From the human T2T-CHM13v2.0 reference genome, Homo sapiens: a DNA stretch of 64,000 nucleotides. The first letter of the stretch is position 1. The number at the start of each line of letters is the position of its first letter. The notes below the pieces were generated by a model. It was not told the DNA's origin and ran no database searches. It saw only the letters and a list, made by a program, of their open reading frames with translations. Of this stretch, positions 1 to 64,000 are shown one piece after another. The stretch lies in NCBI RefSeq assembly GCF_009914755.1, contig NC_060930.1; one strand, given 5' to 3'. The position numbers were made by a program, and so were the translations under genes.

Positions 1-524
1 GAGATGATCCTCCATGCCCTGGATGGGAGCATGCCTCCAGAGGAAAAGCTGAATAATATGAGTCTTACTTACTGTGGTTGCTTCTTCTAAATGTTGAATG
101 CCTTCCCGATTCTACCTCCTTTTGATCACTCTCCAATTATTTTAAACATTTGCTTTCTACGTTTTGTCCAGAATATACCACTGTAGTTGGTAGGAGGGTA
201 AGTCCCAAAGAAGGTACTGCACCACCACCAGAAGACTTTATGGCAAGCTGTTTTTCCATTAGTGGGAAGAATAGAATTTAAAAAGAGATTCAGGACTGCG
301 TAATTAGGATATCATCACTTCTGAAATGGCGAAAACTTTAGCTATAATTTCTTTAAGAAAATGAATATTACAATTAAGTTTACAAGAATAGTACTTAACT
401 ACCTGTGGGGAAAAGTTCTATAGGCTTCTGGTCATTTTGCATTTTTCTTTGTTTTAAAACACTTAATTCTTTGTGATAGATATTTCTAAGCATTTAACTG
501 CCATTGGATAAATAGATACTAATG

Positions 525-690
525 AGAACAGCTAACATTGGTTGAGCACTTATTATGTGCAAATACTGTTATAAAAGCTTTGATGTATTAACTCTTAATA
601 TTTCCAAAAGAGAGTTCACCCAGCTAGTAGCAGCTTTAGGGATCCCAGATCCCAGGGATCTGCGCGTAGCACCTGTCCATTTAGCCATTT
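525..690 (-). mobile_element. MIR fragment
   Basis: aacagctaacattggttgagcacttattatgtgc...cccagctagtag resembles the MIR core; highly diverged. Confidence 0.55.
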
Positions 691-1849
691 CGCTATCGGG
701 AATATCTCACCAGGATGAGAACTTGAGGACAGGTTGTTCACTCTTGACATCTGCTAGTTGACCCAGTCCTGAAATGGGCTAGGCATGCCCACCTTTCATG
801 TTTCTGGATAGATCTAGACAAGATTGGGTGACCTGAATTCCTTGAGAGGACAAATGAATCCGTTTCTGATGGAGCTACTTTATGAGCACACTAATGGATC
901 CGTTGGTTTTCTGTGTATGAAGGAAGAAGAAGCTGGAACACTTGTTAAGCTTCACAACTGAGATGTTCCAGGATTCTGCTGCCTTCTCTTTGGTCTTCTG
1001 GGAGGAACCATTTTTCACATGCGTCGTCCTTAACCGCTCAAGCAGCAACTGAAGCAGCTTTTCTAATTATTCCTGCCGAACATAACCAATTGACCCCTGA
1101 CAGTTGTCAGTTAGGCAGAACCTGTGCCCCTAATGAGAAGGCACAGCTAAATGCTGCTCTGATTATCCACTGGAAGCATTTTCATTAGATGCTAAACAGC
1201 CGTCTAATTTAGTTGTGACAGAAGAGGGAAAAAATGAATGGAATGTCTTGATGGGTCAGAATAATGCCAACTTGCAGACCTAAACATTCCCCCGGCAAAA
1301 TAAGATCTTACTGGAAATAGATATGTCAATATATTAACAGAGGTTACTTCTGGGTGGTTGCTCTATAGAACATTTTTATTTTCTTGTTTGTGCTTTTCTG
1401 TACTTTCTGTATTCTAAAAAAAAATACAAATTACTTTTGGATTATGATTTTTTTTTAAGATGAGGTATAGGGTAGATATATCCCTTGCTGTCCTCCTTTC
1501 AGTATACAGATGATGCTCAGAGTCTTCCCTCAGAAAGCCTTAAACCATCCCTAAAATCTAAATAATCCCTAAAATAAAAGTGTAAACTGACCCAGAATTG
1601 TAAATTTCTTCTAAAACGTGTCTAGCTTCTTAGTTTCTTATAAATATCGAGAACAGGATATATAATTTTCCATTTAAGCCCAGCGCATGATAGATATATA
1701 ATAAACATCTCTTGAATAAATGCATGAAAGAATAAGTGAATGAGTGGATGAAAGAAGAAATAATATATTTAATCAGGAGTTTTTCAATTACAAGTTTCTG
1801 AAAATCTAACATAAAGGCAACATTATCAGTTACTATACCTATTAGGATA

Positions 1850-2225
1850 AAGGTCAAGCTGGACTCAGGTGTATTTTCCTTATGTTATAGCTGTCTATGA
1901 ATTGGCTTCAAATCCTCTCTGGCTTCTTTACAGGCTTGTCACACAGATGTAACTCTAGACAGTTCTGGGGTTACATTCTTAGAGCTTTCAATGCAAAGTA
2001 AGAGAAGAGCTTTGCTTCACTCCCAATCTAGGAATCCCAGTAAGTCTTTACCTGAACTAGCATGAGTCATAAGCCCACCCCGGTAGCTAACTTGGGAGGG
2101 CACTGTGACTCTGAGAGTCCCTCCAAACCCATGGAGCTGGAAAGAATCCCTTAGAGGATAAAAGTGGAAGTGCAGTTACCAGAAGTAAGCGGGGAGGCAG
2201 TTTGGGCAGAGAAAACTAACAAATC
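1850..2225 (-). mobile_element. Old MaLR LTR fragment (MLT1J/K-like)
   Basis: gtcataagcccaccc...gcagttaccagaag...gggcagagaaaac motifs typical of old MLT1. Confidence 0.45.
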
Positions 2226-2546
2226 CTCTAGAGAGAAACATTGTGAACAAAAATTATAACACTTATCACAACTGCAATTATTATATGCAGGTCCCATATA
2301 AGCCCTTCACACCCATTTTCTCAAAGCCATTCCACAATCCTCAGGCACTAAGGATCTGGGACATTAAGTGAGTGAACTGAGGCCAGAATAAATGCCGGAC
2401 AATGAAGAGCTTAATGTTATCTAATAGTAGAGGTTAATAGAATCTAATGAAAATGTTTTCAGCTTCTTCATGTCTGCTGATAACATGCTTGCTTTCTTTT
2501 TCAAAAAAAGAAAAAAAAACACATCTCTGAGCAAAATTTAGTGCTA

Positions 2547-3190
<644 letters not shown>

Positions 3191-4705
3191 TCCATTAAAG
3201 GGTTTAGAGTCAATAGAGGCTCTTAATTTTCTTACTGATCCCTTTGCATCCCTAGGAGCTTTTTGAGATCTTCTCACAGTACTTGTTTGGTTTTGTTTTT
3301 GTTTTTATCCCAGATCCACATCAAAGTGGAAATATAGTTATTGTTCTCATTATAGAGGATGCATTCATCCCTCAATTCACAGCTGCCTTGAGATATTGGG
3401 GAAATCATTTCACGGGTCTTGGTTTCTGAAGAATTGAGTGTCCTTACAAATATCAACTAATTGACTCTTTTGTATTCCACAGTGTTGCACTCTCCAGCTG
3501 AGACTGATGCTCAGTGAAAGCAAGATGAAAAGATTCCTTGTGGCAAGGACACTGTAAGTCTCAGCAGCTGAGCCAGGGCTTTCACCGCATCAAAGAAATG
3601 AGATGGCCATTAGATAACTTGTTCTGTTATGTCAAAAACCCCAAACCCAGAGTAAAATAAAATAAAATACAGGCTTAAACCTACAACAAATTTCAAAGCT
3701 GGCAGATTGAACTTAAACTTTGCATAGTTCAAGTTAATCATGTGACAATATTGATGTCTAAATAATAAAACTGATTATTTATTTGTCTGGATTTGCTTTT
3801 CAGTTACTTATTAAGAAGATAAAGGTCAGCACTTTCTTCTGCCTTGCCTTCCTAGGTTAGCTGAGAGTCCTCTGAGAGCAGAGATTCAGAAGAGGAAATG
3901 AACAGATGTAATGAACCAATTCATATTTTTCCTGTGTGCTGGCAGCTTTTTCAGGTTCTCAATTTTTAATAATAAAGAGCATATGCAGTTAACAACATCA
4001 AGATGTGCCTAGAAATCAGAGACAGTGGTGATAAAGTTGAAAACACTCCCATCAGAGAGCAAATAACTTGCTCCAACATTTATTTAGGTATAAGGTTTAT
4101 TTGTCCACTGGTCTTATGTTTAATGGGTTGATTTCCTTATGATCCAAATATTTGAAACATGATCATCTTTACTACCTATTTTATCACTCTATGAAATTGC
4201 GCTTTATTGGCTTTCAAGAAAAGAGACTAGTACTGATATGAAAGGGACCACCCACGGATGCAACAGCCATGAAAAAGATATATTTGCATTTTGAAAAAGA
4301 AAATATTTAAATTCCCTTGTTTTGAATCCTTTCTCCCCTGGAGATGAATATTCATGCTTGATAAATATTCACTCAAGGCCTTTTTGACATTTGACCTGTG
4401 TGAAGTTTGTAAAAACACAACCTGGAAGTTAAAAATCTCTTCCATGACTGAAAAGTCTTTGCTGATGGTTCTCAAAATATCCACAAATACACTTTTAAAA
4501 CTTTTTACTCTTTTCACATTTTTTTTTCTTTTTTTGCTCTTTAACTTGACCTGGTTACCCACTTTGTCCCATGCCTGACACATGGAGTTTGTTCAAATCC
4601 CAAATGCTCCTGGTGCTAAACTGCAGGCCTAGATGGAGGTGAAATGAAGAAAACTTCCAGTGTTGGTGAAGTTTACATTCTAAGACTGGATTAGCTTAGA
4701 TTTTT

Positions 4706-4990
4706 ATTTTTAGTATTTAGTTTTAAGATATGCAGTCTCGCTCTCTCACCCAGGCTGGAGTGCAGTGGCACAATTACAATTCACTGCAGCCTCGAACTCT
4801 TGGTCTCAAATGATCCTTCCATATCAATCCCCTAAGTAGCTGGGACTACAAGCATGCATTATTGTGACAGGCTTTGTGTGTGTGTGTGTATGGGGTCACT
4901 GTTGTCCAGGCTGGTCTTGAACTCCTGGCCTTAAGCAATCCTCTCACTTCATCCTCCCAAAGCGCTGGGATTACAGGCATGAGCCACAAC
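4706..4990 (-). mobile_element. AluJ with (TG)n in the linker
   Basis: Antisense Alu sequence; (TG)n near 4875-4888. Confidence 0.9.
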
Positions 4991-5010
4991 TGGATGAGAG
5001 CTTAGTTTTT

Positions 5011-5324
<314 letters not shown>

Positions 5325-5470
5325 TAGTTTTTAAAGAAACTACACTGCTTACAATAGTAGTCAAGATAATTTTCTGGGAGGGGTCAGTATAATTTAGCAT
5401 TCATAACCATAACCTATAACTATGTAAAAATATTCCAATGATAACATTTTAGATTTAAAAAGTTTTAAAT

Positions 5471-5770
5471 AGCCAGGCATGGTGGCTCATGCCGGAAATG
5501 CTAGTACTTTGAGAAACCAAAATGGAAGAATCACTTGAGATCAGGAGTTTGAGACCAGCCTGGGCAACATAAAGCAAGACCTGCATTTCTCCAAAAAAAA
5601 ATAAAAATAAATCAGCCAGGCTTGGTGCATGCATCTGTAGTCCTAGCTGCTCAGGAGGCTGAGGTGGAAGCATCACTGGAGCCCAGGAGTTTGAGGTTGC
5701 AGTGAGTTGTGATTGCATTATTGCACTCTAGTCTGAGCAACAGAACTTAGGCTTTAAGACCTGTCTTAAA
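5471..5770 (+). mobile_element. AluJ
   Basis: Diverged two-arm Alu sequence. Confidence 0.9.
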
Positions 5771-6462
5771 GAACCGTATTCTTTTAAGTTGTAAGTTTAG
5801 GTGTTGAATCATGTTTGAATTTTTATACATTTAAAACTGTTTTTTTTTTTTTTTTTTACTGTACTATTTCTTTCAAACATTAAAACTCATGACTTAGGCT
5901 TCTGATGGGCTAAAAATATATCCTAACTAATGTTTAGCCATGAATTCCACCACATCAGCTTATATGAATAGTGCCTCTTCACCCCAAATCCAAGCACGGG
6001 AAATTTGCAATTCCCTCAAAGGATTGTAAATGAGCCCAGTGTCAAGCTGCCAAAGTAAATTAACAAGATTAAATTTTGTGATACTATCTATCAGAAATTT
6101 AAATGACTAGTAATTAAAAGAGTCCTTGCTCTCTTGTGACACATGCAGCGTGACGAAAGAGTCCTAATATGTTACCTCTCTGCTTCTGCCTGTTTTATTA
6201 TATCTGACTGGGCACCAGGTGGCTTATTCTGTAGGGTGTCTTATAGTTCATGAAATTCTAAAAGTGAAACAGAAATACAACACAATAAATATTTTATGGT
6301 ATGGGTGAATATATGCTCCTCAAAGGTCTCCTGCACCCTTGAGTTTTATCACAGCATTTTCTATAATCAGATAACTTGTTATGATTATAGAACATATTTT
6401 TAATACACATGAGGAAGTGACTCCCCATAATTCATCACCCTGAGATAATCACTATTAATCAT

Positions 6463-6463
<1 letters not shown>

Positions 6464-6496
<33 letters not shown>
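6464..6496. repeat. (GT)n microsatellite
   Basis: Direct reading. Confidence 0.95.
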
Positions 6497-6498
<2 letters not shown>

Positions 6499-7714
6499 TT
6501 AGGTCCAGACGTTTTGCTATTTATTCTGAAATAATTGTAACCATATGACATAAAACAAAAAATTGCATAAATTGATTTTAAAACATCTTTTTCTGATTAT
6601 AAAAGTAATATAGTGACATTATTGAACATTTGGAAAATAAAGAAGATGAAAATAATTGAGGGTCCCACCCAGAGATAATCACTATTTAATATTTTCATAA
6701 TTTTAAATATGACCTTTTTTCTTTGCATATTTTATATATTTAGAAGTACACAATAGGTAATAATTTTTTGGCATAATGAGCAGAGAAATAGTGTAAAACT
6801 TTGGTGGAAGATGCTGTGCAGAGAGGCTAGTAGCAGGTAATATATTCACTTATTTATCTTTTTTCCTTAGAAAAAAGTAAATTATTCAGGTCATTAAAAA
6901 TGAATTCTAAGGAAATAGAAAATGTTTGCAGATTACTTGGCAATAAGAATGGTTTCCACTATTTTTCCAGGAAACTCTGTTATGTGTATTGAGGGGTGAG
7001 GAGACAGAGCTTGGAGAAAAGAAACTTCTGGTTTTGTTGCTTTTCCTAAGTTCAGTGTCGTAACTGCATTTAGCTACTGTTAGCAAGAACTGGAACCCAG
7101 CCTCATCAAGTAATGTTTTAAACAATCATCAGATATAGTGAGGGATTCCCCCTGAACTCTGGGGTGAAGGATGGCACTCAAGAAACACATTTTCTGGAAC
7201 TGTTGTGGGAAACGCAGAAGCAGAAGAGAAACAGTTGAGAGAGCCCAATTCTATGAAGGTTTGTCCCAGACTATTCAATATTCAATGACACCACCTATGC
7301 AATTTTATTTCTACATTTGGAATTCAAACTAAGTAATTTAAGTTCAAGAGCCTCTTTATAAAGTTGGACTATTGCTGAATTTTTTTTTAACGTAATTCAT
7401 CTTGGCTGGAGTAATCCTTTAAGTAATTTTTCCAAGAAAGGTACACATGTAGGCTCTCTGGGCATTTTCATACCTGAGGACGACTTTGCAGACATTCTCA
7501 GTTCATGATCTTTTTGTTGTAAATTCTGTAGACATTGCTCCACAGCTTTTTGCTAATTGGTATTGCTGGAGAAATATCTTAAGTCAGTAATTTTTGTATT
7601 TCTGTAAACAATGAATTATTTCTGCTTGATCTCATAGGTTTTTTTCCCCTTTATTTTTCTGTCTTCATCCATTAACTGTCATTGGATTCTGATATTGAAA
7701 CTAAAGAACTGAAT

Positions 7715-8757
7715 TGACAAAGGATTCTTTGGGGTGCCACTTTGCCAGCCAGAAATTTCCATGGTCGGCAGTGCTCCTTCCAGAGCTTCACTCGGCTCCA
7801 GGCTCACCGCTGGACTTGCTCTGCCCACTCAGCCTGGCAGGTTGCTCTTGGCTCCTGCTACCAGCCCAGATCTCACACCCACCAAGGGCAAGCCAGGTGC
7901 TCTGGCTGCTGCAGCATGACGGGCAGCTACAGGTCCCATAACAGGTGCCAGCTCCATGCGAGACTGTGGCTGGACCAAGCATACTGCAAGCAGCTTCCAG
8001 CCTGGGCACCAGCATCTGGATGAGGGGAATACGGTGGCATCTGAAAATCTCAGAGATGCCAGCAACCACAGAGATGCAAAGGGGGTGTTATGCATGTCAC
8101 AGCTCTGGCTCAGGGAGTCCCAAGTTCTGGGCCCCAGAAGGGTTGCAGCTTGTTCATGTCACAGTTCATTCTTTCCCACCATCCACACACTTCAGCAAAC
8201 AGGGGCATGTCCCAGCTCCTTCGGTCTCACTGCCCCATCTCGGCCCACAGCTCCTGGGCAGGCCCAGTCCCACTGCCACTTCCCATCATGTGGGGTACAC
8301 ACCCCCTGCTGGCAGTGGACAGGAGTACTACAGGGTTACAGCTCCTTTCACACCCACTGTTCAGCAGTCCCAGGTTCTTGTCCCGTGTCCAAGAAGAATG
8401 AGGTTACATGGATGACTGAAGAGTGAGTGAGGCAGAGAAGAGTTTTATTGAACAACAGAATAACTCTCAGCAGAGAATGGACCCAATGTGGGTAGCCCCT
8501 ACCCAAGGCAGGTAGTGCCAATGTGTGGCTGAGTCCAGGGTTTTTATGGGCTCAGAATAGGGGAGTGTGTTTGACTGGTCCCTGGGTGAGCCTAGAAAAA
8601 GCACCATTTGATTGGCTAAAAGGCATCAAGGAAGTTCTTACTCCAGTCAGAGGCTTTACCCGGAACTGGCAGCTTGATTTTCAGGCTTTAGTTTGTCTTT
8701 AGTTTGAAGGTTGGGTTTCACTGGGGATCAGCCTCTGTTTCCCTCTTGCTGCTATCA
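7715..8757 (-). mobile_element. ERV1 solo LTR, MER52 family
   Basis: TG...CA ends (tgacaaaggattctttggggtg ... gctgctatca), GC-rich body, minus-strand AATAAA (~8443) and CCAAT (~8611). Explains the ORF cluster at 7714-8426. Confidence 0.75.
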
Positions 8758-9351
8758 CCTTTAAATCCTAAGGTGATCATTTGGTATTTATATGCAACAA
8801 GAATACTACCCAATGGCATGTGATGCACCTGTGCTCTCATGACTAGGCATGACACCCTCACCAGCCCTCAGCTAAATGGGTTCGATATGCTGTTTCAAAG
8901 ACAAGTATTGCCATTCCAGTGGTGTCTGGCCATAGTGGGTTTTCTGAGCCACAGGAAGACCAAAGTTTAATTATTTTTCTAGAAAATGATGACAACCTTG
9001 GAGTGCTCTTTTTGACTGCAATGCTTCACCTCTTGATTGATGGAATTTATGCCAAGATTGAGAAGAATATTTTGCCATGAAATCCTAGCCAATCAGGGAG
9101 GGAAGAACATCTGACTTGGAATCTAACACCCTCTAAAATGAACTCCTGAATGTTACAAAGAAAAGCAACAGCTGAATGTATGTGGGAAAGGTTGGGGATC
9201 ACATAAAATTTGGTTTAATTATACAGCAATGGTTGAAATTTTTCCTCAGGATGTAGCACTCTCCTTTAATTGATTTAGCTTAGATCTCAGTAAACTCCTT
9301 TAAGGAATTTTATCAATTTCAAAAATATCTTTAATTTTGTGCCTTCACTCA

Positions 9352-9653
9352 TTTTTCTTTTGAGACAGGGTCTTATTCTGCCACCCAGGCTGGAGTGCAG
9401 TGGCACAATCATGGTTCACTGCAACTTTGATCTCCTGGGCTCAAGTGATCCTCTCACCTCAGCCCTTGAGTAGCTGGGACTACAGGCATGCAACACCACA
9501 CCAGGCTCATTTATATATATATATATTTTTTTGTAGATACAGGATCTCTGCCCTATATTGCCCAGGCTGGTCTCAAACTCCCAGGCTCAAGCGATCTGCC
9601 TGCCTTGGCCTCCCTAAGTGCTGGGATTAAAAGTGTGAACCACCGCACCTGCC
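9352..9653 (-). mobile_element. AluJ
   Basis: Antisense Alu with (AT)n in the linker. Confidence 0.9.
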
Positions 9654-10366
9654 TATTTACTGTTCTTAATACACTTACTTTCTTGTTTCTTTCTCAGAAA
9701 CACAAATATAATCCTTACAAAACACCTTGTCTCTATGTTCCAAATGACTATTATCCTCTAATGTTCAAAAACCTGTTTTTCCCTTTCTTTTGCAATCTGG
9801 GAGATCTTCTTAAGTTTGTTCTCCATATCACTGATTCACTTTTCTTCTGAGCTATGCTTTTTACTGACAAAAAGGTAAATTTTAGTTCTATTTTAATTTT
9901 ATTTTCTTGACATTCTTTACCACCCCAGCCAATTTTAAATGAAAATTCTTTTTTCATTTCATTCTAATTTTCCCTTAATCCCAGCTGGTTTTCTATGTCT
10001 GTTGGCTTCTCTTCCATATAGGCAGTGTATTTTTGCAATCTATTGAGGATACCAAACAATTCTGAAAATGTTTGGCTCATGCACTATATATTTTTTTAAG
10101 TTTACTCTTACTGTGAATCTTAAGGATAACAGTCCTAGGCAAGTTTTAAAATTTATCCTTGAAACAAGCAATCCATGTTGTGGACAAAGTCAACATGTAC
10201 ACCTTCCACCCAAATGTCTGGACCTTGGCATGCTCATCTTGTTCCAGGGTGACTCTGCAGTGCTGAGATGGGATATTTTACCCTGGCTCTAATTCCTTTC
10301 AACCTGATAATCTGAACAAATGAGATACAACAAAAAAGTATATAGTTGTAATAGTAGAGAAAAATA

Positions 10367-10702
10367 TAGTAATTCCTCAATATCCTTGAGGGATTTGTTA
10401 CAGAACCCCTCACAGATAGCAAAATTCTCAGATGCTCAAGTTCCTGATATAAAATGGCCATAGTATTTGTGTATAACCTATGTATATCCTCCCATATACT
10501 TTCAATCTCTCTGGATTACATATAATACCTAGTGCAAAGTAAATACTATGTAAATAGTAGTTTTGTATTATTTAGGGAAAAATGACAAGGAGAAAAATCT
10601 GCACATTTCACTACAGACACAAATGTCCTTTTTTTAAAAAAAAATCAATTCGCAGTTGGTTGAATTCATAGATGCAAAACCCATGGACACAAAGGCTGAC
10701 TG
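10367..10702. mobile_element. MER2 (TcMar-Tigger) DNA transposon
   Basis: gatgctcaagttcctgatataaaatgg...gttggttgaattcatagatgcaaaacccatggacac matches the MER2 body and TIR. Confidence 0.8.
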
Positions 10703-12955
10703 TGCTTACACCAAGCTTTTTGTTTCTGTCAGAATCTACAAAATAGTGGGAAATCCCCCCTCCCTCGTGTCAACTCATCTCCTCCTACTTTTACCCTAGT
10801 GCATTAAGGAGGTGTAATTTCTGAATGGATGCAGAACAGAGGGTGGGGGTCACAGGCGTGGCAGCCTCCTTCATTAGAGGTTACCATCTAGACATCAAGG
10901 AAGTATTGCTCACTTCAGAATTAATGGATCAATAAAAGTACTGAAACTCTTTTCCTATCCATTCAGGTGTCTTTTCTAGTAGTCCTTCTAATACTAAAAA
11001 TTGAATATTTACAGCATTAAACACAGATAAATACCATAAATGAAATCCGATTTATAGTTGTCACTTTGGCTACTGAGTCTCTGAGTGGTCTTATTTTTTC
11101 TGTGTTGCATCTTTTGGGTGATAATACAGTGTAAAGACAATCTGTAACAATTACTCAATGATGTGAAACAAGATTCATTGCTAATATGTTCATGTTGCAT
11201 TTCTAGACATTGTGCAATGGCATAATTCTTCACTTGCTAAGGCCACAACTTGATGCTCAAGGTCACAGTGTAAAATACTTTAACTTCATGGAAATTACAG
11301 TTTGTAAAGGATGTTAAGCAAGAAAAATCTTACCCATGTTTCACAGGGATTATAAGCACTGCTGGTAATTCTTAATGTGTCGTAGAACCAGTATTTGAAT
11401 CCAACGCTGCAGGGAATCTCGGAAAGCTGAAGACAAAAAGATAACACTTTAAGTGTAGATTTCTTACTGCTTCTGTTGATGCTTATATTGAGTGTGATGT
11501 GGTTACAGTTTAATTGTAATGACTGTGACTCTAACTATAATAATTGATCAACTGTAGTGTTTGTTCAAGCCAGTTTTCAATTCTCTTCCTGAAAAATTCA
11601 TCTTTTAAAGTTTCTACATTGATTTTTAGCTTCTCAAAGAATTTTTAAAAAATATTCCTTTCAGCTATTTGAAGTACATTAAAAATATATTTTCCATACT
11701 TTTAGAAAAGACCTAAGCCATTCTGAGTTCAGAGAAGAACACATGTTTACATTAGAAGTTAAGGAAAACTGATCTGCATTAACCTTGGGAGTAGTCAATG
11801 TACTTAAGTGGAATCCATAACAGTAGCTTATCCTTTTGTGTATTTTCAATCATGAATGCATGGTTTTACCATTGGTTTACAAATCTAGGTTTGCATGTGT
11901 CTTCAACCTGTTGTGCCAATTAATGGAAGGAATGTGGACAAAAAGAAAATAAATAATAATCTCCCACTGTCCCATCCCTGCTGTCATACTCAAGGGCTGT
12001 GCCTATTCTTGTTCCCCTACTATCTGCATGCTTCTTCAAGGAACTGGGGAATAGTAGATTGGCAGAAAGGTCCTAGGTGAATGGATGTATACCCTGACAG
12101 GCTGGCTTGTGATTATGCCTATAATTGTATTCTTGCCCTCCATGGCTGTCATCTCTGGAGTCCTGTTATCTATTGTTTGCATTATTATATAACTCTTCGG
12201 TATATTAAAATTTTGCCTTTTCAACTAAATTTTCAGTCCTGAGTGTCAGCGGCAGAACCTATGAAACTCTTTTGTATATCTCTCATATATTAGGTGTTCA
12301 ATAAACATTTGTTGAGTCAAGCAGAAGCGCATGCAACTGACAACATATAAAAATGTTCCTACACACTCAGGGAATCAAGGTATTCAAATTCTTTTTATGT
12401 TCTGGCTAAAAGCATAAATGAAGGAATTATTTTTGTTTTAAGCCTCATTAACTTTCTTGATTTAGTAATATATCTGAAGGTTCTTAATGAAGAAGAAAAT
12501 GTATGTTAAGATGTCAATCAGAATACAAAATTACATATACTATATAATTTCAACTAGTATCAGGAAAAGGTTAGAAATACTTATCTCTGGGTGATTAAAT
12601 GATTTCTTTCCTCTGCTTTTGGCTTTTCTGGATTTTTGACATTTTTGGCCCTCAGAATATTTACTTTTGTAATCAGAAAAATATTTAAGAAAAAAAATTT
12701 GTAGTCCTTGTATGTGTGTGCATATATATGTGTATGTGAGAGAGAGAAAGAATGAGATTTTTCTCTTTAAAGTAAAATAAGAGAACAACAGTAACAGGCT
12801 CTAAATAAAGTTGGGTTGTGATGAATCGTTATTTTACTGAAACATGTAGAGTAACCTGATATAATAAAAGTCATTTTATTTAACATTTTATTAACCAGAT
12901 CTCTAGCTCCATATTTATCTCTATTCTGTGTAACATATCTTCTCAATCTCTCACT

Positions 12956-13246
12956 GTTTTTTTTTTTTTTTTTTTAGATCTCTGTCACTTAGGCTGAAGT
13001 GCATGGCACAATCTCTGCTCACTGCAACCTCCACTTCCCAGGCTCAAAGGATTCTATAGCCTCAGCCTCCTGAGTAGCTGGGACCACAGGCATGGGCCAC
13101 CAATGCCTGGCTAATTTTTATGTTTTTGTAGAGACTGGGTTTCGCCGGGTTGCCTAGACTGGTTTCAAACTTCTGAGCTCAAGGCAATCTGTCCGCCTCT
13201 GCTTCCCAAAGTGCTTGGATTACAGGCATGAGCTACTGCACCCAAC
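12956..13246 (-). mobile_element. AluJ
   Basis: Poly-T followed by antisense Alu; flanking direct repeat ttctcaatctct. Confidence 0.9.
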
Positions 13247-13854
13247 TTCTCAATCTCTATTTTAATATACAGCAAGCTCCAACTTATATGATAAATGAAG
13301 ATATGTTCTAGTGAGTCAAATATCAGAGTTAAAGGAGATCATAGCTATTTCCAATGGATAGAATGCTAGAAAAAATATTTTTATTGTTCATATTCATATA
13401 AATGAGCAATCACTCAGAAAAATTAAACATCTGTATATAAATACACATCACTATTTAGCCTCTTCCTCCTCTCCCCTTCGAAAGCATAGTAAGACATTTG
13501 AGGAATTATAAAGTGATCAAGCTGAAAAATAATGGCAACAAAGCCAATCGGAGCACTCAACTCCAACCATGATGGGTTTGAGGGAAAAGAGCTAACTATA
13601 ACCCAGTCTCTGCCCGGAAGGCTCTTCAGTCTAGTGGAGAGACAGGTACATGGAAATAGTTACACATGTGCTCATTGCCCTAGCCAAGAGTGGAACTTTT
13701 CAGCCAAGAACCATCATCCGGCCTCCTTTTCTATTTGTGCACAGTCACTTGTATTTGAAATCCTCTTTGGCCTTCAGGAGCTCTCATGGATGAGTGATAC
13801 ATATTTAATAAGTACTTTGAAAGCTCTTAATCTCCATCCAGTTTTATGTAAAGG

Positions 13855-14040
13855 TCCAGTCCTTGGAGTGGAGGTTAGGCTTGAATCCTAGCCCTGCCTC
13901 TTATGGCCCTCAGAGTTTGGTTAAGTTGCAGAACCTGTTTAAGCCTGTGGTGTCATCTGTAAGGGGCTGCAGCAGAGATCAGTGGAGATTACACAGGAAG
14001 GCCCTGGCACAGACCAGGCCAAGGCTTGGTACTACAGAAG
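13855..14040 (+). mobile_element. MIR
   Basis: ggcttgaatcctagccctgcc...tcatctgtaagggg. Confidence 0.6.
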
Positions 14041-14784
14041 TGTGGTTGTCAGGGACTTGGTCACAACTCAAGGCTGAAGAAAATATTTTTTAATTTTCTA
14101 TAACTCAATTTCTGGCCCTAGGCCCCCATTTCACTGGGGCATCCCTAGGTTATGCTGATCTTTCTGTATTTTTACACATGACTAAAAGGATGGTGGTGGT
14201 TCCCACATGTCACTGCCCTTGTCTGCTTGGCCCTCTTGGCTCTGGAGGCTCTCTGAGCTTCCTCTGCCACCCACGGCTGTGGGGATCTTCTGGGAGGCAA
14301 CCCAGGTCCCTCTTACAGATAAACTGCATAACCATACCTCTCCAGCATCTCATGGGAGACCCAACTAGGTGATGGGTTAGAAAGTTTGGTGCCGGTTCCC
14401 AGGTCTCTCATGCCCTCTAGAAGCTTCCTTTCTTTTTTTTCCCCTCCTGTATTCACCTGCCAAATATGTTGGTTGTTTCCACAAATAACCCACCCTTCTT
14501 AGTGTCTACGAAAATACTCAGTGTTTTTCTAAGTGATTAGGCTTTTGTAAAGCAAAAGCCAGGAACACTTGTAAGCCAGTACTGTTTTCCCCTCAGCCAC
14601 ATAAATCCCTAGAGGCAACAGTCTTATTATCTACTTCCTAAAAAAGAAAACGAAAAGAGAAATGGAAAAATATAAGAGAACCACAAAAACAAATTAATGT
14701 CTTAAACGATTATGTAGCCACAGTAGATTTGGTAAAAAGCATCAGAAGAGAAATAATAATTAACATTCCACATAGTTCTGCCGT

Positions 14785-15270
14785 TGTGGTTTTTAAAAAT
14801 AGGTCTACAATTCTTTGATATTCTTACTTTCTAGAGGTGGAACTTAATTTCCCTCCCCTCAAGTATACGGTGGCCTTAATGACCAGCATGTAATGAATAG
14901 AAAATTGCAGAAATGATGAAATGTCACTGAAGTGAGGTTATGAAAAGACGGAGGCTTCTGTCTTGGGTGGTCTTGGCTAGCTCTCTCTCACACTGTCTCT
15001 CTTTCTCTCTTTCTCTCTCTCTCTCTCATACTCTCTCTTCCTTGGATTATTTGCTCTGGGGGAAGCCAGCTGCCATGTTTCAAGCTGGCCTGTGGAGAAG
15101 CCCACTGGAGAGGAACAGAGGGAGGCCTCTGGCCAACAGCTTCTGAGGAACTGAGGTCTGTCAACAACTACATGAGTGAGTTTGGAAGTGGATTCTTCAG
15201 CCCCAGTTGAGATATGAGATGATCGCAGCCCTATTTGACAAAAATCTCACAAGAGACCACCCAGCTACAT
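14785..15270 (+). mobile_element. MaLR LTR (MLT1F-like) with (CT)n
   Basis: gaggtggaacttaatttccctcccct...gggaagccagctgccatg...gaggaactgagg. Confidence 0.7.
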
Positions 15271-16565
15271 ACATACATAAAACGAGTTGGAACCAAAGGT
15301 GGCAATCTAAGACAGACACAATTTTAATGGATGAAATTAAATTACCAGTAGAAAATAAGTTATTTCCATGTCAGTTGGTCAGAAGAGGCCATTTTCATGG
15401 CAACATACTGAAAAATTATAATAATGAAGATAAGTTTAAATAGAAGAAAGGACAGAGTGAACAATTTTACCAGTCTATAAATGGGTTAAGTGAGATGCCT
15501 GCATTACCCTGCCCAAAATCAATAGAAACATATGCAAAATATGTGATGCCCCACCCATTAAAACTGTATCTGTCTGCTGTTAGCATTATAACCCTGCTTT
15601 GGAGTTCCAAAATTTGCTTTTCTTTCCACTCTGATATTTATAATCAAAGACTTAATTGCTGTAACTTCGAAGCAATTTAAACAATGCTTTGTTAGAAAAA
15701 TTACCCTTAAAAGTGTGATTTACAGAGAGCATACTGGGTTAAGCATTCACAATATCTCTGTTGTCATAGCAACTTGCAGTGTGAGTTTAACCCAAAGTGG
15801 TAAGGTAACTAGAAAAATGTTGGTGATATTGGAATACAGAAAGACACATATACTACAACTGACATGCTGTAGCCTTGACATGGAAATTCTAATGAGCATT
15901 TTAAAAAGCAAAAGTCATTTTGTTTTATCTTGAAAATGCAACACCTTAACTAAACCAAATACAGATCTAAAACTAAACCAGAAATTACTGAAAATTTAGA
16001 TACAGTTATTTGTATCATCCAAATAAGAAAAGTTTGGTTTCATGCTTCTAGAAGTTAAGCATGAAAAATAATTTCCAAAGGTTATGTTTGATCCCTACTT
16101 GATGATTTCTCTTTCTGTATCAGGAATGTACTTAAAGAAACAAATCTGGAGCTATAGTTCTATAAAAGATTATAAGGGAAAAAAGAAATGACATAAATAC
16201 TTTGATAAAATAAAATAATGTTCTGCATCCCTGTTCTCTAAAATTTCAGAACTTACGCCATATGCCTACGTGGTTAAATACACAAAATAACGAAAGGACT
16301 CAGAACCTTAACAGAGTCCATCGAAAAGATTTTATGTGCATTTCTAGTTCAGGTTTTATTACTAAAGGTGCCATTTAGAAGCTCCTTCTAAAGATATGCC
16401 CTGCAGACACCTTAAAATAACACTCAACAACAAAAATATTATCTTGGTGATAATTTTACTGTCCTTTTCATAGGGGGTATATGGTAATAACAGGGTAAGC
16501 CTGGACAAAGCAATTAAGAATAAGAAGTGTTAATGCTCAGTATTGTTTATGTATGTCACTGTAAT

Positions 16566-17131
16566 TGAAGGGGATCAGAATATGCTACTCCAAAATATGT
16601 GCTTTGGCATAAAGATTATTTTGAGCTGAAAACGTGTGAGATTCAACAGATGTAGAAGGAAGCTTTCTCAGAGCCTCCCTGATCTGACTAAAAGCAGAAA
16701 CTCCTCAATAATAAGGACTGCCATAGAGCCCTTCTCCCAGGGAAGGTTTATGGCCATGAAGAAGATGGAAAGATGACACTGAGATGGATCTGCACAAACA
16801 AACCTTGCTTAGATAGCTTTTATCTTCTGTAAGTTTCCTCCATGTCATTACCATTCCTCAGTTTTCAGCCCCTAGAAGTCTAAAAACCCCTTTCCTTTGC
16901 CTTGACATGCCTCCACAATGTATGACTCTTTGTTAAATAGGTATATAAGCTCTCAGGCCTATCTGTTTCTTGAGATTTTCATGTGTTTTCTAGGAAGGTC
17001 CCTGTGTCGCAAAAAAAATCCAATAGAACTTATATGCCTTTTATCCTGTTAATCTGTCTTTTGTCAATCTAATTTGCAGGGCTCCAGTCAATGAACCTGA
17101 GAGTAGAGGAAAAATATGTTCCTCCCTTACA
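16566..17131 (+). mobile_element. ERV1 solo LTR, MER34-like
   Basis: tgaaggggatcagaatatgctactccaaaatatg...cctcccttaca; TATA-like tatataag near 16942. Confidence 0.7.
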
Positions 17132-18094
17132 TCATTGAAAAATCCATGCCAAAATTTTCCCCTTTCTGGAGCATTTGATAGTGAGGACTGGTATCAAGAT
17201 AAGTCAGTTTTGAGTTCAGAATCTGGGGGTTACAGTACAGAAGCGGAGGTTTTCTGGGTGAAACAGAGAAATAGAGAACAATAGACGAAGGAAGAGAGAT
17301 TGGGAAAAGCAGAGACCCAATTTGTTTCCCTACCCATTCTCCACTGGACTGTGCTTTGGGCCTAGCTCTAGGGGACTGTGGGAGAGTCAGCTTCTGAAAG
17401 ATTAGAAAAATATCTGTCTTGTTTGTTTTTCAGGCCTTTCAATTCCTGAAATAACAAGAAGAGATGTGTAGCTGTGAAGGGAGGTTCAACCTCTCCTGGT
17501 CTTGAATCCCTTACTCAACTTCCCCAGGCCCTGGGTATATGGTTTCTCCTTAGGGCAGACCTATAAGGAAGTCAAAATGGGTATTTCCTGCATTGTCTCT
17601 CCCCACACCTTCTTCTCGGGAAGATCTTTAGAACACACCAATGCGTACTCCCATTTATTTAGAATTCAAATACAATGTCCTTCCAGTTCAATCATGTGTA
17701 AAATGGAGGTTTCCTGACTGCTTTCATTGGTGAGCATCAACAACACCAACAGGAAGAACAGCAGAGGCCACATCAGCCACAAGCCACCCTGTCATCTAAT
17801 GAATGCCAATTAAGCGCCAAACACTACCCTAGGCATTTTATAAACATTAATCTGACAAATTTCTCACAATGATCCTATGGAATAGGCATTAGTACTCTCA
17901 TTTGTTGGATGAGAGATCCAAGTCTGACAAAGAAAACAAGCAGCAACACAGCTGTTCTGTTTTCTGAATTTATCTTTTAACTTGATTCTCTTATCATCTA
18001 TATGGAATTGAAAGCTTCTTGAGAACTTATTCTATTTTGAACTGCTTCATAGTACCTAGCACAGTAATTTATTTGGGGGTTTTCTTTACTTAAT

Positions 18095-18330
18095 TATTTT
18101 AATTGACAATAAAACACTGTATATGTTTATGGTGTGCAACATGATGTTTTAATACATGTATACATTGAGGAATGGCTAAATCAAGTTATTTAATATATGC
18201 AATACTTCATATACTTATATTTTTTGTGGTACAGACACTTAAAAACTACTGTCTTAGCAATTTTCAAATATACAATATATTGTTATTAACTGTAGTCACC
18301 ATGATATACAATAAATCTCTTGAGAAATTT
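18095..18330 (-). mobile_element. L1MA 3' end
   Basis: aatggctaaatcaag...cttagcaattttcaaatatacaat L1MA 3'UTR. Confidence 0.8.
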
Positions 18331-18334
18331 CTCA

Positions 18335-19025
18335 TTCCAAAATGGAAGCATAGAAGCTAGCTGGCACCACTCTCCCAACAGAAAACCAAAAACAAATATA
18401 CAGCCCCAAGATTATCACCAGCAATAATATCCAAAACTAAAATATGAGAATGAGACAGTTCCTGAGGCCACAAAGAAATGAAGAAACTCAGAATCTCTTA
18501 GTAGACAGTAAGAGAATCAGACTTCCATGTCTGTGACATCCTTCCCCCAATCTGCCTAGCACCAAGTGCACAGAAAATTTTTCCCTGACTCATGGTTTCT
18601 CAAAAAGTGAGGTGAAGATGGACAACTGGCTTCCCCATCATCTTGGGTTTCCTGGCAGAAGATCTGTCCTTGCCTCAGCCCCAGGAATCAACAGGAGTGC
18701 CTGAAGGGAGAAATAGCCCTGAGGACAGCCAAAAACAAAGAGGGGAGGCAGGACTACCATCCTAGGCCTGGAAACTGCTCTGTAATTCAGCCAAAGGAGA
18801 TGCCAAATCAGAGTGGCTATTCAGCAGCACCATGCTATAGGATTGTCCTGCAGGTTTCCTGGGCATGACACCCTAGCCAGTCTTCCCACTCTATCAGGAT
18901 ATTCCCTTTGGGACATTTACTAGAACCTAGACAACCTGTGCTTAAAGCACCATCTAGTGCTCAAAGGGAGGCAGTGACCTGGTCGGGGTTGGGAGGAAAG
19001 AGAAAATCAACTGGTAAATTATAAA
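18335..19025 (+). mobile_element. Probable L1M 5' end / 5'UTR
   Basis: Starts ttccaaaatggaagc (YY1-like); GC-richer sequence resembling old L1 5'UTRs. Confidence 0.45.
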
Positions 19026-19029
19026 GAAA

Positions 19030-19630
19030 GAGCACTCCCTTATTTACTGCAGCACTATTCACAACATACAAAATATTGAAATTAACCTGTGTCTATCAGT
19101 GGATGAATAAAGAAAATTTGGCTGCATATACACAATGGAATATTATTTAGTCGTAAAAAAGAATGAAGTCCTGTCATTTGCAGCAACATGGATAGACTTA
19201 GAGGTCATTATTTTAAGTGAAATAAGCCAAGCACAGAAAGACAAATATTGCATGTTCTCACTCATATTTGGGAGCTAAAACAGTGGGTCTCATGAAGGTA
19301 AAGAGTAGACTGGTGCTTACCAGAACCTGAGAAGGATAAGGGGAAGATGAAGAGAAGTTATTAATGGATACAGATATACAGCTTGATAGAAGAAATAAGA
19401 CCTAATGTTTGACAGATAAGTAGGGTAGCTCTAGTTTATAATAATCCATTATATATTTCAACATAGCTAGAAGAGAATAATTTGAATGTTTCTAGAATAA
19501 AGAAAGACAAATATTTAAGATGATGTGTATCCCAATTACACTGATTTGATCTGTACAAATTATATGAATGTATTAAATTGTAACATGTACCCCCAAGACA
19601 TGAGCATGTATTATGCAAAAATTTAAAAAA
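19030..19630 (+). mobile_element. L1MA ORF2 end and 3'UTR
   Basis: gcagcactattcacaa...gcagcaacatggat...aagtgaaataagccaagcacagaaagac. Confidence 0.85.
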
Positions 19631-19639
19631 TTGGCCATC

Positions 19640-20100
19640 ACGAAAAAAGAGTTAGTGAATTTGAAGACAAGTGAACGAAAGTCATCTAAATTGAAGCACA
19701 GAAAAGGTAAATATTTTTTAAAATAAACAGAACCTGATTTACTTGTGGAATAATATCAAGCATTTAACATATATGTAACTGGAGCCCCAGAAAGAAAGGA
19801 GAGAAAAAAAAAAAGTCAAGCAAAAAATTACATTTGAAGAAACATGGGCCAAAATTTTTCTATATTTAAGCAAAAACAGATTTGGGAAGCTTAGTGAATT
19901 CCAAATAGGATAAAAACAAATAAAACCACAACTGGTAACATTATAAGAAAACTTAAAGAAAAAAAAATGAAGTGAAAACTCTTAAAAGCAGCCAGAGTTT
20001 CAAAAGATTCATCCCATAAAGGGATCAATCATAATAATTATGGTTTTCTTTTCTTTAGAAAGAGTAGAATCCAGATGACAATGGAACATCTATTCCTGGA
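19640..20100 (+). mobile_element. Old L1M ORF1-region fragment
   Basis: ttagtgaatttgaagac...taactggagccccagaaag...cttaaaagcagccagag. Confidence 0.6.
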
Positions 20101-20204
20101 AAAATTCTTTATGGTGGATTAGCTACTGGTTCAATTTAATGATATTTCCACTAAAACTATTTAAGAAACATCACATGCAAGTTACTTAAGAAGCAATATA
20201 ACTT

Positions 20205-20525
<321 letters not shown>

Positions 20526-20601
20526 TTACTGGAAAACACCACACCATAAAATTATGATAAGATATAAATATTTTCAACAGAAAAATGAGACTCAAAGATG
20601 T

Positions 20602-20958
20602 TCTGCTAAGTCCGTTCTCATGCTGCTAAAAAAGACATACCCGATGCTGGGCTATTTACAAGAGAAAGAGGTTTAATGGACTTACAGTTCCACATGGCTG
20701 GGGAGACCTCACAATCATGGCAGAAGGCAAGGAGGAGCAAGTCACATCTTATATGAATAGCAGTAGGCAAAGAGAGAGAGACTGTGCAGGGAAACTCCCC
20801 CTTATAAAACCATCAGATCTCATGAGACCCATTCACTATCACGAGAACAGCACAGGAAAGACCTGTCCACATGATTCAATCACCTCCCACCGGGTTCCTC
20901 CCACAACACATGGGAATTCAAGATGAGATTTGGGTGAGGACACAGCCAAACCTTATCA
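20602..20958 (-). mobile_element. THE1 (THE1B-like) MaLR solo LTR
   Basis: gacttacagttccacatggctgggg...acagccaaaccttatca. Confidence 0.85.
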
Positions 20959-20961
20959 GAT

Positions 20962-21662
<701 letters not shown>

Positions 21663-24600
21663 TAAGGAAATCTTCAGAGCATTTGAGATGGACCTTGAAG
21701 GATGAGTAGAATTTTCTTAGGGAAGAGCATGGAGCAGACAGTGTGCACAGAGGCAGAAAAGTAGAAAACCATGGAGTGGAAGAGGGCATAATCCAATTAT
21801 TCAGTTCATCTCTATCACCAGTGACTACCAGAGGAGTTGTCAGAAATATCTTGGGTAGGCAAATTGAGGCATCCTGTGAGGGGATGTATAGGTCATCCCA
21901 AAGATTCAGAATGTTATTCTGTAGGTTATGGGAAGTCATTTTCCACCTGCCAGGGGTCTGGCAGAATCAAGCTACATTCTTGGGGAAGATGAATGTGGCA
22001 GATGGGCTAGCAGCAAGAGGGACCTCAATCCAGAGTCACATGTGAAAACACACTGCCTTCCTGGAGGATCACAGCATGACAGAGATTAAACATGGATGAT
22101 ACTGCAATAGAAGGCAGAGTTAATTCCTAGGAAGATCCTGCTAAGGAACTCCATAAGTGTCTAAAGTTATATACTGAACGCCCCCAGGGTTTGGGTTGAT
22201 TTGCATATAAACACAAGTGGCATCTGGTAATCAAAGGGCTTGACCCTCAGTGAAAATCAAAGCACATAAAAACCACCAAAATATAAGCTAGAATAAAGTA
22301 GATGCTATAGAGGAATTTTCCATCTTCCAGGGCACGTCCTGGTACCACTTGGCCAACAGTAGCTGAACAGGGCAGGCTAGGAGCAGCTGGAGCTTAGACA
22401 TCAACACAACTGCTGGGACAGAGACATATGGAACAGACAAACTCAGCTTCAGGTGGAAGAGAAAGTCCAGTCTGGTAAAAAGAATATAGACTCTACAAAG
22501 TCCAACCACCCACTAAAGGAAAAAAATCCAGATAAGCCATCTCACTCTCAGGGAATCCAACACACAGTCACACTGTGCCCTACCTTTAGCCAGAGCAGGA
22601 ATAGGAGAATCCAGAAATAGCCAATAATCAAATATATAAGCAAAGAGGCAGGCCACATGGGCACCAGCACAGTCTGTTGTCACACAGAAGAGCTCTTTCC
22701 ATAGGGCTTGCATTCAGAAACAAGTCACCAATTTAAGAAAAGGGCAGCAGGTGACCCTAGAGAGGTCCCTATATTATAGAGACTCTCCTCTAGCAGAGCC
22801 TACTCAGGTTAACAGCAGGCTCTGAGGCACAGAGAACAAGACAGAAAACCAACTACCCAAAATTTTTATGTTGGCACAGTCTCTCCTCCAAACTGTGAGC
22901 TGTGGTTGATGCTCTGAGTAGCCAAAGGAGTGTTATACCATTCATTTTTAAATGGGTTTATTGTGTTGTCCTGATTGAAAACACCCATATTCCAGTTCAA
23001 GCTAGTAAATACAAGAAGACAAATTTAAGATCCAAAAAGAAGGAGAAGAGGGAGCTGGAGGAAGAAAAAACAACAAGCAAGCAAGCAAAGAAAAAAAAAG
23101 GCACTATTTGTCCATAGGTTTCTGAATGAACCCAGAAAGTCAGTCATTCAACAAAAAGCTGAGAGTCACACTTCTGAATATTACATATCTCCCTATTGTT
23201 TTATTCTCAGAGATGTGTCAGTGTAAGGCTAAAGAAAACAGATCTGTCATTTATCCTTAAAATAGGGAGGAAAAGTGGAAACATTTCACAGGTAAAAATG
23301 TATCTGAAAGGAAATACAAACATGAAACTTCAGACTCGATCCTTTTGATGTGATTAGTACAATGCATTTGAGTAGAGAAACATTTATGAAATTTGTATGC
23401 ATATCTATGGATGCTTTAAAAATTCAAAAAAGAATTATGAGGGACGTGTTTGGAAGAATGCATGCTATGAAATTCTCCATTTCATGAAAGGAGCAACTGA
23501 ATTAGTGAACTAATGAGTATTAGGCTTGAGGTTATAAATCACAAGTGATCAATCCAGTCATACACTCCAGTTCCAGAACTGTAAGTAAATACTTGGCTTT
23601 TTTTTTTTTTTTAATGCTTCTGGGAAAGAATTTTGTCAACAATGTGATAACACAGAAATGTGATATTCTGTACTTCTGATTCTCCGATGAGTATGATAAT
23701 GTACTGAGAAAGAGAAAAGGTGAAATTAGAAACATGAAATCCCAGAAATATAAAACAATATTCAGTTGAACTCAGATAACTCGATTCTCCACAGTATTTG
23801 AAGACCTCTTAGTAGAAAATAAATTAAAGTTTTCAACTTTGGCAGAGAGATATTTTCAACTACAATAATTGTTTAAATTTAAAAAACTAAAATTATCTTT
23901 TGCATTTAATTAACTGCATTTTTGGTTGGAGCAACAGAACCTAAATCGGGCTATCTTAAGCAAAAGGCAGTGTAATGGAAAGATTGAGAGCTCATGGAAT
24001 TGAAGCAAGGCTGGAGAAAACAGCCTTATTTGGAAAACAAGAAGTAACCAAGGATTCCTGCTAGGCTACAGGAATTTCAGACCAGATTACGGAACAGTAT
24101 CAGCCCAAGGCACAGATGACCATCGCTACTACTGAGATGAATGAATCTATTCCATCTCTGGATTCTTGAGTCATCTTTCAAGGTAGAAGTTCCAGAGAGA
24201 GTACCTAACTGTCAAACTGAGTCACATGCAATTCCCTAGCTGTGATGTGCAGGGACATAGACCCTCCTCCTCCTCAGTGCATTCCAAGGTCCTTCTGCTT
24301 CAGTCAGCAGTTTGCAGGAGCTCACTGTTTTGTGGAACTATCTAAAACTTACAAACTGAGGTAGCTGATCCCCTGGTGGTACTGACTGAGGCCAATGTCT
24401 TGTTCTCAAGCAACTTAATCAAGCATGCAAGGATGAGAAATTAAACAAAAAAAATTGCAAGCAGATTTGCAGATTTTTAGGAGTAATTATCCTTTAGTCT
24501 TCAGACCTGTGTAATCTGTCTAGTTTGGTCCCAGAGACCCTAATATCAATAATCTCTATTGAAAATCTATTTGAGTCAGAACATTTATATTAGCATGCTG

Positions 24601-25059
24601 ACCCTACTGATAATTATGCAAATAATGCCCATTTTATCTCTGTGAAGAGATTTTGTCTTTTGTGGAGCTACTTGGCCTCTGCCACCCCTGGATCCTCTTG
24701 TTAACACTGAAATCAGGTAGCCCATTTCAACTATGTGGTCTCCTACCAGAATCCCCAGTCTTCCAAAAATGGCCCATCCCAGAAATGGCATTTCCTTTAC
24801 CAATGTATGTCCGAAGATGTCGGTGAAGGGAGTGGATTTGAGGCTGCTTGGGGGGTTATACGTAGGATATAGTCAGACAAGATGCTCACAAAACATCACT
24901 TGGTATTTCTCATGGCTTGAAGTTTTGAATACATTCCTTCTTATCATCACTGGGCCCAAAATGCTGTGGTCCAGAGTTGAGACCAGGTTGGGCTTAACCA
25001 GCCAAACAAATTGTTGGAACCACATACAGCTGCTCAGTCAGGCTTGACATAGCCATTCA

Positions 25060-25303
25060 TTATCAAATATGATGCACTGTATATAATTGCATGTGCTATA
25101 CGTTTAAATGACTGGCAGCACAGTAGGTTTGTTTATACCAGCACCATTACAAACACATGAGTAATCCACTGCACTACAACGTTGTGAAGACTATGACAAC
25201 ACCAGCTGATAGGAATTTTTCAGCTCCATTACAATCTATGGGACCACAGTCATAGAGGCTGTCTGTCATTGGCTGAAATGTCATTATGCAGTGCACGGTT
25301 GTA
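25060..25303. mobile_element. Tigger3/Golem DNA transposon end
   Basis: gataggaatttttcagctccattacaatctatgggaccac...aaatgtcattatgcagtgcacggttgta. Confidence 0.75.
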
Positions 25304-25799
25304 CAGGATTGGCTTATCATTTTTAAAGATTGCAAACATTTTACAGGAATACTCTAAAATTGAGAATTTAGGATGAAAATAGTTGAAATTCTATAGTGTT
25401 CTCAGTTCACCAGTGTTTTTTTAGAGAACTAGGATCAAATAAGGCTTCAAGGGTCAGAAATCTCAATTTTGACTGAGTAATGGCTCCAGAACAGCAAGTT
25501 GTGGTGTCACAGGAGAGGCGTTAAAAACACAATCACATTAACCTACCGAAGAGGCAGTTTGACTGCCTTCCTGTCACAGAGCCTTAGAAAGTTATCATGC
25601 TTAGAGTGAAGTTTCAGAGTTTCTGAGGACGGGTCTGTCTCATGTAGCACTCAGGGTTGCTGCTCTCCACACAAATGGGGCTGGGTCACATAAGATAAGA
25701 CACAGAGGCTGGGAAACATGACTGAAGAGCCATGACATCAGGCCGAACAGCATTGGCAAGTAAACCAGCTGATGTTTACCTAAATTACTGTAAGAAGTA

Positions 25800-26333
<534 letters not shown>

Positions 26334-26586
26334 CCCTGTACTGGTTTTGGAAGTAGCCCTGAAAATTCGGTACACTCAGACCTCCTTCCAAAGAATCCAC
26401 TGTGGGTTACATAGTTGGCTGACAGCCACAGGCTGTTGCCCTTTTGCATCCATTGCTGCTGTAGCATCCTGATCATGCTTTCCCCAAGATGGTCCCAGCC
26501 AATGATTAAGCATGGTTGGGATACTAGTGTCAACCTATTCCAGGGCAGTGAAGGATTCTTCCAAAGGCCAGCCTTTGCTCTGGGAC

Positions 26587-26964
26587 TGTATTAATCCATT
26601 CTCATACTGTTGTAAAGAACTTCCCAAGATTGGATAATTTATAAAGAAGAGAGATGTAATTGACTTGCAGTTCAGCATGGCTTAGGAGGCCTCAGGAAAC
26701 TTACAATCATGGCAAAAAGGGAAGCAAACACATCCTTCTTCACATGGTGGCAGAAGAGAGAAGTGCCAAGTGAAGGGAGGAAAAGCCCCTGATAATACCA
26801 TCAGATCTAGTGAGAACTCACTCACTATCATGAGAACATCATGGGGGAGTTGCCCCCATGATCTAATCACCTCTAACAAGGTCCTGCCCCCAACACATGG
26901 GGATTACAATTTAGATTACAATTCGAGATGAAATTTTGGATGGGGACACAACCAAACCGTATCA
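26587..26964 (-). mobile_element. THE1D-like MaLR solo LTR
   Basis: tgtattaatcc...ccgtatca with perfect 5-bp TSD GGGAC. Confidence 0.9.
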
Positions 26965-27077
26965 GGGACTCCCCATCACCTGGCCAAAACTTTCTTAGAG
27001 TTGAGTTGTCAACACTTCCTCCTTAATCCTTCTTCCCTCTCTCTTTTCATGAGTATCAGACCAACAATTTGGTCTGA

Positions 27078-27446
27078 AGCAGAACTAACTCAGAAATACA
27101 AAGTGAGCCATACACATAATTTTAAATTTTCAAAGTAGCCACATTGAAAAAATAAAAAGAAATAAGCAAAATAAGTTTTAAGTATATACATTTATACTTG
27201 CCAATGGTATATTTTATTTATTTTCAAATACTATTTCAGCCTACAGCCAATATTTTAAAAGTCATTTAGGAGATATTTTACATTCTCATATATGTGGGGG
27301 CGGGGGGTTGTTTTTGATTTTTGGTACTAAGTCTTATAAATCCAGAGTGTTTTTCATACATTTCACCTCAACATGGTCACATTGCAAATGTTCAATGCCA
27401 CAGTCCCATGTGGCTATTGGCTACCTACCCTGTTGGACAGTGCAGT
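27078..27446. mobile_element. MER33 (hAT-Charlie)
   Basis: gtgagccatacacataattttaaattttc...tagccacat...catgtggctattggctacc...ttggacagtgcag. Confidence 0.75.
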
Positions 27447-28067
27447 TCCCAAGGTTCTTACTGCTCCATTCCCCTTCATCTTTCACATTCCTACTCTCCT
27501 CCACAAATCTTTCACGTGTCTAACTCTGTCTTAGCATCTGCTTCTTGGAGGTCATGAACGGGCACAGTTTGCCTCATTACTTCTGCTCCAAATACTGTTA
27601 ACAGGTGCAGATTAAAGAAAAAAAATTGTCATTATATCACTCTCCTGCTCAAAATACTTCAGTGGCCACCCGCCATTTAGAGGAAAATCTCTCCACTTGA
27701 TTTCCAGTGGCTTCCACAATATTGCTATCCTCTACCTAGGCAGTTTTACTTCGAGCACTCCCACACACACCTCCCTCAAGGCAGGTAGGTCCCCTCATTG
27801 TCCTACAAACCAATCAACCTCATTTTTTTACCACCTTCAATTGCTCATGCTGTTCCTATTTCCCAAAATGCTATTTCTTTCCATTTCTCTATTTGAGGTT
27901 AATTTTTTAAGAGTCACTACTAGTATTTCCTATCTGTACATTTAATATTTTTAAATTATACTGGATACCACTGGCATATTCATGTAAGAAACTATGCATG
28001 TAATTTTCAGAAGATAAACTAGTGTACAATATTTAAGTTCAATATTTATTTAACCAGTGTGAAGTTA

Positions 28068-28408
28068 CAGTAGTACCCCCTTATCAGATTTTGATTTTTG
28101 TGGTTTTAGTTACCTGCAATCTGAAAATCTTAAGATATTTTGAGACAGAGAGATCGCATTCACATAAATTTTATTTCATCCTATTGTTATAATTGTTCTA
28201 TTTTATTGTTAGATATTACTGTTAATCTCTTACTGTGCATAATTTAACTATTTTAACTACTAAAGCCCTTTAACTAAATTAAACTTTATCATAGGTATGT
28301 ATGTATGGGGAGAAAACATAGTATATGTACGGTTTGGTACTATTCACAGTTTCAGGCATCTACTGGGGGTCTTGGAACATATCCTCCATGAATAAGGAGG
28401 TGCTACTG
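28068..28408. mobile_element. MER44A-like (Tigger7) MITE
   Basis: TIRs cagtagtacccccttatc / aataaggaggtgctactg with TA TSD. Confidence 0.8.
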
Positions 28409-28489
28409 TACTCAGGATGTCCTTACTCAGTAGACCATAAACACTGGTGAACACAAAGAAGTAGAGGCTGTAATTCCTGTTTTCAAGAT

Positions 28490-28965
28490 GGGATGGTTAA
28501 TTTTATGTGTCACCTTGGGTAGGCTATGGTGCCCAGCTCTTTCATCAAACACAAGTCTAGATGTTGCAGTGAAGGTTTGTTTCAGATGTCATTAACCTTT
28601 ACACTTAGTTGACTTTTCATAAAGCAGATTATCTTTCATAATGTGGGTGAGTTTTATCCAATCAGTTGAAGGCCTGATGAACAAAGACTGAGGTTTCCAA
28701 AGGAGGAAGGAATTCTGCCTCAAGACCGCAGCATAGAAATTCTGCCTGAGTTTCCAGTCTGTTGGCTTTCCCTGCAGATTTCAGACTCAAGATTGCAACA
28801 TAAACTCTTAACTGAATTTCCAGCTACCCAGCCTGCCTTACAGATTTTGGACTTGCCAGCCCCCACAATTCTGTGAGCCAATTTCTTAAAATAAATATCT
28901 ATCTATCTATACATGCATATATCTATATCCTATTGGCTCTGCTTCTCTGGAGAGCCCTAATGCAC
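28490..28965 (+). mobile_element. MLT2 (C/D-like) ERVL LTR
   Basis: gatggttaattttatgtgtca...tcctattggctctgcttctctggagagccctaa. Confidence 0.8.
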
Positions 28966-29298
28966 AAGAGTTTTTCTTTCAGTTGTGCAGATTAAGCAGG
29001 AAAACTTGGAAAGTTAAATGATGGCACAAGACAATGTGTTGCAAAAATAAATCATTAAATTGTAACTGTCAAATTCAAACTCCAGACCCCCCCGACATGC
29101 TCAGGTGTTGAGAAGAAAGATAAATCACAATCGGCTAGTTATCCAAATGAAAGCCCAAGCACTCAAACATTGTGGTGTTTAAATTTGAAACTATTTAAAA
29201 TTATAAAACTAATTTGTTAACATCCCAAACTTACCTTCTTAAAAATCACATCCTACATTTGGTCTGTTTCAGCTTTTGACAAATTATGCTTCTGCTGA

Positions 29299-29777
29299 TG
29301 TAGCAGGACGAGCCGTGGACAAAACCCCTCAGACACCGAGATAGTGAAGGAAGTGGCTTTAATCAGCTGGGAGCACCGGCAGGCTAGCTAGCGTCTTAAA
29401 GTCCGAGCTCCTCAGGTGCTCAACTTCTGTCCCTTTTAAGGGCTCACAACTCTAAGGGAGTCCACCTGAGAGGGTCGTGATCAATTGAGCAAGCCAGCGG
29501 GTATGTGACAGGGGCTGCAAGCACCGGTGGTCAGTGTGAAACAGAATAGAATGGGAGGTTTCACGATGTTCTTCCATACAATGTCTGGAATCTATAGAAA
29601 ACATCAGTTGCTAGGTCAGGGGTCAAATGTTAACTACTAGGCTTAGGTCAGGCAGGCCCAGGCCTGGTTTCGGGTCTGGTTCCTGGGCGCCGGGCTACCT
29701 GCCTTTAGTTTCACTTCTCTCCTTTTCTGAGTATAAAACAATATAAAATAATATGAGAGGGTCTCTCTCTTCCCTCA
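29299..29777 (-). mobile_element. LTR2B solo LTR (HERV-E/Harlequin group)
   Basis: Sense TGAGGGAAGAGAGAGACCCTCTCATATT...GCTCGTCCTGCTACA; perfect 4-bp TSD CTGA (29295-29298, 29778-29781). Confidence 0.88.
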
Positions 29778-30224
29778 CTGAGATAGAAGAGAAAGCATGA
29801 CCTAGTTAAACTTGGGCAAAACTAATCTTGCAAGTTGATCAAAAACCTGCTTCACAAAAACTCCCTTGAGAATACCTCAGGAAGAATTGAAAAGATCCCA
29901 ATCTAAATCAGGACAGAAAATTATGGTTTTCCAATGTTATACACATAAGAAAGGCTGCCATGTGCCTTATTAGAGAGGCAATTTTATTTTAACAAGGGAT
30001 TTTTAAAGGCTAACTTGTTTCATTTTCCCTGTTTCACCCTCCTTTTAACCACACCCTTACGCTTTTTTGCAAAACATTTTTAAATTTGGCAAACTCAGCC
30101 GTACCTCCCCTTTATATCACAGCAGACAAAGTTGAGATTTGTAGTTGCTTAATCATAATTAATCAATGGGATACATAACCCAGAAGAAAAATCAATAATA
30201 AAGGAAACGTTATATAAAAAGTCT

Positions 30225-31320
30225 AATGTCTGATAAAGGACTGTTATCCAATATACAAAGAAATCTTGAAACTCAACAATAAGAAAACAAACAACTTGAT
30301 TTTTAAAATGGGAAAAAACCTGAACAAACATTTCACCAAAGAAGATAAAGGTGGCAAGTAAGCATAAGAAAAGATAGTAAACATCACGTCATTAGAGAAC
30401 TGCAAATTAAAACAAGAAGCTATCACTACACACCTGTTGTAAAGGCCAAAATCCAAAACAGTGACAACACCAAATGCTGGCAAGGATGTGGAGTGATAAG
30501 AACTCTCAATCATTGCTGGTGAGCATGCAAAATGGTACAGCCACTTTGGAAGACAGTTTGGCAATTTTTTCCAAAATGAAATTCTTACCATTTGATCCAG
30601 CAATTCTGCTCTCTGGTATTTATGCAAATTAATTAAAAACATATGTCTAAACAAAAACCTGCATATGCATGTTTACAGCTGCTTTATAATTGCCAAAACT
30701 TGGAAGCAACGAAGATTTGCTTCAGTAAGTGAATGGATAAACTGTGGTACATGCAGACAATGAAATATTCAGCACTACAAAAAAAAAATGAGCTAACAAG
30801 CCATGAAAAGACACGAAGGAAACTTAAATGCATATTACTAAGTTGAAGAAGCCAATGTGAAACGGCTACATTTTATATAATTCTAACTATAAGACATTCT
30901 GCAAAAGGCAAATAAAAATATTTATTTGCCAATAAAATATTACGGCAATAAAAATATTAGTAGTTATTGGGATTTAGTGGAGAGGAAGGGATGAATAGGT
31001 GGAGCAGAGGGGATTTGGGATGCAGTGAAACAACTGCGTAAGAGACTGTAATTGCGGATACATGTCATAATACATGTATCTAAACCCATAGGATGTGCAA
31101 CAGCAAGAGTGAGCCTTAATGTTACCTTCAGACTCTCCGTGATAATGATGTGTCAGTGTCCGTTCATTGATTGTGACAAATGTACCACTGTGGTGAGGAT
31201 GTCCATAGTGAGGGAGGGAGAGCATGTTGAGGGAGAAGGAGGAACATAACAGAACTCTCTGCATTTTATGCTCAATCTTGCTAAACCTAAAACTAAGCTG
31301 AAAAATAAAGTTTAATAATT
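30225..31320 (+). mobile_element. L1MC ORF2 end and 3'UTR
   Basis: aaatggtacagccactttggaagacagtttggc...gacaaatgtaccactgtggtgaggatgt...aaataaa. Confidence 0.85.
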
Positions 31321-32221
31321 TTTTAAAATCCTAATGTCTTATTTCTACTTTGATTGCAAATAATCTGTGAACAGTCTATAGACCAAGGCTCTCAAATTTC
31401 ACAAAGCCCTGCATAGCAACCCCTTATCTTACCTTTTGCTCCTTCAGAAAGCCCTATATTTTCCAATTCATTCTCAATTTTCACAACTTTCCATGAATAT
31501 CTTCTCACTCTCTTCTTCTCCTCACCCCTAAGCAACTCCTTTGCTTGTGGAGGATGGGGAAGGAGAATCAATCTAATCATGAGATTTAAACAATTTGAAG
31601 TATGTATGAATGACTGAAATTTCTACAAAGTGAGAATCGTGTTAATGCAAACCTCAAAGGTGTGCGGAGGTGAGTTTCTAAAGCAGGGCACCCTCTGGGC
31701 CTTTGGTCTCCTCTGAGCTGTCACCATCAACCCTTCCCATTCATCATCTCACAAACTCAGCAAAGTAACCAGGCATCCCACTTTTGAAAACATCATGAGT
31801 AAGTGGCCAGTCAGGTGCTACTAGTCAAAACGTTCCATATCTGTGAATTCTAGACTTTGGGATAGTCCCCAGTGATGACGACAGGTAAGTGCTTTAAGAG
31901 TTGAGTCTAGACGGTGCTAGAACACCTCTCAGCTAACAGGCCAATGGGGCTAAAGTCCTCAGTGAATTAGACTGTGCTAATCACTTCTCCCCTGCTCACT
32001 CCTACAAAATGTCAGTCTGTCAGTTATCACCCGTACTAGCATTTCAAAATTTGCATTGGGCAGCATTATCACATGGCTTTAATGCTTTATTAGTGGATTG
32101 GCCATATGTGCCAATTGCCTCCAGCAATCCCAGGTTACACCTCTTTTACCAGCAAATTATTGATAGCTCCCCCTTTCACTCTCAAGAGCATCCCCTTCGG
32201 GGCAATAAATAATAATGTCAC

Positions 32222-32771
32222 TGGCATGGTTAATACTGAGTGTCAACTTGATTGGATTGAAGGATGTAAAGTATTGTTCCTGGGTGTGTCTGTGAGGGTG
32301 TTGCCAAAGGAGATCAACATTTGAGTCACTGGACTGGGAGAGGCAGACCCACCCTCAATCTGGGTGGGCACCATCTAATCAGCCGCCAGTGTGGCTAGAA
32401 TAAAAGCAGGCAGAGGAATGTGGAGGGACTAAACTGGCTGAGACTTCCAGCCTTCTTTATTTTCCTGTGCTGGATGCTTCTTGCCCTTGAACATCGGACT
32501 CCAAGTTCTTCAGCTTTTGGACTCTTGGACCTACACCAGTGGTTTGCCAGGGGCTCTCGAGCCTTCAACCACAGACTGAAGGCTGCACTGTCAGTTTCCC
32601 TACTTTTGAGGTTTTGGGTCTCAGACTGGCTTCCCTGCTCCTCAGCTTGCAGATGGCCTATTGTGGGACTTCACCTTGTGATCGTGTGAGTCAATACTCC
32701 TTAATAAACTCCCCTCTATATATACATCTATCCTATTAGTCCTAACCCTCTAGAGAACACTGACTAATACA
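32222..32771 (+). mobile_element. MLT2A solo LTR (HERV-L); about 550 bp suggests MLT2A2
   Basis: ggttaatactgagtgtcaacttgattggattgaagg...ctgactaataca; TSD GTCAC / GTGAC. Confidence 0.88.
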
Positions 32772-34084
32772 GTGACCTATTCATGAGAGAGGCTGACCTG
32801 CTATTTTAATAGACTTTTAACTGAATGCAGTAAGAAGAAGACAGTAGTTCTATAGCTACTGTATTAGTCAGAGTTCTCCAGAGAAATAGAAGCAATAGGA
32901 CGTGTATACATAGAGAGAAAGAGATTTAATTTCAGGTATTGACAACAGTTCATGTGAGAAAAACTTGGGGGTTTAAATTAATCCCTTATAGATACGCCTG
33001 ATATTGCTGTTACCAAAAAGAAACAACAACAACAACAAAATGCAAACAAAGACTGCTCTAGGAAAAGTAGATTACCTTGAGCAAGGGAGATAATAGTTTC
33101 TCTACATTTTTTGCTAGCCAGATTGTAATTTCCCTGTTTTGTTTGGTTCTGAGCACATTTTGAGAGGTCTTGATGAAGCACAGAGCTTTTAGAAAAATAT
33201 AGCAAGAAATATCATGGCAACAGGGACCATCTAGATAGCATGAATATATAGATGTCTTCAAATGCCAAAGTGTTAGGGCAGTATATTTTGGTGTGGTGTG
33301 AGGAAGAATTTCCCAGTTACTGGAGTGCAATAGACGAGTGGAATTCACGAAGTTGTGAGCTCACTGTCTTTGGAAGAATCTAACAGATTTGAATAACCTT
33401 TTTGAGTGGTATCGTGATGTGTGGAAGGATAAACTCTACATGACTTCTAAGTTCCTTCTCAATTCTAACCATTTAAGTTTAAATAGTCTATAATGAGAAA
33501 TTGTTATTATCTTCAAAAGGATTCCTCTTAGGCAGTGAACTGACATCAAAAAACACACCTGCTCAGGATCAATGAGATCCTGACATAGAAGATGTTGGCA
33601 GATGCCAAGACGTCAAAGAAGTGCTGTAGCTTTTCAGGAGGCAAAAGAATATGGTAAATTTGCCAATTTTGAGGCACCACCAAGAATACAATATTGAGAT
33701 TCTGATATACACCCCAAATACTGAAATAAGTATATATGTTTATTATACTATTTAATAGATCTATATGAGGGGGCAATGACAAAGACATAGCTGAGAGATT
33801 TGGAGAAAATGCCGTAATCTGAATTTCAGATATTCAGGAATTAGATTTTTTGACATTCTGCTAAGGAAAATTTTTCTTACTGTAAATCTGAGTATAGAAA
33901 AAAACCATTTAGAATTACAAGTTTCCAAGAGCTCAAATATCTTTCTACTTGGTGTTAAAAAAGAACTTTAAACATTTGTCAGCCTTTGCTGTGTTACTTA
34001 TCCAACCATTCTGTCTCCTCTTTGCCATGTGCGTCTATCAAAACTCAGTTCTCTTCAGTTCATGCGGTACATCTTGGGAAAAGC

Positions 34085-34522
34085 AATCCACTATTGGCCT
34101 CAAGAATCTCTGCATTTGCTTGCTGAACACACCAAAAATACAAGGCCCTGACTACTCTTTACCCAAGGCATTTCTCAGAGCTGGGTTTGTAACCTTGAGA
34201 AACGAGGGCAACACCTCTCCTAAGACAAAGAGCAGGCTTGCTTCTGCTTATTACAAAAGTGGCAGATTCTCCAAGTTCAGAGTTCCTCTCCTGTAATGCA
34301 ACCCACTGCATGTGCAGGCATCCATCTGGGCCCACCTCTGCCATCTGCTGTGTGTGACTCAGGGGCACGAAGCTCTGGCTACTGCTTTTGCTTTTGTAAT
34401 AAAGTTTTTTAGCTCTGACCCACAAGTCTCATGTCTTCTGCCAATATTCATGAAGTAAGAAAAAGGCTAACTCGTAAGTTTGTAAGTAGGATAAAATCTC
34501 AGACCATTTACAGTTCTTAACA
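34085..34522 (+). mobile_element. Old ERV LTR (family uncertain)
   Basis: LTR-like body with AATAAA at about 34398 and end aaatctcagaccatttacagttcttaaca. Confidence 0.55.
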
Positions 34523-35189
34523 ATACAATTGAGGAAGTGGCTAATAATTACACTTTCCCTCTCCACCCCAAAACTGATCCCAACATTGGTTCAACCAGGT
34601 GTTAAGCTATTGAACAGAGGAATGTATTGAAAGGAGAAGGATCAGAAAAGAAATGGGATGGTGTCTGGAAGCACTGGCCAAAACTAAGCACTGACATGGA
34701 AATTCTGAATAGACTCAAGTAGTAAAGACAAACTCCATAACTGTGTTTGAGACCAGGCCTGCCTACCTCTTTCCGAAAAAAAGCTAAAGTCTATATTTTA
34801 TGCCTTTGAACATTTCTTTTGCTAATTTATTCATTTAATGAATATTCATTGAAAGGCCTGGGGCAAGACTAAAGAGAGAAAATTTTCGGAAGACATCTAT
34901 AGGGTGATTGATTGGGACTCTAGCTATTATTCTGTAAGTTATTTTATATTCTAAATAAAATTATCTTTCCCTTGTTCTACATTTATTCATGTGCTCACAA
35001 AGCTCATTTTCCTGATCTCTTGGGTTCTATTCCAGCTACATCTTTATTCTGCATCTCCTTGTCTACTAAAATTATAATATTTGTGAACCTTCTCCAATAA
35101 GATAAAAAATACAACTGTTATACTCTGCCCAGTTGAAGACTTCTGCTTATCTTAGAGTAACCCACATTTAGGTGAGCCTCCTATATTCA

Positions 35190-35600
35190 TGCAATCACTC
35201 AGCATTCAACAAATATTTACTGAGCCCTTTCCTTCTACCAGGCACTGTTGTAAAGAGCTGGAAACGAGCAGTTAACAAGACAGAAAAGAGCCCATTCTAG
35301 TGGGTACCTAGAGATAGGAAGGGAGAATTAAATGCATGTTCTCAGACATGGCCAAAAGTGAAACAGGGTAATAGGACAGAGAGTACAAAAATAAAGATTA
35401 TTTTCTATTACTGACTATAGAAAGTGTTGCTGAGATCACACTTAGAAAGTGAAAGAAAACCAACAGCTTGGACACCCAGGGGTAGAATGTTTCAGGCAGA
35501 GGAAACCACAAAGGCAAAGGAACGAGTGGCCCATCTGAAGGACAGAGTGCATCAGAGCAGCCAGAACTGAGGAGGCCAATGAGGGGAAGGAACTGAAAGG
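35190..35600 (-). mobile_element. L2 3' fragment
   Basis: cattcaacaaatatttactgagc...ccaggcactg. Confidence 0.7.
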
Positions 35601-35955
35601 GTCTATAAGATCCCCCCACAGTCATCTGGACGTAAGAGCTGAGGGAAACTAAGGCTGGGAGTCCTGTGAGCAAAATAAATAACTATCCAATCATGTATGT
35701 TCTCCTAGATTGATCTTAAGACAGTTAGAGTAGCAGAAAGCATGCTCCCAGAATCACTTATCTCAGCTTCTCAGTAATGGATGTTCACCAACTTCACAAC
35801 AATGTGTAGGACACATTATGTCACTGTGTTTTCTCAGCCCTGTCATGTCATTTCCAACATAGTCATCTTATCAGAGGTAGAAATAACAAAGAAAGAATAG
35901 AGAATAATTCTAGAACATCAGATCATGGGATTAGGGGATTAAATATTGTTATTAC

Positions 35956-36734
<779 letters not shown>

Positions 36735-39700
36735 TAATATCAAATGCACCAGAAAACACATTTTATGCACCCGTGAGCCCTAGAATAGAGAGAGGTGGGA
36801 GAAGGGAGAAAAAAGATCCTCCAGGTAACCAGCATCAGATCTCGTGAGAGTATTAGGGCCTTACCTAGGGAAAGGATGTCATTTAGAGATCAACAGAAGA
36901 AGAGGACAAACGTGATCCACACCTTTTTGCCTTGGTTCTGTTTTTCCACTGGATGTGAAGACACAGGAATGTCTAATATTAGCTCCTGCTGGAAGTTTTT
37001 AATAAAGGCATTAAAGCTGACCCTGGGTCTTATCCAACTAAGTGAATGGGAGAAGATGGAAAGCTCTTTAACATTTTTATGTATTATTAAGCATTATCTC
37101 AATAACCAAACAAATGTTGAGACCAGAAATAATTGACCCATAATTCCATCATTTTAATAAAATTGAATACAATATAAATTTAAATTTTTTCTATTGTCAT
37201 TTCTAATCTTTTTATATAGTCTCACTTATAAGTAAAATTGTTGTAATAATTTTATAGGTACAATCTCATATTCTTATGAAGATTTTCTTTTCTTTTTTTT
37301 TTGGAGGAGGAGGAGAGAGTTGGCTTCATTTCTGGTTATCCAAGTGGGCTGCACTGTCTGGGTGGAACACAACCCTGGCTTTTAAATTTTCACAACAAAG
37401 TGACAACACTGCCTTCTGTGCATCTGGTCTCTAAGCACATGGTTCTCCCTTTTATCAGCAACATAGACTTTATTCAGGACAAGTACGTATCAGAGAAACC
37501 AACTGTAATTCAAAAGCTCCCGTATATCCAATATGAGAGTCAAATAGACAAGCAAACCACCTATTCTTTTGGGTTTTCCAAGCTCTATCTTGGTATTGCT
37601 AGATCATCAGAAAGTGAAGTTTCAGAATCACACGATCTCAGCTCTCCAATGTCACACTATATTCTGTATAAAGGGTTGATACTGGACGATTTCGTGCAAA
37701 AAGCACTTTTTTCCTTTTTCATTGTGAGCCAGATTTACCTATGAAAAAAAGACTCGCATTGTAAATGTGTTATGAGGTTTTGTTCTAGAAAAAAAGTCAC
37801 TCTCTGCAAAGCTTTTTCATATGCTTCCTTTTTCTAAAAATTAAAGCATAAAATCAGGATGATGTAACCCCAATGCGCCTTGTGGTTTGGCTTAGCTGCT
37901 TGGAAAGTCAGTCACATTTGTGACCCATTATAGCAAACATTCTGCCTGAGACTATTTGTTAACATCTCTTCCTGCTCTTTATAAACAGTTTTCTTTTAAC
38001 TTCATCATTAATTCTGCACTAACTTTTATATCATATTAAATCCTCTTAGATGAAGAGGTTATATAATACATGTAATATGCACTAAAGGGGTGATACGTAC
38101 GCCAAGTATAAAGGGCACTTCAGGGGATCAGGACAATTCCGTGGACCGAGGGGTCAAGCCTTTAGTGATTTCATCACAGCATTCAGACTGGAGAAAGGAG
38201 GACATTTCTGCAGGATTATTCCTTGAACAAATTTAGTAAAGGAATCTTCTCTGTAATAAGAATACATGCCTGACCATAAAGAAGGACTGCTTGGGGCAAA
38301 GAATGGAGCATGAAGCTGCACAGGCATCAGGGTCAGTACTAGAGTGCTTTAAATATCAAGTTCATGAGTTTAATTTCTAGCCTCTAAGTAATTTTTGAGC
38401 AGGGAAGTGGCTGATGAAATTGTCTAGATAATTATGACCAAGATGCCACCATCAGCAGATCTACATTTCTCTGGAGGATAGTTCACGTGTTGTATGGATG
38501 GTGCAAGTTTGTTTTTAGACATTAAAATTTAAGTCCCAGCCGGGTATCTTAGTGGAAATGCCCAGTAGATTGTGAGATAGGAGCCTGGAGCTTGTCAGCA
38601 AGACAGATTTTTGGAAATTATCCATATAAAAGAGCATTAAAGAAGCAATAAGAAAAGATGAGTGCTCTGGGCTCCTTCTCCTTCAACAAATATTTAAAAT
38701 AACCCCAGAGGGCGGAGACTCCACGAAGAGACAGGTTAAGTTCTGAATTAGAGGGCATGGGGACCAATAGGACACTTACTGCCATCGAAATTGATGCCTT
38801 CTCTCAGTCCCACAAAGACTAAATTTAGAATGGTCTTTCAATGCTTCATTACCAGATTAGAGAGTTAATGAGTAATCATTGCTTTGTTTTGGGTTTTTTT
38901 GTTTTTTTTTTTTTGGCAAGTGGGTAATAAATAATGATGCAGAGAAGCTAAAAAAGGGAAGAAAATGTATGTTATCCATAAACTGGGAAAACATTCCTTA
39001 GGGAGTAACAAAAGAGCAATACTGCCAGCTCAGCTGGGGAAAATGAAGAGGAGGCAGTGCCTCAAGGTTGTCTAGTGATACCTTATATGGCAAATAGTAT
39101 TCAGTGTCAAGAGAAAAAAGCTCATACCGTGGGAAGCCACAGCCCTCTGTTAAAATCACTAAGAGAATGAGAGAAAAGGAGGAAATAGAGGTAATGCTAG
39201 TATCTTTATAGCAAAGGTAAGACCTTTGAAATGTGGGACTCAGACACATGATAAAAGAGCCACATAAATTACACTCAAAAATAGCCTGGTGTTCATGGGC
39301 TATCATTGGAACTGGTTAGTCTGAACCTGGCTGAGTGCAAAAGAGAATGTTGCAGATTGGGAAGTTCAGTGTGACCTATAGGAAGATGGAGGTCAGGATT
39401 GTAGAGAAGAAACTACAGAAGACAAAACTGAGACTTGAAGATTAGATGACGGGCCAAAGAGTTTGGGCTCCACCTCATAGGTAATGGATTTGATCAGAAA
39501 TTTGTAAGAAAGGGAAAACAACAAATTCCTATTTATGTTGGAAAATAGGACTCCAGTGTAGATGCACACACCACCTTGCCAGATTCCAGCAGGAGGGAGG
39601 CCAGTTAGAAGTTTTTGCAATGGAGCTGATGAGGGCCTATGCTAAGGAAGCCATAGGAGAATGAGGGTGTGGCGGGAAGATATGTAGCATTATTCTTTCA

Positions 39701-39917
39701 GTATAGTCATGGACTTTAGAAAGCAGTTCTCTTACAGTCAACTTTTGAGCCACCATTCCTCTTTTTAACTTTCTGCCTTTGTATAAATCAGCCAGCCAGG
39801 GAATACAATTTCTCAGAGGTGAGGAGGAAGCACATATGTAAGCAATACCACCTTGCTCAGCAAAATAGAATGTAGAACCTCCAGGGCTTACTGTAGTGCT
39901 TAAGAGAGGTGCTCATA

Positions 39918-40212
39918 GGCCAAGCGCAGTGGCTCATACCTGTAATCTCAGCACTTTGGGAGGCCAAGGATTGCTCGAGCCCAAGAGTTCAAGATCAACC
40001 TGGGCAACAAAAGGAGACCCCATTTCTAAAAAGAATTTTAAAAATAAGTTAGCCAGGCATGGCGATGCTTGCCTGTAGTCCAACTACTCAGGAGTACTAA
40101 GGTGGGAGGATGGCTTGAGCTCTCCTGGTTGAGGCTGCAGTGAGACCTGAGTGTCATTGCACTCCAGCCTGGGTGACAGAGAGAGACCCTGTCTCAAAGG
40201 AAAAAAAAAAAA
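39918..40212 (+). mobile_element. AluJ
   Basis: Diverged Alu with A tail. Confidence 0.9.
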
Positions 40213-40997
40213 GTGCTAATACATGGAGTCCTGATGCCATCACCCTCAATGTCCTCTTCCTTTTGAGAGTTTCTCTTTTGATTGTCATATTCCCAACACA
40301 TGGGTTCCACATGTTGGGAGTATGACAAGGTAGACATGGTAGTCTACCTTTAAATTTTGATTGTACCCAGAGAGCTCTTTCCATGCTTCGCCTTAGCAAT
40401 GACAAAAAAAAATGCACTGGCAACTGAGAATCAAAAGGAAAAACTTGAAAGAGATACCATATCCTCTAAGCGCCACCCTATAGCAAGCTGTCAGGTCAGA
40501 CCACAAGTGTGGTAGAAACCTTCAGAGTCTGAATTGACACTGCCCTGGGTTATATTCAAATCCTCTCTCTTCTAAATAGTCTTATGACCTTAGCCAGTTC
40601 CTTCAATGCTCTAGATCAGTCATATATGATTCCAAGGAAAGTGGACACAACTTAAGAGACAACGTTTGAAAAGCAACTGGCACTATATGAGCATGTGTAT
40701 CTGTTAGTAACTTAATTTCACTGCTAGCAAGAGACCCAACTCCAGTGGGTTTATTTATAAATCCACACAAGGGTTTGTTCTCTTACAGAGAAGAAGTCCA
40801 GAGGTAGGCAGTCCAGGCAGGCAAGACAACTGAAGAAGTCGTTAGAGACCCAGAGGTCCCTTTTCTTCCACCTTGAAAGTCACCTCAGGGCCAAGATGGC
40901 TGCTGGGCACAGGAAGGAAGAATGCATGCCTTCCTTCTAAAAGGAAGTAACTTTCAATTACGACTCACTGATCGGAACTTAGTCACACGATCATATC

Positions 40998-41398
40998 TGA
41001 TATAGTTGGGATACGTGTCTCCTCTAAATCATTTATTGAAATGTAATCCCCAGTGTTGGAGGTGAGGCCTAGGGCAAGGTGATTGGGTCATGAGGCAGAT
41101 CCCTCATGGCTTGGTGCTGCTCTCACAGTAGTGAGTGAATTCTCCTCCGATCTGGTTAAGTGTGTGGTACCTCTTCCCCAACACCTCTCTCTAGCTCTCC
41201 TTTCCCCATGTGAAGTGCCTTCTCCCCATCCACCCTCCACCATGAGTAAAAACTCCCTGAGGTCTCCCCAAAAGCTAAGCAGATACCGGCACCATGTTTG
41301 TACAGCCTGCAGAACCGTGAGCCAATTAAACCTCTTTTCTTTATAAATTATCCAGTCTCAGGTATTTCTTTATAGCAATGCAAGAATGGCCTAATACA
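40998..41398 (+). mobile_element. MSTB-like MaLR solo LTR, nested in an older MLT1 (~40700-41520)
   Basis: tgatatagttgg...ctaataca; perfect TSD ATATC. Confidence 0.85.
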
Positions 41399-41539
41399 AT
41401 ATCTAATTGCGAAGTATACAGATCTAGCTGAAAATCTAGTTTTTAGCTGGGCACACTGCCCTGGGTTCTTTTACAAAAAAGGAAAAATGGACATTTGTTA
41501 GTAATTAGCACTGTCTGCTAAAAATTTTATTAAATGTTA

Positions 41540-41959
<420 letters not shown>

Positions 41960-42996
41960 TTATTAATATATCATCCAAAATCCTCAATGGTCCATGACTT
42001 AGGCAATAAATTAGTGCCAGACCAAAAATCCCTCTCTCCTGGTTGAAGGGATTTTTTTGGTTTGTTTCCCCTTTTATTAGATAAAAGGTGTATTTTTTAT
42101 TTCATCATATTTTGCTTTGGCTAGCCATTTTGCAATCAATTTTAACATCATCCTTAGTCTAAATTTTAGATACAATCATTTCCCAAACATTTTATCAATT
42201 GGCTCTTATACTTTTGTTCTTGTATTAATAATTCTTAAGACATTTGCATGTGAGACTCTTTTGGAAGTTTAAGGAAGCTGAAATAACAAATCAATCCAAA
42301 GATTTGGCACTTGTTCAGTGAATTCCTTTGAACTGTTCTTTGGCTCCAATGCTCCAATGCTTAAATAATTACTAGGTAATTGCAAAATTTAGCTTCCAAG
42401 GCACTATATGAAGAGAGCTACCATGAAACTAATGCCAGTGATGTTTTAAGATCTGGAAATACAATAAAGAGTTTTTATTCAAATATGATGCAACGGAGTA
42501 AGCAACAAACTATAGTGAAATCCATTTTAAGAAACATTAAAGCCTTGTAAAAATTTTCAGAACTAGAATTGAATTGTAGCCAAGTACTTTCAAGAAACTA
42601 AATCTAATCTGACAAGAAACAGGAATTGTTACACGAATACCTTTAATAAAATGGACATTTGAGAGAGAAAAAATCACAAGAGAAATGGAAAAATTCATAA
42701 GATTAAAAAACAGAATGAGACCTATGAGGTTATTTAGAGGGCAAAATGCTAGAAAAGATAACATGAGAATTGCTCAGTGGTCATAGCATTTTTTTTAAAA
42801 GGCTAAATAGTAGGGTTTCTCTGTTTAGGACAAATGAAGACAATTCTTTTTTTCTCAGCTATTCATTGTCAGAGAAAACATATTAAGAGATGAAGGAATA
42901 AGGTGAGGCAAGAAAATGAATTCTGACCATCTTTATCTAGAAAGAAAACCGGTGATTAAAAACGAATCTTCTGTCTTTTCCCTTTACCTCACATAT

Positions 42997-43354
42997 TGAT
43001 ATGGTTTGGCTCTGTGTCCCCACCCAAATTTCATCTCACATTGAAATCCCCATGTGTCAAGGGAGGCACCTGGTGGGAGGTGATTGGATCATGGGGGCAG
43101 TTTCCCCCATGCTGTTCTCATGATAGTGAGTGAGTTATCATGAGAGCTGATGGCTTTTAAGTGTGGCACTTCCTCTCTCTCTCTCCTGCCACCATGTAAG
43201 ACATATCTGCTTCCCCTTCACCTTCAGCCATGATTGTAAGTTTCCTGAGGCCTCCCCAGCCACAAGGAACTGTGAGTCAATTAAACCTCCCTTCTTTATA
43301 AATTACCCAGTCTCAGGTAGTATCTTTATAGCAGTGTGAGAACAGACTGACACA
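42997..43354 (+). mobile_element. MSTA MaLR solo LTR
   Basis: tgatatggtttggctctgtgtccccacccaaat...gactgacaca; TSD CATAT / CGTAT. Confidence 0.88.
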
Positions 43355-43969
43355 CGTATCTATCCTGATTTCCCATCACACACTCTGCCTCTATATTGAC
43401 CTGTTTCCTTGCAACTCCACAACTGCGCAGTGCATAGAACCATCTTTGTGTCTTCTCTCATGGTCTTCCCTCCTTAGGAAGTTTTCACATAGCTGTACCT
43501 TAACCATCCTTCCAGGACCATCTAAAGCCTTATATTTTCTGACAGTTACTGGCCTCAATACAATCTTTTCTTTAAATTCTCCAGCACTCAGGCTCTGCGA
43601 CACAACACAGCACTTAATTATGTACAGACTGATAGTATTTCAGGTTGTTTTACATATGTTGGTCTTGGAACTAGAGGGGAAGCCGCCTCGGCACAGAAGC
43701 CACTTTCCATGTCTCTGAGGACCTACTGTGCCTCATACAAGCCCAGCACAGATTAGTGTCAGCTGTAGAGAAGGCAACCCAGACCCTATACTTCTATGTA
43801 TGTGTTTTCCCTTTTTCTCTTTGTATGACACTTAATACATGCAATTATTAACTCTCCCCACTAACAATCTAACATTGACACCTGAAAATGTTTTTATTTT
43901 CTTGGCAGTTCTCCCCCTTTGGAACCAGAGCAGTAGCACAAGGAAAGAGCTGGAGTTGAGGGATTCAAA

Positions 43970-44292
43970 TTCAGTGAGTCTTAAATTCAATGACAAGTCT
44001 TTATGAAAGAAGAAGAAACAGAAACAGACATGGGGGAGAAGTCCATGCAAAGACAGAAGCAGGGATGAGGGTGACAAGCCTATGGGCCATGCAATGCCAA
44101 GGATGGCCAGCAGCCACCACAAGCTGGAAGAGACAGGAAGGATTCTCCCTAAGAGCTCTCAGAAGAAACAGGGCACTGCCAGCATTTGATTTTGGACTCC
44201 TGGCCTCTAAAACTGTGAGACAATAAATTCCTGTTGCTTTAAGCCACCAAGTTTGTGGTAATTTGTTACATAAGCTATAGGAAACTAATATA
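43970..44292 (+). mobile_element. MLT1B/C LTR, 3' part
   Basis: aactgtgagacaataaattcctgttgctttaagccaccaagtttgtggtaatttgttac. Confidence 0.8.
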
Positions 44293-44565
44293 GTCCCTTG
44301 TGGAACTTTACATTTTAGTAAAGAGACAAAATACACTAAAAAGAAAGTATAATATAGTAGTGAGCGCAGTAAGAAAACAAAACAGGCTAATGTGAAAGAA
44401 TGTCACTAAGAGCTACTTTCAATTAGATGGTAAGGAAGCCTCCATTTACTCTCTTCCAGTGTTCCTAGAAAAAAAAATTATAATATCCAAATTCATTAAT
44501 TTGTTAAGCAGTTTTTCCACGCTCATATTAAATATTATTTTCTTCAGTTCATTTTTATTGTAATT

Positions 44566-44716
44566 TTCTTTTTTTCGAAACAGGTCTTTGTATGTCACCC
44601 AGGCTGGAGGGCAGTGGCATGGTCTTGCTTCACTGCAACCTCTGCCTCCCAGGTTCAAGCCATCCTCCCACCTCAGCCTCCTGTGCTGGGACCACAGGTG
44701 CACAGCACACTCGGCT

Positions 44717-44757
<41 letters not shown>

Positions 44758-44830
44758 GTAGAGATGGGGTTTCCCCATGTTGCTTAGGCTGGTATTGAAT
44801 TCCTGGCCTCAGGCAATCCTCCCACCTCAG
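44566..44830 (-). mobile_element. 5'-truncated AluJ with a T38 linker
   Basis: Antisense Alu; poly-T 44719-44756; TSD tgta(a/g)ttttcttttttt. Confidence 0.88.
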
Positions 44831-45526
44831 TGTAGTTTTCTTTTTTTTACATGTTTAATTGATAGATCATAGTTGTACATATTTTAGGGGTATATGGGAT
44901 ATTTTGATACATCTATACAATGTATAATGATAAAATCATGGTAATTGAAATATCCATCACCTCAAATATTTATCTTTTCTTTGTGTTGGGATCAGGACAA
45001 ATTTTTTCTTCTAGCTATTTTAAAATATACAATAAATTATTGTTAACTGTAATTTCCCTACTGTACTATTGAATACTATAACTTATCTCCTCAACATAAT
45101 TGTATGTCTCTACTCATTAACTTACTTATTTTCATCCCCGTACTTCCCTTCCCAGCCTCTGATAATCATCATTCTACTCTTTATCTCTAGGAGATCTACT
45201 TTTTTTGCTCCCACATAAGAGTGATAATGTGATATTTGTATTTCAATGCCTGGCTTATTTTACTAAACATAATGACCTCCAGTTCCATCCATGTTGCTGC
45301 AAATAACAGGATTTCATTCTTTTTGTGGCTGTATAATATTCCATTGAGTATGTATACTACATTTTTTTTATCAGTTCGTCTACTGCTGGATACTTGGGTT
45401 GATTTGATGTCTTAGCTATTATGAATAGTGCTGCAGTAAATATGGGAGTGCAGATATCTCTTTGATATACTGATTTCCTTTATTTGGCTATATACCCAGC
45501 AGTGGAATTGGTGGACTGTGCAGTAG
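44831..45526 (-). mobile_element. 5'-truncated L1MA
   Basis: L1MA 3'UTR; 17-bp TSD tttcttcagttcatttt at 44539-44555 and 45527-45543. Confidence 0.85.
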
Positions 45527-45984
45527 TTTCTTCAGTTCATTTTAAAGTGTAAGTGAGATATTAGTATTTCCAGATATCTGCTCTAGAGCATCATTAGCAT
45601 GTACCTGATGACCTGGAAACAACAGTGCAAATTGCTCTAAGTTGTGGCCATAGCATATACTTAAGATTAAAATAAAATTATAAAATAAATCACTTATCCA
45701 GGAAATAGATAACAAACTTCATTTAAGTCAACATTGTCCACACTGTATTTCTTCATATAATAATTATTGCATTCATCTTATTATGAAATGTTGGAGATTT
45801 TAAAAATAGACATAGTCCTGTGCTAGGGAAGTGTGCACAGGACTATGCACAGTATTTCTATGGGGAAATACTGACATTGAATAAGTTATTTCAAGCAAAA
45901 AAGAATGTTTTAAAAAAGAAAATATATAGGGTAACAGCAAGGGTGGGGTCGAACAGAGAGTGCAAATGGTAAAGACCTCCCTGC

Positions 45985-46400
45985 TCATATATGTTCTTTA
46001 TTCAACAATTTTTTTTGAGGGCTTACTATATGCCAGGCACAACAGACAATAATAGGTCCAATAAGTGAATTATTTACTATTTTATAATAAGTAAGTTCTA
46101 TGGGAAAAAGGAAAAGTAGAAAAGAAAAAAGGAGGATGCCTAAGTGTCCATTCAGAGATGGTATCATTGAGAAGGTGAGAATTGAGCAAAGAACTGAAAA
46201 CATTAGCCAGGCAGATGTATAGGCAAAGAGAAGAGCCAGTGCAAGGGTCCTAAGGCAGAGTGTAGCTGGCACGTCCAGGGAATGACAAGGAGGCCAGGGT
46301 GGCGGAGGCAGAGAGAGTGAGGAGAGAGGAGAAGACAAGTTCAGAGACAGACCGGGAACGAGATCCTTTAGGGCCCTGTAGGCTACCGTGAAACCATCTT
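45985..46400 (-). mobile_element. L2 fragment
   Basis: ttactatatgccaggcac...gccagtgcaagggtcctaaggcag. Confidence 0.7.
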
Positions 46401-47371
46401 TTACTGACAGTGAACAGGCAACAACAACCAGAAATGTTCTTTCCTCCCCTACGTAGAGTCTCAGTGACTGGATGGTTCAGCTCCACCATGATTTCTAACT
46501 TGAGGACCACAGGTATTGGCATTGCCTAAGGAAGTTTATCATCATTTCCACATACAAGCAGGCACATCCTCCTCCCTTCCCCTGGTTACTCTCACACAAT
46601 CTAGGAAAACTGCATATCAATAAATAGAAGGGCTTGCCAGAACTCTGACAGGAGAATGGCATTAATGCATTTTTAAAGGTGAAAGAATAAAGCCCATTCA
46701 TAAATCAAAGTGAGCTAATTTTAAAATGTCACCTGGCCCACTGTCACTCTGGGAAGGAGTGGGAGCAAGGAAGAATAGACTTCCAGTTGACATGGTGGGT
46801 GCAGGGGGAACATCTGAGCACCAAGATGCCTCAGCGTCTTTTATCCTGTCAGCAGTATTAAGAAAAAGAAAAAAAAAAAAAAAACTGGGCCACGGGACCA
46901 TTTTTCACTTTGAACAAGACAATGTTAAAAATTAAACTGAAACATTAAGAAAAGAGGAGAATATCTCCTTGTTTTGAAAAAGCATTCAAAAGCATGGCCT
47001 GTCAAAGAAACAACGTGACCCAGAAGACAAGCAGCCTTTGATGTGGTCCTTCATATGACAGTTTTGAGCCTGCTCTACTCACCCAGAGGAGAGCCATTAG
47101 ATTGGCAGCAATGGAAAGAGGAAGCTTGCACAAGTTCTAGTCTCTTAGGCAAAGTACTCACCTTGAACCAGAAACCCTTCCTGTAATTTTCTTCTTCAGA
47201 TGAAATAAAGATTTATAGTCTCTACAATTCATAATTGCAAGTCAGAAAACTCCTGGGTCAGAACAGAACCTATGCAGTTGGCCTCAGGAGAGTTAGCCTT
47301 GTACACCTGGAACAGCCCATCCAAGTATCTTTTATGTGACATTTCCTTTACAGCTATGCAGCCCACAGGTA

Positions 47372-47450
47372 TTAGGTTGGTGCAAAAGTAATTGTGGGTT
47401 TTCCCATTACTTTTAGTGGCAAAAACCGCAATTGCTTTTTCATCAACCTA
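47372..47450. mobile_element. MADE1 (Hsmar1 mariner MITE)
   Basis: ttaggttggtgcaaaagtaattg...caattgctttttcatcaaccta, an ~80-bp inverted repeat flanked by TA. Confidence 0.9.
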
Positions 47451-48050
47451 TACGTAGCTGTCTTAGCAGTCTTAAGATACCACATTTTGTATTTTTTTAA
47501 AAGAAATCACCTATACATTCTCAACCATTTTTGTGGGGGCAAGTGGAACAAGGGGAGAAAGGCAAGTTGTGCTTTGTTTTTATCTGAACTATAACTCCTA
47601 TAACCTGAGCAATAGAAAACACATTAATCTCCATAAATATAGACTCTTCTAAACAAAAAGTCCAGAAGATTATCTTAGACAATACCGTCGTTTTACCGAG
47701 GAAACCCAGCTAACTAGACAAATGATGAAGTGATTCAATGTCTCCGTCAGCTGGTGTCAACATTTTTAAGAGGCGAATTGTGAAACTTTAAAGGAAATCA
47801 AAGTGCTGCAAATTCTGTGCGTAATTTGTTTCTCTTCCTGTTAAAGCAAATTCAGTTCCAAACAGGGGCAGTTGCACTACACAACTCCAGAGGGCATCAT
47901 TCCTATTGTAGTCTACAGCATGTCCCCTTCTGGAACTACACAGTGCAGGTTCTAGATAGAGGTACTCAGTGGCCCTTCCCAAATATCATTTGGTCCTTCA
48001 CAAATACCAGGTTAGTAAAAAAAAATGCACAGACTTCCAATGTAAACTTA

Positions 48051-48314
<264 letters not shown>

Positions 48315-49807
48315 CTACTATAAGAGATCAAGGGCTTCGTAGGCAAAAGTGGTCCCTCCTGTATTCCTACTTCTTCTACCCCAGTTCAGGCCATCATCAG
48401 CTAGTTCTATTGCTATGGGTCCTTCATGATAATACCTAGTTACCTCTCTAGCTTCACCTCCTAGTCCTCCTCATCTTGCATTTTCCACTTTGCTAACATC
48501 AAATCAGAGTCCGACATAACTACCTTCCTGTTTTGTGCCTCCCTGAGTTTGCTCATATTGTTTCCTCTGCTTAGAACACTCCTCCCATCATTCTGCACTT
48601 GGCCAACTCTCAAGCATCCTTGGGGACTAAGCTCAGGTCTGACCTTTCAGAAAGTCTTCTCAGTTCTCTTCTCCTCGATCCATTGGCTGTGAGAAGTGGA
48701 CTTCTTTAAGACAAAACATTTCATGCATTAAAATGACTTCCACGTCTCCTCCCACTAAATTGTAAGTTCCTCCAAACCATAACAATAAAAGAGTCCAGGA
48801 GATCAGCAAACACATTATGTCTTCAGACTCTGATCCTGACCAAGCTTCTCTGCCCAAGCTATTGGGCAGTTAATCCTCAAGAAACATTCACCATTAGCTG
48901 CAGTCACTGCCATGGAACATCTTGATTAGGTTGTAGTTACATCATCTGATCATTGCTTATGAGACAATAAGTTGCATATCACAACCCATTTTTGGACACC
49001 CTAAAATCTTAACCATGAGATTCCATAGCCAGTCAGAGAACAATTTTGGGCAGTGCGTAAGTTAAATATTTAAAGTATCTTGAGTGAAATTGGCCTTGCT
49101 TATAGATATGGTTAGCCATTCATTGCCTATTTGAGAGATTTGCATTGTGATAACTGCCTTGGAGATTGAAAGACTACCATTAAAGATAAATTCCTAACAA
49201 ATTATTTCAATCATTGATGGTCGACCAATTCAGGGAGGATTAGCTTATACTGCTCCAATTTATACAAGTCTGATTAATATCAGAAGAGAAAAATGTGTTA
49301 AATTCCACTGGTCTTGCACAGTTTCAAATGCTATTTATGAGTCAGATGAATAATTCTTCTTAGATCATTCTTAGATAGAAGGATGCTCCCTAACATGTGT
49401 CTATCATTCAGAGAAGGCTCTCCCCAAGTTAAGTTTAAAGAAATATGGAGTGAGTGATGCTTAAAGCAAACAGTTGTTTGTCATGGTTATACAGAATTAA
49501 CTATGCAAAAATACTGGGAAAACTGTAAAGTACTACATGATTATAATTAAAGTTTTTCTTTCCAATTTTCCTTTTTCTAGATTCTTGGTGTGGGTAAAAA
49601 AAAAAAAAATCCATCTTCTTTATATATTAGACAATGATTGGCACACAGCAGAGATGCAAAAAAATTATAAGGAGTAAATGAACTGATAAAAAAGCAAGAA
49701 AGATAGAAAAGATTGACCTACCTACCTAATCCCAGGAAAGCAATGCTCACTCTGGCTCTCAGTATCTTCATCTTTACTGTGATAGAGTTGATACTAGATG
49801 ATCTTGA

Positions 49808-50174
<367 letters not shown>

Positions 50175-50881
50175 CTTTTTTTTTTTTTTTTTAACATGCT
50201 TTCAGAAAATGCTAAAATGTCTATGTTTACAAATGATTTTTTAAATTGAGAACATTTAAGATAGGCTGTTTTCTCTAGACAGCTAAGAGTTCTTTTATCA
50301 ATAAATTGAATTTACATATCACTGTAGGTGGGTTTCCTCCAAAGAGTTAATTTTGTCCAACAGATAAGGAATCATGGAAACTTCAACCAACAGAAACATT
50401 AATGGACTCAAAAGACTGATCATTTCCCATTTTCATTTCTACTATGTTTCAAATCTATTTCCATTGGACGAATATTGCTTTAGGATTAACTGTATGTTAG
50501 GCGTTGTACAAGGCACCACACCCTTGGTCCACAGCCTGCATTTGGTTTTGCATTGTGTATACAAATTATAAGTATAAATTAATTTCCTACATGTAAATAA
50601 ATACCTAGACAGCCTGAGAAGCTAAGCCTTAAAATGTTTTTCATTAAATATATTTACCTTGGAACAGCCTCATAAGGATTAAGGATCCAACAACTCAATC
50701 CAACAACCCTCAAAGATTAATACTCAGAAGTCACAGAAACAGGGCCGTAGACTTATCTCTCTGCAACGTCCCCTAACTTACTAAGATTAATGACCGTGAC
50801 ACCAATCTTCACTACACATTACACCGACCGTGTGCTAAACAGGATTTGTGTATCTAAAAGAATCTCAAAATCTCAAGGCCG

Positions 50882-51192
<311 letters not shown>

Positions 51193-53176
51193 AAAATCTC
51201 AAGGCCAAGAATCCCGGCCTTCAAGGACTTTATGATATTGTGAAGAATTCTTTATTTAGTCAAACTTCCACTCAGCTGAAAGTCGGTAAGCCTCATGTCA
51301 TGACAAAGGTAGGGAATCCACATAGCTGGAGTTTGCAAAAAGAAAATATACAGTTGCTATCAATAACAAATTGGAAACAGACAGGGAGAGAAATCGGCAA
51401 GCAAGCTGATGATTTGATGATTAACACGGGATCAAAGTGCCTCACAGAAACCTTTGCTTGGGTCATCCTGAAAGTCTATGCCACTGCTAGTCACCATTCC
51501 AGGAGTTGTGAATTTTTGCATTTAAACAAGGATAACTGTAAACACCACAAAACACTATGGGGAGCTTGCGTTATATTAACTTAATTCAATCCAAAAACAA
51601 AGTGACTAATCCTTTCTAATCTTTCAGAAGGAAAATATTTGTACTGCCACATTTGTAATATCAATATTTATTGCCTCACTTTTAAAAATCTTCTTATGGG
51701 GAAAATCTGCTGTTACTTGTTTGGTATACTGCCAGAGCACTTAATTGAGAAACGATAAAGAAAAGTGAACAAAGAAAGAAAAATACGTCAAATATTAAAG
51801 AACAATATACTGGGTGGTTTTTCATAAGTCTAGCTCTGGTAATTGTAAAGTTACATGACAACAGTTCCAGTTGTGTAACAGTCAAATCTCATTAGAATTC
51901 AGCAAGTAGGAGAAACAAAATCAATTTTTAGCAGTGGTGTGAATAAACCAGTATGTCATTTTATTTGCACCATAACAATGCACCTAATAAGACCTTCTTC
52001 AGCCAGGAAACTTTTGAATAAGACAAGTTGATAGAGAGAGGAATTAAATTATTCTGTGATTTATTCTCCCTTCCTATTGGCAAACTATGATCATTATTCA
52101 TCAATCTTTCTTTTGCTAGTCATGGCATCTGATGTATATAAAAGCAGACAATTCTAAATAACTGTTGTGAAGATATTCAAAATCCTTTCTTGTCAGCTCT
52201 GAAATGTTTTTGGCTTTGAAGAAGGTATTATTGAACTCATCTAATATTTGCAGATAAAATCATTTTAACTTTAAAAGAAACACAACTTTTTCTAAAGCAA
52301 AGGAATATGGGACTGTAATAAATACTTTTTCAGGGCAAGGAAGAAGGAAAAAGGGAGAATGAGAAATAGAAGAAAAAAGGGGAAGAAAATAATGTCCTAC
52401 ATAAGAGTTAAGATAATGCAAAATGTAAAACACTTTTTTCCTTTTGATTCTAATATATCAACTTTTAAAATTCCCTTTACTCTTGTAAATGGTTGCCACG
52501 AATTTCCAAATTCAGCTGGAGATGAGGAAAATACAGAAGGCACTCAAGTAATGTGTGGTAGCCTTACCAGTACTTTCACCCACTCATGTTTTGCAAGGAA
52601 GACTTTTCTGAAGCTGAGGAGTATATCATGACAGCAGACAATATATGGGAGAGTACAGAGATGTAAATGTTGCTCCTGATTCCATTCCTACTGACCTGTC
52701 TGACCTTTAGCTTTTCTTGCTCCCTGTTTTTATATTTATAATTGAAGTTTTGAGGCAATCTTGAAGTAGCCTCCCAGGCTCCAGTGTTTTCTCTGCTCAC
52801 AGTCATCGTCCACGTGGCTGCCAGTTATCTTTTGATAACATGTACGTCTTCATCCTGCTATCATGATTAAAACGTCTGCTGCCTTCTCAAACAGACAGGA
52901 TAAAATCCAGCTCCTCAGGAGGCCCAACAAGGCCCTTGGCAATCTAACCCAGCTGTTCTTTGCGTCTTTATCTTCTACCTCCTTCCTCTTCCCACCCTCA
53001 TACTATCCTGCGTATCCACTGTTCCCTGAACAAACCACACTTTTGCTTTTTTATGTGCTGTCTTCACTCTCTGAATCCTTTTCTTTCCCTTTCCCTACAT
53101 CTCCATTGTAACATTACAGTCACCCTGGGGACACCTTCTCCAAGCTCCCAGGCCAGTGTAGCCCTTTGTTTTGAAA

Positions 53177-53712
53177 TGCAAGTTTTGTTATTACTCAGGT
53201 ATGGTGAGAACAACAGATAAGGAGATGACTGCCATTGGAAAGAGTTTGTTACTCACAGTTCCCAAGAGGAGGGGGCAAGCCACGCCACACAGGGCCATAT
53301 GGGGAAGCACCAAGGTAGGTCACAAAAAAAGGAGGGCAAGAGCCTTTATAGTGGTTTCTGCAGGAAAGACAAGGCTGGGCAAGGTAAGAAGGCTTAGGAT
53401 TGGCTGGTTTGAATAATTTCAGCATACTCTGGGGTATAGGGGGTGTCCTTAGTTGTCTGGTCCCTGGTCCTGGAGTGATCAGAGTGGAGAATATTAGCCT
53501 TGAGTGTGACAGCCCAGTAGAGGAGGTGGTTGGGTCTGTGGGCTCTGGATTGGTTGGTTTGCATATGAAAGTCACACTCCCTGGTGATGAGTTGTTTACT
53601 ATCTCTAGGATTTGGCTACTCCTGGGAAAAGCAGTCAGTCTTCCAGAATTAGCAAGGCTCCAAGATATCAAAGCATCAGAATTACAGAAAACAAAAAGGC
53701 AGAATTAATACA
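53177..53712 (-). mobile_element. MER74-like ERVL LTR
   Basis: Sense tgtattaatt...cctagagatagtaaacaactc...catatgcaaaccaaccaatccagagccc. Confidence 0.7.
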
Positions 53713-54903
53713 CCCCTCCCTACTGTAATTTGTACAATACTTACATAAAACATTGCATTTAAATTGTTTATTTCTGTCTGCTTCCTCAAGAACAGAGACC
53801 CCAACTTTGGAACATGCAAAGATCTAAATGGAAACAGTGAGTGAATGCAAGCAGATTGTGCCTGACAAAGAACCAGAGATGAGTATATTAGATAATCTCC
53901 TAACACTGAACTTTCCAGAGATTTCGATATTACAAAGGTTAAAATGATGACTTTGCATCTGGGAACACTTGTACATAATGTCTACATATTTGGCCGTTGG
54001 ATGTCCAAGGCAAGTCTGTGCAGCACCTGCCAAGTCACAAGACCCAAATAAGCACTTCTTGAGATACGATTTCCTTCAGGCCTGTGGGCTGGGCCATCCA
54101 TCACATGTGTAAACTGAGCAGCACATTCTTCTGTATCTTCATACAGAGTAAATCAATCAGAACAGCAAACCTCTATTCTTTCTTTATGTTCTTCACTCAG
54201 CCACCTTAGATGAATATCCTTTAGCTCATACTCAGTTTTAACAAGAATAATAAACTGAGAGATAATATGAGATAGACTTCCATTTTTCTGTCAAGATATT
54301 TCCCTTTTAAGAAACAAGAGAAAAAATAAGCAAAAATAATGCAGAATAGAACTCTTTTAATGCCTTTGATTGTAGCCCATTAAATAAGACCCCCAGAGAG
54401 CAGTGTGTGTCTCTGATTGGAGGAGAGCACTACAGAATAAGTGGGGGCCGAGTGCTTGGGGGACATAGCAGGTTACCAATACATGACATTAACCAAAAAT
54501 AAAGAGTGGGACAAAGCAGTTCAAGAAAATCAGCAGCGGGGAAGAAAACAGAACAAGGACCAGTAGGTGAAAAAAGAAAGGAACACATACACTAATGAAT
54601 TAGGTCATTCATTTACCAACAACAGTCACTCACTGTGATTGGCAACTAAAAAAACACAGTCAAGCCTAAGTGAAATGCATTGCTTCCATCAAGCTAAATC
54701 TATAGCCAAAACATCCAATTCGTTCTTTCTGCCAATTTTACAGCCTCCTCTTTAGGTCCAATGAAACCACTTAAGGATTCTTTTAAACAAGACAATATAT
54801 GTGAAAGCACCTAACACACCAAAGAGGAAATGAGGCTATTCAATAAATGTGAGTGTTCCATTTCCTTCCCTGTATGCAATTTCAGAAATGACTCCAAACT
54901 CAT

Positions 54904-55352
54904 TTTCACTCGCGTCCCTGTGAAGAGACCACCAAACAAGCTTTGTGTGAGCAGCAAGGCTGTTTATTTCACCTGGGTGCAGGCGGGCTGAGTCTGAAAA
55001 GAGAGTCAGTGAAGGAAGATAGGGGTGGGGCCGTTTAATAAGATTTGGGTAGGTAAAGGAAAAAGGGGGGTTGTTCTCTGGCGGGCAGGAGTCGGGGTCA
55101 CAAGGTGTTCAACGGGGGAGATTTTTGAGCCAGGATGAGCCAGGAGAAGGAATTTCACAAGGTAATGTCATCAGTTAAGGCAAGGACCGGCCACTTTCAC
55201 TTCTTTTGTGGTGGAATGTGATCAGTTAAGGCAGGAGCAGGCCATTTAAATATCACTTCTTTTGTGATTCTTCAGTTACTTCAGGCCATCTGGATGTATA
55301 CCTGCAGGTCACAGGGGATATGATGGCTTAGCTTGGGCTCAGAGGCCTGACA
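54904..55352 (-). mobile_element. HERV-H solo LTR (LTR7, LTR7B-like)
   Basis: Sense TGTCAGGCCTCTGAGCCCAAGCTAAGCCATC...GACGCGAGTGAAA; TSD CTCAT / GTCAT. Confidence 0.92.
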
Positions 55353-55974
55353 GTCATCAAATTCCATGGTCAACAGATAAACAATATATTTATCTCACCA
55401 AATTGAATTTTATGGTTGGTGAGAAATCCAAGATCTCAGAGTGATTAGTTCACAAAGGGACTCACTGTGTGGTCCTTTCCTACTATTACTCTGGCACTTT
55501 CTGGCATGGCCCTCAGCAATTCCTCACTGACAGCTAACAACCTCTGCCTTTGTCTTTATGGCCAGAGACTGAGCAAATACAAGTTCATCCACTTGGCAAA
55601 TGTGATGTTTCTCTTGTATCTTAGCCAACCAAAACATGCCATTAATGGAAGCCATCAGGCAAAGCATTTTCAGTATCCTGGCTCCTTTCCCATATGTCCC
55701 TCTTCCTTCCCTTAATATTTGGGTTATGAAGGGAAACATTATTTATTTCATTTTTTACCTTTGAGTTCCATTGAGCTTCTTTCCACAAAGAGTAACCATG
55801 TAACTGAGATTTAGATGACTCTACTGAAATACTGCTTTTTCTACTTCCAGCTTGAGGAATGACTGATAAACAAAAATTCTATATATTTAGGGTGTACAAT
55901 GTGATAATTTGGTATACATATACATTGTGAGATGATCACAACAATCAAGCTAATTTACATACCTATCACCTCAG

Positions 55975-56009
<35 letters not shown>

Positions 56010-56201
56010 TGAGTACCCTTCAGATCTCCTTTCTTAGCAAATTTCAAGGATTTAATATATTATTATTCACTGTAGTCATGTTGTACATTTGATCTCCAGA
56101 AATTATTCATTATATAACTGAAATTTTGTACCTTTTGTCCAACATTTCCCCATTTCTCCCACCCCTCCACCCCTAGAGACCACCACTCTACTCTTTGTTT
56201 T

Positions 56202-56301
56202 GTGTTTTAAGTGAAATCAAAGCAAGTTTATTAGAGCAACAGAGTACAGGAAAATGGCTGCTCCACAGACAAAGCAGGGCTATCCCATAGGCAGAATAGC
56301 T
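56202..56301 (-). mobile_element. Short ERV1-LTR-like 3' fragment with AATAAA and A-rich tail
   Basis: Interrupts the L1; flanked by ctct(t/c)tgtttt direct repeats. Confidence 0.55.
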
Positions 56302-57040
56302 TGCTCTCTGTTTTTATAAGTTGGCCTTTTTTAGATTCCACGCATAAGTGAGATCATGCAATATGTGTCATTCTGTGTCTAGATTATTTCACTTAGCATA
56401 ACATCTCTAGTTTATCCATATTGTCACAAATGGCAGGATTTCTTTCTTTTATTAAGGCTGAATAATATTCCATTGTGTGTATGTTGTGTATACGTATAAA
56501 TACACAACATTATCTTTATGTATTCATTCTTTGATTGACACTTCGGTTGTTTCCATATCTTGGCTATTATAAATAATGCTGCAATAAATACGGGAGTACA
56601 GATATCTCTTTGACATACCGACTTCTTTTTCTTTGGATATATAGCCAGGAATTGGATTGCTAGATCATATGCTAGCTCTATTTTTAATTATTTGAGGTAC
56701 CCCCATACTCTATCCCATAAAAGCTATTGTACCAATTTACATTCCCAGCAACAGCGTGCAAAGTTTCCCTTTCCTCCACATCTTCACCAACACTTATCTT
56801 CTGTTATTTTGATAGTAGCCATTCTATCAATAACAGATGTGAGGTGATAGCGCATGGTTTTGATTTGCATTTCCCTAATGATTAGTGATATTGAGCACCT
56901 TTTCATATACCTGTTGGCCATTTGTATGTCTTCTTTGAAAAAATGTCTATTGAAGTCCTTTTATCATTTCTCACAGTTATTTGTTTTTCTGTTTTTTGTT
57001 CGTATTGTTTTGTTTTACTTTTGCATTATAGCAGTTCCTT

Positions 57041-57165
57041 ACATTTTTTCAAAATTAACCGTTCATCAGATACACGGTTTGCAAATATTTTCTCCCATTC
57101 CACATTTTTTCAAAATTAACCCTTCATCAGATACATGGTTTGCAAATATTTTCTCCCATTCCACA
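57041..57165. repeat. 61-bp tandem duplication inside the L1
   Basis: acattttttcaaaattaacc...tctcccattcc twice, 2 mismatches. Confidence 0.9.
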
Positions 57166-59574
57166 GGTTGCCTTTTCATTTTATTGACTGTTTCCTTTGC
57201 TGTGTATAATCTTTTTAGTTTGATGTAGTCTCACTTGTTTATTTGTGCTTTCATTGCTTATGTTTTTGATGTCATATCCAAAAAATTTTGCCAAGACCAA
57301 TATCAAGGAGCTATTTCTCTATGTTTTTTTCTAGGAGTTTTACAGTTTCATGTCTATGTTTAAGTGTTTAATCCATCTTGAGTTGATTTTTTGTGTATGA
57401 TGTAAGCCAAGAATCTAATTTCATTCTTTCCCACATGGATACCCAGTTTTCTCAACATCATTTATTGAAGAGATAGTCCTTTCCTTGTTATGAATTTGTG
57501 GCACTGCTTGCTAAAGATTATTTGACTATATATGTGTGGGTTTATTTCTGGGATTTCTATTATGTTCCCTTCATCTATGTTCCTGATTTATACAGGTACT
57601 ATACTGTTTTGATTATTATGGCTTTGTGATATAGCCTGAAATCAGGAAGTGAGATGCCTTCAACATTCTTCTTCTTTCTCAAGATTGCTTTAGTTATTTG
57701 GGATCCTTTGTGGTTTCATACAAATTTATGATTGTTATTTCTATTGCTGTGAAAAACATAATTGAAATTTTGATTGGGATTGCATTGAATATGCAGATAA
57801 CATTGGATAATATGGACATTTTAACAGTATAAATTCTTTCAATCCATAAATGTGAAATACCTTTCTAGTTATTTGTGTCTTCTTCAATTTCTTTCATAAG
57901 TGATTTGTGATTTTCGCTGTACAAGTCTTTCACCTTCTTGGTTTAATTTATTCCTATTTTATCATTTTTGATACTGTTATAAATGGGATTGTTTTCATCG
58001 TTTCTTTTTTGGATAGTTCATTGTTACTGTATAGAAATGCAACTGATTTTTATGTGTTGATTTTGTATCCTGCAATTTTACTGAATTTGTTACTTGTTCG
58101 AACAGTTTTTTGATGAAGTCTTTAGGGTTTTCTCTATATAATATCACATTATCTGCAAACAATTTGACTTTCTCTTTTCCAATTTGGATGTCTTTTATTC
58201 CTTTTTCTTGCCTAATATATCTGGCTAGGATTTACAGTACTATACTGAATAGAATTGGTGAGTGGAAATTCTTTCCTTGTTCCTGATCTTAGAAGAAAAG
58301 TTTTCAGTTTTTCACTATTGAATATGATGTTTGTTGTGGGCTTGTCATAGATGTCCTTATTGTGTTGAGGCAAGTTCCTTGTATACCTAATTTGTTGAGA
58401 AGTTTATCATGAAAGGATGTTGAATTTTGTTAAATACTTCTTCGGCACCTGTTGGGATAGTCATATAATTTGTATCCTTCATTTTGTTACTATGGTGTAT
58501 CATATTTATTGATTTGCATCTGGTGAACCATCCTTGCATCCGGTGAACCATCCTTGCATCCCAGAGATAAATCTAAATTGATCATGGTATATGATGCTTT
58601 TAACATTCTGTTAAATTTAGTTTGCAAGTATTTCATTGTGGATTTTTGCATCTAAGTTCATATTGGTCTGTTATTTTCTTTTCTTGTAGTGCATTTATCT
58701 GGCTTTAGTTTCAGGGGAGTGCTAGACTCATAAAATGAGTTTGGAAATATTGGCTCCTCTTTAGTTTCTGTGACAATTTGAGAATAAGTGGTATTAGTTT
58801 TGTAAATGTTTGGTAAGTTTCACCAGTGAAGCCATCTGGTCCCAGGTCTTTTTTTTAATTGGGATTTTTTTGAATTTTATTGTGATAAAATACACATAAC
58901 ATGAAATTTACCCACTTAACCATTTTTAAGTATACAATTCGGTGGTATTAAATACATTCATAATGTGTGCAACCATCACCACCATCCATCTCCATAGTTC
59001 TTTTCATCTTATATAACTGAAACCCTATACCCATTAAACAATAACTCTCATTTCCTCCACCCTTACCCCTGTCAAACACCATTCAATTTTCTGTATGATT
59101 TTGACTACTCTAAATATCTCATATAAGTGGAATCACACAGTATCTATTAATAATTAGCTTATCTCACTTAGAATTATTTATCAAAATCCATTCATGTTGT
59201 AACACATTGAAGACTTTCCTTCCTTTCTAAGATTAAATAATATTTCATTGTATGAATATATCATGTTTTGCTTATCCATTCATCTATCCATGAATTGCTT
59301 CCATGTTTTACCTATTGTGAATAATGCTGCTGTGAGCATAAGTATACAAATATTTCTGCAAGATCCTGCTTTTAATTCTTTTAGGTATATGCCCAGAAAT
59401 GGAATTGCTGGATCATACGGTAATTCTATTTTTAATTTTTTCAGGAACTGCCATACTGTTTTCCACAGTGGCTGCACCATTTTACATTTCCACCAACAAA
59501 GCACAAGGGATCCATTTTCTTTACATCCTCTAAAACACTTGTTATTTTCTGATTTTTGCTAGTAGCAATCCTAA

Positions 59575-59576
<2 letters not shown>

Positions 59577-59612
<36 letters not shown>
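59577..59612. repeat. (TG)n microsatellite
   Basis: Direct reading. Confidence 0.95.
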
Positions 59613-59613
<1 letters not shown>

Positions 59614-60517
59614 TAGTGGTATCTCATTGTAGTTTTGATTCACATTTCCCTAATTATTACTGATACTGAGCATTTTTTCATGTGCTTATTGGCCATTTGT
59701 ATGTCTTCTTTGGATGTATGTCTAAGTCCTTCGATCATGTTTGAACTGATTTGTTTCTTTCATAGTTGAGTTTTAGGAATTCTCTATATATTCTGCATAT
59801 TAATACCTTATGAGATACATAATTTGCAAATATTTTCTCGCATTCTATAGGTTGCCTGTTTACTCAGTTGTTAGTGTCTTTTGAAGCACAAAATGTTTTA
59901 AATTTTATGGAGTCTGATTTGCATATCTCTTCTTTTGTTGACTGTGCTTATGGTGTCATATCCAAGAAATTATTGGCAAGTCCAATCTCATAAAGGTTTT
60001 GCCCTACATTTTCTCCTAAAAGTTTTATTATTTTAGGTCTTACATTTAGGTATTTGACCAATTTTCAGTTAATTTTTGTACACAGTATTAGGTAAGGGTC
60101 CAATTTCACTCTTGCATGTGTTTATCCAACTTTTTCCAGCACCATTTGTTGGAAAGACTGTCCTTTATCCACTGAATGGTCTTGGTACCTTTGTCAAAAG
60201 TCATTTGATCACATATGTGGTGATACATTTGCACAATTTCTATTATATTCCATTGATCTACATGTCTTTTTTATGCCAGTACCACACTGCTTTGATTAGA
60301 GTAGCTTTGTCATAAGTTTTAAAATCTGAAAATGTGAGTCTTCCAGCTTCGATTTTCTCTCTCAAAATTGTTTTGGCTACTCGGGTTCCCTTGAGATTCC
60401 ATATGAATTATAGGATGGGTTTTTCTATTTCTGCAAGAAACATCATTGTATTTTGATAAGAATAACATTGAATCTGTAGATTGCTTTAGGTAATATTGGC
60501 ATTTTAACAATATTAAG

Positions 60518-60902
60518 GCTCGCGCCCAGCGCTCTCCAGCCGGGGTGGCGGCGGCGGTGGCGGTGGCGGCGGCAGCGGCGGCAGCGGCGGGGGAGGGGTG
60601 CGGCAGGGGAGGGGAGGAGGCCTGGCCCCGCGGTCGCAGCCGCCACCGCCCGCCCCGACCTCCCGGACCGCCGCGGGGCCACGGGCCGGCGCCCCGGATT
60701 CGCACTCCGTATTAGCCACGGCTGGGCCGCGCGTATATTTGCCTTCCCTCCATGATCTCCAACACTATCCGATAAAGTAGAAGCAACTGAGGTACCGTGA
60801 AAGAGAAAGGAGCTGGAACTGAGAAAAAGCAGAGAAACTGAAAGGCCAACGTGGGAGACAAAGAAGAGCCTGAAAGAGCCAAATCTTACCTTCTGGACCA
60901 TG
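60518..60902 (+). pseudogene. 5'-transduced host mRNA leader (CpG-island 5'UTR exon(s) ending in ATG); donor gene not identified
   Basis: Lies inside the TSDs; neither SVA nor L1; GGC-rich and CpG-dense; ends ...GGACCATG at the SVA acceptor. Confidence 0.75.
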
Positions 60903-61120
60903 ACGGGGTTTCGCTGTGTTGGCCGGGCTGGTCTCCAGCTCCTGACCGCGAGTGATCCGCCAGCCTCGGCCTCCCGAGGTGCTGGGATTGCAGACGGAGT
61001 CTCGTTCACTCAGTGCTCAATGGTGCCCAGGCTGGAGTGCAGTGGCATGATCTCGGCTCGCTACAACCTCCACCTCCCAGCCGCCTGCCTTGGCCTCCCA
61101 AAGTGCCGAGATTGCAGCCT

Positions 61121-61880
61121 CTGCCCGGCCGCCACCCCGTCTGGGAAGTGAGGAGCGTCTCCGCCTGACCGCCCATCGTCTGGGATGTGAGGAGCCCCTC
61201 TGCCTGGCTGCCCAGTCTGGAAAGTGAGGAGCGTCTCTGCCCGGCCGCCATCCCATCTAGGAAGTGAGGAGCGCCTCTTCCCAGCCGCCATCACATCTGG
61301 GAAGTGAGGAGCATCTCTGCCCAGCCGCCCATCGTCTGAGATGTGGGGAGCACCTCTGCCCTGCCGCCCCGTCCGGGATGTGAGGAGCGTCTCTGCCCGG
61401 CCGCCCCGTCTGAGAAGTGAGGAGACCCTCTGCCCGGCAACCGCCCCGTCTGAGAAGTGAGGAGCCCCTCCGCCCAGCAGCCGCCCTGTCTGAGAAGTGA
61501 GGAGCCCCTCCGCCCAGCAGCCACCCCATCTGGGAAGTGAGGAGCGTCTCCACCTGGCAGCCACCTCGTCCGGGAGGGAGGTGGGGGGGTCAGCCCCCCG
61601 CCCGGCCAGCCACCCCATCCGGCAGGTGAGGGGTGCCTCTGCCTGGCCGCCCCTACTGGGAAGTGAGGAGCCCCTCTGCCCGGCCAGCCACCCCGTCCGG
61701 GAGGGAGGTGGGGGGGTCAGCCCCCCGCCCGGCCAGCTGCCCCGTCCGGGAGGGAGGTGGGGGGGTCAGCCCCCCACCCAGCCAGCCGCCCCATCCGGGA
61801 AGTGAGGGGCGCCTCTGCCCGGCCGCCCCTACTGGGAAGTGAGGAACCCCTCTGCCCGGCCACCACCCCGTCTGGGAGGT
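61121..61880 (+). repeat. SVA VNTR (~35-50-bp GC-rich units)
   Basis: Repeated ctctgcccggccgccccgtctgagaagtgaggag units. Confidence 0.95.
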
Positions 61881-64000
61881 GTACCCAACAGCTCATTGAG
61901 AACGGGCCATGATGACAATGGCAGTTTTGTGGAATAGAAAGGGGGGAAAGGTGGGGAAAAGATTGAGAAATCGGATGGTTGCCGTGTCTGTGTAGAAAGA
62001 GGTAGACATGGGAGACTTTTCATTTTGTTCTGTACTAAGAAAAATTCTTCTGCCTTGGGATCCTGTTGATCGGTGACCTTACCCCCAACCCCGTGCTCTC
62101 TGAAACATGTGCTGTATCCTCTCAGGGTTGAATGGATTAAGGGCGGTACAAGATGTGCTTTGTTAAACAGATGCTTGAAGGCAGCATGCTCCTTAAGAGT
62201 CATCACCACTCCCTAATCTCAAGTACCCAGGGACACAAACACTGTGGAAGGCCGCAGGGTCCTCTGCCTAGGAAAACCAGAGACCTTTGTTCACTTGTTT
62301 ATCTGCTGACCTTCCCTCCACTATTGTCCTGTGACCCTGCCAAATCCCCCTCTGCGAGAAACACCCAAGAATGATCAATAAAAAAAAAAAAAAAAAAAAC
62401 AAAACAATATTAAGTCTTCCAATTAATAAATGTGGAATATATTTCAATTTATTTATGTTTTCTTAAATTTGTCTTTCAGTAATATTTTGTAGTTTTCATT
62501 GAAGAAGCCTTTTGTCTCCTTGGTTAAGTCCTAAGTATTTTTTTTCTTTCCAGTGCTACTGTCAATTGAATTGCTTTCATAATTTTGTTTTCAGATTGCT
62601 TATTATTAGTGTCTAAAAATGTTAACTAGATTTTGTGTGTTAACTTTGTATGCTGCTACTTAGGTAATTTCATTTATTAGTTATTGCAGGGGTTTTTTGG
62701 TGAAATTTTGGGGTTTTCTAGATGTAAGATCATATTACCTGTGAACAGAGATCATTTCAGTTCTTCTTTTACAACATGGATGCCTTTTCTTTTTTTTTTT
62801 TTTTTTTTTTTTTTTGGTATAATTGCCCTGACTAGGATTTTCAGCACTATGTTGAATAGAAGAGGGGTGAGTGGCATCTTGCCTTCTTCCTGATTTTGGA
62901 AAAAAAGCTTTCAGTCTTTCACGACTGAATATGTTTGTTGTGTGCTTTCCACATAAGGCTTTTATTACGTTGAGCTAGTTTCCTTCTATTCCAGTTTATT
63001 GAGTGTTTTTTTTTTTATCATTAAGGGGTGTTGAATTTTGTCAAATGCTTTTTCTGTATCATTTGAGATAATCACGTGATTTTCTTCCCTTTCATTCTGT
63101 TAATGTAGTGTATTACATTGATTACTTTTTGTATGTTGAACCACTGTTGCATTCCGGGAATAAATACCCTTTGGTCATGGTCTATAATATTTTTAACATA
63201 ACATTGAGTTTGGTTTGCTAGTATTTTGTTGAGGATTTTTGAATCAATGTTGATAAGGGATATTGTTATGTAGTTTTCTTTTCTTGTAGTGTATTTGTGT
63301 CACTTTGGTATCAGTGTAATGGTAGCATCATAGAATGAATTACGAAGTATTCTTTCCCCTTCCCTTCTTTGAAAAGTTTGAGAAGGACCGGTATTAGTTC
63401 CTTAAATGTTTGACAGAAATCACAGTGAAACCATCTGGTCCAAGGCTTTTGCTTTCTGGGATATTTTTAGTTACTGGTTGAATCTCCTTACTAGCTACAG
63501 GTCTATTCAGACATTCTATTTCTTCATGATTTTGTCTTGGTAGGTTATATATTTCTAGGAATTTACCCATTTTATCTAGGATATTCAATTTTTTGGCATT
63601 CAATTATTCATAGTACCCTCTTATAATCCTTTTTTATTTCTATAGTCAGTAGTAATGTCTCCATTTTTATTTCTTATTTTAGTATTTTGAGTCTTCTCTT
63701 TTGTTATTAGTCCATCTAGCAAAGTTTTGTAAATTTTTGTTGATCTTTTCAAAGAGTTAACTTTTGTTTTCATTAATTTTCTCTATTGTCTCTAGTATAT
63801 ATTTTGTCTATCTTTAATCTTTTTATTCTCTTTCTTCTGCTATCTTTGGGTTTAATTTGTTCTTATTTTTCCAGTTCCTTAACTTGTAAAATTAGGTTGT
63901 TGATTTGAGATCGTTCTTGCTTTTTAATGTTCCCTTTGGCCATTGCTTTCACTGGTCACATAGGTTTTGGTGGGTTGTATTTTCATTTTCATTCATCTTT

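What the first reader, a model, noticed from the sequence alone, without database searches (positions are those of the whole stretch)
60506..62414. Host-mRNA/SVA chimeric retrotransposon: exon-trapping 5' transduction that is not MAST2/SVA_F1
Seen: one 12-bp TSD (AACAATATTAAG) encloses 385 bp of non-repeat sequence plus an SVA that lacks its hexamer and the start of its Alu-like domain. The flanking L1 resumes exactly, so the whole unit inserted as one event. The join reads ...GGACCATG|ACGGGGTTTCGC. Established (from memory): the SVA consensus reads ...TTTTTTTGGTGGAG|ACGGGG here, an antisense-Alu-type 3' splice site. SVA_F1 instead joins MAST2 exon 1 at the downstream CCCAG|CCGCC site, which is intact here (61076-61085). 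Inference: an intronic SVA_D trapped a host gene's first exon(s) by splicing, and L1 machinery retrotransposed the chimeric mRNA. It may be a singleton or part of a transduction group. 5'-transducing SVAs are a known class, and I cannot tell whether this one has been described.
Basis: partly seen in the sequence, partly recalled or inferred. Interest (0 to 1): 0.9.

Follow-up and report, generated by a model that had tools for sequence, protein, structure and literature searches.

The report
SVA retrotransposon carrying trapped NAA38 exons
A human-specific SVA jumping element on chromosome 6 carries at its front three spliced leader exons of the chromosome 17 gene NAA38, a clean but ordinary case of a mobile element picking up host exons by splicing before it was copied.

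Summary
A 12-bp duplication (AACAATATTAAG, 60506-60517 and 62403-62414) encloses a 385-bp non-repeat leader and an SVA that lacks its hexamer and about the first 169 nt of its Alu-like region.

The leader is three spliced exons from chr17, minus strand. They lie 9-28 kb upstream of the NAA38 coding exon, next to a CHD-type gene. Each exon has AG/GT borders at the source.

On the SVA side the join falls exactly after the AG of TTTTTTTGGTGGAG|ACGGGG, which is AG in 28 of 29 other SVA copies. Exon trapping followed by L1-mediated retrotransposition is therefore well supported.

- No SVA lies in 90 kb around the source in this assembly, so the source copy is missing.
- The three-exon leader occurs only here.
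- Two other SVAs (chr8, chr10) carry exons 1-2 of the same gene, joined to a different acceptor on a different SVA subfamily. The same promoter was therefore captured at least twice.
- Damert 2018 lists this copy as hs_SVA_D6c with no ape orthologue.

The class has been known since 2009. The two 2009 papers are not held, so I could not check whether this copy is already listed. Interest is modest.

The parts
60506..60517 (+). 5' target-site duplication AACAATATTAAG. It is preceded by TTTT, so the bottom strand reads TGTT/AA, close to the L1 endonuclease consensus TTTT/AA.
   Evidence: D7; consensus named in PMC4859970 (passages seen)
60518..60733 (+). Leader exon 1 (216 nt, GC 0.83, CpG o/e 0.97). 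It is a copy of chr17:7790757-7790497 (minus) and starts flush with the source. The GGC repeat is short and interrupted here, against a pure (GGC)29 at the source. There are 8 substitutions in the 145 nt after the repeat.
60734..60834 (+). Leader exon 2 (101 nt), 100% identical to chr17:7788663-7788563 (minus). At the source it is bordered by tttcag and gtaggg.
60835..60902 (+). Leader exon 3 (68 nt), 100% identical to chr17:7771884-7771817 (minus). At the source it is bordered by ttcag and GTAAGG. It ends in ATG, which would be in frame with the NAA38 coding exon.
60903..61116 (+). 3' part of the SVA Alu-like region (214 nt), starting right after the position of the AG acceptor. It is 98-99% identical to 39 other SVA copies. 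It contains the two further acceptor-like sites: CCCAG|GCTGGAGTG (61031-61044, cut between 61035 and 61036; used by the chr8/chr10 copies) and CCCAG|CCGCC (61076-61085).
61117..61881 (+). SVA VNTR (period about 37-40 nt, about 19 units)
61882..62376 (+). SINE-R. Listed as hs_SVA_D6c, hg19 chr6:131123955-131124451. It is 97.8% identical to a consensus of 20 other SVA copies.
62377..62402 (+). AATAAA signal running into the A-tail (A20 C AA)
62403..62414 (+). 3' target-site duplication AACAATATTAAG

Best explanation
This is an exon-trapping 5' transduction.

1. An SVA_D copy (hs_SVA_D6c type) once sat in sense orientation (minus strand) in the roughly 9.3-kb intron of chr17 between leader exon 3 (chr17:7771817) and the NAA38 coding exon (chr17:7762524).
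2. Transcription started at the GC-rich promoter that lies head-to-head with the neighbouring CHD-type gene.
3. Exons 1, 2 and 3 were spliced normally. The exon 3 donor (GTAAGG) was then joined to the cryptic acceptor TTTTTTTGGTGGAG|ACGGGG in the SVA Alu-like region instead of to the NAA38 exon.
4. The RNA was polyadenylated at the SVA's own AATAAA.
5. L1 proteins copied this chimeric RNA into an old antisense L1 on chr6 at a TGTT/AA site, giving a 12-bp duplication.

Shown here: the exon structure, the splice-site dinucleotides on both sides, the TSD, the tail and the continuity of the flank. Inferred: the position, and the former existence, of the source SVA, which is absent from this assembly.

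The same promoter was captured at least once more. SVAs on chr8 and chr10 carry exons 1-2 joined to a different acceptor (CCCAG|GCTGGAGTG) on an SVA body of another subfamily.
For: -: the leader matches chr17 in three pieces on one strand. Query positions 216-317 and 316-385 match at 100%.
- every piece is bordered by AG...GT at the source, and GTAAGG follows ...GGACCATG.
- AG precedes ACGGGG in 28 of 29 other SVA copies, behind a T-run.
- of the 14 genome sites matching [not A]G+ACGGGGTTTCGCTGTGTTGGCC, 13 are ordinary SVAs with GGTGGGG. Only this copy has foreign sequence there.
- an LSM-domain exon on the same strand at chr17:7762213-7762815 is identical over residues 28-89 to PDB 7mx2_C, 'N-alpha-acetyltransferase 38'. 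KDM6 GATA-like, Cyt-b5 and CHDNT/PHD/Chromo exons flank the locus.
- that exon starts cag|GAT in phase 0, so the terminal ATG of exon 3 is in frame with it.
- TSD, A-tail and contiguous flank.
- Damert 2018 supplements list this copy as hs_SVA_D6c without an ape orthologue.
- the chr8 and chr10 copies have their own TSDs and the junction ...AAGCAGAG|GCTGGAGTGCAG. About 18 SINE-R columns, including 3 gap columns, are shared by chr8 and chr10 against chr6 and the 20-copy consensus.
Against: - No SVA VNTR or SINE-R sequence lies in chr17:7712000-7801999 of this assembly. Only poly-A matches of 30 nt or less, a few sub-27-nt chance matches and Alu matches were found.
- No row naming NAA38, CYB5D1 or CHD3 occurs in the supplements of a study of 543 non-reference SVAs. 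The source is therefore unobserved.
- Exon 1 of the leader has 8 substitutions in 145 nt. Seven fall within 37 nt and six of those are transversions. Exons 2 and 3 have none in 169 nt. Simple copying of the present chr17 allele does not explain this.
- Whether this acceptor has been used by other leaders is unknown. The 15 sites with a non-G base before ACGGGG could not be fetched.
Confidence: 0.85

Rival explanations
1. Template switching: during target-primed reverse transcription, the L1 reverse transcriptase jumped from an ordinary SVA RNA onto an unrelated NAA38-upstream mRNA. The chimera would then have been made at the insertion site, and no intronic source SVA ever existed.
For: No source SVA is found at chr17. 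L1-made chimeras of this kind are described (PMC13174262, seen in search listings only).
Against: The switch would have to leave the SVA RNA exactly after an AG acceptor and land exactly on the last base of an internal exon that is followed by GTAAGG in the genome. The chr8/chr10 copies show a second exon-end-to-AG junction. Two such coincidences are unlikely without splicing.
Confidence: 0.05
2. One long-lived source: a single SVA in the chr17 gene produced all three copies (chr6, chr8, chr10) by alternative splicing, rather than two different source SVAs.
For: All three leaders start at the same promoter within about 30 nt of each other. Skipping of exon 3 together with a second acceptor would give the chr8/chr10 form.
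Against: The SINE-R of chr6 is only 92.4% and 93.6% identical to chr8 and chr10, while chr8 and chr10 are 96.8% alike. They share about 18 columns, including 3 gap columns, against chr6 and the consensus of 20 other copies. This looks like subfamily difference, not decay after insertion.
Confidence: 0.12
3. Trans-splicing or a lost rearranged haplotype: the SVA that supplied the body was never inside the chr17 gene as it is arranged today.
For: Absence of any SVA within 90 kb of the source.
Against: There is no positive evidence for it. Cis exon trapping by intronic SVAs is the documented route (PMC6139936 and PMC12593883, passages seen). Source elements are often not found (PMC9132208, passage seen).
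Confidence: 0.04
4. Plain read-through 5' transduction or an assembly artefact.
For: None beyond the presence of non-SVA sequence in front of the SVA.
Against: Introns of about 1.8 kb and 16.7 kb are missing from the leader. The same SINE-R is listed at the matching place in hg19. The TSD encloses the whole unit.
Confidence: 0.01

Closest known systems
SVA_F1 (MAST2 exon 1 - SVA_F; Damert 2009, Hancks 2009, Bantysh & Buzdin 2009, as summarised in PMC6139936 and PMC12593883)
   Same: The hexamer and the front of the Alu-like region are replaced by a GC-rich first exon of a host gene, joined by splicing to an AG in the Alu-like region and mobilised by L1.
   Different: The host is the NAA38-upstream transcript on chr17, not MAST2. 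There are three exons instead of one. The acceptor lies further upstream (AG|ACGGGG), so 214 nt of the Alu-like region are kept and the CCCAG|CCGCC site is internal. The body is SVA_D (hs_SVA_D6c), not F. There is one copy with this leader, against the 84 quoted for F1.
Chimpanzee pt_SVA_D6 (STK40 exon 1 - SVA_D; PMC6139936)
   Same: An SVA_D body with a GC-rich first exon acquired by splicing. Many members carry further exons of other genes.
   Different: Different species, host gene and copy number (94 copies). Their junction carries an unexplained CATG tetranucleotide. The leader here also ends in CATG, but I could not test a link: the supplement's consensus sequences cover the SINE-R only.
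MRPS18A-, LINC02916- and UQCRC1-derived exonic 5' transductions in non-reference SVAs (PMC12593883)
   Same: Single SVA insertions whose 5' transduction begins at a host transcription start and was made by splicing.
   Different: MRPS18A uses the SVA_F1 acceptor. LINC02916 and UQCRC1 combine exon 1-2 splicing with intron read-through. Here three exons are fully spliced to another acceptor, and the copy is in the reference genomes.
The chr8 and chr10 SVAs with NAA38-upstream exons 1-2 (this genome: L003 = chr8, about 765.3-766.7 kb, minus strand; L002 = chr10:69148157-69149486)
   Same: Same host promoter and the same exons 1 and 2. Each copy has its own TSD and A-rich tail.
   Different: No exon 3. 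The junction is ...AAGCAGAG|GCTGGAGTGCAG, 133 nt further into the Alu-like region. The SVA body belongs to another subfamily. Their 5' ends lie about 10 and 29 nt further upstream.

Membership tests
L1-mobilised SVA insertion | Target-site duplication enclosing the whole unit | tested here: met
   12 of 12 identical at 60506-60517 and 62403-62414. The flank is contiguous in related repeat copies.
L1-mobilised SVA insertion | AATAAA and a poly(A) tail at the 3' end; endonuclease-like target | tested here: met
   AATAAA at 62377 and A20 C AA up to the TSD. The bottom strand reads TGTT/AA.
L1-mobilised SVA insertion | Alu-like, VNTR and SINE-R domains in order | tested here: met
   Alu-like region 98-99% identical to 39 other copies; VNTR; SINE-R.
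L1-mobilised SVA insertion | 5' (CCCTCT)n hexamer | tested here: not met
   No hexamer. The leader replaces it together with about 169 nt of the Alu-like region. This is expected for the spliced variant.
SVA 5' transduction by exon trapping | Non-SVA leader inside the TSD that maps elsewhere as exons with the introns removed | tested here: met
   Three pieces on chr17, minus strand, with AG/GT borders.
SVA 5' transduction by exon trapping | The leader ends at an exon's last base, with GT next in the source | tested here: met
   ...GGACCATG|gtaagg at chr17:7771817.
SVA 5' transduction by exon trapping | The SVA part begins right after an AG in canonical SVAs | tested here: met
   AG in 28 of 29 copies.
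SVA 5' transduction by exon trapping | A sense SVA in the downstream intron of the host gene (source element) | tested here: not met
   None in chr17:7712000-7801999 of this one assembly. Other haplotypes and apes could not be searched.
SVA_F1 | The leader is MAST2 exon 1 | tested here: not met
   The leader maps upstream of NAA38 on chr17.
SVA_F1 | [quoted passage not shown] | tested here: not met
   That site is internal and intact at 61076-61085. The join is at 60902|60903. The F1 site itself is recalled and was not tested.
SVA_D, subgroup hs_SVA_D6c | Diagnostic SINE-R substitutions as sorted by Damert 2018 | not tested
   I took the assignment from the paper's supplement row chr6:131123955-131124451 and did not re-derive it. 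The offset to this window is consistent.

The most novel reading that the evidence does not exclude
The GC-rich promoter upstream of NAA38, head-to-head with the CHD-type gene, is a recurrent SVA capture site. Two different SVA subfamilies were trapped by its transcripts through two different Alu-like acceptors, and both source copies have since vanished. This produced three promoter-carrying SVAs, an incipient counterpart of SVA_F1 and pt_SVA_D6 that has not been described as such.
Probability: 0.3. Interest if true: 0.45.

Novelty: new member of a known kind. Interest (0 to 1): 0.3.

Why it matters
This is a textbook-clean example of how SVAs shuffle host exons and pick up foreign promoters. 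The leader has three exons, every splice border is readable, and an acceptor other than the SVA_F1 one was used.

Capture of the same promoter by two SVA subfamilies suggests that some germline-active promoters are repeatedly exposed to SVA trapping. The copy carries a GC-rich first exon (GC 0.83, CpG o/e 0.97) into a gene-poor stretch of chr6, so it could act as a new promoter there. That was not tested.

None of this changes the known picture of SVA biology.

Tried and rejected
- **The 2009 papers:** Damert 2009 and Hancks 2009 are not held. I therefore could not check whether this copy, or the chr8/chr10 pair, is in their inventories. My recollection is that Damert 2009 made a genome-wide list of 5'-transduced SVAs.
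- **Literature searches:** (listings and abstract openings) returned no title or abstract opening linking SVA with NAA38, LSMD1 or CHD3. Term searches inside PMC6139936, PMC10681720 and PMC12593883 found 0 hits for NAA38, LSMD1 or CHD3, and a search of PMC9132208 found 0 for NAA38. The supplements of PMC12593883 gave 0 hits for NAA38, CYB5D1 or CHD3. PMC4859970 was searched only for exon-trapping and transduction terms.
- **Supplements of PMC10681720:** not seen, because paper reading closed.
- **Rfam scan:** only a weak antisense SRP/Alu match and chance hits.
- **Source SVA:** the 50-kb and then the 90-kb BLAST around the source found none.
- **Other leaders at this acceptor:** one pattern search gave 13 ordinary SVAs plus this copy. 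The second gave 15 sites that I could not fetch.
- **Cap-derived extra G:** I first read an untemplated G at the 5' end of the chr6 leader. This was wrong. The G belongs to the TSD and the leader starts flush with the source.
- **Chimpanzee CATG lead:** the 'CATG' in pt_SVA_D6 could not be tested, and I dropped it as unlikely because the copy here is human-specific and no AG precedes its CATG.
Full report
**What is in the sequence**

The window holds AACAATATTAAG twice, at 60506-60517 and 62403-62414. Between the two copies lie:
- a 385-bp stretch that is not masked as repeat (60518-60902);
- the 3' 214 nt of an SVA Alu-like region (60903-61116);
- a VNTR (61117-61881);
- a SINE-R (about 61882-62376);
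- AATAAA at 62377 and an A-tail.

The sequence outside the duplication is an old, very abundant repeat (6032 first-look candidates, 76-83% identity). Five related copies were aligned. The two flanks are contiguous, apart from the 12-bp duplication, in L056, and nearly so in L055. L059 is roughly collinear. L057 and L058 gave little or no right-flank match. A weak reverse-transcriptase match on the minus strand at 63072-63299 (below Pfam's cut-off) fits an old antisense L1. The bottom strand at the nick reads TGTT/AA. The whole unit therefore went in as one L1-type insertion.

**Where the leader comes from**

A search of the window's own genome places the leader on chr17, minus strand, in three pieces:

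| Window | chr17 (minus strand) | Identity |
|---|---|---|
| 60518-60733 | 7790757-7790497 | 93%, with a change in repeat length |
| 60734-60834 | 7788663-7788563 | 100% |
| 60835-60902 | 7771884-7771817 | 100% |

At the source, exon 1 is followed by gtgggt. Exon 2 is bordered by tttcag and gtaggg. Exon 3 is bordered by ttcag and GTAAGG.

Pfam scans of open frames around the source found:
- a KDM6 GATA-like exon (+);
- an LSM-domain exon on the minus strand at chr17:7762213-7762815;
- a Cyt-b5 exon (+);
- CHDNT, two PHD and a Chromo exon (+) beyond exon 1.

The LSM exon is identical over residues 28-89 to PDB 7mx2 chain C, 'N-alpha-acetyltransferase 38'. The names KDM6B, CYB5D1 and CHD3 for the neighbours are recalled from the human map; the best PDB match of the PHD exon is CHD4.

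The NAA38 exon starts cag|GAT in phase 0. The ATG that ends exon 3 would therefore read M-DSDGERED... in frame. I infer that exons 1-3 are the alternative 5' exons of an NAA38 isoform driven from the GC-rich region next to the CHD-type gene.

**The SVA side of the join**

In 29 other SVA copies fetched with the Alu-like region, the two bases before ACGGGGTTTCGC are AG in 28. The commonest context is TTTTTTTGGTGGAG, found in 19 of 29. This is a T-run followed by AG, as at a 3' splice site.

In 26 of the 29 copies with a recognisable hexamer, this point lies a median of 169 nt after the hexamer.

A genome-wide pattern search for a base other than A two positions before ACGGGG gave 14 sites. Thirteen are ordinary SVAs reading GGTGGGG, and only the chr6 copy has foreign sequence there. 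A second pattern, with a non-G base directly before ACGGGG, gave 15 sites that I could not fetch. I therefore cannot say whether other leaders use this acceptor.

**Source element**

BLAST of the VNTR and SINE-R against chr17:7712000-7801999 gave only poly-A matches of 30 nt or less and a few chance matches under 27 nt. The earlier 50-kb search gave only Alu matches of 73-92% identity to the Alu-like part.

The supplements of a study of 543 non-reference SVAs contain no NAA38, CYB5D1 or CHD3. The source SVA is thus unobserved. It may have been a low-frequency copy that was lost.

**Sister copies**

A probe of exons 2-3 has only five places in the genome: this copy, the two chr17 exons, and SVAs on chr8 and chr10. 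Exon 3 is found only on chr17 and here.

The chr10 copy (L002, TSD ATAAATTACCTAGTCTC, unit 1296 bp) and the chr8 copy (L003, TSD about AAAAAAAT[C/A]TTTTCT) carry exons 1-2. They are joined as ...AAGCAGAG|GCTGGAGTGCAG, at the CCCAG| site that is internal in the chr6 copy (cut between 61035 and 61036). Their 5' ends reach about 10 and 29 nt further upstream in the chr17 sequence.

SINE-R identities:

| Comparison | Identity |
|---|---|
| chr8 vs chr10 | 96.8% |
| chr8 vs chr6 | 92.4% |
| chr10 vs chr6 | 93.6% |

About 18 columns, including 3 gap columns, are shared by chr8 and chr10 against chr6 and a consensus of 20 other copies. Those 20 were the loci, out of 29, in which both SINE-R anchors lay inside the locus.

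The chr6 copy keeps Alu-like sequence that the others lack, and it has another body type. It cannot descend from them. The same promoter was trapped at least twice.

**Literature**

Damert 2018 (PMC6139936; abstract, passages and supplements 1-4 searched, supplement 2 part 1 read):
- It lists 'hs_SVA_D6c chr6:131123955-131124451' (hg19). This fits the SINE-R here with a constant offset.
- The row has no ape orthologue entry.
- 34 of the 35 D6c elements are counted as human-specific, and the one shared element is on chr1.
- It says nothing about this leader.

PMC12593883 (passages) describes single exonic 5' transductions made by splicing.

The two founding papers of 2009 are not held, and paper reading closed. 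Whether this copy is already listed there remains open. From memory, Damert 2009 compiled a genome-wide inventory, so it may well be.

**Unexplained**

Exon 1 of the chr6 leader differs from chr17 at 8 of the 145 positions after the repeat. Seven of these fall within 37 nt, and six of the seven are transversions. Exons 2-3 are identical over 169 nt, and the chr8 and chr10 copies match chr17 in that stretch. The cause could be a lost chr17 allele, errors of reverse transcription in very GC-rich RNA, or later local mutation.

**Verdict**

This is a well-documented member of a known class. The added point is that the same host promoter was captured by two SVA lineages.

Noticed in passing
L002 (chr10:69148157-69149486, + strand) and L003 (chr8, about 765.3-766.7 kb, minus strand): Two further SVAs carry exons 1-2 of the same chr17 leader. 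They are spliced to CCCAG|GCTGGAGTG on an SVA body of a different subfamily, and each has its own TSD.
   Followed up: partly
window 60688-60725 (last part of leader exon 1): Seven substitutions against chr17 fall within 37 nt, six of them transversions. Exons 2-3 are identical to the source, and the chr8/chr10 copies match chr17 in this stretch.
   Followed up: partly
chr17:7790497-7790757 (L013) versus window 60547-60590: The source exon 1 holds a pure (GGC)29 run. All three retrocopies have short, interrupted versions; the longest pure run in the chr6 copy is 3 units.
   Followed up: partly
window 60900-61151: The ATG that ends exon 3 would be in frame with the NAA38 coding exon at the source. 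Here it opens an 83-codon frame running through the Alu-like region into the first VNTR unit. The frame had no Pfam match.
   Followed up: partly
L060-L073 (13 SVA copies on other chromosomes): A set of SVAs reads GTGTTTTTTTGGTGGGG|ACGGGG, with GG in place of the AG used as acceptor here. That lineage lacks this cryptic splice site.
   Followed up: no
L002 and L003, 5' ends: Both sister copies begin with a G where chr17 has C. This is compatible with a cap-derived extra G or with a mutation. The chr6 copy starts flush with the source.
   Followed up: no
PMC6139936, section 10: Chimpanzee pt_SVA_D6 has an unexplained CATG between STK40 exon 1 and the SVA, which the author suggests is a remnant of an earlier transduction. 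The leader here also ends in CATG. A link could not be tested and seems unlikely.
   Followed up: partly
window 60900-61081, minus strand: Weak Rfam match to Metazoa_SRP (20.9 bits against a gathering score of 70). This is the expected echo of the antisense-Alu origin of the SVA Alu-like region.
   Followed up: no
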